From positions 60,161 to 124,160 of the forward strand of contig USFR01000004.1 of the NCBI GenBank assembly GCA_900553945.1: a stretch of 64,000 bases of DNA. Reading direction: 5' to 3'. The notes beneath the pieces are model-generated. The model was not told where the DNA came from. It made no database searches and saw only the letters and a list, made by a program, of their open reading frames with translations. Below are positions 1 through 64,000 of this stretch, piece by piece. Position numbers and translations under genes: made by a program. Each line of letters starts with the position of its first letter. Position 1 is the stretch's first letter. The stretch is from an uncultured Clostridium sp. Lineage in GTDB: Bacteria; Bacillota; Clostridia; TANB77; CAG-508.

Positions 1-1148
1 AAATTTTTTCAGATAAAGATTTTAATGTCCAAGGTACGTTTCCTAATACTAACTTTCTTGCAAAAGGTTTTATTTTTACCGGTAAAACTAGAAACAAAGG
101 AAGTAATTCATATCTTGTAACTTCTGTAGTATGTGATCAGCAATTTTTAAAATCAGATCCTTTAAAACCTAAAGATGGAAGCCCGGATTTAAGATTAAGT
201 GTAAATAACCCGTTCAGTGGTAAAAGATTTAATGATACTGATATTTTGTATTTAGATAGAAACAGATTATTTCAAACTAGAACAGGAACTTATAATACTA
301 CTAGATTTGATAGAATTATGGAAGATTTTAATTTTCAGTACAACAAAGGTACAGAAAATATTGAAGATTTAAATCAGAGTTTAAATGAAAAAGTAAAAAA
401 AGGAAAAATTGAAAATAAATATCTAGAAACAGCAATAGATGAATTTGAAAAAATAAGTAATTATAGAGTGCAATTAGATTTTATTGATAATTACAAGCCA
501 TTTAAGAATGCAAATTTTGTAATAAAAAAGGATAATAACCAGCAAATATCATTATCAAATTTAGGGTCAGGGTATGAGATGATATTCTCGTTAATTTATT
601 CATATCACATGTCTGAACAAAACAAGAAAAATATGATTATATTAATTGATGAACCAGAATTACATTTACATCCTAAAATACAACAAAATTTTGTTGACTT
701 TTTACTTAAAATCTCAAAAAATGCTCAAATCATAATTACTACACACTCATCACTTTTAGTAAAACAATTATCATATAATGATTATGTGAAAACAATAATT
801 TTAAAGAATGATAAGACTATATCTTTGATTGGTGATAGAAAGTTATCATATGTATCATCTAATGAAACAAATTATTTGGCTTTTGGTTTGGCAACAGAGG
901 AATATCATAATGAGTTATATGAAGAATTATTCCATAAATATGCTACAAGCAAAAAAATAAAAGATTTTGATAGTCAATTCTTTATTGCAACTATGAGTGA
1001 AGTAAAGCAGTATCCTTGGATGCAATATCCTAATGAAGTTTCTTTGCATACTTATGTTAGAAATCAAATACATCATAGAGCTGATAATGGTCAAGCATCA
1101 TATTCTGATTTAGAAACTTCAATAGCAACAATGAGAAAATATTTGTAA
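1..1148 (+). CDS. AAA-family ATPase (OLD/AAA_21-like), 5'-partial; ORF open to window start
   Basis: No stop in frame from nt 3. Motif IILIDEPELHLHP matches the Walker B / H-loop of AAA_15/21-type ABC-like ATPases. The upstream part lies outside the window. Confidence 0.6.
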   Translation, partial: IFSDKDFNVQGTFPNTNFLAKGFIFTGKTRNKGSNSYLVTSVVCDQQFLKSDPLKPKDGSPDLRLSVNNPFSGKRFNDTDILYLDRNRLFQTRTGTYNTTRFDRIMEDFNFQYNKGTENIEDLNQSLNEKVKKGKIENKYLETAIDEFEKISNYRVQLDFIDNYKPFKNANFVIKKDNNQQISLSNLGSGYEMIFSLIYSYHMSEQNKKNMIILIDEPELHLHPKIQQNFVDFLLKISKNAQIIITTHSSLLVKQLSYNDYVKTIILKNDKTISLIGDRKLSYVSSNETNYLAFGLATEEYHNELYEELFHKYATSKKIKDFDSQFFIATMSEVKQYPWMQYPNEVSLHTYVRNQIHHRADNGQASYSDLETSIATMRKYL

Positions 1149-1164
1149 TTTTAAAAGACAATGC

Positions 1165-1539
1165 TTAGTTGGCATTGTCTTTGTCGTTTCTAATAGATGA
1201 TAAATATTTTTCTATCATACTATTTTGTATCTTTAAGAATTCAATTTTAGTTCCTATTGCTCGTTCATCTTCAAAATATCCAAGATAATGAAATCGATTC
1301 TTTACTTTAGTTAAGCATTCAATATTTTCTTCTAATGCTTTAACAATATTTTCAATAACATATTCATCTTTTTTAGTTTTTTGTTCTTCTTTGACTTCTG
1401 GAATTTTCATCTTATATCCTATAATTAAATTTCTAATATATTCAGATTGAGATAATTTTAATTTTGAAGAATCTCTTTTTAAAATAAATTTTTCATCATC
1501 ACTTAAAAACACATTAACTTTATTATTTCTTATTCTCAT
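1165..1539 (-). CDS. ribbon-helix-helix (CopG/Arc-like) DNA-binding protein
   Basis: The 124-aa protein has the N-terminal segment LSQSEYIRNLI typical of RHH beta-strand/helix A. It sits just downstream of palindromic operators. Confidence 0.4.
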   Translation of the reverse strand: MRIRNNKVNVFLSDDEKFILKRDSSKLKLSQSEYIRNLIIGYKMKIPEVKEEQKTKKDEYVIENIVKALEENIECLTKVKNRFHYLGYFEDERAIGTKIEFLKIQNSMIEKYLSSIRNDKDNAN

Positions 1540-1570
1540 AATTTAAAGACTCCTTTCTAAAATTTAAGGG

Positions 1571-1646
1571 TATGGGAATTCCCATATTGGAATTTGTATG
1601 GGAGTACAAATTCAGTGCTTGCTAGACACGATATGTGAGTACGTAC

Positions 1647-1651
<5 letters not shown>
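1571..1651. promoter_or_regulatory. two perfect palindromes upstream of the RHH gene (putative operators)
   Basis: tatgggaattcccata (1571-1586) and tgtgagtacgtactcaca (1634-1651) are seen directly in the sequence. A half-site repeat tatggga also occurs at ~1598. Confidence 0.35.
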
Positions 1652-3930
<2,279 letters not shown>

Positions 3931-3981
3931 TTACACGACAAAATAAATCAATATTATGGGAGTATATAAACTCTCAATTAA

Positions 3982-4254
3982 TTAATGCCTTGCTATGTAT
4001 TCTGATAAATCAGCAATAGGGATTTTCTTCTTTAAATTCCCAATATAAAAATGTTTTTGTTCATTGAAGAATAGATATAGTGTATCTCCAATAATTACTT
4101 TGTGTGGTTCAACATACGCTAAATTTGTATGTTCCACAATTCTTAGGTAACCTTCAATAATCTGATAGGGTCTGTTATTAAATTTGCAAGACCAATTAAT
4201 TTTGGTTTTGAGTTCATCACTCATATTGATTTTCTTTTTAATTATTTTAATCAT
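3982..4254 (-). CDS. hypothetical small protein
   Basis: 90-aa ORF between the recombinase and tRNA-Gly. Confidence 0.3.
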   Translation of the reverse strand: MIKIIKKKINMSDELKTKINWSCKFNNRPYQIIEGYLRIVEHTNLAYVEPHKVIIGDTLYLFFNEQKHFYIGNLKKKIPIADLSEYIARH

Positions 4255-4352
4255 ATCACATCACACCTTTCTTTGCAATAACGCACAAAAAAATCAATCT
4301 TTTCAGATTGATTTAATCATTAACGTCACATTGGTGCGACGATTTTACCTTA

Positions 4353-4426
<74 letters not shown>

Positions 4427-4628
4427 GCTTCGTTTATATTATAATATATTTATTTAATTTTGACAATCGTATTGAAGAAATTTGTTGGGTGTTTAAAGGC
4501 CTTGAAAATGTTGATTTATATGGATATGTGTGATAAAATTATGAAATCAAATTATAAGGAGGGTTAGTGCTTTTGTAACTATTAATGCACATGGAATAAT
4601 TTCCAAAACTGGAATAGGAGGGATGACT

Positions 4629-4826
4629 ATGGAATTTCGCAGAAAAGATTATTTTGCAATACATTCTCGGAGTGTGGAACTCTATTTGAGTGGAGAACGG
4701 CAGAGTCCTTTGATTCGTACAACACCATGGATAGCTGAAAGGCTGGAAAAAAGATATCATGTTATTTTGCAAAAGGAAGAAACGATAGATGAAGAAAAGA
4801 GATTATATAGTTATCGAATTATCTAA
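4629..4826 (+). CDS. small hypothetical protein
   Basis: GGAGGG RBS lies 6 nt before ATG. 65 aa. Confidence 0.3.
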   Translation: MEFRRKDYFAIHSRSVELYLSGERQSPLIRTTPWIAERLEKRYHVILQKEETIDEEKRLYSYRII

Positions 4827-4913
4827 AGAGATGGAATTAGAAATCTCCAATTTATATGAAGAACGACGTGCAAATTTGTGTTTTTGCTCGTCGTTTTGAA
4901 CTTATTTAATATG

Positions 4914-4945
4914 TGAAGCCTCGGACTTTGTGAAATCCGAGGCTT
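4914..4945. terminator. hairpin terminator (symmetric)
   Basis: aagcctcggactttgtgaaatccgaggctt forms a perfect stem. Confidence 0.45.
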
Positions 4946-4957
4946 TGACTGTTAGTA

Positions 4958-5140
4958 TTATGAAATCGTAATGTTTTCTAATACTAACTGACCGTTGACG
5001 AAAACCTTGTCTACGGTGCAATTTGCGTAACTTCCATTGTGCAGCTTTTTATGTGCGTATTCTTTGGCTGCTTCAGTTGAAAGTTGTTTCGGAGTTAAAA
5101 ATGTGACTTCGTTGATCCGGTTTTTTAAGTTCTGCTTCAT
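4958..5140 (-). CDS. small hypothetical protein
   Basis: 60-aa ORF on the minus strand. Confidence 0.3.
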   Translation of the reverse strand: MKQNLKNRINEVTFLTPKQLSTEAAKEYAHKKLHNGSYANCTVDKVFVNGQLVLENITIS

Positions 5141-5282
5141 AGTCTGAAATCTCCTTTCAAATTGCTGATAAATTATAGGTTGCGTGGTGATATTATATCA
5201 TGTTTACATAAATAAAGTCAATTGCAATTTTTGGAGAATAGTAATGGAAAAAAAGCTTATGATTTGTATCATAAGCTTTTTT

Positions 5283-5356
<74 letters not shown>

Positions 5357-5390
5357 AATTTCTTGCATAATATTTATTTTATAAATGAAA

Positions 5391-5464
<74 letters not shown>

Positions 5465-5560
5465 ATATTTCCTCCTGACAAGTATAGATTATAAAGTAGG
5501 AAAACATTTTTGTCAATAGAAATTTTGAAAAAAATTTAAAATTTTAAGATTAAAGGCGCG

Positions 5561-5590
5561 ACTTATTAAAATCGCGCCTTTTCCCTGAGT
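5561..5590. terminator. bidirectional hairpin terminator
   Basis: aaaggcgcgacttattaaaatcgcgccttt is a GC-rich stem flanked by A/T runs on both sides. It lies between the amylase gene end and the tRNAs. Confidence 0.55.
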
Positions 5591-5600
5591 GCTTGAAAGC

Positions 5601-7499
5601 TTACTCAAGATTACAGTTACTTATGATTGTTAATCCATAAGGAGTCAGTTGCTTTTTGTTTGAATGGTTAGTTGCAAAGATTACTGGGTCGTTTGCGTAT
5701 TGCTCGGGAACAAGGATAGCCTGAGTTTGACCAGTAATGTTTACTGAAACCAAAATTCTTTTATCTTTCCATGTCCGCTCGTACATAACTATGTCGTTTG
5801 TTACAGTAATGAATCTGAAGCTTGCATTACTAAGCGGCAGTGAGTTATGGATTTTTCCTAATATTCTGTAGAAACGCATTAATTTTTTATCTCTCCGTCC
5901 CCATGGATAAGTTTTACGGTTCCATGGATCTTTGTAGCCATAGAGGCCAACTTCGTCACCATAGAAAATACACGGATTTCCGGGGAGAAAGTAGAGAATA
6001 GATAATGCTGCTTTCAAAAGCTCTCTACCTTTTTTGTAATCTGCACGTGAAAATGCTGCATCGTTTGCATTTTGCCAGTTTCGATCTTTTCCACCAATGT
6101 CCCAAGTCCATTCATAACCATTGTGCAAGAAACCATTTCCAACTAGTGTGGTGATAGCTCGTGGAATGTCATGAGTGGAAAGTGAGTTCATTGTTGATAA
6201 CAGAGCTTCTCTTGGATAATCGGCACAGATTTCATTGATATTGTTACGCAAGCAGTAGGTATCTCTGAATCGTACATACTTTAAGATTGCATTTGTGAAT
6301 GGATAGTTCATTACGCTACTGAGGGATGTGCCAAGCAGATAATTTCTGTTGCCATCATTTTTTCTAATAGCGTTTTCCCAAACTTCACCAAGAATAAATG
6401 CATCTTTTTTGTAGTGCTTTGCACAGTTAGCGAGCATTGTAAGAAAATAATCCGGAAGTTCATCTGCTACGTCTAATCGTAATCCATCGATTCCCCATTT
6501 GGTAAACCATGTATCAATTACACCGCCATCTCCAAATAAGAAGTTTTGCCACTCCTTACAGTCTGGGTTACAAACTGGAAGATTTCCAAAGCCCCACCAG
6601 TACTGGAAGTGATTGAACCGATCTCTTTTGTACCATTCAAAATATTTGGAGTCTCTGCCGCTGATTGCACCTTTTTCAGGAAATGTTGAAAGCCTGTTGA
6701 AATAAATGCTGTCATCTCCTGTATGATTGAAAACGGTATCGATGATAACCTTCATTCCAAGTGCATGAGCTCTTTGACATAAGTTTTTCATGTCTTCTGC
6801 TGAACCAAGATATGGATCGATGCTGAGATAGTCAGCTGTGTCATATCTGTGATTAGACTGGCTTCTGCAAATGGGGGAAAGGTATATGATCTTGACTCCT
6901 AATTTCTTGATGTACTTTAAATGATTTGTAATTCCTTTCAGATTACCGCAGAAAAAGTCGGTGTTTGTAATTTCGCCTCTTTCGTTGGGCATCCAGTCGG
7001 GAATGTCGTTCCAGTTCTTGTGAATGGTTCTGCGTGGCATTTCAAAAATTGGGACACTCTCGTCGCGAGCAAATCTGTCGACCATGATATGAAACATGAT
7101 TGCGCCTTTTGCCCATTCTGGAACCAAGAATGTGTTGTCAGTAACTGTGAATTGCATCCAAGGCAAATCTAATGTTGTTAAAGATAGGCCTTCTTCGTAA
7201 TTCATTTTTAAATAATATATTTTCCTGTTAAGAGTAACTTTAAAACAGTAAAAATATAGTCCAGTACCAAAGTTAAAATGGATAAAATCACTAATGAAAG
7301 TGCTCATACTATTTTTTGAACTAGTATACTTTAATGGAAATTCTTCTTTTGCTGAACTATGGTACTTCTGCAGAATTACAGTTACATCTTCAGCATATCC
7401 TAAGTCATCTGAGAGTCGTACTATGAACCGATAAGCCTTTTCTTTAGAAATCTCGTTTAATTCGGAAACCCGAATTTTTGAGTCTAAACTAACATACAT
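5601..7499 (-). CDS. glycoside hydrolase family 13 (alpha-amylase superfamily; neopullulanase/cyclomaltodextrinase-like)
   Basis: GH13 catalytic-region motifs: DTVFNHTG, GLRLDVADE, EVWE, and HD near the C-terminal part. RBS AAGGAGGG precedes ATG at 7499 (MYVSLDSK). Confidence 0.8.
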   Translation of the reverse strand: MYVSLDSKIRVSELNEISKEKAYRFIVRLSDDLGYAEDVTVILQKYHSSAKEEFPLKYTSSKNSMSTFISDFIHFNFGTGLYFYCFKVTLNRKIYYLKMNYEEGLSLTTLDLPWMQFTVTDNTFLVPEWAKGAIMFHIMVDRFARDESVPIFEMPRRTIHKNWNDIPDWMPNERGEITNTDFFCGNLKGITNHLKYIKKLGVKIIYLSPICRSQSNHRYDTADYLSIDPYLGSAEDMKNLCQRAHALGMKVIIDTVFNHTGDDSIYFNRLSTFPEKGAISGRDSKYFEWYKRDRFNHFQYWWGFGNLPVCNPDCKEWQNFLFGDGGVIDTWFTKWGIDGLRLDVADELPDYFLTMLANCAKHYKKDAFILGEVWENAIRKNDGNRNYLLGTSLSSVMNYPFTNAILKYVRFRDTYCLRNNINEICADYPREALLSTMNSLSTHDIPRAITTLVGNGFLHNGYEWTWDIGGKDRNWQNANDAAFSRADYKKGRELLKAALSILYFLPGNPCIFYGDEVGLYGYKDPWNRKTYPWGRRDKKLMRFYRILGKIHNSLPLSNASFRFITVTNDIVMYERTWKDKRILVSVNITGQTQAILVPEQYANDPVIFATNHSNKKQLTPYGLTIISNCNLE

Positions 7500-7724
7500 A
7501 ATAAAGCCCTCCTTAAAATGTGCTGTAAACAATAAAGTTACATAAGCTAATTTTAAAAGCGCTATAAAAAAATGTCAATAGGGGATTACAAATTTCGACA
7601 AAAAGTTTGGTATATATTTTTTATGTTGGAAGGCTTGTGATATATGTGTATAAATTTGTTTACAATTAGGCAAATTTATAATAAAATAGTTATGTTATTA
7701 TGAAAGATGAATTGAGGAATTTTA

Positions 7725-8153
7725 ATGAAAAAAATAATATCAAATTCAGAAGAAGAGACAAAATTAATTGGTAGAAAATTTGCAAAAGATTTGAAAAAGG
7801 GCGATGTTATAGTTCTTACAGGGGATTTGGGTTCTGGTAAGACTAAATTTACTGAGGGGGTTTTGCAATTTTTCGGTTTAGAAAATGAGATTTCAAGTCC
7901 TACATTTAACATTGTTAATGAATATGTGAATAGGGACGTGAATGTTTATCATTTTGATGTTTATAGATTAGAAGATGAAGATGAATTTTATGCTATAGGT
8001 GGAGAAGAGTATTTCGAAAAGGGAATTTGCTTAATTGAGTGGGGTGAAATGATTGAGTCTGCTTTACCTAATAAATATATTCAAATTAGTTTTAGTAGAA
8101 ATCTTGAAGATGAAAATGTAAGAGAAATAGTGATTGAAGAAATTAATAAATAA
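7725..8153 (+). CDS. tsaE: tRNA threonylcarbamoyladenosine biosynthesis ATPase TsaE
   Basis: P-loop GDLGSGKTKFTEG. ~140 aa. Conserved tsaE-tsaB-rimI order. Confidence 0.8.
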   Translation: MKKIISNSEEETKLIGRKFAKDLKKGDVIVLTGDLGSGKTKFTEGVLQFFGLENEISSPTFNIVNEYVNRDVNVYHFDVYRLEDEDEFYAIGGEEYFEKGICLIEWGEMIESALPNKYIQISFSRNLEDENVREIVIEEINK

Positions 8154-8165
8154 GGAAGCGATTTT

Positions 8166-8855
8166 ATGAAGAATTTAGTTACAGATACTTCTAGTAGTGT
8201 CTGCAGTGTTGGTTTATTTGAAGATGATAATTTAATTGTGAAAAATGAGTTGGATAATGGAAAGACTCATTCAGAAAATTTTATGCCATTGGTTGAGAAG
8301 ACTTTAAATGATGCTAATATGAAATTGGATGATTTAGATTATATTACGGTTGTTGTTGGACCTGGTTCTTTTACTGGAATTAGAATTGGTGTTGCTAGTT
8401 GTAAAGCAATGGCTGAGGTAAAGAATTTAAAGGTTGTTCCAATTATTTCTTTAGATTTATTGGCAACAAATGAAATTGAAAAAAGTAAAGTTATTTGTTC
8501 AATGATTGATGCTAGAAATAATCAGGTGTATTGTGGAATTTATGATGAGAAAATAAATAAATTAGAGGAATATTTGGCTGATGATATTGAGAATGTGTTT
8601 GTGGTTTTAGAAAAATATGATGATATTTCATTTGTTGGTGATGGAGCTGTTTTACATAGAGAAAGAATAAGTGAAAAACTAACAGGAAAGAATATTAAAT
8701 TTTCTGAAAACAATAAACAAAATGCAGAAAGCTTGGGGATAATTGCTTACAAAAAGATTAATGAAAATGAGTTTGTTGATGCTGATTCAGTTGTACCAGT
8801 GTATTTGAGAAAATCGCAAGCTGAAAGGATGAAAGATGCAAAGAAAGATTCTTAA
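8166..8855 (+). CDS. tsaB: tRNA t6A biosynthesis protein TsaB (inactive Kae1/YeaZ homolog)
   Basis: 229 aa with GPGSFTGIRIG motif typical of the YeaZ/Kae1 family. Gene context supports the call. Confidence 0.75.
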   Translation: MKNLVTDTSSSVCSVGLFEDDNLIVKNELDNGKTHSENFMPLVEKTLNDANMKLDDLDYITVVVGPGSFTGIRIGVASCKAMAEVKNLKVVPIISLDLLATNEIEKSKVICSMIDARNNQVYCGIYDEKINKLEEYLADDIENVFVVLEKYDDISFVGDGAVLHRERISEKLTGKNIKFSENNKQNAESLGIIAYKKINENEFVDADSVVPVYLRKSQAERMKDAKKDS

Positions 8856-9270
8856 AATGCAGGAGCAACATTTAGAAAAATTGGCTCAAGATTTAAATGA
8901 ATATGATGATTTTTGGAATGAGAAAATTTTAAAAGATGAGTTCTACAATGAAAATTCAGAGTATTTTGTTATTTGCGAAGATGAGATTGTATGCGGATTT
9001 GCTGGATTGTGGTTTAATATTGATGAAGCTCATATTATGAATATTGCTGTTAGAAAAGATTTTAGAAAAAATGGAATTGGATCTGAATTGCTAAGTTTTT
9101 TAATTGATGAAGCAAAATCAAAAGGAAAAATATGTATTACTTTAGAAGTTAGAGATGATAATACTCCTGCAATCGAATTATATAAAAAATTTAATTTTGA
9201 TATACTTGGAAGAAGAAAAAAATATTATAACAATGTTAATGATGCAATTATTATGACAAAAAGTTTTTAG
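8836..9270 (+). CDS. rimI: ribosomal-protein-alanine N-acetyltransferase (GNAT)
   Basis: GNAT motif IAVRKDFRKNGIGSELL. Overlaps the tsaB stop. Confidence 0.7.
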   Translation: MQRKILKMQEQHLEKLAQDLNEYDDFWNEKILKDEFYNENSEYFVICEDEIVCGFAGLWFNIDEAHIMNIAVRKDFRKNGIGSELLSFLIDEAKSKGKICITLEVRDDNTPAIELYKKFNFDILGRRKKYYNNVNDAIIMTKSF

Positions 9271-9401
9271 ATATGAAAACTAAAAAGAATTTTTTGGGAA
9301 ATAATAATTGTATATACTTGCATAAAAAATGTGTATGATATAAAATTTGTTTGTAAAAATACATAAGAAAAAAGAGTAAAAATTGGAGGAAAAACTTACG
9401 A

Positions 9402-11810
9402 ATGAGAAAAGTAAATGAATTAAGTTATAAAGATTTAAAAGATGTATGCAATCCTAATATGTTTAAGTTTGATAAGATTAAGGAAGTTGCTGATACAACT
9501 AACTTAGTTTATGGTCAAGATAGAGGAATTAGAGCGCTAGAGTTTGGTGTTAATGTTGATTTGAAGGGATATAATTTATATCTTGAAGGTCCAACAGGTG
9601 TTGGAAAAACAATGTATACTAAAAAGTTTTTGCAAACGAGAGCTGCAAAAGAAAAGGTACCAAATGACTGGTGCTATATTTATAATTTTAATGATCCAAA
9701 TGAGCCTATAGCAGTTTCTTTGCCAGCTGGTCAAGGAAAAGTGTTCAAAGAAACAATGGATGCATTTATTAGAAATATTAGAAAAGATATAAAGAAAACT
9801 TTTAATAATGATGAGTTTGAAAAAGAGAAAAAGCTTATTAAACAAGAATTTGAAGAAAAGAAAGATTCTATTTTGGTTAAGTTAAATGACAAGACTTTGA
9901 AACATGGTTTTCAAGTTAAATCTGCTCAAAATGGAATTTATATGATGCCTGTTTATGAGGGAAAAACTATTGAAGAAGAAGAGTATGAAAAATTACCTTT
10001 AGAGGTTAAAAGTGAATTTGAAGCAAAATCTCAAATTGTTCAAGAGATGATTTTTGATACTTTGTCTGAATTGAAAATTATAGAGAACAAAGCTGATAAA
10101 AAAATAGAAGAATGGAAAGCGAATATAGCATTACTTACAGTAAATATTCATGTTAATAATGTTAAGGCAAATTATAAGAGAAATAAAAAGATTAATAATT
10201 TCTTGGATAATGTTAAAAAAGATATTTTGAAGAATGTTAATGCTTTTATGAATACAGAAAATGAGAACGATAATAAGCAACAACTTCCACCTCAAGTTAG
10301 AGCAATGCAAAATAATGAGCCTTGGTTAAATTATAGAGTAAATTTATTTGTGGATAATAGCAACTTAGAAGGTGCTCCAGTTATAATGGATTCAAATTAT
10401 ACTTTCCAAAATATTTTTGGAAAATTAGAATATGAGAATCAATATGGAATAATGAAAACTGATTTTACAATGTTAAAACCAGGTTTACTACAAAAAGCAA
10501 ATGGTGGTTATATTATTTTCCAAGCAAGGGATTTATTATCAAATCCTCAATGTTATGAGAATTTGAAAAAAGTTTTACTTGTTAAGGAAGTTAGCAGTGA
10601 AAATAGTATGGAACAACGTTCTTCAATGATGCTTGTTTCTTTAAAGCCAGAGCCAATTCCTTTGGATTTAAAGGTTATAATGATTGGTAATTCTGAGATT
10701 TATCATACTTTATTATCGATGGATGATGATTTTAGAAAGCTATTTAAAATTAAAGTAGAGTTTGAAGAAGATGCTCCTAAAACTGAAGAGAATATAGCTA
10801 AACTTGTTAAGTTCGTTAGAAGTTATTGCGAACAAGAAGATTTACTAGATGTTGATAAAGAAGCAATGGCAAGAATTGTTGAGTATGCATCAAAATTATC
10901 AGGCGATAAAGAAAAATTATCTACACAGTTTAGTGAGATAGGTCAGATAGTTGGTGAGGCTTCAACTTGGGCTAAACTTGATAAATCTAAAATAGTAACT
11001 CAAAAGTATGTTCAAAAAGCTTTTGATGAGAGAATTGAAAGAATTAAAAAGTATGATACAAAATATTCACAGATGATTAAAGAAGGTGCTTTGCTTATAA
11101 ATACAGAAGGTTATAAAGTTGGTCAAATCAACGGTTTGACGGTTATAACTATTGGTGATTATTCTTTTGGAAAGCCTTCTAAGATTACTGCAAATACTTA
11201 TATTGGTAGACAAGGAATTGTAAATATTGAAAGAGAAGTTCAAATGTCAGGTTCAACACATTCAAAAGGTGTTATGATTTTGACTGGATATTTAGGTGAG
11301 CTTTTTGCACAGGATAAGGCTTTATCACTAAATGCTAGTATTTGTTTTGAACAATTATATGGTGGTGTTGATGGTGATAGTGCATCTAGTACAGAAGCAT
11401 ATGCTATTCTTTCAAGTTTGTCTGAAATGCCTATAAATCAATCAATTGCTGTTACAGGTTCTGTAAATCAAAAAGGCGAAATTCAACCAATTGGTGGTGT
11501 TAATGAAAAGATAGAAGGATTTTTCCAAATTTGCAAGATGAGAGGTTTAAGTGGCGAACATGGAGTTATTATTCCAATACAGAATGTTAGAAACTTGCAT
11601 TTGAATGATGAAGTTGTAGATGCTGTTAAAAATGGATTGTTCCATATTTATGCTATTAGCACTATTGATGAAGGAATTGAGATTCTAACTGGTGTTCCAG
11701 CTGGTAAGAAAGATAAGTATGGTAAATTCCCAGCAGGTACAATTAATTATTTGGCTAATGAGAAGTTGACTAAGTATGCGCAATATGTTGAAAAAAATAA
11801 GAATATGTAA
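9402..11810 (+). CDS. Lon-like ATP-dependent protease (AAA+ domain + S16 Ser-Lys protease domain)
   Basis: Walker A GPTGVGKT. C-terminal Lon proteolytic-domain signature GDSASSTEAYAILSSL...TGSVNQKGEIQPIGGVNEKIEG. Confidence 0.75.
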   Translation: MRKVNELSYKDLKDVCNPNMFKFDKIKEVADTTNLVYGQDRGIRALEFGVNVDLKGYNLYLEGPTGVGKTMYTKKFLQTRAAKEKVPNDWCYIYNFNDPNEPIAVSLPAGQGKVFKETMDAFIRNIRKDIKKTFNNDEFEKEKKLIKQEFEEKKDSILVKLNDKTLKHGFQVKSAQNGIYMMPVYEGKTIEEEEYEKLPLEVKSEFEAKSQIVQEMIFDTLSELKIIENKADKKIEEWKANIALLTVNIHVNNVKANYKRNKKINNFLDNVKKDILKNVNAFMNTENENDNKQQLPPQVRAMQNNEPWLNYRVNLFVDNSNLEGAPVIMDSNYTFQNIFGKLEYENQYGIMKTDFTMLKPGLLQKANGGYIIFQARDLLSNPQCYENLKKVLLVKEVSSENSMEQRSSMMLVSLKPEPIPLDLKVIMIGNSEIYHTLLSMDDDFRKLFKIKVEFEEDAPKTEENIAKLVKFVRSYCEQEDLLDVDKEAMARIVEYASKLSGDKEKLSTQFSEIGQIVGEASTWAKLDKSKIVTQKYVQKAFDERIERIKKYDTKYSQMIKEGALLINTEGYKVGQINGLTVITIGDYSFGKPSKITANTYIGRQGIVNIEREVQMSGSTHSKGVMILTGYLGELFAQDKALSLNASICFEQLYGGVDGDSASSTEAYAILSSLSEMPINQSIAVTGSVNQKGEIQPIGGVNEKIEGFFQICKMRGLSGEHGVIIPIQNVRNLHLNDEVVDAVKNGLFHIYAISTIDEGIEILTGVPAGKKDKYGKFPAGTINYLANEKLTKYAQYVEKNKNM

Positions 11811-11958
11811 ATGAAAATTTGTTGAAAAAAAGACGTTGTTGCTATAAAATTGCAATGACGTTTTTTGTGCTTTTTATTATAGAAAAAAGTTAATGAATAT
11901 GATATAGTATTGTTGCATTTAAGATGAGCATAATTAATATAATTTAGGAGGTATTATT

Positions 11959-12786
11959 TTGAAGATTGCTGAAATGGAATTTGAAAGATTAAAAGAGATT
12001 TCTAAAAATGTTCGTATGGACATAATTGAAGAAGTGTATTCTGCACAGTCAGGTCATCCAGGTGGGGCTTTATCATGTGCTGATATTTTAACTGTTTTAT
12101 ATTTTAATCAAATGAATATTAATCCTAATAGAAAAGATGACGAAAATAGAGATAGATTTGTATTGTCAAAAGGACATGCTTCTCCAGCTTTATATGCGGT
12201 TTTAGCTGAGAGAGGATATTTTTCAAAAGATGAATTAAAGAATTTTAGAAAATATGGAGCTATGTTACAAGGACATCCTGATATGAAGCATATTCCAGGT
12301 GTTGATATGACAGCAGGTTCTTTAGGACAAGGATTATCTGTAGCAAATGGAATGGCTCTTGCTTCTAAAATGGATAGAAAAGGATTTAGGGTTTATTGTT
12401 TAGTTGGAGATGGTGAGATTGAAGAAGGACAAATTTGGGAAGCAGCAATGGCGTCAGCTCATTATAAATTGGATAATTTATGTTTGATTGTGGATAATAA
12501 TAATTTGCAGATTGATGGAAAAGTTTCTGATGTAATGAGTGTATATCCTTTAAAAGAAAAGTTTGAAGCTTTTGGATTTGAAGTTTATGAAGTTGACGGA
12601 CATAATATTGATGAACTTATAATGACTTTCCAAAAAGCTAGTACTATTAAAGGAAAGCCAACAGCAATAATTGCAAAAACTATAAAAGGTAAAGGAGTTT
12701 CTTTTATGGAAGATCAGGCTGGTTGGCATGGTAAGGCTCCAAATGAGGAAGAGTATAAAAAAGCAATAGAAGAATTGAGAAAATAG
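11959..12786 (+). CDS. transketolase, N-terminal subunit (TPP-binding)
   Basis: GHPGGALS and GDGE motifs. TTG start after GGAGGT. The following gene encodes the C-terminal subunit. Confidence 0.85.
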   Translation: MKIAEMEFERLKEISKNVRMDIIEEVYSAQSGHPGGALSCADILTVLYFNQMNINPNRKDDENRDRFVLSKGHASPALYAVLAERGYFSKDELKNFRKYGAMLQGHPDMKHIPGVDMTAGSLGQGLSVANGMALASKMDRKGFRVYCLVGDGEIEEGQIWEAAMASAHYKLDNLCLIVDNNNLQIDGKVSDVMSVYPLKEKFEAFGFEVYEVDGHNIDELIMTFQKASTIKGKPTAIIAKTIKGKGVSFMEDQAGWHGKAPNEEEYKKAIEELRK

Positions 12787-12798
12787 GAGGTTCTTAAT

Positions 12799-13737
12799 AT
12801 GAAAGAAGAAAAGAAAGCAACACGTCAAAGTTATGGGGAAGCTTTGCTGGAATTAGGAAAATCTAATAAAAATGTTGTTGTACTAGATGCTGATTTAGCT
12901 GGTGCAACTAAGAGTGGAATTTTTCAAAAAGAATTTCCTAATAGATTTTTTGATATGGGAATTGCAGAACAAAATATGATGGCTACTGCAGCTGGAATGG
13001 CTACTTGTGGCAAAATTCCTTTTGCAAGTACTTTTGCTGTATTTGCTACTGGAAGGGCATATGATCAAATAAGAAATAGCATATGTTATCCAAATTTAAA
13101 TGTTAAGATTTGTGGAAGTCATGCAGGTGTAACGGTTGGCGAAGATGGAGCAACTCATCAAATGCTTGAAGATATTAATATAATGAAGTGTTTACCAAAT
13201 ATGAAAGTTATTTGTCCATCTGATGATGTTCAAACAAAATGGGCTGTTAAAGAAATGGCTGAAATAAATGGACCTTGTTATATTAGGACATGTAGATTAG
13301 CTTCAAATATAATATATGATGAAAATCAAGAATTTGAATTAGGAAAAGCTATTCAATTCGGAGATGGAACTGATGCCACTGTTTTTGCAACAGGAATTTG
13401 TGTTTCAGAAGCATTAAAAGCAATGGAAATATTAAAAGAAAAAAACATAAATATTAGAGTAGTAGATATGTTTTCATTAAAGCCTATTGACAAGGATATT
13501 ATAATAAAAAGTGCAAAGGAAACAAAAAATCTTATTTCTATTGAAGATCATAGTGTAATTGGTGGATTAGGAAGCATTATTGCAGATGTGCTTTCTGAAG
13601 AATATCCAGCAAAATTAGTAAAAATGGGAATAAAAGATAGATTTGGTGAATCTGGAAAAGCGATAGTATTAATGGAAAAATTTGAAATTGATAGTACAGC
13701 AATTGTAAAGAAAGTTGAAGAATTAATGGAGAAATAA
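12799..13737 (+). CDS. transketolase, C-terminal subunit
   Basis: Pyrimidine-binding/C-terminal domain similarity. GGAGG RBS. Confidence 0.85.
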   Translation: MKEEKKATRQSYGEALLELGKSNKNVVVLDADLAGATKSGIFQKEFPNRFFDMGIAEQNMMATAAGMATCGKIPFASTFAVFATGRAYDQIRNSICYPNLNVKICGSHAGVTVGEDGATHQMLEDINIMKCLPNMKVICPSDDVQTKWAVKEMAEINGPCYIRTCRLASNIIYDENQEFELGKAIQFGDGTDATVFATGICVSEALKAMEILKEKNINIRVVDMFSLKPIDKDIIIKSAKETKNLISIEDHSVIGGLGSIIADVLSEEYPAKLVKMGIKDRFGESGKAIVLMEKFEIDSTAIVKKVEELMEK

Positions 13738-14514
13738 ATGAATTTGGAAAATGCAATAAATAAATTTAATGATTATGCACATCAATTTGAAGTTAAAGAT
13801 AATAAAGTTAATATAAAAATAACTCATACAATGGGTGTAATTAAGATTTCTGAATATATTGCTAGAAAATTGAATTTATCAAAAGAAGATGTTGAGCTAG
13901 CTGAATTGATTGGATTACTTCATGATATTGGTAGATTTCAGCAAGCTGTAAGATATGATAATTATGATGATTACGACACTTTGGATCATGCAGAATTAGG
14001 AGTAGAAATTTTATTTAAAGATGGATTTATTAGAGAATTTATAGATTCTGATAAATATGATGATATAATAAAAAAAGCAATTAAAAATCACAATAAATAT
14101 GAAATTGAAGATGGATTGACCGAAAGAGAATTGTTGTTTACTAAAATAATTAGAGATGCTGATAAAACTGATAATTTTGATGTTAAACAGTATCAAGATT
14201 TTAAATCATTGTTTAAGTCAAGTGAACAGGAAGTTCAAACTGAACAAATTACTGATGAAGTTTGGAATGAGTTTCTACATGGAAAAACAATAATATCTTC
14301 TCATAGAAAAACTAATATGGATAAATGGCTTTCATATATTGCATGGATATATGATTATAATTTTTTTCCAGGATTACAATATTTAAAAGAAAATGATTGC
14401 ATAAATAAGGTTATAGATAGATTAGATTATAAAAATGAAGTAACAAAAGAAAGAATGGAATGTGCTAGAGAAAAGGCTAATAGATATATTAATGAAAAAT
14501 TAGTTAATAACTAG
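13738..14514 (+). CDS. HD-domain metal-dependent phosphohydrolase
   Basis: H...HD motif (HTMGV...LLHDIGR). ATGA start/stop overlap with transketolase C. Confidence 0.6.
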   Translation: MNLENAINKFNDYAHQFEVKDNKVNIKITHTMGVIKISEYIARKLNLSKEDVELAELIGLLHDIGRFQQAVRYDNYDDYDTLDHAELGVEILFKDGFIREFIDSDKYDDIIKKAIKNHNKYEIEDGLTERELLFTKIIRDADKTDNFDVKQYQDFKSLFKSSEQEVQTEQITDEVWNEFLHGKTIISSHRKTNMDKWLSYIAWIYDYNFFPGLQYLKENDCINKVIDRLDYKNEVTKERMECAREKANRYINEKLVNN

Positions 14515-14525
14515 TTTTTGGGGGG

Positions 14526-15401
14526 ATGTACATGGAAATAAAAGAAACAGTTGAGCAACTAAATAGATCAAATGCGTATATTGAAAGAAAGAAATATGCA
14601 GAGGCTGATAAGATTTTGGACAAGCTTTTAAAAGAAATAGAGCCTGTTGAAATTGATAATCATGGCAGAATTTTAGATTTTACCAATAGATTGGAATTCT
14701 TTTTGTATTGCCATATGGATAGGAAGATTAATATTTCATGGAGTAGAAATTTTTTATCTGATATTTATTTGCAAAAAGGTATAATATTATTTGAGAATAA
14801 AAGTTTCAAAGAGGCGATTAATTTCTTTGAAATGGCTTTAAAGTGGAATCCAGCAAGTATGCATATATATAATGAAATACTTGAAGCATGCATAGGAATG
14901 AGAGATTATACAAAATTTGATCATTATTTTCAAAAGGCTCTTAAATATGCGGTACGTCCATTTGATTTAGCAATGCTCTATAAAAAACTTGGCTATGTTT
15001 GGATTGAAAAAGGACAAGATGAAATTGCTTATAATCTTTTCCTATATAGTAAGTTATTTTTCCCAAGAAAAGAAGCTGACACTGAAATTGCTTTTTTGGA
15101 AAAAAGATTTGGTACTAAACTTAAGTATTACCCAGATTTGGGAACGATAGAGTATTTAAAAAGAAAAGATTTGCTATATAAAAGACCAGATTATATAATT
15201 CCTGCATATACTTCTTTAATAAAGGCTATGCAAGATATAATGTTAAAAGAGGAATTTCAAACAAGAGAAAATTATTTGTTATTAATAGATTATTATCATG
15301 GATTATATTTTCATAATCCAGGTGGTTTAATTCATTCAGCGTTGCTTGCTGTGCAAAGAGAATATGAGTTAAAATTTCCAGTTACAAAGGAGGAAAAATA
15401 G
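14526..15401 (+). CDS. hypothetical protein (TPR-like helical repeats)
   Basis: 291-aa ORF with no catalytic motif. Confidence 0.4.
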   Translation: MYMEIKETVEQLNRSNAYIERKKYAEADKILDKLLKEIEPVEIDNHGRILDFTNRLEFFLYCHMDRKINISWSRNFLSDIYLQKGIILFENKSFKEAINFFEMALKWNPASMHIYNEILEACIGMRDYTKFDHYFQKALKYAVRPFDLAMLYKKLGYVWIEKGQDEIAYNLFLYSKLFFPRKEADTEIAFLEKRFGTKLKYYPDLGTIEYLKRKDLLYKRPDYIIPAYTSLIKAMQDIMLKEEFQTRENYLLLIDYYHGLYFHNPGGLIHSALLAVQREYELKFPVTKEEK

Positions 15402-15589
15402 TGGGATTTTTCGTTGAAAGAGAAGATAGTACTAATGGAAGAATTATAAAAACTGGAGACAATGTCAGAGTGGTTGAAACTGATGAAAGAGGTTTTGTAA
15501 TAGCAATATTAGGCGATGAATATATGGTAAGTGTTAATGGCGATGTTAGAAATTATTTTGAAGATGAAATAGCATGGATTGATGCTTAA
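15401..15589 (+). CDS. small hypothetical protein
   Basis: 62 aa. Start overlaps the previous stop. Confidence 0.3.
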   Translation: MGFFVEREDSTNGRIIKTGDNVRVVETDERGFVIAILGDEYMVSVNGDVRNYFEDEIAWIDA

Positions 15590-15614
15590 GATGTAGTAAA
15601 GGAAAAGGATTTGT

Positions 15615-17117
15615 ATGAATAGTAGAGACGGTATAATTGGTTTAGCAGTAGGGGATGCTATGGGTGTTCCAATTGAATTTATGTCAAGAGATAAACTTAT
15701 GGATAATCCGGTAACACAGATGTTGGATAGAGGAAGTCATAATCAGCCAAAAGGAACTTGGTCTGATGATACTTCTTTAACTCTTGCAACAATGGATTCA
15801 ATAATTCACTGCTTTGGAATTTCTACAGAAGATATGGGAAATAGATTTGTTAATTGGATGGAAAAGTCAGAGTATACTGCAACAGGCGAAAGGTTTGATA
15901 TAGGAAGGACTACATTGATTGCTCTTGCTAAATTTGAAAAAGAAGGACATCCTTTTGAGAGCGGTTCTTCAGCAGAAGACAGTAATGGTAATGGTTCTTT
16001 AATGAGAATGCTTCCAATTGCATATTATTGTTATAGTGCACATTTACAACCAAATGATATATTAGATGTTGTAAAAAAAGTATCATATATAACACATGCT
16101 CATGAAGTAAGCGTGCTAGGGTGTTATATTTATGTAATGTATGCTATAAAATTGCTTGAGAAAAAGTCTAAGTTTGATGCATATAAAGAGGTTCAACAAC
16201 TTAGCTATTCTAGATTTTCTAGGAGTTCTTTAGAATTATATAATAGAATTTTAAAGAAGAATATTAGAGAAATGCCATTGGAATCTATTAGATCAACAGG
16301 TTATATTGTTGATACATTAGAAGCTACTTTATGGGTTTTTATGAATACAGAAAGTTATAATCAAGCAGTTATTGGAGCAATTAATTTAGGTGATGATACA
16401 GACACGATAGGTGCTTGTACAGGTGGACTTGCTGGATTATTCTATGGTTTGAAGTCAATTAATCCTGAGTGGAGAATTGATTTAAAAAGATATATTTATA
16501 TTAGAAATATGTGTGATGAGTTTGATAAGGCCTTACGTTCGAGTAGTAAAAAGTTTGATAAACCTGAGCCTGTATATGGCAATGAAGAACATATTGTAAA
16601 AATTATTTTAGGTGATATTACAAAATTAAATGTCGATGCGTATGTTAATTCTGCTAATAATTCACTATTAGGTGGAGAAGGTGTGGATGGTGCAATACAT
16701 AGAGCAGCTGGACCGGAGCTATTAAATAAATGTAAAGAGCTAAAAGGTTGTAAAACAGGTGAGGCTAAAATTACACATGGATATAATTCAAAAGCTGATT
16801 ATATAATTCATACAGTTGCTCCAAAGTGGTATGATTCACCCAATATGGATAAAGAAAAAGTTTTAAGAGAATGCTATGAAAATTCGTTGAAATTGGCAGT
16901 TGATTTTGGATGCAAAAGGGTTGCTTTTCCTTGTTTAGGAATGGGGGTATATGGTTGTCCTGTTGAGACTGGTGGAAAGATTGCAGTTGATTTTGCAATT
17001 GCTGAAGCAAGAAAGAAATTTTCTGAAATTGAGTCAATATATTTGATTTGTTATGAAATGTCTGCTTATGAATTTTATATGAAGTATTTTAAAGAAAAAC
17101 TTGAAGAGAAAAAATAA
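15615..17117 (+). CDS. ADP-ribosylglycohydrolase (ARH/DraG-like) fused to macrodomain
   Basis: N-terminal half is ARH-like (GLAVGDAMG...GSSAEDSNGNGSLMR...DTDT). C-terminal half is macro-like (VNSANNSLLGGEGVDGAIHRAAG). Confidence 0.7.
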   Translation: MNSRDGIIGLAVGDAMGVPIEFMSRDKLMDNPVTQMLDRGSHNQPKGTWSDDTSLTLATMDSIIHCFGISTEDMGNRFVNWMEKSEYTATGERFDIGRTTLIALAKFEKEGHPFESGSSAEDSNGNGSLMRMLPIAYYCYSAHLQPNDILDVVKKVSYITHAHEVSVLGCYIYVMYAIKLLEKKSKFDAYKEVQQLSYSRFSRSSLELYNRILKKNIREMPLESIRSTGYIVDTLEATLWVFMNTESYNQAVIGAINLGDDTDTIGACTGGLAGLFYGLKSINPEWRIDLKRYIYIRNMCDEFDKALRSSSKKFDKPEPVYGNEEHIVKIILGDITKLNVDAYVNSANNSLLGGEGVDGAIHRAAGPELLNKCKELKGCKTGEAKITHGYNSKADYIIHTVAPKWYDSPNMDKEKVLRECYENSLKLAVDFGCKRVAFPCLGMGVYGCPVETGGKIAVDFAIAEARKKFSEIESIYLICYEMSAYEFYMKYFKEKLEEKK

Positions 17118-17243
17118 AGAATAATATAGATAAAATTGTTGTATTTTAAGGTTAGTTTAACTTAACATGATATAATGATTTTATCTATATTTTTTTGTAT
17201 ATAAAATAACAATATATTTAATTCCAAAAAATATTATATTTAA

Positions 17244-17335
17244 TTTTTTCGTTCCTTGCTAAAAGATTTTACTGCTGACTAAACTTTGTTTAGTCAGCTA
17301 GGTAAAAACTTTCAAACTGCGCGTCACTCAAAAAT
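17244..17335. repeat. short member of the intergenic repeat family (termini shared with the 24316 and 60241 copies)
   Basis: Begins TTTTTTCGTTCCTTGCT and ends CTGCGCGTCACTCAAAAATT. The internal hairpin is gctgactaaactttgtttagtcagc. Confidence 0.35.
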
Positions 17336-17461
17336 TAAATATAATATTTTACTTGTATATAATAATAGAATTTTTCAATTTTTTCTATTGCAAATATAGT
17401 CTATTATTGGTATTATTATGTAGTAAAGAAGCAAATTTAGTCAAATTATGAGGAGATAAAA

Positions 17462-18142
17462 ATGATTGAATTTAAAAATGTAAGTAAAGTTTATGATACT
17501 GGAACAGAAGCGGTTCATAATGCTAATTTTAAAATAGATAAAGGTGAATTCGTTTTCTTAGTTGGTTCATCTGGTTCAGGTAAATCAACATTAATAAAAT
17601 TAATTTTGAAAGAAGAAGAACCTACAAAAGGTAATATAATAATTAATGGAAAAGATACAACTTTTTTGAAACCTAAAAGAGTACCTTTTCTAAGAAGAAG
17701 TATGGGAGTTGTTTTCCAGGATTTCAGATTGTTACCTGACAAAACAGTTTATGAAAATGTAGCATTTGCTATGTATATTGTAAAAGCTACACCAAGACAT
17801 ATAAAAAGACAGGTTCCTATGGTTTTATCTTTAGTTGGACTTAGTGCTAAAGCTAAAATGTATCCTAATGAGTTATCTGGTGGTGAGCAACAAAGAGTTG
17901 CACTTGCAAGAGCTTTAGTTAATAATCCATCAATGATTATTGCTGACGAGCCTACAGGAAACTTGGATCCAGATACAGCATGGGAAATTATGAATTTATT
18001 AAATGATATTAATTTAAGAGGAACTACAGTTGTTATGGCAACACATGCTAAGAATATAGTTGATGAAATGAATAAAAGAGTTATTCATATTGATAAAGGA
18101 AATATAATCAGCGATAGAAAAGGCGGATATGAAGAAGTTTAA
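17462..18142 (+). CDS. ftsE: cell-division ABC transporter ATP-binding protein FtsE
   Basis: Walker A GSSGSGKST, signature LSGGEQQR, Walker B IIADEPT. Confidence 0.85.
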   Translation: MIEFKNVSKVYDTGTEAVHNANFKIDKGEFVFLVGSSGSGKSTLIKLILKEEEPTKGNIIINGKDTTFLKPKRVPFLRRSMGVVFQDFRLLPDKTVYENVAFAMYIVKATPRHIKRQVPMVLSLVGLSAKAKMYPNELSGGEQQRVALARALVNNPSMIIADEPTGNLDPDTAWEIMNLLNDINLRGTTVVMATHAKNIVDEMNKRVIHIDKGNIISDRKGGYEEV

Positions 18143-18168
18143 AATAAAAAGATAAAAGGTGATTAAAA

Positions 18169-19089
18169 GTGAGATATAATATTTTAACCTATCACATTGG
18201 TGAAGGAATTAGAAATTTATTTAAAAATAAAAAATCAACGATTGCTTCTTTGTGTATTATGATGGCAACAATGCTTATGTTTGGTATATTTTTTATAATA
18301 GGTGAAAACATTAATCATATAATGGAGACAATAGAAGAAGATCAAGGAATGCAAGTTTTCATAATTGATGAAGCAAGCAGCAAGGAAGTTCAAGAAGTTA
18401 GAGATATGATTAGTAGTATTGATGGAGTTGCTTCTGCAACAATATATACTAAACAAGATGCACTTGATGAAATGAAAGTTAGATTAAAAAATAATCAAGA
18501 TGTTCTTGCAGGATATGATGAAGATAATAATATTTTCCCAGATTCAGTTATTGTAAAATTAACAGATTTACAAAAGAGTGCTGAAGTTCAAGAAAAAATA
18601 AGAAACATTGAAATTGACGGAAAAAAATATGTTGATCCAGATATAAGAAGCAGTGATAAAACAATAAATGCTTTAATTAATATAGCAAACGGTATAAAAA
18701 TTATTACTGGCGTATTACTTGTTTTATTAATTGCAATTTCAATATTTATTATTTCAAATACAATAAAACTAACAGTGCATGCAAGAAGAAAAGAAATTTC
18801 AATTATGAAATATGTTGGTGCAACTAATTCATTTATTCGTTGGCCATTTATAGTTGAAGGTATTATTATAGGAATAATATCTGCATTACTTACAATTTTA
18901 ATTATATATGGTGGTTACACAGTTGTTGTTACTAAGATTTTAAATGTATTTAATAGTATAAATGTTACTGTGTCACTACTTACATTTGCAGACATGTATA
19001 AAATAATTTTAGTTGTATATATGGTTTTAGGAATTGGAATTGGTGCATTAGGAAGTAGTATTTCTATGAGGAAATATTTGGAGGTTTAG
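18169..19089 (+). CDS. ftsX: cell-division permease FtsX
   Basis: Follows ftsE. Four TM segments with a large extracellular loop. Confidence 0.8.
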   Translation: MRYNILTYHIGEGIRNLFKNKKSTIASLCIMMATMLMFGIFFIIGENINHIMETIEEDQGMQVFIIDEASSKEVQEVRDMISSIDGVASATIYTKQDALDEMKVRLKNNQDVLAGYDEDNNIFPDSVIVKLTDLQKSAEVQEKIRNIEIDGKKYVDPDIRSSDKTINALINIANGIKIITGVLLVLLIAISIFIISNTIKLTVHARRKEISIMKYVGATNSFIRWPFIVEGIIIGIISALLTILIIYGGYTVVVTKILNVFNSINVTVSLLTFADMYKIILVVYMVLGIGIGALGSSISMRKYLEV

Positions 19090-19096
19090 AGTTTAA

Positions 19097-20254
19097 TTGA
19101 AAAATATTAAATTTAAAATTGTTGTAATAGTTGTGGCTATATTTGCAATTTTAGCTTTATATCCCAAAAAGGTTTCATCAGATTATGTATCAAATTTGCG
19201 TGATCAACAAGCAAATTTACAAAGTCAGCTTGAAGCTTCAAATGCACAAGTTGAAATAATTCAATCTGATGTTTCTGAATTGGTTAATGAAGTGGCACAG
19301 TTAAATGAACAAATAACTTCACAGCAATTAGAGGTTCAATTATTGCAAACACAGAAAAAAGAATTACAAACCAAAATAGAAGAAACAGAAAATGATTTAA
19401 ATAAAGCAATTGAAGATTATAATAAACAAAAAACTCAATTAGAAACTAGATTAGTAGCTTCATATAAAGCGGGTAATACAACTTATTTGGATTTGTTATT
19501 ACAATCAAGTTCGTTGTCAGAATTTATTTCTAATTATTATATGATTTCAAAAATTGTTGAGTCTGATCAATTATTATTAACTCAGATTGAAGAAGAAAAA
19601 AAGCAATTAGAGTTGTCAAAGTTAGAATTAAAAAAGCAAAAAAAACAATTGTCAGAAACAACGGAAGAGAGTGAAAATAAAGCAGTTGCATTAGAGAATA
19701 TGATAGTTATAAAAAATAATTATATTAGTCAATTATCTGCAGAAGAAGCTAAATATGCAAATGATATAATTACAATGCAAACAGAAATAAAAAAGGTTGA
19801 AGCTGAAATTTTAACAGCTGCCACATTAAATATTGGATACGATTATGTTGGCGGTGAGATGGCTTGGCCTGTACCGGGACATACAATAATTACATCAAAC
19901 TTTGGAATGAGAACACACCCTATTACAGGTGTATATAAATTACACACAGGTGTTGATATATCAGCATCAATAGGCGATACATTTATTGCAGCTAATGATG
20001 GTGTAGTCGCTAAGGCGGAATATAATACTGCATATGGAAATATGGTTTTAATTAATCATGGTGGTGGAGTTTCAACATTATATGCTCATGGTTCTCAGAT
20101 AATGGTTCAAGTAGGGCAAGAGGTAAAAAGAGGTGATGAGGTTTTAAAAGTTGGAAGTACAGGATATTCAACAGGGCCACATGCACATTTTGAGGTAAGG
20201 ATTAATGGACAATATGTTGATCCTATGCCATATATTACTACGAAGAATAATTAA
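19097..20254 (+). CDS. M23 family peptidase with N-terminal coiled coil (FtsEX-associated murein hydrolase)
   Basis: Coiled-coil N-terminal half. C-terminal M23/LytM motifs HTGVD...HG...GSTG.STGPHAHFE. Confidence 0.8.
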   Translation: MKNIKFKIVVIVVAIFAILALYPKKVSSDYVSNLRDQQANLQSQLEASNAQVEIIQSDVSELVNEVAQLNEQITSQQLEVQLLQTQKKELQTKIEETENDLNKAIEDYNKQKTQLETRLVASYKAGNTTYLDLLLQSSSLSEFISNYYMISKIVESDQLLLTQIEEEKKQLELSKLELKKQKKQLSETTEESENKAVALENMIVIKNNYISQLSAEEAKYANDIITMQTEIKKVEAEILTAATLNIGYDYVGGEMAWPVPGHTIITSNFGMRTHPITGVYKLHTGVDISASIGDTFIAANDGVVAKAEYNTAYGNMVLINHGGGVSTLYAHGSQIMVQVGQEVKRGDEVLKVGSTGYSTGPHAHFEVRINGQYVDPMPYITTKNN

Positions 20255-20275
20255 TGTAATTAGGAGGAATTTATA

Positions 20276-21508
20276 TTGAAACACATAAGAAACAAGAAAA
20301 TTGTAGCTGTTTTGATTAGTATTTTAATGGTTACGATTTTGGGAAATATTTTAGTTAGTTTTGCTGCAACTTCTTCGGCGGATTTGGAAAAAGAACGAAA
20401 AGCGAATGAGAGCAAAATAAACGAAGCGAAAGATGAGCAAAATGAAGTTAGAACAAAAATGACAGCGATTCAAAAAGAAGTTGAAGAATTGAATGGCAAA
20501 ATTGCAAGTTATGAAAATGAGATTGATGATTTGACATCACAAATTGATGAAACTTCTGCAAATATTGATACGATGACTCAGGAGCTTACTAAAAAGGAAA
20601 AAGAACTTGAGGAAAAAGAAGAATTACTAAAGAAAAGATTAGTAGCCTCTTATAAAGCAGGAAGTACATCCTACTTAGATGTTTTATTAAGTTCAGGAAG
20701 TTTAACAAATTTTTTATCTAATTATTATTTAATTGAACAATTAGCTGAATCAGATCAAAAATTAATTGATACAATTACAACTACAAAAAATCAAGTTGCT
20801 GAAGCAAAAACACAATTAGAGGAAAACAAAAAATCTTTGGAGGATGCAAGAGAGTTGCAAGAGAATAAAAAGAATGCTTTAGCCGTTAACAAGAGTGAAA
20901 AAAATGAAAAGGTTGCTCAATTAAGTGATGAGGATAAAAAATTACAACAACAAATAGAAGATATGCAATCACAAGATTCCGCAATTAGAGCTGCAATTAA
21001 AAAAGCTCAAGCTGCTGAAGAGGCTGCCAGAAAAGCTGCTGCAGCTAATAAAAATAATGGAAATAAAAACAATGGTAATAACAGTTCAAGTCCATCATCA
21101 AATCCAGGAGGATTCATATATCCGGTTCCATCTGCATATGCTAAAATAACTACAGGTTTATATTATTCTAATGGTTCTTATCATGGTGGAGTTGATTTCG
21201 GATCTGGAGGAATTGCAGGTCAACCAGTATATGCTGTTAAATCTGGTACAGTTATACTTGCACTTGCATTAACAACAAGTTATGGAAATTATGTAGTAAT
21301 TGATCATCATGATGGTACATATACTTTATATGCTCATGGTCAAGCAGGTTCAATTTGTGTTTCACCTGGTCAAAGTGTTTCACAAGGACAGCAAATTATG
21401 AAAGTTGGAAGTACTGGAAATTCAACAGGAGCACATTTGCATTTTGAAGTAAGAGTAAGTCCAGGTGGATATAACAACCGTGTAAGTCCTTTAAATTATT
21501 TACCATAA
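20276..21508 (+). CDS. M23 family peptidase with coiled coil (second paralog)
   Basis: Same architecture as the first paralog, with C-terminal GSTGNSTGAHLHFE. Confidence 0.8.
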   Translation: MKHIRNKKIVAVLISILMVTILGNILVSFAATSSADLEKERKANESKINEAKDEQNEVRTKMTAIQKEVEELNGKIASYENEIDDLTSQIDETSANIDTMTQELTKKEKELEEKEELLKKRLVASYKAGSTSYLDVLLSSGSLTNFLSNYYLIEQLAESDQKLIDTITTTKNQVAEAKTQLEENKKSLEDARELQENKKNALAVNKSEKNEKVAQLSDEDKKLQQQIEDMQSQDSAIRAAIKKAQAAEEAARKAAAANKNNGNKNNGNNSSSPSSNPGGFIYPVPSAYAKITTGLYYSNGSYHGGVDFGSGGIAGQPVYAVKSGTVILALALTTSYGNYVVIDHHDGTYTLYAHGQAGSICVSPGQSVSQGQQIMKVGSTGNSTGAHLHFEVRVSPGGYNNRVSPLNYLP

Positions 21509-21588
21509 TAAATTATGATATAGACAGGGCGTTTTTAATAGCGCCCTAATTTCTATAATAAAAAGTTCTTTGAGATTCTGATTATAGA

Positions 21589-21660
21589 AATTAATAATGC
21601 ACAGAAATTTGCTTTGCAAATTTTGCACACGAACAAAAACGTGGTCTTAAAAATGTTATA
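21589..21660 (+). repeat. conserved ~80-nt intergenic element, copy A (hairpin CACG-aacaaaaa-CGTG)
   Basis: ~80% identical to 57211-57285. The extended -10 TGTTATAAT lies immediately downstream. Confidence 0.4.
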
Positions 21661-21725
21661 ATAAGTACAAATATTATAAATAGCCCGCTTTTGTTTTTTA
21701 CAACATATGGAGGTAGAAAATAGTT

Positions 21726-22940
21726 ATGAATGAAGAAGACAAGAAGTATAATGTAAGAGTTAAAGTTATCGTGGCTGTAATGATTACGTTTATAATTACA
21801 TTATGTGGGACAGTAGTAGTGTATGATAAATACTTATCATACAAGGGATTAATTATAAAAGATTATGAATCATCTGGTGATATAGCTAATGATATTAATC
21901 TTTTAAAAACAGTGATTGAGAAAAAGTACAAAGGTGAAATTGATGATAGCAAATTAGAGCAAGCTGCATTAAAAGGATATATAGAAGGATTAGGAGACGA
22001 GTATACAGAGTTTTTAACACAAGATGAATGGGATGATTTAGATTCTTCTTTATCTGATTTTGTGGGAATTGGCGTGTATATGTCTCAATTAAAAAATTCA
22101 AGTGATGCTGTAATTATTGGAGTAATTGATGATGATACACCTGCAGGAAAGGCTGGAATTCAAGCTGGAGATATAATAAAAGAAGTTGATGGTGAAGATG
22201 TTTCCGGAAAAGGAACGGAATATGTTTCTTCAAAAGTTAAAGGACCTGAAGGAACTAAAGTTAGTATGAAAGTTTTACGTGGCGATCAAGAAATTGAATT
22301 TACAATGACACGTGAACAAGTTAAGGTTTATAAAATTAAACATGAGATGTTAGAAAATAATATTGGATATATTGATTTTGATTCATTCACAGATACAAGT
22401 GCTGATGAATTTAAAGAAGCATATAATGATTTAAAAAATAATGGTGCCACTTCTTTAATAGTTGATTTAAGAAATAATACAGGTGGATATGTAAAATCTG
22501 CTTTAGAGATTGCTGATTTATTTGTTGATTCAGGAAAAACATTATTAATAACAGAAGATAAGGCTGGAAATAGAACTGTTCAAAAATCATCAAATGGAAA
22601 AACAATTGATATGCTAGTTGTTGTATTAGTTAATGAATACACAGCTAGTGCATCTGAAATTTTAACTGGAATTTTTAAAGACTATGGAATTGCTAAAGTT
22701 GTAGGAACTAAAACATATGGAAAAGGTGTTATTCAAGAGGTATATCCTGATGTATTAGGTACTGAGATTGGTGGTGCTTTAAAAGTTACTGTTTCAGAAT
22801 ATTTTACTCCAAATGAAAATAAAATTAACAAAATTGGAATAATTCCTGATGTAGAAATTGAATTAAATGAAGATGATTCAGTGAAGATAACTAAAGAGAA
22901 TGATGCTCAGTTACAAAAGGCAATTGAATTATTAAAATAA
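21726..22940 (+). CDS. ctpA: C-terminal processing peptidase (S41, PDZ domain)
   Basis: PDZ region (GDIIKEVDG) plus S41 domain. Follows the ftsEX-M23 cluster. Confidence 0.8.
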   Translation: MNEEDKKYNVRVKVIVAVMITFIITLCGTVVVYDKYLSYKGLIIKDYESSGDIANDINLLKTVIEKKYKGEIDDSKLEQAALKGYIEGLGDEYTEFLTQDEWDDLDSSLSDFVGIGVYMSQLKNSSDAVIIGVIDDDTPAGKAGIQAGDIIKEVDGEDVSGKGTEYVSSKVKGPEGTKVSMKVLRGDQEIEFTMTREQVKVYKIKHEMLENNIGYIDFDSFTDTSADEFKEAYNDLKNNGATSLIVDLRNNTGGYVKSALEIADLFVDSGKTLLITEDKAGNRTVQKSSNGKTIDMLVVVLVNEYTASASEILTGIFKDYGIAKVVGTKTYGKGVIQEVYPDVLGTEIGGALKVTVSEYFTPNENKINKIGIIPDVEIELNEDDSVKITKENDAQLQKAIELLK

Positions 22941-23167
22941 TATGATGTGGATATTAACAATTAAAATGTTAGTATCCATTTTTTGTAAGTGAAAGATTTT
23001 CAAGTGTTATGTTATATAAAGATGACAATTTTATTAGAATTTTTATATGAATTTGATAAAATAATTTTTTTTATGTAAAAAATAAAAAAATGTAGCTTTT
23101 CTAATACTTGAAAATAGGCACTTTTAGAATTAAGGATAAAAAAATCAAAAAAAGTTTCAAAAAAATG

Positions 23168-23196
23168 TTGACAAGAGGAACAAAATCTAGTATACT
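23168..23196 (+). promoter_or_regulatory. sigma-A promoter of the tRNA operon
   Basis: TTGACA, 17-nt spacer, TATACT, ~30 nt upstream of tRNA-Val. Confidence 0.5.
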
Positions 23197-23228
23197 AGGT
23201 CTTGTCAGCGAGATACTGACAAAGAAAT

Positions 23229-23304
23229 GGTCGCTTAGCTCAGCTGGGAGAGCATCTGCCTTACAAGCAGGAGGTCATAGGTTCGAACCCTATAGCGACC
23301 ACCA
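23229..23304 (+). tRNA. tRNA-Val (anticodon UAC)
   Basis: GGTCGCTTAGCTCAGCTGGGAGAGC...CTTACAA loop...GGTTCGAACCCTATAGCGACCACCA. Confidence 0.85.
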
Positions 23305-23310
23305 TTTTAT

Positions 23311-23387
23311 GGCCCGGTAGTTCAGTTGGTTAGAACGCTAGCCTGTCACGCTAGAGGTCGACGGTTCGAGCCCGTTCCGGGTCGCCA
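23311..23387 (+). tRNA. tRNA-Asp (anticodon GUC)
   Basis: GGCCCGGTAGTTCAGTTGGTTAGAAC...CCTGTCACG...GGTTCGAGCCCGTTCCGGGTCGCCA. Confidence 0.85.
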
Positions 23388-23428
23388 GAAACTATCTAGA
23401 TTCCTAGATAGTTTTAATTTTTATTTTT

Positions 23429-23504
<76 letters not shown>

Positions 23505-23518
23505 CTGTTTAAAAAACT

Positions 23519-23570
23519 TAGAGTATTAATGATTTGAAGAATTTCATTGATACTCTTTTTTTTTTAAATT
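23519..23570 (+). terminator. Rho-independent terminator after the tRNA operon
   Basis: agagtattaatga...tcattgatactct stem followed by a T9 run. Confidence 0.6.
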
Positions 23571-23728
23571 ATCACATTAGTTTAGAATAAGGACACTGCT
23601 ATGTCAATAGTTGGGGTGAAATTTTAAAAAAAGTATTTCATCTAAATATTTTTGAGTTTCTAATTTTAAAATATGTTTTTTGTGTCTAAAAATGTTGCAT
23701 AGATTGAAAAATATAGTTATAATACATT

Positions 23729-24238
23729 TTGTGGGAAGATAGAGAAAAAGGAATGATATATAATATGAAAAAAAATAGTCGAATTATTGTATTAATTTTA
23801 TTTGTAATAATTGTAATAGCTGCAGTGTTAGGAATTTTCGTATACAACAAGGAGCACAATGTTCAGACTAATAAGAAGGAAGCTGAAGAATTAGTTGAAG
23901 AAACAGCTAATATTAGTGATTTTAAGAATAAATTGCAAGAAGCTGGACTTGATATTACAGCTGAAGCTGAAAATACTGAATGTGAATTAATAGGTGCAAG
24001 TGAAGGTGAATCATATATGATTTCTGATTCTTTAATTCAAGTGTATAAATTTGATTCTACAAAGTCAGATGAGTTAACAGTTTCTAATTTGAAAAAGGCG
24101 AAAGAAGAAGGAAAAGTTGTAATGCCATCTTTTAATAATTATGAACTTAAGGTTGTTTATAATAAGGGATTGATTTTAGTAAATGTTGAGGATCATCCTG
24201 ATAAGGATAAAATTATTGAGGTGTTTAATAATTTGTAA
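23729..24238 (+). CDS. hypothetical membrane-anchored protein
   Basis: N-terminal TM helix (IIVLILFVIIVIAAVLGIFVY). Followed by hairpin terminator 24252-24292. Confidence 0.4.
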   Translation: MWEDREKGMIYNMKKNSRIIVLILFVIIVIAAVLGIFVYNKEHNVQTNKKEAEELVEETANISDFKNKLQEAGLDITAEAENTECELIGASEGESYMISDSLIQVYKFDSTKSDELTVSNLKKAKEEGKVVMPSFNNYELKVVYNKGLILVNVEDHPDKDKIIEVFNNL

Positions 24239-24315
24239 TTTTAAATTTTGTGTGACCTTTATTACGATGAGTAATAGAGGTCTTTTTATTGTATTAACTT
24301 CAAAAAGTCATATTA

Positions 24316-24482
24316 TTTTTTTTCGCACCTTGCTGTCGCATTCCTCGGTTTTTTGAAAATAAAAAATGTCAATTTTGATGTTATCTACATCACATTGACA
24401 TTTTCTAATTTTCAAACCGGGTAGAATGCTTCAATCGAGCTCACTACGTTTGCTTGGTCCCTGCGCGGTGATTCAAAAAATT
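24316..24482. repeat. intergenic repeat element, long copy
   Basis: Shares ~130 nt of flanks with 60241-60392 (CTTGCTGTCGCATTC...GGGTAGAATGCTTCAATCGAGCTC...GGTCCCTGCGCGGTGATTCAAAAA). The central hairpin has a different sequence. Confidence 0.5.
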
Positions 24483-24573
24483 AATATGATTTTTTGAAGT
24501 TAGTAGCAATAAGAAATAATGTTTGATTATGAATGGATTATATGATAAAATTTCTTTGTAATTTTTTAGTAGA

Positions 24574-25794
24574 ATGGGTGAAATTATGAAGAAAAAAATT
24601 TTATTAATAATAATTTTGGCGATTTTGATAATTTTAGGAATACATTTTGTTCAAACAAAGTGGAAACATAATGAAGTAAATCAAAGTAATGAAAATTCAA
24701 CTAAAGTAAGTGAAGTTGAACCACAAAAAGAAGACATTACAATTAATATGACAGTAGCAGGAGATGTACTTTGTCATAATACTAATTTTTTTGATGCATA
24801 TAATGCTTCAACAGATTCATACGATTTTTCATACACATTTGAAGATATAAAAAAATATTTTGATAATGCTGATATTGCAATTGGAACTCTAGAAGCTAAT
24901 TTTGCTGGTAAAGCAGCAGGGTATAGCAATTATCCTTTATTTAATGCACCAGAGCAATTAGCTACTGATTTAAAAGAATTGGGATTTGATGTTTTAGCCA
25001 CAGCGAATAACCATTGTTTAGATAAAGGCTTTTCAGGTATGGTAAATACATTAGCAGAACTTGATAAGGCTGGAATTGAGCATATGGGAACTTATGCTAC
25101 AGAAGAGGATAGCGAAAAATATTTAATTAAAGATGTTAATGGAATTAAAATGGCGTTTTTAGATTATACATATGGAACTAATGGAATTGAATTACCTAAA
25201 GGAAAAGAATTTGCTATTAATATGATTGATAAAGATAAAATAAAGAAAGATATTGAAAAGGTTAAGAAGGAAAATGTTGATGTAGTTTGTGTGAATATGC
25301 ATTGGGGACAAGAATATAAATTAACACCAACATCTGAGCAAGAAGAATTGGCTGATTTCTTATTTCAAAATGGAGCAGATTTAATATTAGGAAGTCATAC
25401 GCATTGCTTAGAGCCTATGGAAAAAAGGACAGTAACAATGCCAGATGGAACGACTAAAGATGGATTTGTTATTTATTCATTAGGAAATTTTATGTCTGGT
25501 CAAAAGGCTGATAATTCAAGACAATCTGTTATTTTAGATATTAAATTAACTAAAGCAGGCAAGGACGGAAAAATTAGTATAGATTCAGTTACATACACAC
25601 CAATTTATATGTATAATTATTACACGTCAAAATCAGCACATAGATTTAAAGTTATGGATATAGAAGCTGAAATTGCTAAATATGAAGCAGGTGATACAAA
25701 GATAGGTGCAACTATGTACAACACTTTGAAAAAGGAATTACAAGGCGTTTACAAGGTTGTTGGAGATGAAATATTGCCAGAGGAAAAGGAGTAG
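24574..25794 (+). CDS. CapA/PgsA-family metallophosphatase-like protein (poly-gamma-glutamate biosynthesis family), membrane anchored
   Basis: N-terminal TM, then the calcineurin-like region (MTVAGDVLCHN...ATANNHCLD...GSHTHC). Confidence 0.6.
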   Translation: MGEIMKKKILLIIILAILIILGIHFVQTKWKHNEVNQSNENSTKVSEVEPQKEDITINMTVAGDVLCHNTNFFDAYNASTDSYDFSYTFEDIKKYFDNADIAIGTLEANFAGKAAGYSNYPLFNAPEQLATDLKELGFDVLATANNHCLDKGFSGMVNTLAELDKAGIEHMGTYATEEDSEKYLIKDVNGIKMAFLDYTYGTNGIELPKGKEFAINMIDKDKIKKDIEKVKKENVDVVCVNMHWGQEYKLTPTSEQEELADFLFQNGADLILGSHTHCLEPMEKRTVTMPDGTTKDGFVIYSLGNFMSGQKADNSRQSVILDIKLTKAGKDGKISIDSVTYTPIYMYNYYTSKSAHRFKVMDIEAEIAKYEAGDTKIGATMYNTLKKELQGVYKVVGDEILPEEKE

Positions 25795-25797
25795 AAA

Positions 25798-26352
25798 ATG
25801 AAAGAGGAATTTATTAGTTTATTAAGAAGTACAAATAGGGAAGGAATTGAGGAAGTAATTCAATTTTTAGAAAAATCAGATTTTTATAAAGCACCAGCAA
25901 GTACAAGATTTCATGGAAGTTTTGAGGGTGGTTTATTAGAACATAGTATGAAGGTATATGAGATATTAAAACACAAAGTTAAAAATTCTGTATTGGATTT
26001 AAATGTTTCAGATGATACTTTAATTATAATTGCGTTGTTGCATGATATTTGTAAGGTTAATTTTTACAAAGTAGATTACAGAAATGCTAAAAATGAAAGA
26101 GGAGAATGGGAGAAGGTTCCTTATTATACAGTTGATGATACAATTCCATATGGACATGGTGAGAAGTCTGTTATGATGATTACAGAGTATATGAAATTAA
26201 CTGTTGAAGAGAAATATTGCATTCGTTGGCATATGGGATTTACAGAACCAAAAGAAGCTTATAATACTTTGGGACAAGCTTTTAAGAAATTCCCACTTGC
26301 TTTGATTTTACATGAAGCAGATTTAGAAGCAACTTATTTTTATAATATATAG
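25798..26352 (+). CDS. HD-domain phosphohydrolase
   Basis: H..H...LLHDICK motif. Confidence 0.55.
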   Translation: MKEEFISLLRSTNREGIEEVIQFLEKSDFYKAPASTRFHGSFEGGLLEHSMKVYEILKHKVKNSVLDLNVSDDTLIIIALLHDICKVNFYKVDYRNAKNERGEWEKVPYYTVDDTIPYGHGEKSVMMITEYMKLTVEEKYCIRWHMGFTEPKEAYNTLGQAFKKFPLALILHEADLEATYFYNI

Positions 26353-26580
26353 AGAGTGTGTAGAAAGAATAAATAATATAAATAGGAATATAATACTACC
26401 GTATGTGGTAGTATTTCTTTTATGGAATGTAAGATGAAAATTAATTGATACTTGTTTAAATGCACAAGATCAATATGCAAGAATGATTGAATATTATTTA
26501 GGATGATTTCAAAGTGCAATTTTTAGTATTTCAAAGTGCAAAATTTGCACTTTGAAATTGCTTTGGGAAAAATAAAAGAG

Positions 26581-26614
26581 CTGGTATGCAAAATGATGCA
26601 TCCAGTTTTTTTTG
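26581..26614 (+). terminator. Rho-independent terminator
   Basis: gctggtatgca...tgcatccag followed by a T8 run. A 30-bp perfect palindrome (atttcaaagtgcaaa|atttgcactttgaaat) lies at 26524-26553. Confidence 0.5.
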
Positions 26615-26694
26615 TTTCTCTTGTTCATTTTTTTTCGATATGTTATATTAAATGTAGTTTGATATGAGATTAACAAAAGAAAAGAGGAAAAAGC

Positions 26695-26892
26695 GTGAAT
26701 AAAGTGGTGGAAGAGAATAAAATTGCACAACAAAATGTTTTAAAAAGTTTTTGCACGAAATTTCTAGGTCAAGAAAGTATAATAATTAAACCAGAGGATA
26801 TAGATTTCATAAAAGATTGTTTACGAAAAATAGTAACTTATGAAAAAAATATATTAGATGAACAGTATGAAGATTCAAAAAAAATGATTTAG
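26695..26892 (+). CDS. N-terminal segment of an ORF interrupted by an in-frame TAG (continues as 26896-28653 in the same frame)
   Basis: GTG start with AGAGGAAA RBS. The TAG at 26890-26892 is in frame with the downstream 585-codon ORF. Confidence 0.35.
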   Translation: MNKVVEENKIAQQNVLKSFCTKFLGQESIIIKPEDIDFIKDCLRKIVTYEKNILDEQYEDSKKMI

Positions 26893-26895
26893 ATT

Positions 26896-28653
26896 TTGAT
26901 TTTGAAGAAATGCGGTAGTGACTCAGGATATTTTAGTAAAGCGCATGGTAATTGTTTTGTTAGATTAAATGAAAATATGTATTGGCCAGTACTTTATTCT
27001 AGAGATGAACTAGCTAGTACATTTTTATCACAATTAGATACTGTATTTCATGAACTAAATCATTTCGAACAGGTTTTAAAGATGAAATCTGATAAATATG
27101 TTTCTTATAATAATTATAGAATGGCTCAGGAAGAAATTACTACATCAGATACAATATATGAAGATAATTATTGGAATATGCTACTTGAAATGGAAAGTAG
27201 ATTGGCTGGCAAAAGAAGAGTTGAAGAATTGATAAAAAGTTTAGGAGATAATTATGAATTTAAAGATTTGCTAGAGCAAAATATGGAGAGAACGGATAAA
27301 GAGGGATATATAGAAAATGTTCATGAGGTGACACCAAAATTGATACATGAAGAAGGATTTCAAGAGGGAGAAGCGGCTAGAAATCAATTATTACATGAAC
27401 GTATAGCTGGCCGTCCACAGTATTTAAAGGAATATCCAATATTAAGGTATAGATATAATGAAGATGGTTCTAGAAAAAAGATTTTGGATATTGTGAATGA
27501 TTTGTCTGAATATGCAAATGACGGGGAAAAAATAAAAATTCTTATTGAAACTCTTACAGAAGCGGTAGAGGAAGCAACAATAGATGAATTAAAAGAAGTT
27601 GAAGCAACTTATCCAGGTTCAGCAAGTTATATATATGAATTTTTATATGATGAAAATGAAATAAGATTTAAGCAAGAAAAAGAAATGATAAAGAATTTGA
27701 AGAAACAGAATTTGTTTTTTGGTACTGAAAATGATAAGTTTATTGATCAGAATTTAGAGCAAATTTTGGAGAGCAAATATAAAAGAAGATTTGAAATGCT
27801 AGAAATGTATCAAGACGGCAGATATGAGGAAGGATATGAATTAATAAATTATAATTTACAAAAAGGAGTAGATGTACCGTTAAGAGAAGATAATGTTTCA
27901 GATGTAGAGAATAATATACGTCATTTATTTGTTAGAGAAAATTTTATAGATGTGTATAATAAGACAGAGTCAGAGATAGATTTTAAAAATAGAGAATTTA
28001 ATGAGGATGTTAAAATAAGTTATGTGCTTAATGCAGTTGCAACAGGGAAGATTCCAAGTAGACTTTTTCATAGAATAGCTAGAACGTTTCCGAGATTTAC
28101 AAGAAATAATTTTAAAGAGTTAGCTGCAGTTTTTAAGGTAGCTGAGGATTTGACGTTACCTGGAGGAAAAAATTATGTGACTGAGTTATATAATATTCCA
28201 GATGTGCAGAAAATTGTGGAGAAAATGTTTGAATCTGATGTATATAAGGAAATTGTTGAAGAAAGCAAGTTAAGTTCACAACCAGAGAGAAAAACTCAAT
28301 TGGATTTGGATTATGAGATAGCAGATGAGTATTTACGTTACTTAGAATCTCCAGAAGATGAATTGAGTGAGTATGTGACAAATGATATTCCTACGATAGG
28401 TGAGAATGTGCCAGAAGCGGATAAGGCGATGTGGAAAATTACAACGATTCAAAAAGGATATTTAGTATCAGTTGAAGATGGGGATTGGGCAAGAAGCAGA
28501 GAACCGGTGTATTTAAAAAGTAGAAGAGATTTGATAATGGAAGATGCTGTTAGAGAAGCGATAAGAAGAAATGTTTCTTTTAATCAAGTGCAGGGTGTTA
28601 ATTTTAAAGAGGAACAAACACAAAATAAAGAAGGAGTTGATCAAGATGACTAG
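26896..28653 (+). CDS. hypothetical protein with HExxH motif (HELNH); same frame as 26695 ORF
   Basis: 585-aa ORF with an acidic C-terminus. The only start at 26896 is TTG, with no RBS. Confidence 0.45.
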   Translation: MILKKCGSDSGYFSKAHGNCFVRLNENMYWPVLYSRDELASTFLSQLDTVFHELNHFEQVLKMKSDKYVSYNNYRMAQEEITTSDTIYEDNYWNMLLEMESRLAGKRRVEELIKSLGDNYEFKDLLEQNMERTDKEGYIENVHEVTPKLIHEEGFQEGEAARNQLLHERIAGRPQYLKEYPILRYRYNEDGSRKKILDIVNDLSEYANDGEKIKILIETLTEAVEEATIDELKEVEATYPGSASYIYEFLYDENEIRFKQEKEMIKNLKKQNLFFGTENDKFIDQNLEQILESKYKRRFEMLEMYQDGRYEEGYELINYNLQKGVDVPLREDNVSDVENNIRHLFVRENFIDVYNKTESEIDFKNREFNEDVKISYVLNAVATGKIPSRLFHRIARTFPRFTRNNFKELAAVFKVAEDLTLPGGKNYVTELYNIPDVQKIVEKMFESDVYKEIVEESKLSSQPERKTQLDLDYEIADEYLRYLESPEDELSEYVTNDIPTIGENVPEADKAMWKITTIQKGYLVSVEDGDWARSREPVYLKSRRDLIMEDAVREAIRRNVSFNQVQGVNFKEEQTQNKEGVDQDD

Positions 28654-29083
28654 TACATACAGTAGAGCGTGTACAGAGGCGTTAGCAATTATAGATTGTT
28701 TAGCTGATGAGGAATATAATAAGATTCCGATTGAGAAGTTGAGATTTTTGGAGAATAATTGCGATTCAAGTTATTTGTTTAAAATTGATTCGGATGTTGA
28801 GCTAGCGGAGCAGAATGTTATGGATGAGACTTATGCGATTTTGCTTGCAATTTATAGGGATGACTTTGCAACGGAGAATCAGAAGAAGATTTTGAATACG
28901 TTGTTGATTCAGAATTTTAATGAGAAGGAAGAGGAGAAAAAGGAGAAGTATACGAAGTATCAGGAGTTACATGGGGAGGTTCACAAGGTTGAGGAGAGTG
29001 TGTCTGAGGTGGCTTTGGTGAGTGTTGAGAAGAAGTGGTATACGAAAGTATTTGAGTTTGTGAAGAGGATGCTTGGAAAGTGA
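28646..29083 (+). CDS. hypothetical protein
   Basis: AAGGAG RBS lies 8 nt before ATG at 28646. Overlaps the upstream stop. Confidence 0.45.
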   Translation: MTSTYSRACTEALAIIDCLADEEYNKIPIEKLRFLENNCDSSYLFKIDSDVELAEQNVMDETYAILLAIYRDDFATENQKKILNTLLIQNFNEKEEEKKEKYTKYQELHGEVHKVEESVSEVALVSVEKKWYTKVFEFVKRMLGK

Positions 29084-29339
29084 GAGAAGAGCTTTAGAAG
29101 CGGATGAGTGATGTTTGAAAATGAAATTGAGTGAAGATGAATGGGTTTGTGGAATGGAAGAGTTACAATAGAATGTAGCTCTTTTTTTCCTTTTGGTAGA
29201 GGAGTAGTTGATGACGGATTTTTTGAAAGTTTGGAGTGGAAAAATTCGATAAAATACGACCAGATTTTGTTAATTTCATTGTCAATTTTTAGAATTTATG
29301 GTATAAAGAAGGTGGAATTTAATTATTTGGGAGATTGAG

Positions 29340-29831
29340 ATGAGAGATTATACAAATAAAGAAGTAAAATATGAAGGATGTCCAGGATGTGCTTTTGCCA
29401 AGCACGAATTTGAGTTGCCTTGTGGGATAGCTTATGAGAATGAAAGATTTACACTAGCACAAGATTGGGAATTGCCAATTGAAGGCTTTATGATAGTTTC
29501 ACCTAAAAGACATATTGAAAAATTGAGTGAGCTTTCGAGAGATGAGAGAATTGAAATGTTTGATATAGTTGATAGAACTATTAAGATTTTGAGAGAGAAT
29601 GGTGTTTGCGAAAACTTCGATGTGATTTTTGAAGAGAGAGCGGATAGACATTTGCATGTATGGATCATGCCTAGACATGAATGGATGATGGAGATTTGCG
29701 AGGATATTATTGATAATGTAGGCGTTGTGTGTGAGTTCGCGAAGGAGAGATTTAGGACGGATGAGGTTTATGAGAGGATTGCTGAGGTTAGTGAGATTGT
29801 GAGAGAAGGATTTGAGAAGAGAGAGAGGTAA
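29340..29831 (+). CDS. HIT-like (histidine-triad/GalT-like) family protein
   Basis: CPGC near the N-terminus. HLHVWIMPRH near the C-terminus resembles an HxHxH-type triad. Weak call. Confidence 0.4.
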   Translation: MRDYTNKEVKYEGCPGCAFAKHEFELPCGIAYENERFTLAQDWELPIEGFMIVSPKRHIEKLSELSRDERIEMFDIVDRTIKILRENGVCENFDVIFEERADRHLHVWIMPRHEWMMEICEDIIDNVGVVCEFAKERFRTDEVYERIAEVSEIVREGFEKRER

Positions 29832-30727
29832 TGGATGATTTAGTGAATTTGGTAGTTACTGCTAGAAGTGAAGCGGAGTGTTTAAATTTTTTGAGGCTAA
29901 TTTATGAAGGAAAAGAGTATACTTGTGATGACTTGAAGAAGTATGTGAATGAGAATGGATTGAATTTTGATACGTTTTTGAAAGAAACAACAATAAAATA
30001 TAGAGGTAATTCAAAGAAATATTTAGAGTATGTAGATGGATTTAATGAAATTGGTTTTAAATTGCCTGCATCAGAATTATATCTGAATAAATATTCAATT
30101 GATTTGAGATATTATCGTGATATTCAGAAGGCATTGATGATTAATTTTATTGAAAGAATTGAAGATGCTTTGTCTAATGCTAAGATTTATATTGGACAAG
30201 CTTTGTGGGTTTTGCCTGATAATTATGATGAGAGTTATGTTATTACATATAATAAGAGGACGCTTAGTTTTGAGAATGCTTGTATGAGTTTATATAGTTG
30301 TTATGATTATATGTTGTGCTTGGTTTATTCTTATTATAAATATAAGGAGTTAATTACTGGAGATAAGGATTTTGAGATACTTCTTAAAGAAGCAAAGTAT
30401 AGTAGAGTTAAAAAGATGCTGACAGAAGAGATAAAAGATGAGCGAGCTTTGAGAATATTGAAAATATTAGATGATTTGTTGGTTAAGATTACTCAGGTTC
30501 GTGATTGGTGTAATGCGGTGAAGCATAGAGGTGGTATTGAGTATTATGGATTGAAGCCTAAGCATCTTTTTAGGGTGGAGGTTAGTGTTCATGGAAAAAA
30601 GGTGGATACTACGAATTTGTTTAGGTTGCCAGTTGTAGATATTGATGAGAAGATGGAGAGTGTTATGATGGCGTATGTGGCGACGTATGAAGCTGTTCAG
30701 AAGATTGTGATAAAATTAGAAAGATAG
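29831..30727 (+). CDS. hypothetical protein
   Basis: 298 aa. ATGG overlap with the upstream gene. Confidence 0.45.
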   Translation: MDDLVNLVVTARSEAECLNFLRLIYEGKEYTCDDLKKYVNENGLNFDTFLKETTIKYRGNSKKYLEYVDGFNEIGFKLPASELYLNKYSIDLRYYRDIQKALMINFIERIEDALSNAKIYIGQALWVLPDNYDESYVITYNKRTLSFENACMSLYSCYDYMLCLVYSYYKYKELITGDKDFEILLKEAKYSRVKKMLTEEIKDERALRILKILDDLLVKITQVRDWCNAVKHRGGIEYYGLKPKHLFRVEVSVHGKKVDTTNLFRLPVVDIDEKMESVMMAYVATYEAVQKIVIKLER

Positions 30728-30839
30728 AGGAATAGGTTATATATTTGATGATAAGAGTTGTTTTGAAAATGAATTATATGTGTAGAGAATTGATTTATAA
30801 AAATAGTTGAAAATATAAAAAAATAAGAAGACTCATAAC

Positions 30840-30884
30840 TCGAAGGTCGTAAGTTCGAGTCCTGCCTTCGCAACCAACGAAATT
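30840..30884 (+). other. 3' tRNA fragment (T-arm + acceptor 3' strand + ACCA): probable att-site remnant of an integrated island
   Basis: CGAAG|GTC|GTAAG-TTCGAGT-CCTGC|CTTCGCA-A-CCA. T-loop TTCGAGT. The acceptor strand partly pairs with upstream CGAAG. No D-arm or anticodon arm. Confidence 0.45.
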
Positions 30885-31005
30885 ATTAGAGTCGCAAGAG
30901 ATTGAAGACCAATTATTTTTGGCGTGAAAGTTTGAGAGTATTAAAAATACTATAAAAATATGGAAATAATTTGCTTTTTCGGATATAATTCAAAAGAATA
31001 AATAT

Positions 31006-32079
31006 TTGGGGGTGAATATTATTAAAAAGACTACTACAGAATATAGAGAATGGAAGAAACGAAACGATGTAAAAAAACAGAGAAACAGAGCAAAACACAA
31101 AAAGAAAAAAAGTAATAATAGTTATTCAATTAGTAACAAAAGTTCTACGTTTCAACCGTATAAAACATTTACAGTTCCACAAGTATTTAGTATAATAGAA
31201 AATCCAGAGCAAACTATAAAATTTTTTAATTCGATATTAGAAATAATTGAAAAGATACGAAAAATGGTTAAGCAAAGAAAAAATAAGCAATCTATGTATT
31301 TTTTCAGAATTGATATGAAAGAAGTAAAAAAGATTACAGGAGATGCTTTAATGTATTTACTGACAGTAATAAAAAATACGAGAGGTAAGAAGAGTCTTCC
31401 TGTAAATTGGATAGGAAATTTTCCAAAAGATATGGAAATAAGAGAATTTCTACAAGCATCTGGTTATTTAGAATATATGAAAACTGATAAAAAAAATTTA
31501 ATAAAAACTAATGAGAAAATACAAATAAGAACAGGAAAAAATTATGTATATGCAGATAATAAAGACATTAGAAAAGAAGTTGTTGATTTTACAGTTGAAA
31601 AGTTAAATAAAAATAAAAAAGAAATGTTATTTCTATTTAATATATTGACTGAAGTTATCACTAATATAGAACATGCATATAATATAAAAGATGATTTGAT
31701 CTTTGACCCATCTTGGTATATAATGGTAGAAAATAATTTTGATAAAATAAAATATACTTTTATGGATAACGGCTTAGGAATACCAACAACTGTTAAGAAA
31801 AAAGCATTTGAGGAAATATTAAAGAAGTTTAATATAGATACAGAATATAAATATATAAAATCAGCTTTAGATGGGTCATATAAAAGAACTCAAACAGAAA
31901 AAAGAGAAAGAAGTACAGGATTACCAGATGTTTATGAAAAACTAAAGAATAAAAAGATATGTAATTTAATTATAATTTCAAATAGTGCATATTATTGCGA
32001 AGATAATCCGAGGGATATTAATGAAAATTTAATTGGAACAATTATATGTTGGGAAATAAAAAAGGAGAAGAGTGTATGA
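31006..32079 (+). CDS. GHKL-superfamily (HATPase_c-like) ATPase
   Basis: N-box-like LTEVITNIEHA, G1 box DNGLGIP, G2-like RSTGLPDV. The start is uncertain (TTG at 31006; internal Met candidates). The stop overlaps the next ATG (ATGA). Confidence 0.55.
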   Translation: MGVNIIKKTTTEYREWKKRNDVKKQRNRAKHKKKKSNNSYSISNKSSTFQPYKTFTVPQVFSIIENPEQTIKFFNSILEIIEKIRKMVKQRKNKQSMYFFRIDMKEVKKITGDALMYLLTVIKNTRGKKSLPVNWIGNFPKDMEIREFLQASGYLEYMKTDKKNLIKTNEKIQIRTGKNYVYADNKDIRKEVVDFTVEKLNKNKKEMLFLFNILTEVITNIEHAYNIKDDLIFDPSWYIMVENNFDKIKYTFMDNGLGIPTTVKKKAFEEILKKFNIDTEYKYIKSALDGSYKRTQTEKRERSTGLPDVYEKLKNKKICNLIIISNSAYYCEDNPRDINENLIGTIICWEIKKEKSV

Positions 32080-32411
32080 TAATAAAAATAGCAGAAGATT
32101 ATACAGAAACACCAGGAGCTAGATATTATGAGCAAGGACCATTTCCTGGGGAAGAATTTAGAGATAAATATTTATATCCAAAATATTTAGAGTGCTTAGA
32201 AAAAAAAGAAGAGCTTATTGTTGATTTAGACGGGGGGTATGGATATGGTTCATCTTTTTTAGAGGAAGCTTTTGGAGGATTAATTAGAAGATTAAAAAAA
32301 GAAGATAAAGAATATAAACCAGCACTAAAATTAATAAAAATTATTTCTAATGACGAGACATCATGGATAGAAAAAATAGATGGATATATGAAAGCAGAAA
32401 TAAATGTATAA
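32076..32411 (+). CDS. small STAS-like (DUF4325-type) protein, translationally coupled to the GHKL ATPase
   Basis: AAAGGAGAAG RBS, then ATG at 32076 overlapping the upstream TGA. The ~111-aa protein reads MIIKIAEDYTETPGARYY...IVDLDGGYGYGSSFLEEAFGG. Family assignment is from memory, not verified. Confidence 0.45.
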   Translation: MIIKIAEDYTETPGARYYEQGPFPGEEFRDKYLYPKYLECLEKKEELIVDLDGGYGYGSSFLEEAFGGLIRRLKKEDKEYKPALKLIKIISNDETSWIEKIDGYMKAEINV

Positions 32412-32424
32412 GTAGGGGGATAAG

Positions 32425-32961
32425 ATGAAGAATGCATGGAAAGTATTAGCTATTGTAGGAATAATAGTAATTTTTATAGTATTATCTGTAATTAGTTGTA
32501 TTTGTAATGGAATGTCTGAATTTTTTTCATTTAATTTAGTTGAGATATTAACATTAGGAATAGCTTCTATATTAATATATTATTTAACAGAAAAGAATAA
32601 TGATAAAAGAAAGAAAAATGAAAAAATAGAAAATCTAATAATAGAAATAAGTTCAAAATTAAATAGCATTTCTCTACAGATACCTTCAAAAGGAAAACAA
32701 AAAGAGTATTTATATTGCTTTAAATATATATCTAATAAATTCAATGTTCTAAAATTATTGATTGAAAAAGATGACGAAAGAAATTTGGAAAATGCAGAAA
32801 AAGAATTTGAAAATCTAAGAGTGTTTATAACTGATAATATTAATCAAGATGAATCATATTTTGAAAATTTAAAAGATAAAATACCTAACTATGTTAGTAA
32901 TATAGATACATTTCTAGATAAGATAATCGTTAACATATATAAGCAAAATAGTAGCAAATAA
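32425..32961 (+). CDS. membrane protein with one N-terminal TM helix and coiled-coil tail
   Basis: AWKVLAIVGIIVIFIVLSVISCIC TM segment. 14 nt downstream of the STAS-like gene. Terminator hairpin tagtagca/tgctacta plus T run at 32946-32985. Confidence 0.45.
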   Translation: MKNAWKVLAIVGIIVIFIVLSVISCICNGMSEFFSFNLVEILTLGIASILIYYLTEKNNDKRKKNEKIENLIIEISSKLNSISLQIPSKGKQKEYLYCFKYISNKFNVLKLLIEKDDERNLENAEKEFENLRVFITDNINQDESYFENLKDKIPNYVSNIDTFLDKIIVNIYKQNSSK

Positions 32962-52641: not shown

Positions 52642-54894
52642 ATGAAGTTAGTTGATTTGAAAGAGTTAACTTTAAAGAAAATTAAAATAGCAGGAAAGGT
52701 TATTGGAAAGTTTGGAACGTTTGAGATAGAGCAGGTGTATAAGAATGAATTGAATGAAGTTTTGGAAGTTGGTTATACTTTTCCAATAGCTGATTCTGCT
52801 ACTGTTGTTGGTTTTGAAATTGATGTTGGTGATAAAATTTTAAAGGGTGTATGCAAAGAAAATGAGACTGCTAAAAGGGAATATCAAAATGCTTTGGCTG
52901 ATGGTGATAGTGCGTATATGATGGAGCAAAAGACTGATAATGTTTTTAAGATTTCAGTTGGAAAGATTGATGTTGATGAAGAGGTTAGAGTAAAAATTTG
53001 TTATATTGATAAGTTCGAGGTTGTTGATAATATAATACAAATTTTTATTCCTACATTGGTTACTCCTAAGTACAATTCAAATCTTGTTAGTGATATAAAA
53101 TATAATAAAGTTAGTTATACTATTGATTTTAATATTGATATAAGCAAGGCTTTGAATATAAAGGAGATTAATTCACCAAGTCATGATATAAATATTATTG
53201 ATAAGGAAGATTGTGAAGGGGTTGAAATTTTAAATCATGATGTGTCTAAGGATTTTAAATTAAATATTGAGTTAAAAAATGAATTGACTTCTGGAGCGGT
53301 AGTTTCTAAAACTAGAGATGGTAAGGAAATGGTATATTTATCATTTATGCCAGAGATTATGGATGTTTATGAAGATAGTGAGAAAGAATATGAGTTTATA
53401 GTTGATGTATCTGGATCTATGAGAGGTAGAAAATTAGATGAAACGAAAAATGCTGTAATTGAGTGTTTGAAGCAGTTGGATGTTGGAGATAAGTTTAATA
53501 TAATTCCTTTTGCTACAGAGTTTGAGGCTATGAGCATTAATTCAATTGAGTTTAATGAAGAGAATTTGGAAAAAGCTATAACATATATTAATGGTTTGAA
53601 TGCTAAGGATGGAACTGAAATTTTAAATCCTTTGAAGTTTGCTTTGTATGAAAAAAATGTTGATAAAACTATACTTTTATTTACAGACGGACAGGTTGCA
53701 AATGAGGATGAAATTGTAAATTATATTAGTTCTAATATAAATAATGGTAGGTTGTTTGTATTTGGTATAGATTCGAATGTTAATTCATCTTTTATAAAAA
53801 AATTAGCTAAGATAGGTAATGGTAAGGCAGAATTTATACAACCTAAAGAGAAAATTGATGATAAGGTTATAAGAACTTTTGCAAGAATTCAGACGCCTTT
53901 ATTAGAAGATTTTGAAATTGATTATGGAAAAAATAAAGTGATAGATGAGATAAAAGAGGAGAATGCTTTATTTAATTATGAGTTTTATAATGTGTTTGCA
54001 AAAATTGAAGAATTGAGTGATGATATACAACTTAAAGGAAAAGTTTTAGGTAAAGAGTATGTTTGGAAGATTAGAAAAGATGAGATAACTCGAACAGATG
54101 TTGATTTAGAAATTTTATTTGTAAAACAGGAAATTGATAAATTATATGAATGTATAAAAAATGCACAGGATGAGGAAAAAGAGGAATATAAAAATAAGAT
54201 AATTGAATTATCAGAAGAGTATAATATTAATTCTAGATATACGTCATTTATAACAGTGTATGTTAGAGAGGATAAGTTAACTGCTGATGCAAAATATCAA
54301 GAGACTGATTTGAGTTGGGAATTTTTAAAAGATTTCCCTGGAAGAATATCAGGAATGGAGCAATATTATAGTTCTACAGATTCTTATGGAGATATACCTC
54401 ATGTAAGAACAAGAAGAGCGCCTGTGTTTACTGATGTTCCAGATTATATACGAAAAGAAGGAATAGAGACAATATTAGATAGAAAAGTTAATGAGTATTA
54501 TAAAATTTTTGCTAATAAAGATAAAAAAGCTGTTTTAACATATATATTGTATGTATTATATTATGCTAAGAAGGAAAATAAATGCATTGATTTAGAATTT
54601 TTAAATAATACAAAAGATTTGATTTTAGCAAATGAAGATTTTATGAAACTGTTATGTTTAGCTTATCGTAATTTGAATAATTCAGATCAGAATAAGATTT
54701 TGGAATTTTTAAATGAAGATTATAAAAAGGTTGCAATTACTGGTTTAAAGGTTAACGTTGATATTCCAATATTAAAGCTTGATGAAGTTATATATATTAT
54801 TGATAAAAATTCAATAGAGGATAGAGTTGATGTGATTTTATGGTATTTGTACAAAGTAAAAAGTCATGAAATTTATGTATATGGAAATTATTAA
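52642..54894 (+). CDS. VIT domain + von Willebrand factor A domain protein
   Basis: N-terminal VIT-like pattern (VYKNELNEVLEVGYTFPIADSATVVGFEI...AKREYQNALADGDSAYMMEQ). MIDAS DVSGSM. ATGA coupling to merR. Terminator hairpin at 54908-54956. Confidence 0.65.
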   Translation: MKLVDLKELTLKKIKIAGKVIGKFGTFEIEQVYKNELNEVLEVGYTFPIADSATVVGFEIDVGDKILKGVCKENETAKREYQNALADGDSAYMMEQKTDNVFKISVGKIDVDEEVRVKICYIDKFEVVDNIIQIFIPTLVTPKYNSNLVSDIKYNKVSYTIDFNIDISKALNIKEINSPSHDINIIDKEDCEGVEILNHDVSKDFKLNIELKNELTSGAVVSKTRDGKEMVYLSFMPEIMDVYEDSEKEYEFIVDVSGSMRGRKLDETKNAVIECLKQLDVGDKFNIIPFATEFEAMSINSIEFNEENLEKAITYINGLNAKDGTEILNPLKFALYEKNVDKTILLFTDGQVANEDEIVNYISSNINNGRLFVFGIDSNVNSSFIKKLAKIGNGKAEFIQPKEKIDDKVIRTFARIQTPLLEDFEIDYGKNKVIDEIKEENALFNYEFYNVFAKIEELSDDIQLKGKVLGKEYVWKIRKDEITRTDVDLEILFVKQEIDKLYECIKNAQDEEKEEYKNKIIELSEEYNINSRYTSFITVYVREDKLTADAKYQETDLSWEFLKDFPGRISGMEQYYSSTDSYGDIPHVRTRRAPVFTDVPDYIRKEGIETILDRKVNEYYKIFANKDKKAVLTYILYVLYYAKKENKCIDLEFLNNTKDLILANEDFMKLLCLAYRNLNNSDQNKILEFLNEDYKKVAITGLKVNVDIPILKLDEVIYIIDKNSIEDRVDVILWYLYKVKSHEIYVYGNY

Positions 54895-54957
54895 AATGAT
54901 ATAATTGAACCCTCTTGGTTAAACTGTTTAGTTTAATGAAGAGGGTTCTTTTTTGTT

Positions 54958-55266
54958 TTAAGGTTTTATACAATTTTCGTTCATTTTTTGTCTCATTGTT
55001 TCTTGAAGTTCTCTTGTTTTTTGAAAGTCAAATTCATAATTAAATCCGATTTTTTTCAATATGTCTCCATCATTTAGAAATGGAGGTAGTTTAGATGTTT
55101 TTATTTCATACATTTTTTTTGTTACGGTATTTTGTAAAATTGTATATTGCCCTTCTTTTCTGTCTACTGAAAAATACTTCATATTTTCTAGTGTACCTCC
55201 TAATTTTTTTAGAAAATCTGAATTTGAGATTTTTTTGTTTAAATTGTTGTTAATATCTATATTCAT
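54958..55266 (-). CDS. hypothetical protein
   Basis: 102-aa ORF convergent with the vWA gene. Confidence 0.35.
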   Translation of the reverse strand: MNIDINNNLNKKISNSDFLKKLGGTLENMKYFSVDRKEGQYTILQNTVTKKMYEIKTSKLPPFLNDGDILKKIGFNYEFDFQKTRELQETMRQKMNENCIKP

Positions 55267-55344
55267 TTTCTTTTTTGATATGCATATTAGATTAAAAGCT
55301 TTTGTATTGTATCACATTTTTATGAATAAATCAAGAAAAATTGC

Positions 55345-55373
55345 TTGACTAATAAGAACATATGTTTTATAAT
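55345..55373 (+). promoter_or_regulatory. sigma-A promoter with embedded Cheo/LexA-like box
   Basis: TTGACT, 17 nt, TATAAT. Spacer contains GAACATATGTTT (55356-55367), matching the GAAC-N4-GTT(C/T) core. Confidence 0.5.
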
Positions 55374-55430
55374 GATTACAGGTAAAATATGAGTGCGGTT
55401 AAAATTAGCGCTGGGAAGAATTGGATTTTT

Positions 55431-56630
55431 ATGGAGAGAAAGTTTTTACATATTGATGTTAATAATGCTTTTTTGTCTTGGACTGCGGTTGATAGGTTGA
55501 AGAAGGGCGATAGGGTTGATTTGAGAACGATTCCAGCGGTTATTGGTGGTGATGAGGCTAAGCGTCATGGGATTGTTGTTGCTAAGAGTAATGTTGCTAA
55601 AAAGTTTGGCATTCAAACTGCTGAGCCTTTGTACATGGCGAGGAGAAAGTGTCCAAGTATAATTGTTATTCCAGGTGATTTTGATCTTTATAGAAGTTGT
55701 TCAAATAAACTATATAAGCTTTTTTTAGAGTATACGGAGAAGGTGGAAAGGTTTTCAATTGATGAGTGTTTTTTAGATTTGACTGAATATTTGAAACCTG
55801 GTGTGGATTTGATTAAGCTTGGTATCGAGATTAAAGAACGTGTAAAAAAAGAGTTTGGATTTACTGTTAATGTTGGTGTTTCTGATGATAAGATTTTGGC
55901 TAAGATTGCTTCTGATTTTGAGAAGCCTGATAAGATTCATACGTTATTTAAGTCGGAGATTAAGGATAAATTGTGGAGATTGCCCGTTTCTGAGATGTTT
56001 TTAGTCGGTAAGAAATCAATTCCTAAGTTGAATAGAATGGGGATAAGGACTGTTGGAGATTTGGCTAATACTGATAAAGCTGTTTTAATAAAAGAGTTTG
56101 GAAAGTATGGATATACTATTTGGAAATATGCAAATGGGGAGAGTGGCGAGGAGGTAAATTATTTACCTGAAAAGCCTAAAGGTATTGGAAATAGTATAAC
56201 TTTGCCATATGATGTTGCTTCTTTAGATGAGCTTGAGGTTACGTTGGTTGAATTGGTTGAGAAGGTTTCTTATAGATTAAGAAAAGAAAATATGTATGCG
56301 ACTGTTGTGAATGTTCAGCTTAAAAATAATAATTTTAAAAGTTATTCTCATCAGAAGAAGTTAATGGGGAGAACTGATTCGACGAGTGAGATTTTGAGTG
56401 TTGCGAAAGAGCTTTTGAAGGAGTTGTTTATTGGTGAGCCAATTAGGTTAATTGGTGTTAGGGCTGATGGTTTGGTTGAAAAAGAGGAGATGCAACTTTC
56501 AATTTTTGATATGAAGGAAGATTCTAAGAATAAAAAATTGGATGATACTATGGATAAGTTGAAGGATAAGTTCGGTTATAATATTCTTACTAGAGCTACG
56601 GAATTGAAGGGGAATATGAAGTCGGAATGA
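55431..56630 (+). CDS. Y-family DNA polymerase (DinB/Pol IV-like)
   Basis: HIDVNNAFLSW active-site region (D..F). Fingers/palm/little-finger length. The ATG at 55389 lies only ~9 nt after the -10, so the ATG at 55431 (MERKF) is preferred. Confidence 0.75.
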   Translation: MERKFLHIDVNNAFLSWTAVDRLKKGDRVDLRTIPAVIGGDEAKRHGIVVAKSNVAKKFGIQTAEPLYMARRKCPSIIVIPGDFDLYRSCSNKLYKLFLEYTEKVERFSIDECFLDLTEYLKPGVDLIKLGIEIKERVKKEFGFTVNVGVSDDKILAKIASDFEKPDKIHTLFKSEIKDKLWRLPVSEMFLVGKKSIPKLNRMGIRTVGDLANTDKAVLIKEFGKYGYTIWKYANGESGEEVNYLPEKPKGIGNSITLPYDVASLDELEVTLVELVEKVSYRLRKENMYATVVNVQLKNNNFKSYSHQKKLMGRTDSTSEILSVAKELLKELFIGEPIRLIGVRADGLVEKEEMQLSIFDMKEDSKNKKLDDTMDKLKDKFGYNILTRATELKGNMKSE

Positions 56631-56850
56631 TATAGAATCATAGAATTAAAGAGTGATATGAAATCTGAATAATTTAGAATCATAGAATTAAAGAGCAATA
56701 TGAAATCTGAATAATTTAGAATTATAGAATTAAAGAAAATATGAATGTGAATATTCTAAATCTGCAGAGTTAAAAGGTAATATAAAATATAATGATTTAT
56801 AGTTACAGAACTAGAAGGGTAACATAAAACCTGAATAATCATATAATATA
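56596..56850 (+). repeat. tandem degenerate duplications (~42-bp unit, ~5 copies) of the 3' end of the polymerase gene
   Basis: GAATTGAAGGGGAATATGAAGTCGGAATGA (gene end) is followed by GAATCATAGAATTAAAGAGTGATATGAAATCTGAATAA x2, then decayed copies. Confidence 0.7.
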
Positions 56851-56879
56851 TTAATCTGATGATTCTAGGAGGTGCAGAT

Positions 56880-57113
56880 ATGGAACCACAAGTTACAATT
56901 TGTTGTAATAGAAGAGACAAAAAATGTTGTTGTTTATATAGAGTTTTATACACGATAATTGGTTTATTTGCCGTTGTTATTGGAATAATTATAGGAGCTC
57001 AAACAACAATTGTTGCAACTATTGGTGCTGTTTACTTTTATGCAATAGCAACTACTCTAGTAATCTTAGCGCTCATTGCGTTAATCTATATATGGTGTAG
57101 TTGTAGAAATTAA
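56880..57113 (+). CDS. small Cys-rich membrane protein
   Basis: TAGGAGGTG RBS lies 6 nt before the ATG. N-terminus reads MEPQVTICCNRRDKKCCCL, followed by two TM helices. Confidence 0.45.
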   Translation: MEPQVTICCNRRDKKCCCLYRVLYTIIGLFAVVIGIIIGAQTTIVATIGAVYFYAIATTLVILALIALIYIWCSCRN

Positions 57114-57210
57114 TAAATGAATATGGGGCTATGTATGGGTTGCGTTATGCAGATTCGTGCATGGCTTTTTTATATAATATGAAACTTTTTTGAACATCCT
57201 ATTATATAAA

Positions 57211-57285
57211 ACAACAATGCACAGATATTTGATTTGCAAATTTTGCGCGCGAACAAATACGCGGACTTAAAAAAGTAAAACAAGT
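57211..57285 (+). repeat. conserved ~80-nt intergenic element, copy B (hairpin CGCG-aacaaata-CGCG)
   Basis: Aligns with 21589-21660. The stem carries paired A->G / T->C substitutions. Confidence 0.4.
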
Positions 57286-57441
57286 GCAAATGTTATTAAT
57301 GTCCCCTTTGGCTCTAATATGAAACTTATTTGAGATATAATAATTATAAAAAATTTAAATTTGAAGAAGAAAGTAAAATAATTGAAAAAAGATATGCATT
57401 GTGATAGAATACATTTATCTTTTTAAGGAGGATGATAAGTT

Positions 57442-58704
57442 ATGAAAAAAGATAAAATTGCAATAGTTATGGCTGCTGGTAAAAGCGAGGCTATGAATTC
57501 TAAAAAGTCAAAGTTGGTACATAAATTATATGGAAAAGAGCTAGTTTCTAGAGTTGTAGAAGTAGCTGAGAAGAATGATTGTGATGAGATTATTACAGTT
57601 GTTGGTGAACAAAAAGAACAAATAATTGATGTATTAAAAGATAGAACAAAATATGTTGTTCAAGAAGAACTTTTGGGAACTGGTCATGCAATGATGCAAG
57701 TTGTTCCAGAGCTTGAGTCTAAGTCTGGTCAAGTTATTGTTTTATATGGTGATGTTCCTATTATTAGAAAAGAGACTGTTGAAAAATTAATAGATAGAAA
57801 TAGAAATGAAAGAGAGGCTGTAACTTTACTTACCGCTATTTCTGATAATCCAACTGGTTATGGAAGAATTGTTAGAAATGAAGTTGGAGAAGTTTTAGAG
57901 ATTGTTGAAGAGTCTATGGCTGATGCTGAGACTAAAAAAATTAAAGAGATAAATTCAGGAATTTATTGTTTTGATATTGAGTCTTTGCTTGATGCTGTTA
58001 AAGAATTAAAAGCTCATGAAAATGGTCAAATATTCTTAACTGATGTTATAAAAATTATGAAGTCAAAAGATTTGAAAATTGGTGCTATGATAGTTGAGGA
58101 TAATACTGAGATTCTTGGAGTTCATGATAGAGTTCAATTAGAGCTTTTAGGTAGAGTTTTAAGAATGAGAATTAACACAATGCATATGTTAAATGGTGTT
58201 ACAATTGAAGATTCGGATACTACATATATTTATGAAGATGTTAAGATTGGCAGAGATACTGTAATTCATCCAAATACTACAATAAAATCTGATTGCGTAA
58301 TTGGTGAAGATTGTGAGATTGGACCTAATGCTTATATTAGAGAGAAATGCGTTCTTGCTGATAAAGTTAAAATTGGTAACTGTGTTGAGATTAAGAAAAC
58401 AAAAGTTGCATATGGTAGCAAGGTACCTCATTTATCATATATGGGTGATTGCGAGATTGGTACTGGTGTAAATATTGGATGTGGATCAATTACATGTAAT
58501 TATGATGGTGTAAATAAGCATAAAACAATAATTGGAGATAAATGTTTTGTTGGATCTAATACAAACTTAGTTGCTCCAGTTAAATTAGGTGATAATGTTT
58601 TAGTTGCAGCAGGTTCAACAATTACAGAGGATGTACCAGCTGATAGTTTAGCAATTGCAAGAGAAAGACAAGTTGTAAAAGAGGGCTGGAATAAAAATAA
58701 ATAA
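57442..58704 (+). CDS. GlmU-like bifunctional sugar-1-P nucleotidyltransferase / hexapeptide-repeat acetyltransferase
   Basis: N-terminal nucleotidyltransferase fold (IVMAAGKS). C-terminal left-handed beta-helix hexapeptide repeats. Divergent from canonical GlmU (LAAGKGTRM). Confidence 0.6.
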   Translation: MKKDKIAIVMAAGKSEAMNSKKSKLVHKLYGKELVSRVVEVAEKNDCDEIITVVGEQKEQIIDVLKDRTKYVVQEELLGTGHAMMQVVPELESKSGQVIVLYGDVPIIRKETVEKLIDRNRNEREAVTLLTAISDNPTGYGRIVRNEVGEVLEIVEESMADAETKKIKEINSGIYCFDIESLLDAVKELKAHENGQIFLTDVIKIMKSKDLKIGAMIVEDNTEILGVHDRVQLELLGRVLRMRINTMHMLNGVTIEDSDTTYIYEDVKIGRDTVIHPNTTIKSDCVIGEDCEIGPNAYIREKCVLADKVKIGNCVEIKKTKVAYGSKVPHLSYMGDCEIGTGVNIGCGSITCNYDGVNKHKTIIGDKCFVGSNTNLVAPVKLGDNVLVAAGSTITEDVPADSLAIARERQVVKEGWNKNK

Positions 58705-58718
58705 AGGAATATATTAAT

Positions 58719-60179
58719 ATGAAAAAGAAAATATTTGGTATTGTATGTGTTATTATTATTTGTTTTGCTTGCTTTTGTTTAGGGTATTGGTTTAATAATA
58801 AATTTCAAAACAAACAACCGGAGAATAAAGTTGAAACTCCAACTGATGATGAAGAATTAATAAAAACACCAGATAGAATTATTTTTAAATATGATTCAAA
58901 ATATTATGAGATAACACCTGATTATGAAAAATATTCAGAGCTTGTTGATTTATGTAAAAACAATATTAATAAAAAGGATGAAGAAAAAATTTCTGAAAAT
59001 GATATAAATTCTTTAAAATCAACAGCTAAGTTTATTGAGTTTGATTATAAGACAATTAGTAAAAATTTTATTTTCAATTTAACTTCTGATATAGGTGTAA
59101 TTCAAATGCAAGATGCTGATGGAATTGTTATATCATCTAAGTTAAGTAATATTGATAAAATTGTTGAGGCATATACTGAGGCTGTAAAAGATAAAACAGG
59201 TTATGATATGAGTAGTGAGAAAGTTGATTCAATGAACCAATATCAAGCATTACCTTCTACATACGATTTTAAAAATGTAAAAGATGAAAAAGTATATGTA
59301 AAAGTTTTTGATTCATATGATGATTTTAACAAAATTTCAAATCAGTATAGATTGAAATTTGATAATGCGGATGCTATTGAAGGAAAGTTTGAAAATAGAA
59401 AAGGAATTTTAATATTATCTCAATATGATGTTAAGGATTATAAAGTTAATGTTGGAAATGTTAAAATTAATTTTGCTGGAAATGATTATGCAGTAGCTTC
59501 TACAGCTCCTTCTGGTTATAATGCAGATTTGATTTTAGTTAGTAAAATTGTTAACACAGATTGTATTTATTATAATTATGATGATGTAAAATATGTAGAT
59601 AATTTAACTGGTACAACTGAGAGTATTTCTGGCGTTGTAAAGAGTAAAGATGCAGATGAAATTACAATTGCGTATGAAGCGAATCAATATTCAAAAGAGC
59701 TTGGAAAGGTAATGCTATCATCAAGAAAGCTTATTAATAAAACAGCTGATGAAGTTCAAGTTGGTGATTTTGTTACAGGAACTGCAACAGTGACTGGTAT
59801 TGAAAATGGAGTGAAATCATACGATGCTGAATCTCTTTCTGTTCAAGATAAAGATGAATATAATAGATTACTTGAAAGTTATTTGAATGGAAAGACTAAG
59901 ATTAATACTAGTATAGTTTATTATCAACCTGAAGAGAATGGTTATTCTGGTAGTGTGATTTGTGCATTGTATTATGGCGAAAATTCAAATCAACCTGATG
60001 CTTATTTTAGTGCAGGTTATGACTTTTATGATAAAACTGAGAGTTACTTAGGTATGGGAACACATATAAGTAGTGATTATGGTATTCACCCTTATGAAAT
60101 GGTTGATATTACTTTTACAGAACCAATTACTGATGTTAATAAGATTTTTGTCAAAATGTTTGAATACATTGCTGATTAA
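58719..60179 (+). CDS. hypothetical membrane-anchored/secreted protein
   Basis: N-terminal hydrophobic segment with Cys (lipobox-like FACFCLG). 486 aa. Confidence 0.45.
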   Translation: MKKKIFGIVCVIIICFACFCLGYWFNNKFQNKQPENKVETPTDDEELIKTPDRIIFKYDSKYYEITPDYEKYSELVDLCKNNINKKDEEKISENDINSLKSTAKFIEFDYKTISKNFIFNLTSDIGVIQMQDADGIVISSKLSNIDKIVEAYTEAVKDKTGYDMSSEKVDSMNQYQALPSTYDFKNVKDEKVYVKVFDSYDDFNKISNQYRLKFDNADAIEGKFENRKGILILSQYDVKDYKVNVGNVKINFAGNDYAVASTAPSGYNADLILVSKIVNTDCIYYNYDDVKYVDNLTGTTESISGVVKSKDADEITIAYEANQYSKELGKVMLSSRKLINKTADEVQVGDFVTGTATVTGIENGVKSYDAESLSVQDKDEYNRLLESYLNGKTKINTSIVYYQPEENGYSGSVICALYYGENSNQPDAYFSAGYDFYDKTESYLGMGTHISSDYGIHPYEMVDITFTEPITDVNKIFVKMFEYIAD

Positions 60180-60240
60180 TGTTTCAAAAATATAATTATA
60201 TATTATTAGAAAAGATTAAAGAAAAAGTACATATGAAAAT

Positions 60241-60392
60241 TTTTTCACATCTTGCTGTCGCATTCTTCGAATCTTGAAAATAAGGTTATCTTTGGAGAAA
60301 AATCCTTAGGATAACCTTATTTTCAAATCGGGTAGAATGCTTCAATCGAACTCGCTTCGCTCGTTTGGTCCCTGCGCGATGATTCAAAAATT
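60241..60392. repeat. intergenic repeat element, long copy (between convergent genes)
   Basis: Same flanks as 24316-24482. The central perfect hairpin is aaaataaggttatc...gataaccttatttt. Confidence 0.5.
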
Positions 60393-60539
60393 TTATATGT
60401 ACTTTTTCTTTTTTCTTTTGCAATAGTTATATAAAAAAGAAAGTATTGCTGAAATACACTTAAAAAAGTTTATTTTAGTAATACTTTCTTTTTTTGAACA
60501 AATAAAAATTATCTGCTCAAACTATGGCAATGTTTTGCG

Positions 60540-60917
60540 TTACATTCCTTGCTCGCCAGGTAAAATATAATCAATAACTCCATAAATAAGAGCACCAATT
60601 ATAGCTGACATCCATGAAATTGTATATCCAGCGACAAAAAATTGCGTTGCATATAAAATCACTACTGCCAAAACAAAGCCTACAAATCCTTTACCAAATG
60701 CCATTGCCTGTAACCCTGTAAATTTTACTATTAAATAATCCATAACTGTTAATACGATTGCTGCTAAGGCAAGAGACCAAAAATTATTTATTGTAAAACC
60801 AGGTGTGAAAAAGGCAGTTACTCCAAGTATTACAGCTGCTGCAATTAATCTACCTATAATCTGACCAACAACACCCATTGTAGAGGAAGTTTGCACATTT
60901 GAATTATTATTGTCCAT
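60540..60917 (-). CDS. small polytopic membrane protein (4 TM; phage-holin-4/DUF360-like)
   Basis: 125 aa. Hydrophobic with glycine-rich helices. Confidence 0.45.
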   Translation of the reverse strand: MDNNNSNVQTSSTMGVVGQIIGRLIAAAVILGVTAFFTPGFTINNFWSLALAAIVLTVMDYLIVKFTGLQAMAFGKGFVGFVLAVVILYATQFFVAGYTISWMSAIIGALIYGVIDYILPGEQGM

Positions 60918-61147
60918 TTTGAACCTCCTACAGTATTAAGCCTTTGGCTAGTAGTTCATCCAAATTTTAAATTAATTTGGCGAACGAACAAAAAGTATTA
61001 CATCTAATATATGTAGTGAAAACTACACAAACTTAAATGTCTGTTTTTGTTCTATATTTATTTTTGACAAAAAAATTTTTTTTATGCATAATAAAAAAAT
61101 TTTGTGAAAAAATAAGAATATATTGGAAAAATGTTGAGGTTTTGAAT

Positions 61148-61837
61148 ATGCTAGTTATTTTAATTAGAACGATTGTATTGTATATATTGGTTTTATTGGT
61201 TATGAGGGGAATGGGAAAGAGAGAGATTGGTCAGCTCCAACCGTTTGAATTGGTTATTTCAATAATGATAGCGGATTTGGCTTCAATACCAATGTCTGAT
61301 ATTGGTGTTCCTATTTTTAATGGAATTATTCCTATACTTGGATTGCTTATTATGCATTTGATGATTTCTTTTGGCAATTTAAAAAGTATTAAGTTTAGAC
61401 AAGCAATTTGTGGAAAGCCTTCTATATTAATATTTAGAGGAAAAATTGATGAAGAGGTTTTAATAAAGGAAAGATATACTATTAATGAATTGCAGGAAAG
61501 ACTTAGAGGAAAAGATGTTTTTAATATTGGTGATGTTGAATATGCGATATTAGAAACGAGTGGTGAAATAAATGTTATTTTGAAGCCTGAGAAAAGAAAT
61601 CCTACTTTAGAAGATATGGAGCTTAGTGCTAAGTATGAAGGTATTGCATATGATTTAGTAATTGATGGTGTTATTCAATATGATAATTTAAATAAGATTA
61701 ATAAGGATTATACTTGGCTTGAAGAGGAAGTCAGTAAATTCGGATTTGAGCCTGAAGATGCTTTAATTGTTACGATTGATGGGAATAATAATATTTTTTG
61801 TCAACAAAAAGGAGGTAAAAGATGTCAAAAGAAATAG
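61148..61837 (+). CDS. DUF421 (YetF-family) membrane protein
   Basis: N-terminal TM pair, GKREIGQLQPFELVISIMIADLAS signature. GAGG RBS before ATG at 61148. Confidence 0.65.
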   Translation: MLVILIRTIVLYILVLLVMRGMGKREIGQLQPFELVISIMIADLASIPMSDIGVPIFNGIIPILGLLIMHLMISFGNLKSIKFRQAICGKPSILIFRGKIDEEVLIKERYTINELQERLRGKDVFNIGDVEYAILETSGEINVILKPEKRNPTLEDMELSAKYEGIAYDLVIDGVIQYDNLNKINKDYTWLEEEVSKFGFEPEDALIVTIDGNNNIFCQQKGGKRCQKK

Positions 61838-62202
61838 TTATTACTGTAATTATTTTAATTGGGATTATTGGACTTAATATTGGGGTTGGAAAATATGAGG
61901 ATAGTAAATTGAATCATGTTTTAGATGAATTGAGTGAGTTACGACCTTTGATTGAAGATGAAAAATATGGAGAGGCTAATGAGAAAATTGAGAAAATAGA
62001 TGAGTATTGGCAGAAGTATGAAAATTTGTTGTCTTTTTTTATTGAGCATGATGAGCTTGAAAAGGTGATGACTGAGTATACTTCTTTGAAAACTTATTGT
62101 GAGCTAGAGCAGGAAGAAGCGTTTGAATCGTTAGATAAGATGGCATTTATTATAAAGCATATTGAAGAAAAAGATGATATGAAGTTGAAAAATATTTTCT
62201 AA
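61822..62202 (+). CDS. DUF4363-family protein (partner of DUF421)
   Basis: N-terminal TM. Overlaps the DUF421 end. AAAGGAGGT RBS. Confidence 0.5.
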   Translation: MSKEIVITVIILIGIIGLNIGVGKYEDSKLNHVLDELSELRPLIEDEKYGEANEKIEKIDEYWQKYENLLSFFIEHDELEKVMTEYTSLKTYCELEQEEAFESLDKMAFIIKHIEEKDDMKLKNIF

Positions 62203-62444
62203 TAGTTAACTTAAAGTAGGATAAAAAGAGAATTTAAGAAATTTTTTCAATGAAATTTTATAAATGAAAACTATATGAGTTTTATTTTATACGAAGCTTT
62301 AATTTATAAAAAATATAAAATCTTTATTTAGCAATGAGTTTTACAGAATGAAGAGTATATGAAAAATTTTTATAAAATATTAGTTGTAACAAAGAAATGG
62401 TTATTTTGCATATTATATAGTAAATAATAAAAAGGAATGATTAT

Positions 62445-64000: not shown

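What the first reader, a model, noticed from the sequence alone, without database searches (positions are those of the whole stretch)
21589..21660. Second conserved ~80-nt element (two copies) with compensatory base-pair change in a hairpin
21589-21660 and 57211-57285 are ~80% identical (AATGCACAGAnATTTGnTTTGCAAATTTTGC…CGAACAAAnACG…CTTAAAAA). The stem CACG/CGTG in copy A becomes CGCG/CGCG in copy B, a paired A->G plus T->C change. This supports a conserved RNA hairpin or a palindromic protein-binding site. Both copies sit 70-150 nt upstream of + strand genes (ctpA; glmU-like), overlapping or abutting an extended -10 (TGTTATAAT in copy A). A weaker relative may exist at ~60960-60990.
Basis: seen in the sequence. 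Interest (0 to 1): 0.55.

Follow-up and report, generated by a model that had tools for sequence, protein, structure and literature searches.

The report
Hairpin-rich repeat inserted after terminators
The two similar stretches are copies of a roughly 145-base, three-hairpin repeat that has inserted just behind gene terminators in some uncultured gut Clostridia; this is an ordinary kind of small repeat element, although this family seems undescribed, and it is not a dedicated switch for the two downstream genes.

Summary
The two copies are real: about 80% identical, with none expected by chance. They are longer than reported, about 145 nt each (21553-21696 and 57172-57315). Each unit has three hairpin modules. 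P0 is an AT-rich hairpin at the 5' end. P1 is AAATTTGC-N3-GCAAATTT. P2 is a terminator-like hairpin, GAACAAA..GCGGAC / GTCCGC..TTTGTTC, that encloses the TGnTATAAT box.

Related genomes show that the unit is an insertion. It is missing upstream of ctpA in three related species, missing at the glmU-like locus in one species, and present at a third site in a 95%-identical strain where this window is empty. It also occurs as tandem and partial copies. It sits directly after the T-run of the upstream gene's terminator. In 11 of the 12 loci with usable flanks it runs in the same direction as a neighbouring gene. The downstream genes are unrelated.

Its variable pair is unpaired in 9 of 17 distinct sequences, and covariation is no better than in shuffles. 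There is no match in Rfam or in the plasmid and phage collections.

Best reading: a new family of structured interspersed repeats, similar in kind to SPRITE, BOX and bcr1. It may add a terminator and a promoter to the genes it lands beside. The claimed third copy near 60960 is native intergenic DNA.

The parts
21526..21552 (+). Intrinsic terminator of the upstream M23-peptidase gene plus its T-run. This is the insertion target of copy A and is not part of the element.
   Evidence: Terminator scan. The same hairpin is followed directly by the ctpA ribosome-binding site in L151, L152 and L154.
21553..21696 (+). Copy A, the full unit of about 144 nt, inserted between the terminator T-run and the ctpA ribosome-binding site.
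   Evidence: Empty-site comparison with L151, L152 and L154. Covariance model R1 scores 125 bits over 21594-21706.
21554..21586 (+). P0 module of copy A: the 5'-terminal AT-rich hairpin, decayed in this copy.
   Evidence: Fold z = +0.7 in A, against -1.9 for the same locus in L024 and -7.1 for E_L100.
21598..21627 (+). P1 hairpin of copy A: AAATTTGC (21605-12) / GCAAATTT (21616-23), with an outer TGCA/TGCA extension.
   Evidence: The core is 95.6% paired, but most of it was fixed by the search patterns used.
21628..21643 (+). It overlaps the 5' arm of P2.
   Evidence: The middle pair is unpaired in 9 of 17 distinct sequences.
21631..21696 (+). P2 of copy A, a terminator-like composite hairpin. 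Lower stem GAACAAAA (21631-38) / TTTTGTTT (21689-96); upper stem GTGGTC (21641-46) / GCCCGC (21683-88); apical AT hairpin 21656-63 / 21672-79.
   Evidence: -12.2 kcal/mol, z = -1.9. Model R2 scores 82.9 bits.
21654..21662 (+). Extended -10-like box TGTTATAAT inside the P2 loop, 64 nt upstream of the ctpA ATG.
   Evidence: Sequence. TGnTATAAT is also present in L011, L017 and L024. Other copies carry weaker variants.
57144..57171 (+). Intrinsic terminator and T-run of the upstream 84-aa ORF. This is the insertion target of copy B.
   Evidence: The empty site in L154 is shown.
57172..57315 (+). Copy B, a full unit with decayed P0 and P2. P1 is 57225-57243. P2 arms are 57251-57266 / 57301-57314.
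   Evidence: R1 scores 108 bits. The P2 fold is no better than shuffles, z = +1.0. The unit is absent from the L154 orthologous site.
57316..57336 (+). Partial second unit, consisting only of the first arm of P0 (TAATATGAAACTTATTTGAGA). It repeats 57176-57196.
   Evidence: Sequence. A 19-nt direct repeat with 1 mismatch flanks copy B.
11863..11868 (+). Empty site. A 95%-identical strain (L100 1392-1572) carries a 181-nt insertion here: one full unit plus a 3' remnant of another.
   Evidence: blastn break points, sequences, R1 at 110.7 bits on L100 1480-1591.
60953..61063 (+). The claimed weaker relative ('C'). It is not a supported member and is native divergent-promoter DNA.
   Evidence: R1 at 20 bits, E = 0.064. 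R2 at 15.6 bits, E = 1.3. The region is largely conserved in L154.

Best explanation
The two copies belong to a previously undescribed family of short interspersed intergenic repeats in a few lineages of uncultured, low-GC gut Clostridia. The core is about 105 nt and the full unit about 145 nt.

A unit is three hairpin modules in a row:
- P0: up to 13 bp, TATAATAGAAAGT / ACTTTCTATTATA.
- P1: AAATTTGC-N3-GCAAATTT.
- P2: an A-tract, a 6-bp GC stem, an apical AT hairpin, the return GC stem and a U-tract. This is the anatomy of a two-way intrinsic terminator.

Shown:
- The unit is an insertion that is present or absent between species and strains.
- It lands in or right after the T-run of the upstream gene's terminator.
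- It is nearly always co-oriented with the neighbouring genes.
- It can form tandem or partial arrays.
- Many copies, including B and partly A, have decayed.

Inferred:
- It is a non-autonomous mobile element whose mobilising enzyme is unknown.
- Once inserted, it is transcribed with its neighbours and acts as transcription punctuation. P2 would stop read-through from the upstream operon.
- In copies that keep TGnTATAAT in the P2 loop (copy A, upstream of ctpA), transcription could restart inside the loop. That transcript would lack the 5' arm and so escape termination.
For: Family membership and extent.

Insertion status:
- ctpA orthologues at 91%, 88% and 74% identity have only 68-84 nt between the M23 terminator and the ctpA ribosome-binding site, and no model hit.
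- The glmU-like locus is empty in L154.
- A third site is filled in L100 and empty at window 11863-11868.
- Group D has one or two tandem units depending on strain.
- A 5'-half-only copy lies upstream of an rRNA operon.
- L109 and L117 share the core but have different 5' flanks.

Position and context:
- The unit abuts a terminator T-run in A, B, E, D, L011 and L079.
- In 11 of the 12 loci with usable flanks it is co-directional with a flanking gene. L017 is antisense to both neighbours and L007 has a divergent upstream gene. In L079/L097 and L145 the co-oriented gene is an rRNA or tRNA gene read from the sequence.
- Downstream genes are unrelated: protease, NTP transferase, transketolase, T4SS pilin-like, cadherin-like, amidohydrolase-like (by inspection only), tRNA, rRNA.

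Structure:
- P2 folds with z from -2.2 to -4.2 in L007, L017, L011 and D1.
- P0 folds with z down to -7.1, and base pairs differ between loci while pairing is kept.
- P2 holds 31 G-U cells against 9 A-C cells on the + strand, so the + strand is the folded one.
- The given register is 90% paired, against 31-55% when slid.

Databases: no Rfam family and no plasmid or phage match.

Lineage restriction: three related genomes have no copy in 63 kb of syntenic sequence.
Against: - No terminal inverted repeats at the unit's ends, no unambiguous target-site duplication (the junctions lie in T-runs) and no associated transposase were found. Mobility is inferred from presence/absence only. Precise deletions or recombination could produce some of the same patterns.
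- Genome-wide copy number could not be measured. Only 2-3 copies were seen in about 74 kb.
- Covariation in P1 and P2 is not statistically above shuffles: 90.0% against 89.5% paired, and 87 of 500 shuffles do as well. Much of P1 was fixed by my search patterns.
- The terminator and promoter functions are read from sequence only. The -10-like box is canonical in only about 8 of 13 distinct copies, and P2 is degraded in B and in the D2 group.
- No transcription data exist.
Confidence: 0.6

Rival explanations
1. A family of paralogous trans-acting small RNA genes. Each unit would be an independent transcription unit, with a promoter upstream of P1 (TTGAGA-17-AATAAT in A) and P2 as its Rho-independent terminator. 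The RNA of about 100 nt would regulate targets through the conserved apical loop AAGUGCAAAU. Tandem copies and subfamilies would resemble LhrC, Qrr or csRNA families.
For: - A sigma-70-like hit, TTGAGA-17-AATAAT, ends 6 nt before the conserved core of A.
- P2 looks like a terminator followed by UUUUGUUCU.
- Tandem units exist.
- Two sequence subtypes recur across loci and species.
- The element occurs in either orientation relative to its neighbours in L017.
- G-U pairs are enriched on the + strand.
Against: - The promoter-like hexamers lie inside the P0 hairpin, which itself shows compensatory differences. Spacing and sequence of the hexamers vary, and the B copy's hexamers do not pass the scan.
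- The element is absent from orthologous loci in species with 74-91% identical CtpA. There are no copies in 63 kb of syntenic DNA there, which is unlike conserved sRNA genes.
- Many copies have lost P2 or P0.
- The loop sequence differs in the D2 group and in L117.
- In A, L030 and L109 the ribosome-binding site of the next gene follows within 8-25 nt. A fully terminated sRNA would leave that gene without a promoter.
Confidence: 0.15
2. A cis-acting leader or attenuator. The segment CGYGG would pair either with the upstream CRCG or with the distal GTCCGC (the P2 upper stem, acting as terminator). A factor binding P1 or the AACAAAGA loop would set read-through into the downstream gene.
For: - The two helices share bases and exclude each other.
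- In 11 of the 12 loci with usable flanks the element is co-oriented with a flanking gene, and in several it lies 8-25 nt from that gene's ribosome-binding site.
- The L155 strain variant of B has a C-G to U-A swap in the small stem that at the same time breaks a P2 pair.
- In B the small hairpin is the minimum-energy fold.
Against: - Downstream genes share no function.
- The element is absent from orthologous leaders.
- The anti-terminator would be only 4 bp with an 8-nt loop, and it is mismatched in half of the sequences.
- B has its own good promoter downstream of the element (57382-57410).
- No Rfam family matches.
Confidence: 0.1
3. A DNA operator module. The 19-bp palindrome AAATTTGC-N3-GCAAATTT and/or CRCG-N8-CGYG would be bound by a dimeric transcription factor that controls the TGnTATAAT promoter about 45 nt downstream.
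For: - The P1 arms are invariant where they were not fixed by the search: D1, E_L100 and L145 keep the stem, and in D1 the loop is flipped from TTT to AAA, which preserves the palindrome.
- The palindrome centre lies about 55 nt upstream of the start site predicted for TGTTATAAT in A.
- The half-sites CRCG/CGYG vary independently, as expected for a protein site.
Against: - The palindrome does not occur on its own elsewhere in the window: 5 hits at up to 3 mismatches against 2.7 expected, and only A and B are close matches.
- About 145 nt are conserved together, far more than an operator needs.
- The -10 box is not conserved in many copies.
- G-U-type asymmetries in P0 and P2 argue for single-strand folding.
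- No regulator gene is linked to the element.
Confidence: 0.08
4. A small protein-coding gene. An in-frame ORF starts at the ATG of AATGCACAG and would encode about 17 aa: MHRNLLCKFCTRTKTWS in A and MHRYLICKFCARTNTRT in B.
For: - The ORF starts at ATG, TTG or GTG in most copies and keeps its frame through L[LI]CKFC.
- L117 has a good Shine-Dalgarno sequence (GAGAGGTGGTG) upstream of an in-frame ATG.
Against: - All six A-versus-B codon differences change the amino acid.
- ORF length ranges from 11 to more than 60 aa.
- The cysteines are lost in D1 and E_L100.
- The D1 loop flip turns LC into QS but keeps the hairpin.
- Most copies have no Shine-Dalgarno sequence, and L030 has ATA in place of a start codon.
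Confidence: 0.02

Closest known systems
[quoted passage not shown]
   Same: A short interspersed intergenic repeat whose predicted fold resembles a Rho-independent terminator. It lies close to the 3' ends of genes, and its copy number differs between close relatives (as summarised in PMC3184786). Here the core is about 105 nt, P2 has terminator anatomy, and the unit abuts the upstream gene's terminator.
   Different: No sequence relationship was tested or is expected. This element has two further hairpin modules (P0, P1), is co-oriented with the downstream genes, and carries an extended -10-like box. It is found in uncultured Clostridia, not streptococci.
BOX elements of S. pneumoniae (modular boxA-boxB(n)-boxC)
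   Same: Modular build with separable parts. Here these are P0+P1 alone in L079/L097, P1+P2 alone in L109/L117, and tandem or partial arrays. Both are predicted to fold stably, lie in intergenic DNA, and are non-autonomous.
   Different: The sequences and module structures differ. BOX is thought to be mobilised by a specific IS (PMC3184786), and no candidate was found here.
bcr1 repeat of the Bacillus cereus group (about 155 bp)
   Same: Similar size. Its genomic distribution is not conserved between closely related strains. Independent stem-loops are kept through compensatory changes, structural stability varies, and decay is repeated among copies (PMC3184786). It is also from a low-GC Firmicute.
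   Different: bcr1 is flanked by 5-bp direct repeats. Here the junctions fall in T-runs, so no defined duplication could be read. Transcription is shown for bcr1 and untested here.
Correia elements (CREE/NEMIS) of Neisseria
   Same: A small insertion that can bring promoter sequences and so alter expression of the adjacent gene (PMC3184786). Copy A may do this for ctpA.
   Different: Correia elements have clear terminal inverted repeats, a TA duplication and an IHF site. None of these is seen here.
IS200/IS605-derived palindrome-associated elements and REP/RAYT repeats
   Same: Hairpins near both ends, no terminal inverted repeats, strand-specific orientation, and insertion next to a short motif that resembles the element's own 3' end (TTTTGT).
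   Different: The left (P0) and right (P2) hairpins are unrelated in sequence. The 'target' is a generic T-run, not a fixed tetra- or pentanucleotide. The element is much longer and more AT-rich than REP units. No Y1 transposase was seen.

Membership tests
Classical MITE | Terminal inverted repeats at the two ends of the element | tested here: not met
   The unit starts (C/A)TATAATAGAAAG... and ends ...GTCCGCTTTTGTTCT. All inverted repeats are internal hairpins (P0, P1, P2) and do not join end to end.
Classical MITE | Target-site duplication of fixed length | tested here: inconclusive
   All three empty/filled comparisons put the junctions inside T-runs. Possible duplications are TTT(T) at A and TTTTGT at E, and TATAAT at B is ambiguous.
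Classical MITE | Presence/absence polymorphism between close relatives | tested here: met
   A, B, E and D1 are each filled in some genomes and empty in others.
Classical MITE | Many copies per genome, and a related autonomous IS with the same ends | not testable with these tools
   Only about 74 kb of this genome could be read, with 2 copies plus 1 polymorphic copy. No IS with matching ends was seen in about 400 kb of fetched loci.
Structured interspersed repeats (SPRITE / BOX / bcr1 type) | Short (about 100-200 nt) intergenic repeat with stable predicted stem-loops | tested here: met
   The unit is about 145 nt. P0 folds with z down to -7.1 and P2 with z down to -4.2. All 13 loci are intergenic.
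Structured interspersed repeats (SPRITE / BOX / bcr1 type) | Non-conserved distribution among related strains or species, and decayed copies | tested here: met
   Decayed P0 or P2 in A, B, L007 and D2.
Structured interspersed repeats (SPRITE / BOX / bcr1 type) | Sequence homology to a named family | tested here: not met
   No Rfam match at gathering or permissive thresholds. No plasmid or phage blastn match. It therefore works like these families but is not a member of any named one.
IS200/IS605-type palindrome-associated element | Similar subterminal hairpins at both ends, and insertion 3' of a fixed short target | tested here: not met
   P0 (TAGAAAGT/ACTTTCTA) and P2 (GCGGAC/GTCCGC) are unrelated. 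The left flanks end in ATTT, TTTT, TTGT or TTAC.
Trans-acting sRNA gene | Own promoter and terminator, and conserved synteny in related species | tested here: not met
   A terminator-like P2 is present. The promoter calls are weak and overlap the P0 hairpin. Synteny fails, because the element is absent from orthologous loci.
Riboswitch or cis-regulatory leader | Consistent association with functionally related downstream genes, and a conserved aptamer | tested here: not met
   Downstream genes are unrelated. No Rfam family matches.
Invertible promoter (inverton) | A segment between inverted repeats found in both orientations in different genomes | tested here: not met
   The 36-38 nt between the P2 arms has the same orientation in all copies. 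True invertons do exist elsewhere in the window.

The most novel reading that the evidence does not exclude
The element may be a terminator-homing mobile cassette. It would recognise the hairpin plus T-run of an intrinsic terminator in a strand-specific way. One possible route is pairing of its internal GAACAAA(G) stretch with the TTTTGTT-like tail, because its own 3' end recreates that motif and so allows tandem insertions. On arrival it would install a new terminator with a promoter embedded in the terminator loop. This would convert operon read-through genes such as ctpA into separately controlled units.
Probability: 0.12. Interest if true: 0.65.

Novelty: new member of a known kind. Interest (0 to 1): 0.3.

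Why it matters
If the reading is right, this is one more family of small structured repeats, found in poorly known gut Clostridia with no cultured representatives.

Its practical value is modest but real:
- It explains why unrelated genes share 145 nt of near-identical upstream DNA. This prevents annotating a false regulon, riboswitch or sRNA.
- It marks strain-variable sites.
- It gives a natural case in which an insertion may have uncoupled ctpA from the ftsEX-M23 peptidase operon by adding a terminator and a promoter.

The consistent placement on terminator T-runs would be the most interesting part, if it proves to be a targeting mechanism and not the result of selection.

Tried and rejected
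- **Rfam.** Gathering and permissive scans of the window, of copy A, of the best-folded copy and of six related loci found nothing beyond tRNAs and sub-threshold hairpin noise.
- **blastn against plasmids and phages.** No relevant hit.
- **Small ORF.** Rejected on its substitution pattern, variable length and missing Shine-Dalgarno sequence.
- **Known operator motifs recalled from memory.** LexA/Cheo box, CodY, cre, Spo0A box, WalR, sigma-54, sigma-H, ECF -35/-10, PurBox, CIRCE, parS and rrn boxA. None fits by eye, so these were leads only, not tests.
- **P2 as a separate small inverted-repeat element.** A P2-only covariance model found no extra copies in the window or in 165 kb of related loci.
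- **P2 as an inverton.** The loop orientation is constant in all copies.
- **Prophage attachment site.** In L145 a tRNA gene lies between the element and the integrase.
- **The third copy near 60960.** Rejected.
- **First viral scan.** It returned only unrelated coding hits.
- **The two large pattern scans.** Most of their hits were chance matches, or unrelated perfect hairpins of the same palindrome.
- **Covariation statistics.** They did not reach significance for any helix in the tool's shuffle test.

Full report
**Observation**

The two stretches exist as described. The repeat finder gives 21562-21656 against 57182-57276 at 80% identity without gaps (D7). The shared core TTTGCAAATTTTGCNCNCGAACAAA occurs exactly twice in 64 kb, with none expected even at 3 mismatches. 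CACG/CGTG in A and CGCG/CGCG in B are at 21628-31/21640-43 and 57248-51/57260-63. TGTTATAAT is at 21654-62.

The downstream genes are an S41/PDZ carboxy-terminal protease and an NTP-transferase/hexapeptide protein. Each copy follows an intrinsic terminator of the upstream gene, at 21526-47 and 57144-65. The similarity runs well beyond the reported 72-75 nt.

**Relatives elsewhere**

A pattern scan of one genome per species returned 28 loci. Five are true relatives, four from Hadza gut 'uncultured Clostridia' MAGs. The fifth is 'uncultured Clostridium sp. UMGS1994', which carries the A locus at about 95% identity to the window. The rest are chance hits.

A metagenome scan keyed on the P1 palindrome added several more:
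- a large group (D) lying between a gene of unknown function, itself just downstream of a bile-salt hydrolase gene, and a cadherin-like surface protein gene;
- the divergent members L056, L109/L117 and L125;
- a half-element (L079/L097).

A viral-contig scan keyed only on P2 found one further copy (L145), upstream of a tRNA gene beside a prophage. Rfam has no matching family at either the gathering or a permissive threshold. The plasmid and phage collections gave no meaningful match.

**Anatomy**

Aligning 17 distinct sequences and folding them gives a unit of about 145 nt with three modules.

- P0, at the very 5' end, is an AT-rich hairpin of up to 13 bp (TATAATAGAAAGT / ACTTTCTATTATA in L100).
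  - It folds far better than shuffles in E_L100 (z = -7.1), L011 (-5.4), L017 (-4.3) and L056 (-4.1).
  - Base pairs differ between loci while pairing is kept.
  - It is decayed in A, B and L007.
  - The TATAAT-like boxes on either side of it are therefore hairpin arms.
- P1 is AAATTTGC-N3-GCAAATTT.
  - Its loop is flipped from TTT to AAA in one copy.
  - A G-U closing pair becomes G-C in three copies found independently of the search pattern.
- P2 pairs GAACAAA(G) with (C)TTTGTTC, and GCGGAC with GTCCGC about 36 nt further on.
  - An AT-rich apical hairpin between them holds the TGnTATAAT box.
  - A-tract, GC stem and U-tract together are the layout of a two-way intrinsic terminator.
  - P2 folds well in L007, L017, D1 and L011 (z = -4.2 to -2.2), weakly in A (-1.9), and not at all in B or the D2 group.

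**Is the pairing selected?**

In the given register 90% of cells are paired, against 31-55% when the partner is slid by 1-3 columns. Shuffling the partners among sequences gives 89.5%, and 87 of 500 shuffles do as well. The alignment is therefore too conserved to prove covariation.

Softer evidence favours folding of the + strand. P2 contains 31 G-U cells against 9 A-C cells. In L109/L117 the upper stem survives five substitutions only as U-A and G-U pairs.

Its variable pair is unpaired in 9 of 17 distinct sequences, and its covariation score equals that of the shuffles. One strain variant of B (L155) does show a C-G to U-A swap in the outer pair of this stem. A weak local hairpin competing with P2 therefore remains possible.

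**It is an insertion**

This is the decisive result.

- CtpA orthologues at 91%, 88% and 74% identity sit in the same ftsEX - M23 - M23 - ctpA gene order. Only 68-84 nt separate the M23 terminator from the ctpA ribosome-binding site, and there is no element.
- The empty site reads CCCTAAATTTTTACATACGGAGG. The window reads CCCTAATTT[144 nt]TTTTTTACAACATATGGAGG.
- The glmU-like locus is also empty in the 74% species.
- A strain 95% identical to the window carries a 181-nt insertion, one full unit plus the 3' remnant of another, exactly where the window has none (11863-11868). It lies right after a terminator T-run.
- Group D has one or two tandem units depending on the strain.
- B is followed by the first arm of a second unit.
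- L079/L097 carry only P0+P1, about 130 nt upstream of an rRNA promoter.
- L109 and L117 share P1+P2 but have different 5' flanks.
- No further copy lies in the 10 kb beyond the window end. None lies in 63 kb of syntenic DNA from three related species.

**Context**

Thirteen distinct loci were found, and twelve have usable flanks (L007 is cut off downstream). In eleven of the twelve the element is co-directional with a flanking gene. In L017 it is antisense to both neighbours. In L007 the upstream gene is divergent. In L079/L097 and L145 the co-oriented gene is an rRNA or tRNA gene read from the sequence.

The downstream genes have nothing in common. In six loci the unit starts 0-3 nt after the T-run of a clear upstream terminator. 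In A, L030 and L109 the next gene's ribosome-binding site follows within 8-25 nt.

**Interpretation**

The best-supported reading is a lineage-restricted interspersed repeat. It behaves like a non-autonomous mobile element and belongs to the same general kind as SPRITE, BOX, bcr1 and Correia elements. Their properties are taken from the review PMC3184786.

It is not a classical MITE. It has no terminal inverted repeats, and the duplication at its junctions cannot be read because they fall in T-runs. It does not match the IS200/IS605 pattern either, because its two end hairpins are unrelated. How it moves is unknown.

What it does after insertion is inferred from anatomy. P2 should terminate read-through. 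The extended -10 in its loop could restart transcription that skips the 5' arm. In relatives, ctpA has no room for a promoter of its own and must be read through from the upstream operon. Copy A may therefore have rewired its expression. Copy B is a decaying copy, and its gene keeps a good promoter of its own at 57382-57410.

**Rivals**

- An sRNA gene family remains possible. It is weakened by the lack of synteny, the decayed copies and the overlap of the promoter-like hexamers with the P0 hairpin.
- A transcription-factor operator would not explain 145 nt of joint conservation or the G-U asymmetry.
- A 17-aa ORF is rejected on its substitution pattern.

**Third copy**

The suggested relative near 60960 scores at noise level. 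It lies in native divergent-promoter DNA that is shared with a species lacking A and B.

**Verdict**

The specific hairpin interpretation is not supported. The feature is a new family of a familiar kind of element, of modest interest. One open and more interesting question remains: whether its placement on terminator tails reflects a targeting mechanism.

Noticed in passing
window 60204-60425 (inverted repeats 60204-60243 / 60386-60425): This segment of about 220 bp is inverted in another strain of the same species (L098 8990-9206 maps in reverse at 96%). It is flanked by 40-nt inverted repeats. It looks like a phase-variable invertible promoter between the 486-aa gene and the holin-like gene.
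   Followed up: partly
window 24292-24505: A paralogue (80-85% identical) of the invertible segment above, with its own 31-nt inverted repeats (24292-24322 / 24475-24505). This is probably the 'first' conserved element implied by the title of the finding.
   Followed up: partly
window 17228-17350: A second invertible segment. Perfect 21-nt inverted repeats flank 81 nt, and the segment is reversed in strain L100 (6951-7070, 97.5%).
   Followed up: partly
window 47690-48195, with degenerate units near 48529 and 50756: A CRISPR-like array: 8 copies of a 30-nt repeat (GTATTAATTTAAATATATTAGAATGTAAAT) at 65-67 nt spacing.
   Followed up: no
window about 26000-54900: A variable genomic island. In the 74% species (L154) the PGA_cap/HD genes are followed almost directly by DUF3006 and the Y-family polymerase. 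The window has about 28 kb more here, including the CRISPR array. Another strain (L155) has methyltransferase, bile-salt hydrolase and NUDIX genes in place of the MerR and VIT/VWA genes.
   Followed up: no
L153 2703-2985 (ctpA upstream region in the species with the 82% orthologue): The same site, after the M23 terminator, holds a different hairpin-rich insert of about 215 nt (for example ATTCTTGTAATA...TATTACACAAGAAT). Its start resembles the P0 region of copy A, but the models do not detect it. The site may be a hot spot for such elements.
   Followed up: no
metagenome loci L039, L041, L051, L053, L054, L064, L083, L088, L108, L119, L123: Unrelated environmental contigs carry a longer perfect palindrome, GCAAAATTTGC-TTT-GCAAATTTTGC, several of them next to tRNA genes. 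These are probably independent terminator hairpins picked up by the nearly palindromic search pattern.
   Followed up: no
window 44848-44881: A 34-nt stretch resembles the P2 loop region alone (model R2, 26 bits, E = 0.008). It is AT-rich and promoter-like, and has a similar neighbour at 45866-45908.
   Followed up: no

Follow-up and report, generated by a model that had tools for sequence, protein, structure and literature searches.

Three intergenic sequences in the window, by which we mean the whole 64,000-nt stretch of clostridial DNA that was analysed, are probably copies of lineage-specific, non-autonomous and hairpin-forming interspersed repeats of a MITE- or REPIN-like kind, most of them fixed in place and eroding. 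They belong to a new lineage-restricted family of bacterial interspersed palindromic repeats with two sub-families (A and B) that have asymmetric ends in common, and they most likely represent decaying miniature mobile DNA rather than a new RNA gene. Repeats of this sort are an ordinary kind of genome feature, and their modest interest lies in a contrast in covariation between paralogous and orthologous copies, in the lack of target duplication, and in the activity that mobilised them.

The original prediction had placed three related copies in the window, and on reading the sequence all of them are present at those sites. The positions it gave are right but too narrow, as an additional inverted repeat of ~17-21 bp, with a sequence that differs among the copies, surrounds each of them (Table 1); the complete units of copy 1, copy 2 and the short copy measure about 208, 194 and 123 nt, respectively. 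The two long copies do share the blocks quoted for them (CTTGCTGTCGCATTC; TTGAAAAT...ATTTTCAA; GGGTAGAATGCTTCAATCGARCTC; TTGGTCCCTGCGCGRTGATTCAAAAA), and their 3' halves form a 91-nt direct repeat of 85% identity (24405-24495 and 60316-60406). The short copy, originally delimited at 17244-17335, indeed keeps the ends only. The end motif CTGCGCGNNNNTCAAAAA matches at all three copies; with up to two mismatches allowed, the window has 3 occurrences where 0.14 would be expected, and none of 100 shuffles reached 3. Exact matches to a further motif, TTTTTTCNNNNCTTGCT, are confined in the window to the three copies, and nhmmer with profiles of families A and B detected no fourth copy in the window. 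The central segments of the long copies are, as had been proposed, unrelated in sequence and each capable of forming a hairpin, and the two pairings put forward for the flanks, GCATTC with GAATGC and TTGAAAAT with ATTTTCAA, are both present in the minimum-free-energy folds. Compared with dinucleotide shuffles, the single-strand folds reach z = -12.2 for copy 1, -11.8 for copy 2 and -9.3 for the short copy. The longest ORF within a copy encodes 10 amino acids.

Table 1. Coordinates of the repeat copies in the window and of their constituent parts.
Feature	Position	Strand	Remarks
Family A copy 1, complete unit	24295..24502	+	Fold pairs 24295 with 24502; -78.8 kcal/mol; nhmmer envelope 24296-24502; orthologous copies in L047, L058, L059, L060, L063
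Copy 1, outer-stem 5' arm	24295..24313	+	TAACTTCAAAAAGTCATAT; pairs with 24484-24502; helix 1 of the family structure
Copy 1, outer-stem 3' arm	24484..24502	+	
Copy 1, left-end module	24310..24336	+	ATAT-T-run-C..CCTTGCT; common to A and B (alignments A2, A3)
Copy 1, variable apical hairpin	24353..24416	+	'Long' type, TGTCAATTT..ATTGACA; nested in TTGAAAAT/ATTTTCAA
Copy 1, 3' side hairpin of family A	24434..24458	+	AUCGARC..GYUUGGU; conserved U.G and G.U pairs
Copy 1, right-end module	24459..24487	+	CTGCGCG..A.TCAAAAA-TTA-ATAT; common to A and B
Family A copy 2, complete unit	60218..60411	+	-74.0 kcal/mol; enclosing inverted repeat 60218-60234/60395-60411; ortholog in L049
Copy 2, variable apical hairpin	60274..60326	+	Type found only in copy 2 and L049
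Family B copy (short form), complete unit	17228..17350	+	-40.2 kcal/mol; enclosing inverted repeat 17228-~17250/~17330-17350

A genome-wide check of copy number, which had been recommended as a means of challenging the repeat family, left it standing, with dozens of further copies per genome in two related MAGs. When the 18-mer GGTAGAATGCTTCAATCG was scanned against GTDB (one genome per species) it matched 57 stretches, about 24 of them in USQZ01 (uncultured Clostridium sp. UMGS1994, UMGS1994 being in use as a genus name within Firmicutes_A) and 29 in CAKPEG01 (a Hadza gut MAG); the other 5 fall in coding regions of unrelated taxa and are due to chance. Family A therefore numbers at least 24 and at least 29 copies in the two related MAGs and occurs nowhere else in the one-genome-per-species scan. 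With the window copies as queries, nhmmer detected 57 family-A matches at E <= 1e-9 in ~0.5 Mb of sampled loci (given L numbers here) and, in the same ~0.5 Mb, 28 family-B matches including the window's own, which often lie a few hundred bases from an A copy. Many of the matches are at the ends of contigs, as one would expect of a repeat on which assemblies break, and the family accounts for breaks of this kind in the clade's MAGs. It also provides a strain-typing marker, as a copy may be present in one strain and absent from another whose flanks are 99% identical. No similar sequence was found by blastn in plasmid and phage collections, and three pattern scans of viral contigs gave zero matches or chance ones in G+C-rich coding DNA.

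Family A units are about 160-210 bp long and family B units about 120-125 bp. As judged from alignments A2 (42 family-A copies) and A3 (family B), the two have ~25-35 nt at each end in common, and their interiors are unrelated. The left module (ATAT, T-run, C..CCTTGCT) is not the mirror image of the right module (CTGCGCG..A.TCAAAAA..ATAT), an asymmetry retained by both families and also by a divergent copy in a relative of 85% amino-acid identity (L062/L071), where the architecture is kept and most stems have a new sequence yet still pair. The A2 consensus reads AAAGAAAAATACATAT-TAATTTTTTCACACCTTGCTG(T/G)CGCATTC...TTGAAAAT[variable tip]ATTTTCAAAtCGGGTAGAATGCTTCAATCGAACTCACTTCGTTCGTTTGGTCCCTGCGCGGTGATTCAAAAATTTA-ATATGTATTTTTCTTT. 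Its fold comprises an outer stem of 23 bp with a conserved A5/T5 tract (helix 1); a short inner stem that joins CACC-UUGC to GCGC-GGUG and includes a conserved U/C mismatch; a long arm with the GCATTC/GAATGC stem and a hypervariable tip, of which at least five discrete types occur and which L019 lacks; and a 3' side hairpin with two invariant wobble pairs (columns 163-169 pair with 193-199), in which A-U covaries to G-C at 168:194 and 183:190. In the terminal helix 1, 94% of cells are paired, so that terminal inverted repeats are present. About 40% of the copies have one and the same outer stem, GAAAAATACATAT, from which variants differ at 2-4 positions only, and the variants GTCATAT/ATATGAC, TTCATAT/ATATGAA and AACATAT/ATATGTT are each present at several loci unrelated to one another, from which it follows that the outer stem is passed on together with the element. 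In one family-A copy (L040:4876-5063) the usual asymmetric left end, TTTTTTCACACC, is replaced by TTTTGAATTATC, which is an 11/12 complement of that copy's own right end, the pattern expected of template switching within a quasi-palindrome.

Structural covariation, the absence of which the original prediction had named as grounds for abandoning it, is strong across copies. In alignment A2, 96.3% of cells form standard pairs versus 88.9% in shuffles, and two-sided changes affect 153 cells, compared with 35 +/- 5 in shuffles and 38 at most when the 3' partners are slid; 26 of the 58 pairs show a change on both sides. Compensatory change is seen in 15 of the 23 outer-stem pairs of family A and in 21 of 41 pairs of family B. 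The picture is a different one depending on which copies are compared. Among paralogs within CAKPEG01, compensated changes in the outer stem exceed one-sided ones (1141 versus 700), whereas ten orthologous pairs between genomes have 2 compensated versus 28 one-sided changes, 19 of which break a pair and 9 of which leave a wobble. Between orthologs the outer stem (81-100% identity) evolves faster than the core (92-100%), and core identity between paralogs is 83-87%. The intermediates in helix 1 are G.U/U.G (~21) and A.C/C.A (~19), and neither strand's wobbles are favoured. Orientation relative to tandem flanking genes is likewise unbiased, with 13 sense and 9 antisense copies in family A and 8 and 7 in family B. 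Taken together, the contrast between paralogs and orthologs, the equal wobbles and the lack of orientation bias argue against a strand-specific RNA that is kept at each locus.

The simplest reading of these observations is that pairing is needed for the propagation of a copy and that decay follows insertion. The ortholog/paralog contrast can also come from slow compensation in place, and the conservation of the core, or the invariant wobbles of the 3' side hairpin, could reflect a host-level or strand-specific constraint. If pairing does serve propagation, the compensated paralogs and uncompensated orthologs make a small, clean case of structure that is selected at the level of the mobile element and not at that of its host. 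The covariation most likely stems from the spread of DNA and not from RNA function, and sequences of this kind should be masked in screens for structured RNAs.

The gene context given in the original prediction (FtsE-like, CapA-like, convergent) holds for all three copies. The short copy is flanked by an ADP-ribosylglycohydrolase/Macro gene and by the gene for an FtsE-like ABC ATPase, upstream of the latter; copy 1 lies between a gene for a small membrane protein and a PGA_cap (CapA-like) gene, again upstream of the latter; copy 2 lies between convergent genes. The structured sRNA that had been suggested fared less well, given the lack of an Rfam match, the unbiased orientation and the recent changes between orthologs that break pairs. 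At gathering scores Rfam finds six tRNAs only in the whole window, and a permissive search (E <= 10) of two of the copies returned generic miRNA-hairpin noise only, far below gathering scores. A leader role finds no support either: copy 1 is preceded by a canonical terminator (24254-24282) and followed by the promoter-like site of the next gene (24523-24551), which puts it outside any obvious transcript. A search for promoters within the copies yielded weak consensus matches only, at the level of shuffles. One such shuffle-level match is an outward-facing promoter-like site at the left end of copy 1 (GCGACA, 16 nt, AATAAT; minus strand, 24339-24312), which recurs on the same strand in the family-A consensus as GCGACA, 17 nt, TAATAT.

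An alternative, which we regard as possible although unlikely, is that the repeats are a functional RNA-level module, a mobile bidirectional terminator or a hairpin that stabilises 3'-UTRs, comparable to SPRITE, ERIC or bcr1, with a structure that would be maintained through its use by host genes. The native terminators of these genomes are palindromes in which a stem stands between an A-run and a T-run, and the elements imitate this layout: on both strands each unit closes with the same succession of A-run, stem and T-run, the conserved A5 and T5 runs flanking covarying positions. It is thus plausible that copies have a bidirectional terminator or 3'-hairpin effect, and a bidirectional role would account for both the unbiased orientation and the equal G.U and A.C intermediates. 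The location of the copies fits as well, since they lie mainly downstream of genes, many of them beginning 7-60 nt past a stop codon, and are over-represented between convergent genes and scarce between divergent ones: an element is present in 12 convergent intergenic regions and absent from 22, with corresponding figures of 28 and 210 for tandem and 2 and 32 for divergent regions (odds ratio for convergent enrichment 4.4, p = 6e-4, the counts including orthologous duplicates between genomes). However, the base of the stem, next to the T-run, consists entirely of A-T pairs, and a terminator scan does not call the copies as terminators. Copy 1 follows a separate canonical terminator and precedes the next promoter-like site, and in a crude replacement test another terminator-like hairpin was about equally frequent in regions with the element (19/52) and without it (61/143; p = 0.5). 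Selection by the host also sits poorly with the recent changes in place, which mostly break pairs or leave wobbles, with an outer stem that changes faster than the core between orthologs, and with the loss of copies in close strains with no sign of replacement. On the reading that we prefer, of miniature mobile DNA in decay, a copy that happens to be transcribed may, judging from its sequence, weakly terminate transcription in both directions, or serve as a 3'-end hairpin, as a by-product.

The borders of the copies bear on how they arrived. Target-site duplications, which the original prediction had proposed to look for, were sought over all boundary offsets and none was found. No direct repeat of at least 3 bp occurs at any fixed boundary pair, the best case being 18% of copies versus 10% of mismatched controls, in a scan to which a palindromic duplication (ATAT, AAAATTTT) is indistinguishable from the inverted repeat. 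Losses of copies, or of parts of them, are more readily seen. The family-B copy of the window is missing from L060, where 132 nt are gone and the flanks are 98.8-99.8% identical to the window; the junction there has an AATAT direct repeat, and the 4 transitions in the adjacent 12 nt suggest an older allele exchange, such that the two alleles may be older than their flanks imply. A solo 5' arm is found in L005 where L004 has a full B copy, a solo right end lies beside copy 1 in L047 and L063, and L008 and L045 contain copies in tandem and with internal deletions. None of these loci captures an insertion, every difference in presence or absence being equally or better explained by deletion, and no clean empty site was found for copy 1, its place in relatives without it being taken by an unrelated intergenic region. 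At the site orthologous to copy 2, L071/L062 retain just the bare outer stem, closed by a loop of 1 nt and devoid of the core, AGAAAGTACATATAAA[T]TTTATATGTACTTTTT, and in L066 this stem is missing as well. A divergent 'family C' copy in L071/L062 was considered as the ortholog of copy 2 and rejected, since it lies ~50 nt downstream of the real remnant and is a copy in its own right.

The bare stem in L071/L062 invites a second alternative, in which the mobile unit is the core only, from T-run to A-run, with the apices of palindromic, A/T-flanked terminators that were already in place as its sites of insertion. The outer stem would then be target DNA and its compensation perfect without any selection. 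We consider both parts of this proposal improbable. Apart from the exactly coreless stem at the copy-2 site, it can draw on the similar form of the native terminators and on the missing target duplication. It is contradicted by the homology of the outer stems, of which the prevalent version and its variants recur at unrelated loci, and by the fixed distance of the A-run from the invariant ATAT. Among the 138 hairpins listed from ~0.6 Mb, the one in L071/L062 is the sole coreless outer stem, and a search for perfect ATAT-centred palindromes found no empty ones. Its existence can be explained otherwise, since the junction of A-run and T-run, AAAATTTT, is palindromic and thus flanks the core as a direct repeat; slippage between the two repeats would remove exactly the core and leave the same bare hairpin. 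That AT-rich intergenic hairpins and terminators resemble each other by chance and form no family at all, as a 28% G+C genome with its many A/T palindromes might lead one to suspect, can be dismissed with near certainty, being already refuted by the excess of the end motif, by the ~130 nt of matches including G+C-rich blocks, by the covariation, and by a census of more than 50 copies in related genomes and none in other taxa.

With the outer stem counted as part of a unit that moves as a whole, the observations suggest the following course of events. A single trans-acting enzyme that recognises the end modules would have copied both A and B, and copying would have required a paired outer stem. 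Such a requirement would in turn suggest a folded, single-stranded intermediate of the IS200/IS605, RAYT or REPIN type, and an intermediate of this kind fits the absence of target-site duplications. Once inserted, copies would be largely neutral and would erode by point changes, and probably also by slippage deletions between the short direct repeats of A/T runs that the palindrome creates.

As for the enzyme itself, no transposase-like multi-copy ORF family was found in ~0.45 Mb of loci, and the ORF families that do recur in the sampled loci encode M23 peptidases, ABC ATPases and giant proteins that are probably surface-located. No third element type with both end modules is present in the sampled loci, and a search of ~0.8 Mb of loci turned up no cognate autonomous IS bounded by these ends. 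In an exploratory tblastn search with an IS200 TnpA sequence as query, the same ~0.8 Mb gave no match. The giant ORFs lie beside family-A copies in both MAGs (L016:583-4821, L006:65-5494, L050:3-4850, L029:221-7999); they are paralogous, extend to ~2,600 amino acids, have ~30-35% mutual identity and probably encode surface proteins.

The original prediction had offered a MITE- or REP-like element as one identity for the repeats. That they are interspersed repeats is supported by copy number, by presence and absence among strains, by solo ends and by internal deletions, but membership of the MITEs in the strict sense is not. Units of 120-210 bp, below the limit of ~400 bp, which are non-coding, multi-copy and bounded by terminal inverted repeats, agree with the definition; the direct target-site duplication that should flank each copy is missing. 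The closest likeness among hairpin MITEs is with bcr1 of the Bacillus cereus group, ERIC/IRU, Correia/NEMIS and RUP, which are likewise non-coding, intergenic, multi-copy sequences of 100-200 bp with terminal inverted repeats, a long stem-loop fold and size variants that arise by internal insertion or deletion. Compensatory base changes have been reported for bcr1 (Delihas 2011, PMC3184786), as they are found here, but bcr1 has 5-bp direct repeats, unlike the present repeats, in which no target-site duplication was detected. The present repeats also differ from the hairpin MITEs in having no cognate IS among the loci and in the unlike subterminal modules at their two ends, which are common to two families.

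REPINs, which are mobilised by RAYT (Bertels and Rainey 2011, PMC3116915), provide the other obvious comparison. They consist of a long hairpin with conserved ends and a variable spacer, and show compensatory changes and no duplication (PMC3116915). The present repeats have all of these, a symmetric long hairpin, conserved ends, a variable spacer and compensatory changes. With REPINs and with the TIR families linked to TIRYT tyrosine transposases (Di Nocera et al. 2013, PMC3733652) they have in common the lack of target duplication and a position mostly downstream of genes, and a single-stranded intermediate has been proposed for those systems as it is here. REPs are defined as G+C-rich palindromes of 20-40 nt with a terminal GTAG or CGTC tag (PMC3733652), whereas the arms of the present repeats are A/T-rich, and their units are not made of 20-40 nt G+C-rich REPs and have no terminal GTAG or CGTC. 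GTAG was considered as a REP tag and rejected, as it occurs only internally, within GGGTAGAATGC. Nor was a RAYT or IS200-like gene found in the ~0.8 Mb of loci, with the IS200 TnpA as query. The hosts differ too: GTAG REPs have been reported from Proteobacteria, Cyanobacteria, Chloroflexi and the PVC group, in a text that makes no mention of Firmicutes (PMC3733652), and the present host is a member of the Clostridia with 28% G+C. Lastly, an interspersed Firmicute repeat of ~100 bp with a terminator-like fold and a position downstream of genes is alike in these respects, but it has no sequence similarity to the present repeats, whose hairpin is branched and much longer and has a base made up of A-T pairs alone. 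An integron attC site was rejected as an identity, since the copies are dispersed near housekeeping genes in both orientations and no cassette array is present.

A bolder interpretation, to which we give only a small share of our confidence, sees in the repeats the footprint of hairpin-dependent, duplication-free transposition in low-G+C gut Clostridia, or else a bidirectional terminator that spreads itself. In the transposition version, one enzyme acting in trans might read two different end modules and be either an unrecognised HUH/RAYT-like protein or one of a new kind; if true, the repeats would be a Firmicute counterpart of the REPIN/RAYT system, and discovery of the enzyme would extend REPIN-like biology to the low-G+C Firmicutes.

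The window and the related loci contain several further repeats. A third small repeat, (T/G)TGTCAAAAAGAACGTCCC(C)NTGACA(A/C), forms a hairpin of ~30 nt and was found 8 times (L047:3263, L063:1743, L006:5775, L009:791 and 971, L029:184, L038:531, L051:6735), usually less than 100 nt from a family-A copy and never in the window; in L047 and L063 it belongs to a ~75-nt insertion just 3' of copy 1 that is absent from the window. An intergenic pair at 21562-21656 and 57182-57276 (95 nt, 80% identity, hairpin GCACAGAAATTTGC..GCAAATTTTGC) lies upstream of the genes at 21726 and 57442; flanks in L053 match both members, and Rfam gave no match above noise for the pair. Three tandem 42-nt units (GAATTAAAGAG..ATAGAATTAAAGA, 85% identity) occupy 56601-56736, at the 3' end of the ORF at 55389-56630 and immediately past it. 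What looks like a type I-B CRISPR locus has its cas genes at 39351-47225, including Cas8b-like (CXXC_CXXC), Cas3 and Cas1, upstream of an array at 47704-48195 with 8 regular 30-nt repeats (GTATTAATTTAAATATATTAGAATGTAAAT) and a period of 65-67; two more degenerate repeat copies lie near 48543 and 50770, 377 nt and ~2.6 kb downstream. Just past the array, a 99-nt direct repeat of 86% identity (49824-49922 and 52056-52154) ends in a terminator-like hairpin (AAAGGTCAATTGC..CAGTTGATCTTT), in a region that also contains a gene of the choloylglycine hydrolase family (51003-51977).

Follow-up and report, generated by a model that had tools for sequence, protein, structure and literature searches.

The question raised by this locus is how 45 nt of a tRNA came to stand between a conserved gene set and a block of defence genes, and what they delimit. 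The window (the whole stretch of DNA analysed here, 64 kb) was examined around this fragment and compared with related contigs and with species-representative genomes; the features are collected in Table 1.

The tRNA-like fragment and its neighbourhood

The fragment is the 3′ half of a tRNA of the fMet type. The initial annotation had described a T arm, an acceptor 3′ strand and a terminal CCA, and these were correctly read; its statement that no anticodon arm is present does not hold, as the anticodon loop and the 3′ strand of the anticodon stem are both there. The T stem pairs with one A-C mismatch and one T-G wobble. Immediately 5′ of the fragment the DNA reads AAAAATAAGAAGA, not TCGGG, and no tRNA 5′ half precedes it. 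No tRNA was called at 30832-30876 by ARAGORN on the 64-kb window, nor by Rfam at the gathering threshold; when the stretch was excised so that 5′ truncation was allowed, the fragment aligned to positions 29-71 of the Rfam tRNA model with 15.7 bits (E=0.24; gathering score 29). A complete cloverleaf is lacking, and the fragment is not a functional tRNA-fMet gene. Among the matches listed from other genomes (see below), it is identical at 40 of 45 positions to the commonest 3′ half of genuine Clostridia tRNA-fMet genes and at 42 of 45 to the closest variants, all three differences from the latter being transitions; its 3′ end is also borne by genuine tRNA-fMet genes in many gut Clostridia. Two further Rfam matches in the intergenic region, mir-1285 and CRISPR-DR36 (the latter inside the loop of the terminator remnant), were at chance level and were discarded.

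As the initial annotation had stated, no intact tRNA matching the fragment exists in the window: six tRNAs were called by ARAGORN, namely three for Gly (4.3-5.5 kb) and one each for Val, Asp and Phe (23.2-23.5 kb), and tRNA-Met was not found anywhere in the 64 kb. The Val/Asp/Phe cluster was considered as the intact partner and ruled out, the sequences being unrelated. A 32-mer of the fragment occurs once in the window (0 expected by chance), and no second full copy of it was found there.

The gene map also bears out the earlier placement of the fragment between a conserved gene set and the defence genes. To its left lies a purine-rich four-gene set (26.9-30.7 kb) with raised GC and GC skew, which encodes proteins of 583 and 145 aa, a HIT-domain protein and a 298-aa protein; PADLOC and NCBIfam gave no match for these four genes, and the HIT domain was their sole Pfam match. 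The 583-aa gene (26902-28653) varies among strains, with a product of 583/585 aa, of 488 aa, or split into 108 + 402 aa (compared with contigs L003, L004, L005 and L009).

To the right of the defence genes, a type I-B cas operon starts at 39.38 kb and is followed by a CRISPR array at about 47.7-48.6 kb. The regular part of the array (47704-48252) consists of about nine copies of a 30-nt repeat, GTATTAATTTAAATATATTAGAATGTAAAT, spaced at 65-67 nt, and a degenerate copy lies near 48543-48572; the array at 47704-48252 was not reported by Tandem Repeats Finder. Farther to the right, a gene of the choloylglycine (bile-salt) hydrolase family (51003-51977) fits a gut-dwelling host, as does the human-gut origin of the related contigs, and about six copies of a 42-nt tandem repeat occupy the intergenic DNA 3′ of a DinB-like polymerase gene (56590-56840).

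Table 1. Coordinates of the island, its ends and its flanks in the window
Feature	Position	Strand	Details
Chromosomal left flank, intergenic, 3′ of the 298-aa gene	30728-30831	+	ends ...AAATAAGAAGA; unchanged up to the core in 8 of 8 aligned contigs
tRNA-fMet-type 3′ half, 5′ half absent	30832-30876	+	45 nt; CTCATAACTCGAAGGTCGTAAGTTCGAGTCCTGCCTTCGCAACCA
Left att core	30832-30847	+	CTCATAACTCGAAGGT; anticodon loop, 3′ anticodon stem and start of variable loop of tRNA-fMet
Anticodon loop and 3′ strand of anticodon stem	inside 30832-30876	+	CTCATAA, anticodon CAT
Short variable loop, between anticodon stem 3′ strand and T arm	inside 30832-30876	+	
T stem, 5′ strand	30849-30853	+	GTAAG
T loop	30854-30860	+	TTCGAGT
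T stem, 3′ strand	30861-30865	+	CCTGC
Acceptor 3′ strand, discriminator, CCA	CCA at 30874-30876	+	CTTCGCA, then A, then CCA
Terminator hairpin, decayed, element-borne	30888-30920	+	AGAGTC-GCAAGAGATTGAA-GACCAA-TTATTTTT; in relatives AGAGTC...GACTCT, then T run
Left cargo	31012-32961	+	355-aa protein (phrog_3364), 121-aa DUF4325/STAS-like, 178-aa protein
Backbone scrap	32930-33001	+	terminator hairpin (TAGTAGCA...TGCTACTA + T run) and last bases of a minus-strand 292-aa gene
Right cargo	33354-38553	+	Dam-family MTase, TdeIII-family REase, HNH nuclease (type IV-like), Mrr-like nuclease, 296-aa (phrog_4672), 182-aa
Pseudogene of conserved 97-aa right-end gene	38600-38893	-	in-frame TGA at 38789-38791
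Two direct arm-type repeats	38989-39006	+	GGGGACAcaatGGGGACA; 1 found vs 0 expected
Core-proximal arm, conserved	39093-39126	+	ATTTCAATAAAATTCAAAAA...; aligned to Clostridia element right ends
Right att core (attR)	39127-39142	+	CTCATAACCCGAAGGT, 16 bp, then non-tRNA chromosomal DNA
Chromosomal right flank common to the empty-site contig	39143-39203	+	L142 vs window 39127-39203: 94.8%

Island limits and the unoccupied site

A 16-bp partner of the left end of the fragment was revealed by short-word BLAST together with a core search. Allowing up to three mismatches, the core CTCATAACCCGAAGGT has two copies only in the window, in direct orientation (0.22 expected); an 11-mer of the core with at most one mismatch likewise has two (0.13 expected; 0 of 100 shuffles gave two). 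No copy lies between 30832 and 39142, even with mismatches allowed, and none to the left of the fragment in the window. The left core differs from the right core and from the chromosomal site described below by one mismatch, a T at position 9 where the other copies have C, and among the contigs compared this T is confined to the island type of the window.

Related contigs were collected via the 298-aa protein, which is encoded on many gut-metagenome contigs, and a metagenome scan with the left flank added more (L140-L143 also contain this flank). Aligned 3′ of the 298-aa gene, these contigs are identical as far as ...AAGAAGACTCATAAC and divergent beyond; past CTCATAAC, the left flank continues into at least three unrelated sequences, with two more types from the metagenome scan. 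On the other side, the right flank is conserved starting exactly at CTCATAACCCGAAGGT in L012, L015 and L018, despite their differing left contents. Because conservation among strains stops and starts exactly at the two cores, the island is limited to 30832-39142, about 8.3 kb between two direct cores.

A gut-metagenome contig, L142, contains the site unoccupied, the left flank, the 16-bp core and the right flank being joined directly: AAGAAGA-CTCATAACCCGAAGGT-ATATAGAATAAGG, or in a longer reading ...AAAAATAAGAAGA-CTCATAACCCGAAGGT-ATATAGAATAAGGAAAAGTATAG..., with AAGAAGACTCATAACCCGAAGGTATATG as the attB junction. Neither a T arm nor an acceptor is present in this contig, no tRNA was called at the junction, and nothing of the fragment is found beyond AGGT. 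The evidence for the empty site is this one contig, which is also devoid of the cas locus and so comes from a somewhat different strain background. Since the empty site has the core alone, everything from 30848 on is element-borne (attP side). Judged from these sequences, the chromosomal attB lies in non-tRNA intergenic DNA and mimics the tRNA-fMet anticodon arm over 16 bp. The minimal block common to attL, attR and attB is CTCATAACCCG, and in every junction its first base is that of the anticodon loop; the identity shared by the att sites is centred on this loop, as in the 'A' sublocation of tDNA integration.

The initial annotation had seen in the fragment an integrase-site relic at an island junction, left there as a displaced tRNA 3′ end, and had proposed a comparison with strains lacking the island. 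The comparison is provided by L142. The relic and the junction stand, the fragment being the left boundary where the contigs diverge; a displaced chromosomal 3′ end does not, as L142 has the core only. The partner copy and the integrase, which had been expected elsewhere, fared less well: the partner lies inside the window, at the point where right-flank conservation begins, and tblastn with five related integrases found no tyrosine-recombinase remnant in the 64 kb, integrases at this site being present only in other strains.

Two further differences among strains were observed close to the right core. In L142 (1-700, minus orientation), the 77-bp right flank leads directly into a SAM riboswitch and metK, the CRISPR-Cas locus being absent; no SAM riboswitch was found in the window. 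As the right flank of L142 enters this riboswitch instead, the cas operon and the DNA past 39203 form a second strain-variable segment that abuts the att hot spot. In L016, L017 and L019, a different insertion about 130 bp upstream of cas6 (window equivalent ~39249) replaces the att region and adjoins a 360-aa HTH_38-containing gene, possibly an IS30-like transposase.

Decay of the island, its family and other occupants of the site

The contents of the island carry several marks of decay. No terminator was detected at 30888-30920, in a region that is 82-86% identical over about 90-100 nt to the DNA 3′ of at least 15 intact or half Clostridia tRNA-fMet copies, and the left arm repeats that follow the terminator in relatives are absent 3′ of the decayed terminator in the window island. 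Between the two cargo blocks, the 72-nt backbone scrap shares 89% identity with L119 (5942-6014) over 73 nt and 97% with L071 over 34 nt; the remainder of the 292-aa backbone gene, which is found in both of these contigs, is gone from the window. The in-frame TGA of the right-end pseudogene and the T at position 9 of the left core are further marks of this kind. No Pfam recombinase was found among the island ORFs. The island is a decayed element, and is probably immobile.

At the head of the island (31012-32411), the 355-aa gene, which has no Pfam match, overlaps the DUF4325/STAS-like gene; this could be an uncharacterised defence pair. Neither the 355-aa/DUF4325/178-aa genes nor the 296-aa/182-aa genes were matched by PADLOC or NCBIfam.

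The right-end module at 38597-39142 shares 73-78% identity with element right ends in L012, L013, L080, L139, L079 and L032. Aligned with one another, these ends show two arm repeats, placed some 120-138 bp ahead of the core, as well as a conserved ATTTCAATAAAGTTCAAAAA box. Relatives have pairs of TTGGGGACA, TTGGGTAAAA or TTGGGGAAAAG equally far from the core, and such repeats also stand beside integrases at left ends. The arm repeats of the window are putative integrase arm-binding sites.

When species-representative genomes were scanned with the degenerate 45-mer, at least 120 stretches were found, mostly in gut Clostridia MAGs. In roughly half of the matches listed, the 45-mer belongs to an intact tRNA-fMet as its 3′ half (CGCGGGGTGGAGCAGTTGGCAGCTCGTCGGG + CTCATAA...); the remaining listed matches are half-only copies, in which foreign upstream DNA stops exactly at CTCATAA, and a half copy that begins at this point is the hallmark of an att repeat of the anticodon-loop kind. 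Half-tRNA copies in tandem are frequent at the listed Clostridia loci. At 15 or more loci, ..TTTTATTAGAGTCGCAAGAGATTGTGGACTCTTATTTTTT, a hairpin with a T run, stands 3′ of the CCA; because it is present after intact and half copies alike, the hairpin with its T run is element DNA. The motif TTATTAGAGTCGCAAGAGATTG..GACTCTTATTTTTT, of which the window keeps a degraded copy, follows intact and half copies, and is succeeded by arm repeats and then by a minus-strand integrase. For example, in L119, where the terminator folds as a hairpin, and in L071, two arm-type direct repeats (of the GGGGACA or GGGCAC type) lie 3′ of the terminator and precede the minus-strand integrase. At their other end, the right arm at Clostridia loci leads into the core plus a T arm (of a true tRNA or of the next tandem element), and in the species of the window into the core plus ATATG.

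Viral collections were searched as well. The terminator motif of the element had no match in IMG/VR, and no excised or packaged form was seen; integrase matches in phage collections were all at or below 44% identity. Two higher-GC faecal virome contigs carry an analogous half/intact tRNA-fMet and were set aside as uninformative on the window element.

At least five different islands occupy this site in other strains. At the left junction three classes can be distinguished: (a) the window type (L001 and L010); (b) a canonical class (L002, L006, L008 and also L007), in which a perfectly paired half tRNA, CTCATAACCCGAAGGTCGTAAGTTCGAGTCTTACCCCCGCAACCA, is followed by TTGGGTAAAA direct repeats and then by a minus-strand 397-aa tyrosine integrase; and (c) a short-core class (L003, L004, L005 and L009), in which CTCATAACCCG is directly followed by unrelated DNA, GGGGACA repeats and a 391-aa integrase. 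The left-flank metagenome scan added two more half-tRNA variants (L140 and L141), a class (c) contig (L143) and the unoccupied site. Among contigs that encode the same Cas6, the contents to the left of the right core differ entirely: L012 and L013 have a Fic/reverse-transcriptase island, and L015 has an HTH_17 gene together with a plus-strand integrase of 398 aa. The integrases at this site are thus of 391, 397 or 398 aa; the occupied strains also encode an excisionase-like HTH_17 protein, a replisome organizer and a DnaC-like loader, and their cargo at the site includes ApeA/HEPN, DUF2326 with MC6/MC7, type I R-M, SAVED, RT and Fic.

The integrases of L002, L003, L119 and L071 share 51-64% mutual identity. 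That of L015 (783-2100) is ~26% identical to the others, and its gene, at the right end of the element, points toward attR; given this low identity and the opposite position, at least two integrase lineages use the core. The arm sequence of L015, AAAGGCTTTCYTTAAAAAACTTTCTGTC, is also present in the Clostridia MAG L040.

In L003 (about 7010-7030) and L143 (9204-9214), attP has lost its tRNA 3′ half and the junction reads CTCATAACCCG|TTGAAATC... The arm region of this type, GTGGGGACAATTTGGGGACAGTCCC, is nearly identical to that of the Clostridia elements L105 and L118, which keep the half tRNA and the terminator.

Origin of the island and its place among known systems

The segment 30832-39142 is very probably a decayed, integrase-less island of the tRNA-fMet-type family, with defence genes of the restriction type, inserted at a 16-bp non-tRNA look-alike of its usual target. 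This reading is carried by the two cores, the empty site, the integrase-bearing occupants of the same site, the homology of both end modules to elements at genuine tRNA-fMet genes, the decay marks and the lack of an integrase. In the mechanism that we propose, the tyrosine integrases of this family, which is widespread in gut Clostridia, would recombine in the anticodon-loop region of tRNA-fMet genes, and attP would carry, beside the core, a replacement tRNA 3′ half and a terminator hairpin; as attP brings this replacement half, a split tRNA gene would be rebuilt on integration. With the intergenic look-alike as target, attL would have the order chromosome, core, element tRNA 3′ half, and attR the order element arm, core, chromosome; attL would imitate a tRNA fragment because the target is no tRNA gene. 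Strand exchange would have taken place within CTCATAAC (anticodon loop), to the left of position 9, if the T/C difference between the cores is taken as a guide, although the T may instead be a post-integration mutation. After integration, the integrase, the left arm repeats and the excision/replication backbone would have been lost and the right-end gene would have gained its nonsense mutation, an order of events that we infer. What is left is presumably a fixed cargo block, mobilisable in cis at best, by a co-resident relative.

The shared family features and the GGGGACA arm type suggest that attL and attR of the window descend from one ancestral element; an intact relative of exactly this island with both ends, or a circular attP, was on no single contig examined. 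A less probable reading, which keeps some weight, is that the 8.3-kb block is the remains of at least two tandem-accreted elements, with attL and attR from different ones and deletion of the att sites, integrases and backbones that lay inside. Several kinds of element occupy this hot spot, Clostridia loci often have half-tRNA copies in tandem, and accretion followed by decay is a described route (PMC5704250); moreover, with no left arm repeats to go by, the arm type of the left end cannot be compared with that of the right. However, not even a mismatched core copy is left inside the block, and while the backbone scrap does divide the cargo into two, intact relatives (L002 and L119) also have their backbone gene between two cargo slots, so that one element with internal deletions accounts equally well for the layout.

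It is highly improbable that the fragment represents the original 3′ end of a chromosomal tRNA, now displaced (an attR-type direct repeat), with the intact tRNA and the integrase beyond the window at the far end of a large island. In favour of this, tDNA fragments usually originate in this manner (PMC4383910), the window is without tRNA-Met, and the orientation would put the island leftward, where GC and skew are higher in the 26.9-30.7 kb set. Against it, the empty site has neither T arm nor acceptor, and the left gene set and flank are kept in every contig, whatever comes next. Furthermore, the DNA after the CCA is the element-type terminator, not chromosomal flank, and the partner core lies 8.3 kb to the right, with none on the left side in the window. 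That the fragment is a chromosomal tRNA-fMet pseudogene in decay, or resembles a tRNA by chance, with no connection to site-specific recombination, has a close to negligible probability: the transition-type differences and the mispaired T stem do suggest absent selection, but 42/45 identity is not chance, and the fragment starts exactly at the point of strain divergence, is missing from the empty site and is succeeded by an element-specific terminator.

With a decayed island of the tRNA-fMet-type family as the preferred reading, one extension can be considered, though it is improbable: the 16-bp site may be a selected 'landing pad', a decoy attB beside CRISPR-Cas that captures tRNA-fMet-targeting elements with their defence cargo and spares the essential tRNA-fMet genes. 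Elements of the L003/L143 type could then already have shed from their attP a tRNA half that had become useless.

Integration into tDNA at the anticodon loop, tandem accretion and decay are already known; the mild twist here is that a non-tRNA target is used recurrently as a hot spot. The spare half-tRNA belonging to the element was stranded at such a target, and a tRNA-like fragment need therefore not be chromosomal. This has relevance to tRNA annotation, in which false positives from half-tRNAs are a recognised problem (cf. PMC9897764). Exact limits of the defence island, 30832 and 39142, were obtained; island-finding tools of the kind that requires an intact tDNA partner would miss it. In this human-gut bacterium the locus also amounts to a natural catalogue of defence cargo that can be exchanged.

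Among known systems, the closest are the islands and prophages that integrate into tDNA with an anticodon-loop crossover, the 'A' sublocation reportedly described by Williams in 2002. They and the present family share tyrosine-family integrases, a core in the anticodon-loop region, an element-borne tRNA 3′ half that regenerates the gene, direct half-tRNA repeats at the ends, tandem arrays, and an integrase beside the regenerated tRNA end that reads toward it. The window copy is unlike them in being without an integrase and in its target, a 16-bp non-tRNA look-alike, which leaves nothing to regenerate and no intact tDNA at either end. Islander (PMC4383910) describes restoration of the split tDNA by islands, with crossovers centred on the anticodon; of the features that define an island there, the window has the tDNA-fragment direct repeat in the correct orientation, and has neither an intact regenerated tDNA at one end nor an integrase inside.

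CIMEs (cis-mobilizable elements) are decayed derivatives of ICEs or IMEs that keep attL and attR without integration and transfer genes and take part in accretion at att sites (PMC5704250). Like them, the window island has two flanking att cores and no recombinase or mobility genes, lies at a site where relatives integrate, and is the relic of a complete element, as its degraded terminator, nonsense-mutated right-end gene and backbone scrap testify. The parent elements, by contrast, look like phages or satellites, with an integrase, an Xis-like HTH, a replisome organizer and a DnaC-like loader, and not like conjugative elements; as the left arm repeats are gone and the left core is mismatched, even cis-mobilisation is doubtful. 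No contig with this island in tandem with an integrase-bearing element was recovered.

PICI-like phage satellites combine an integrase, a regulator/excisionase and a replication module with genes that hijack helper packaging. The occupants of this site resemble them, and defence islands at hot spots in general, in a variable defence cargo (including R-M, HNH and Mrr) on a fixed backbone at one chromosomal spot. In the intact relatives, which are candidate satellites, the integrase, the Xis-like HTH_17, the replisome organizer and the DnaC-like loader were found; no packaging or capsid-interference genes were seen in the ~10 kb covered, nor did IMG/VR yield a motif match.

Secondary (pseudo-)attachment sites are short sequences that resemble the core of attB and lie outside the normal target gene, a description that the present site shares. 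It differs from them in matching the 16-bp tRNA-fMet core perfectly and in its use by at least two distant integrase lineages and at least five elements; its behaviour is that of a regular hot spot rather than of a rare secondary site.
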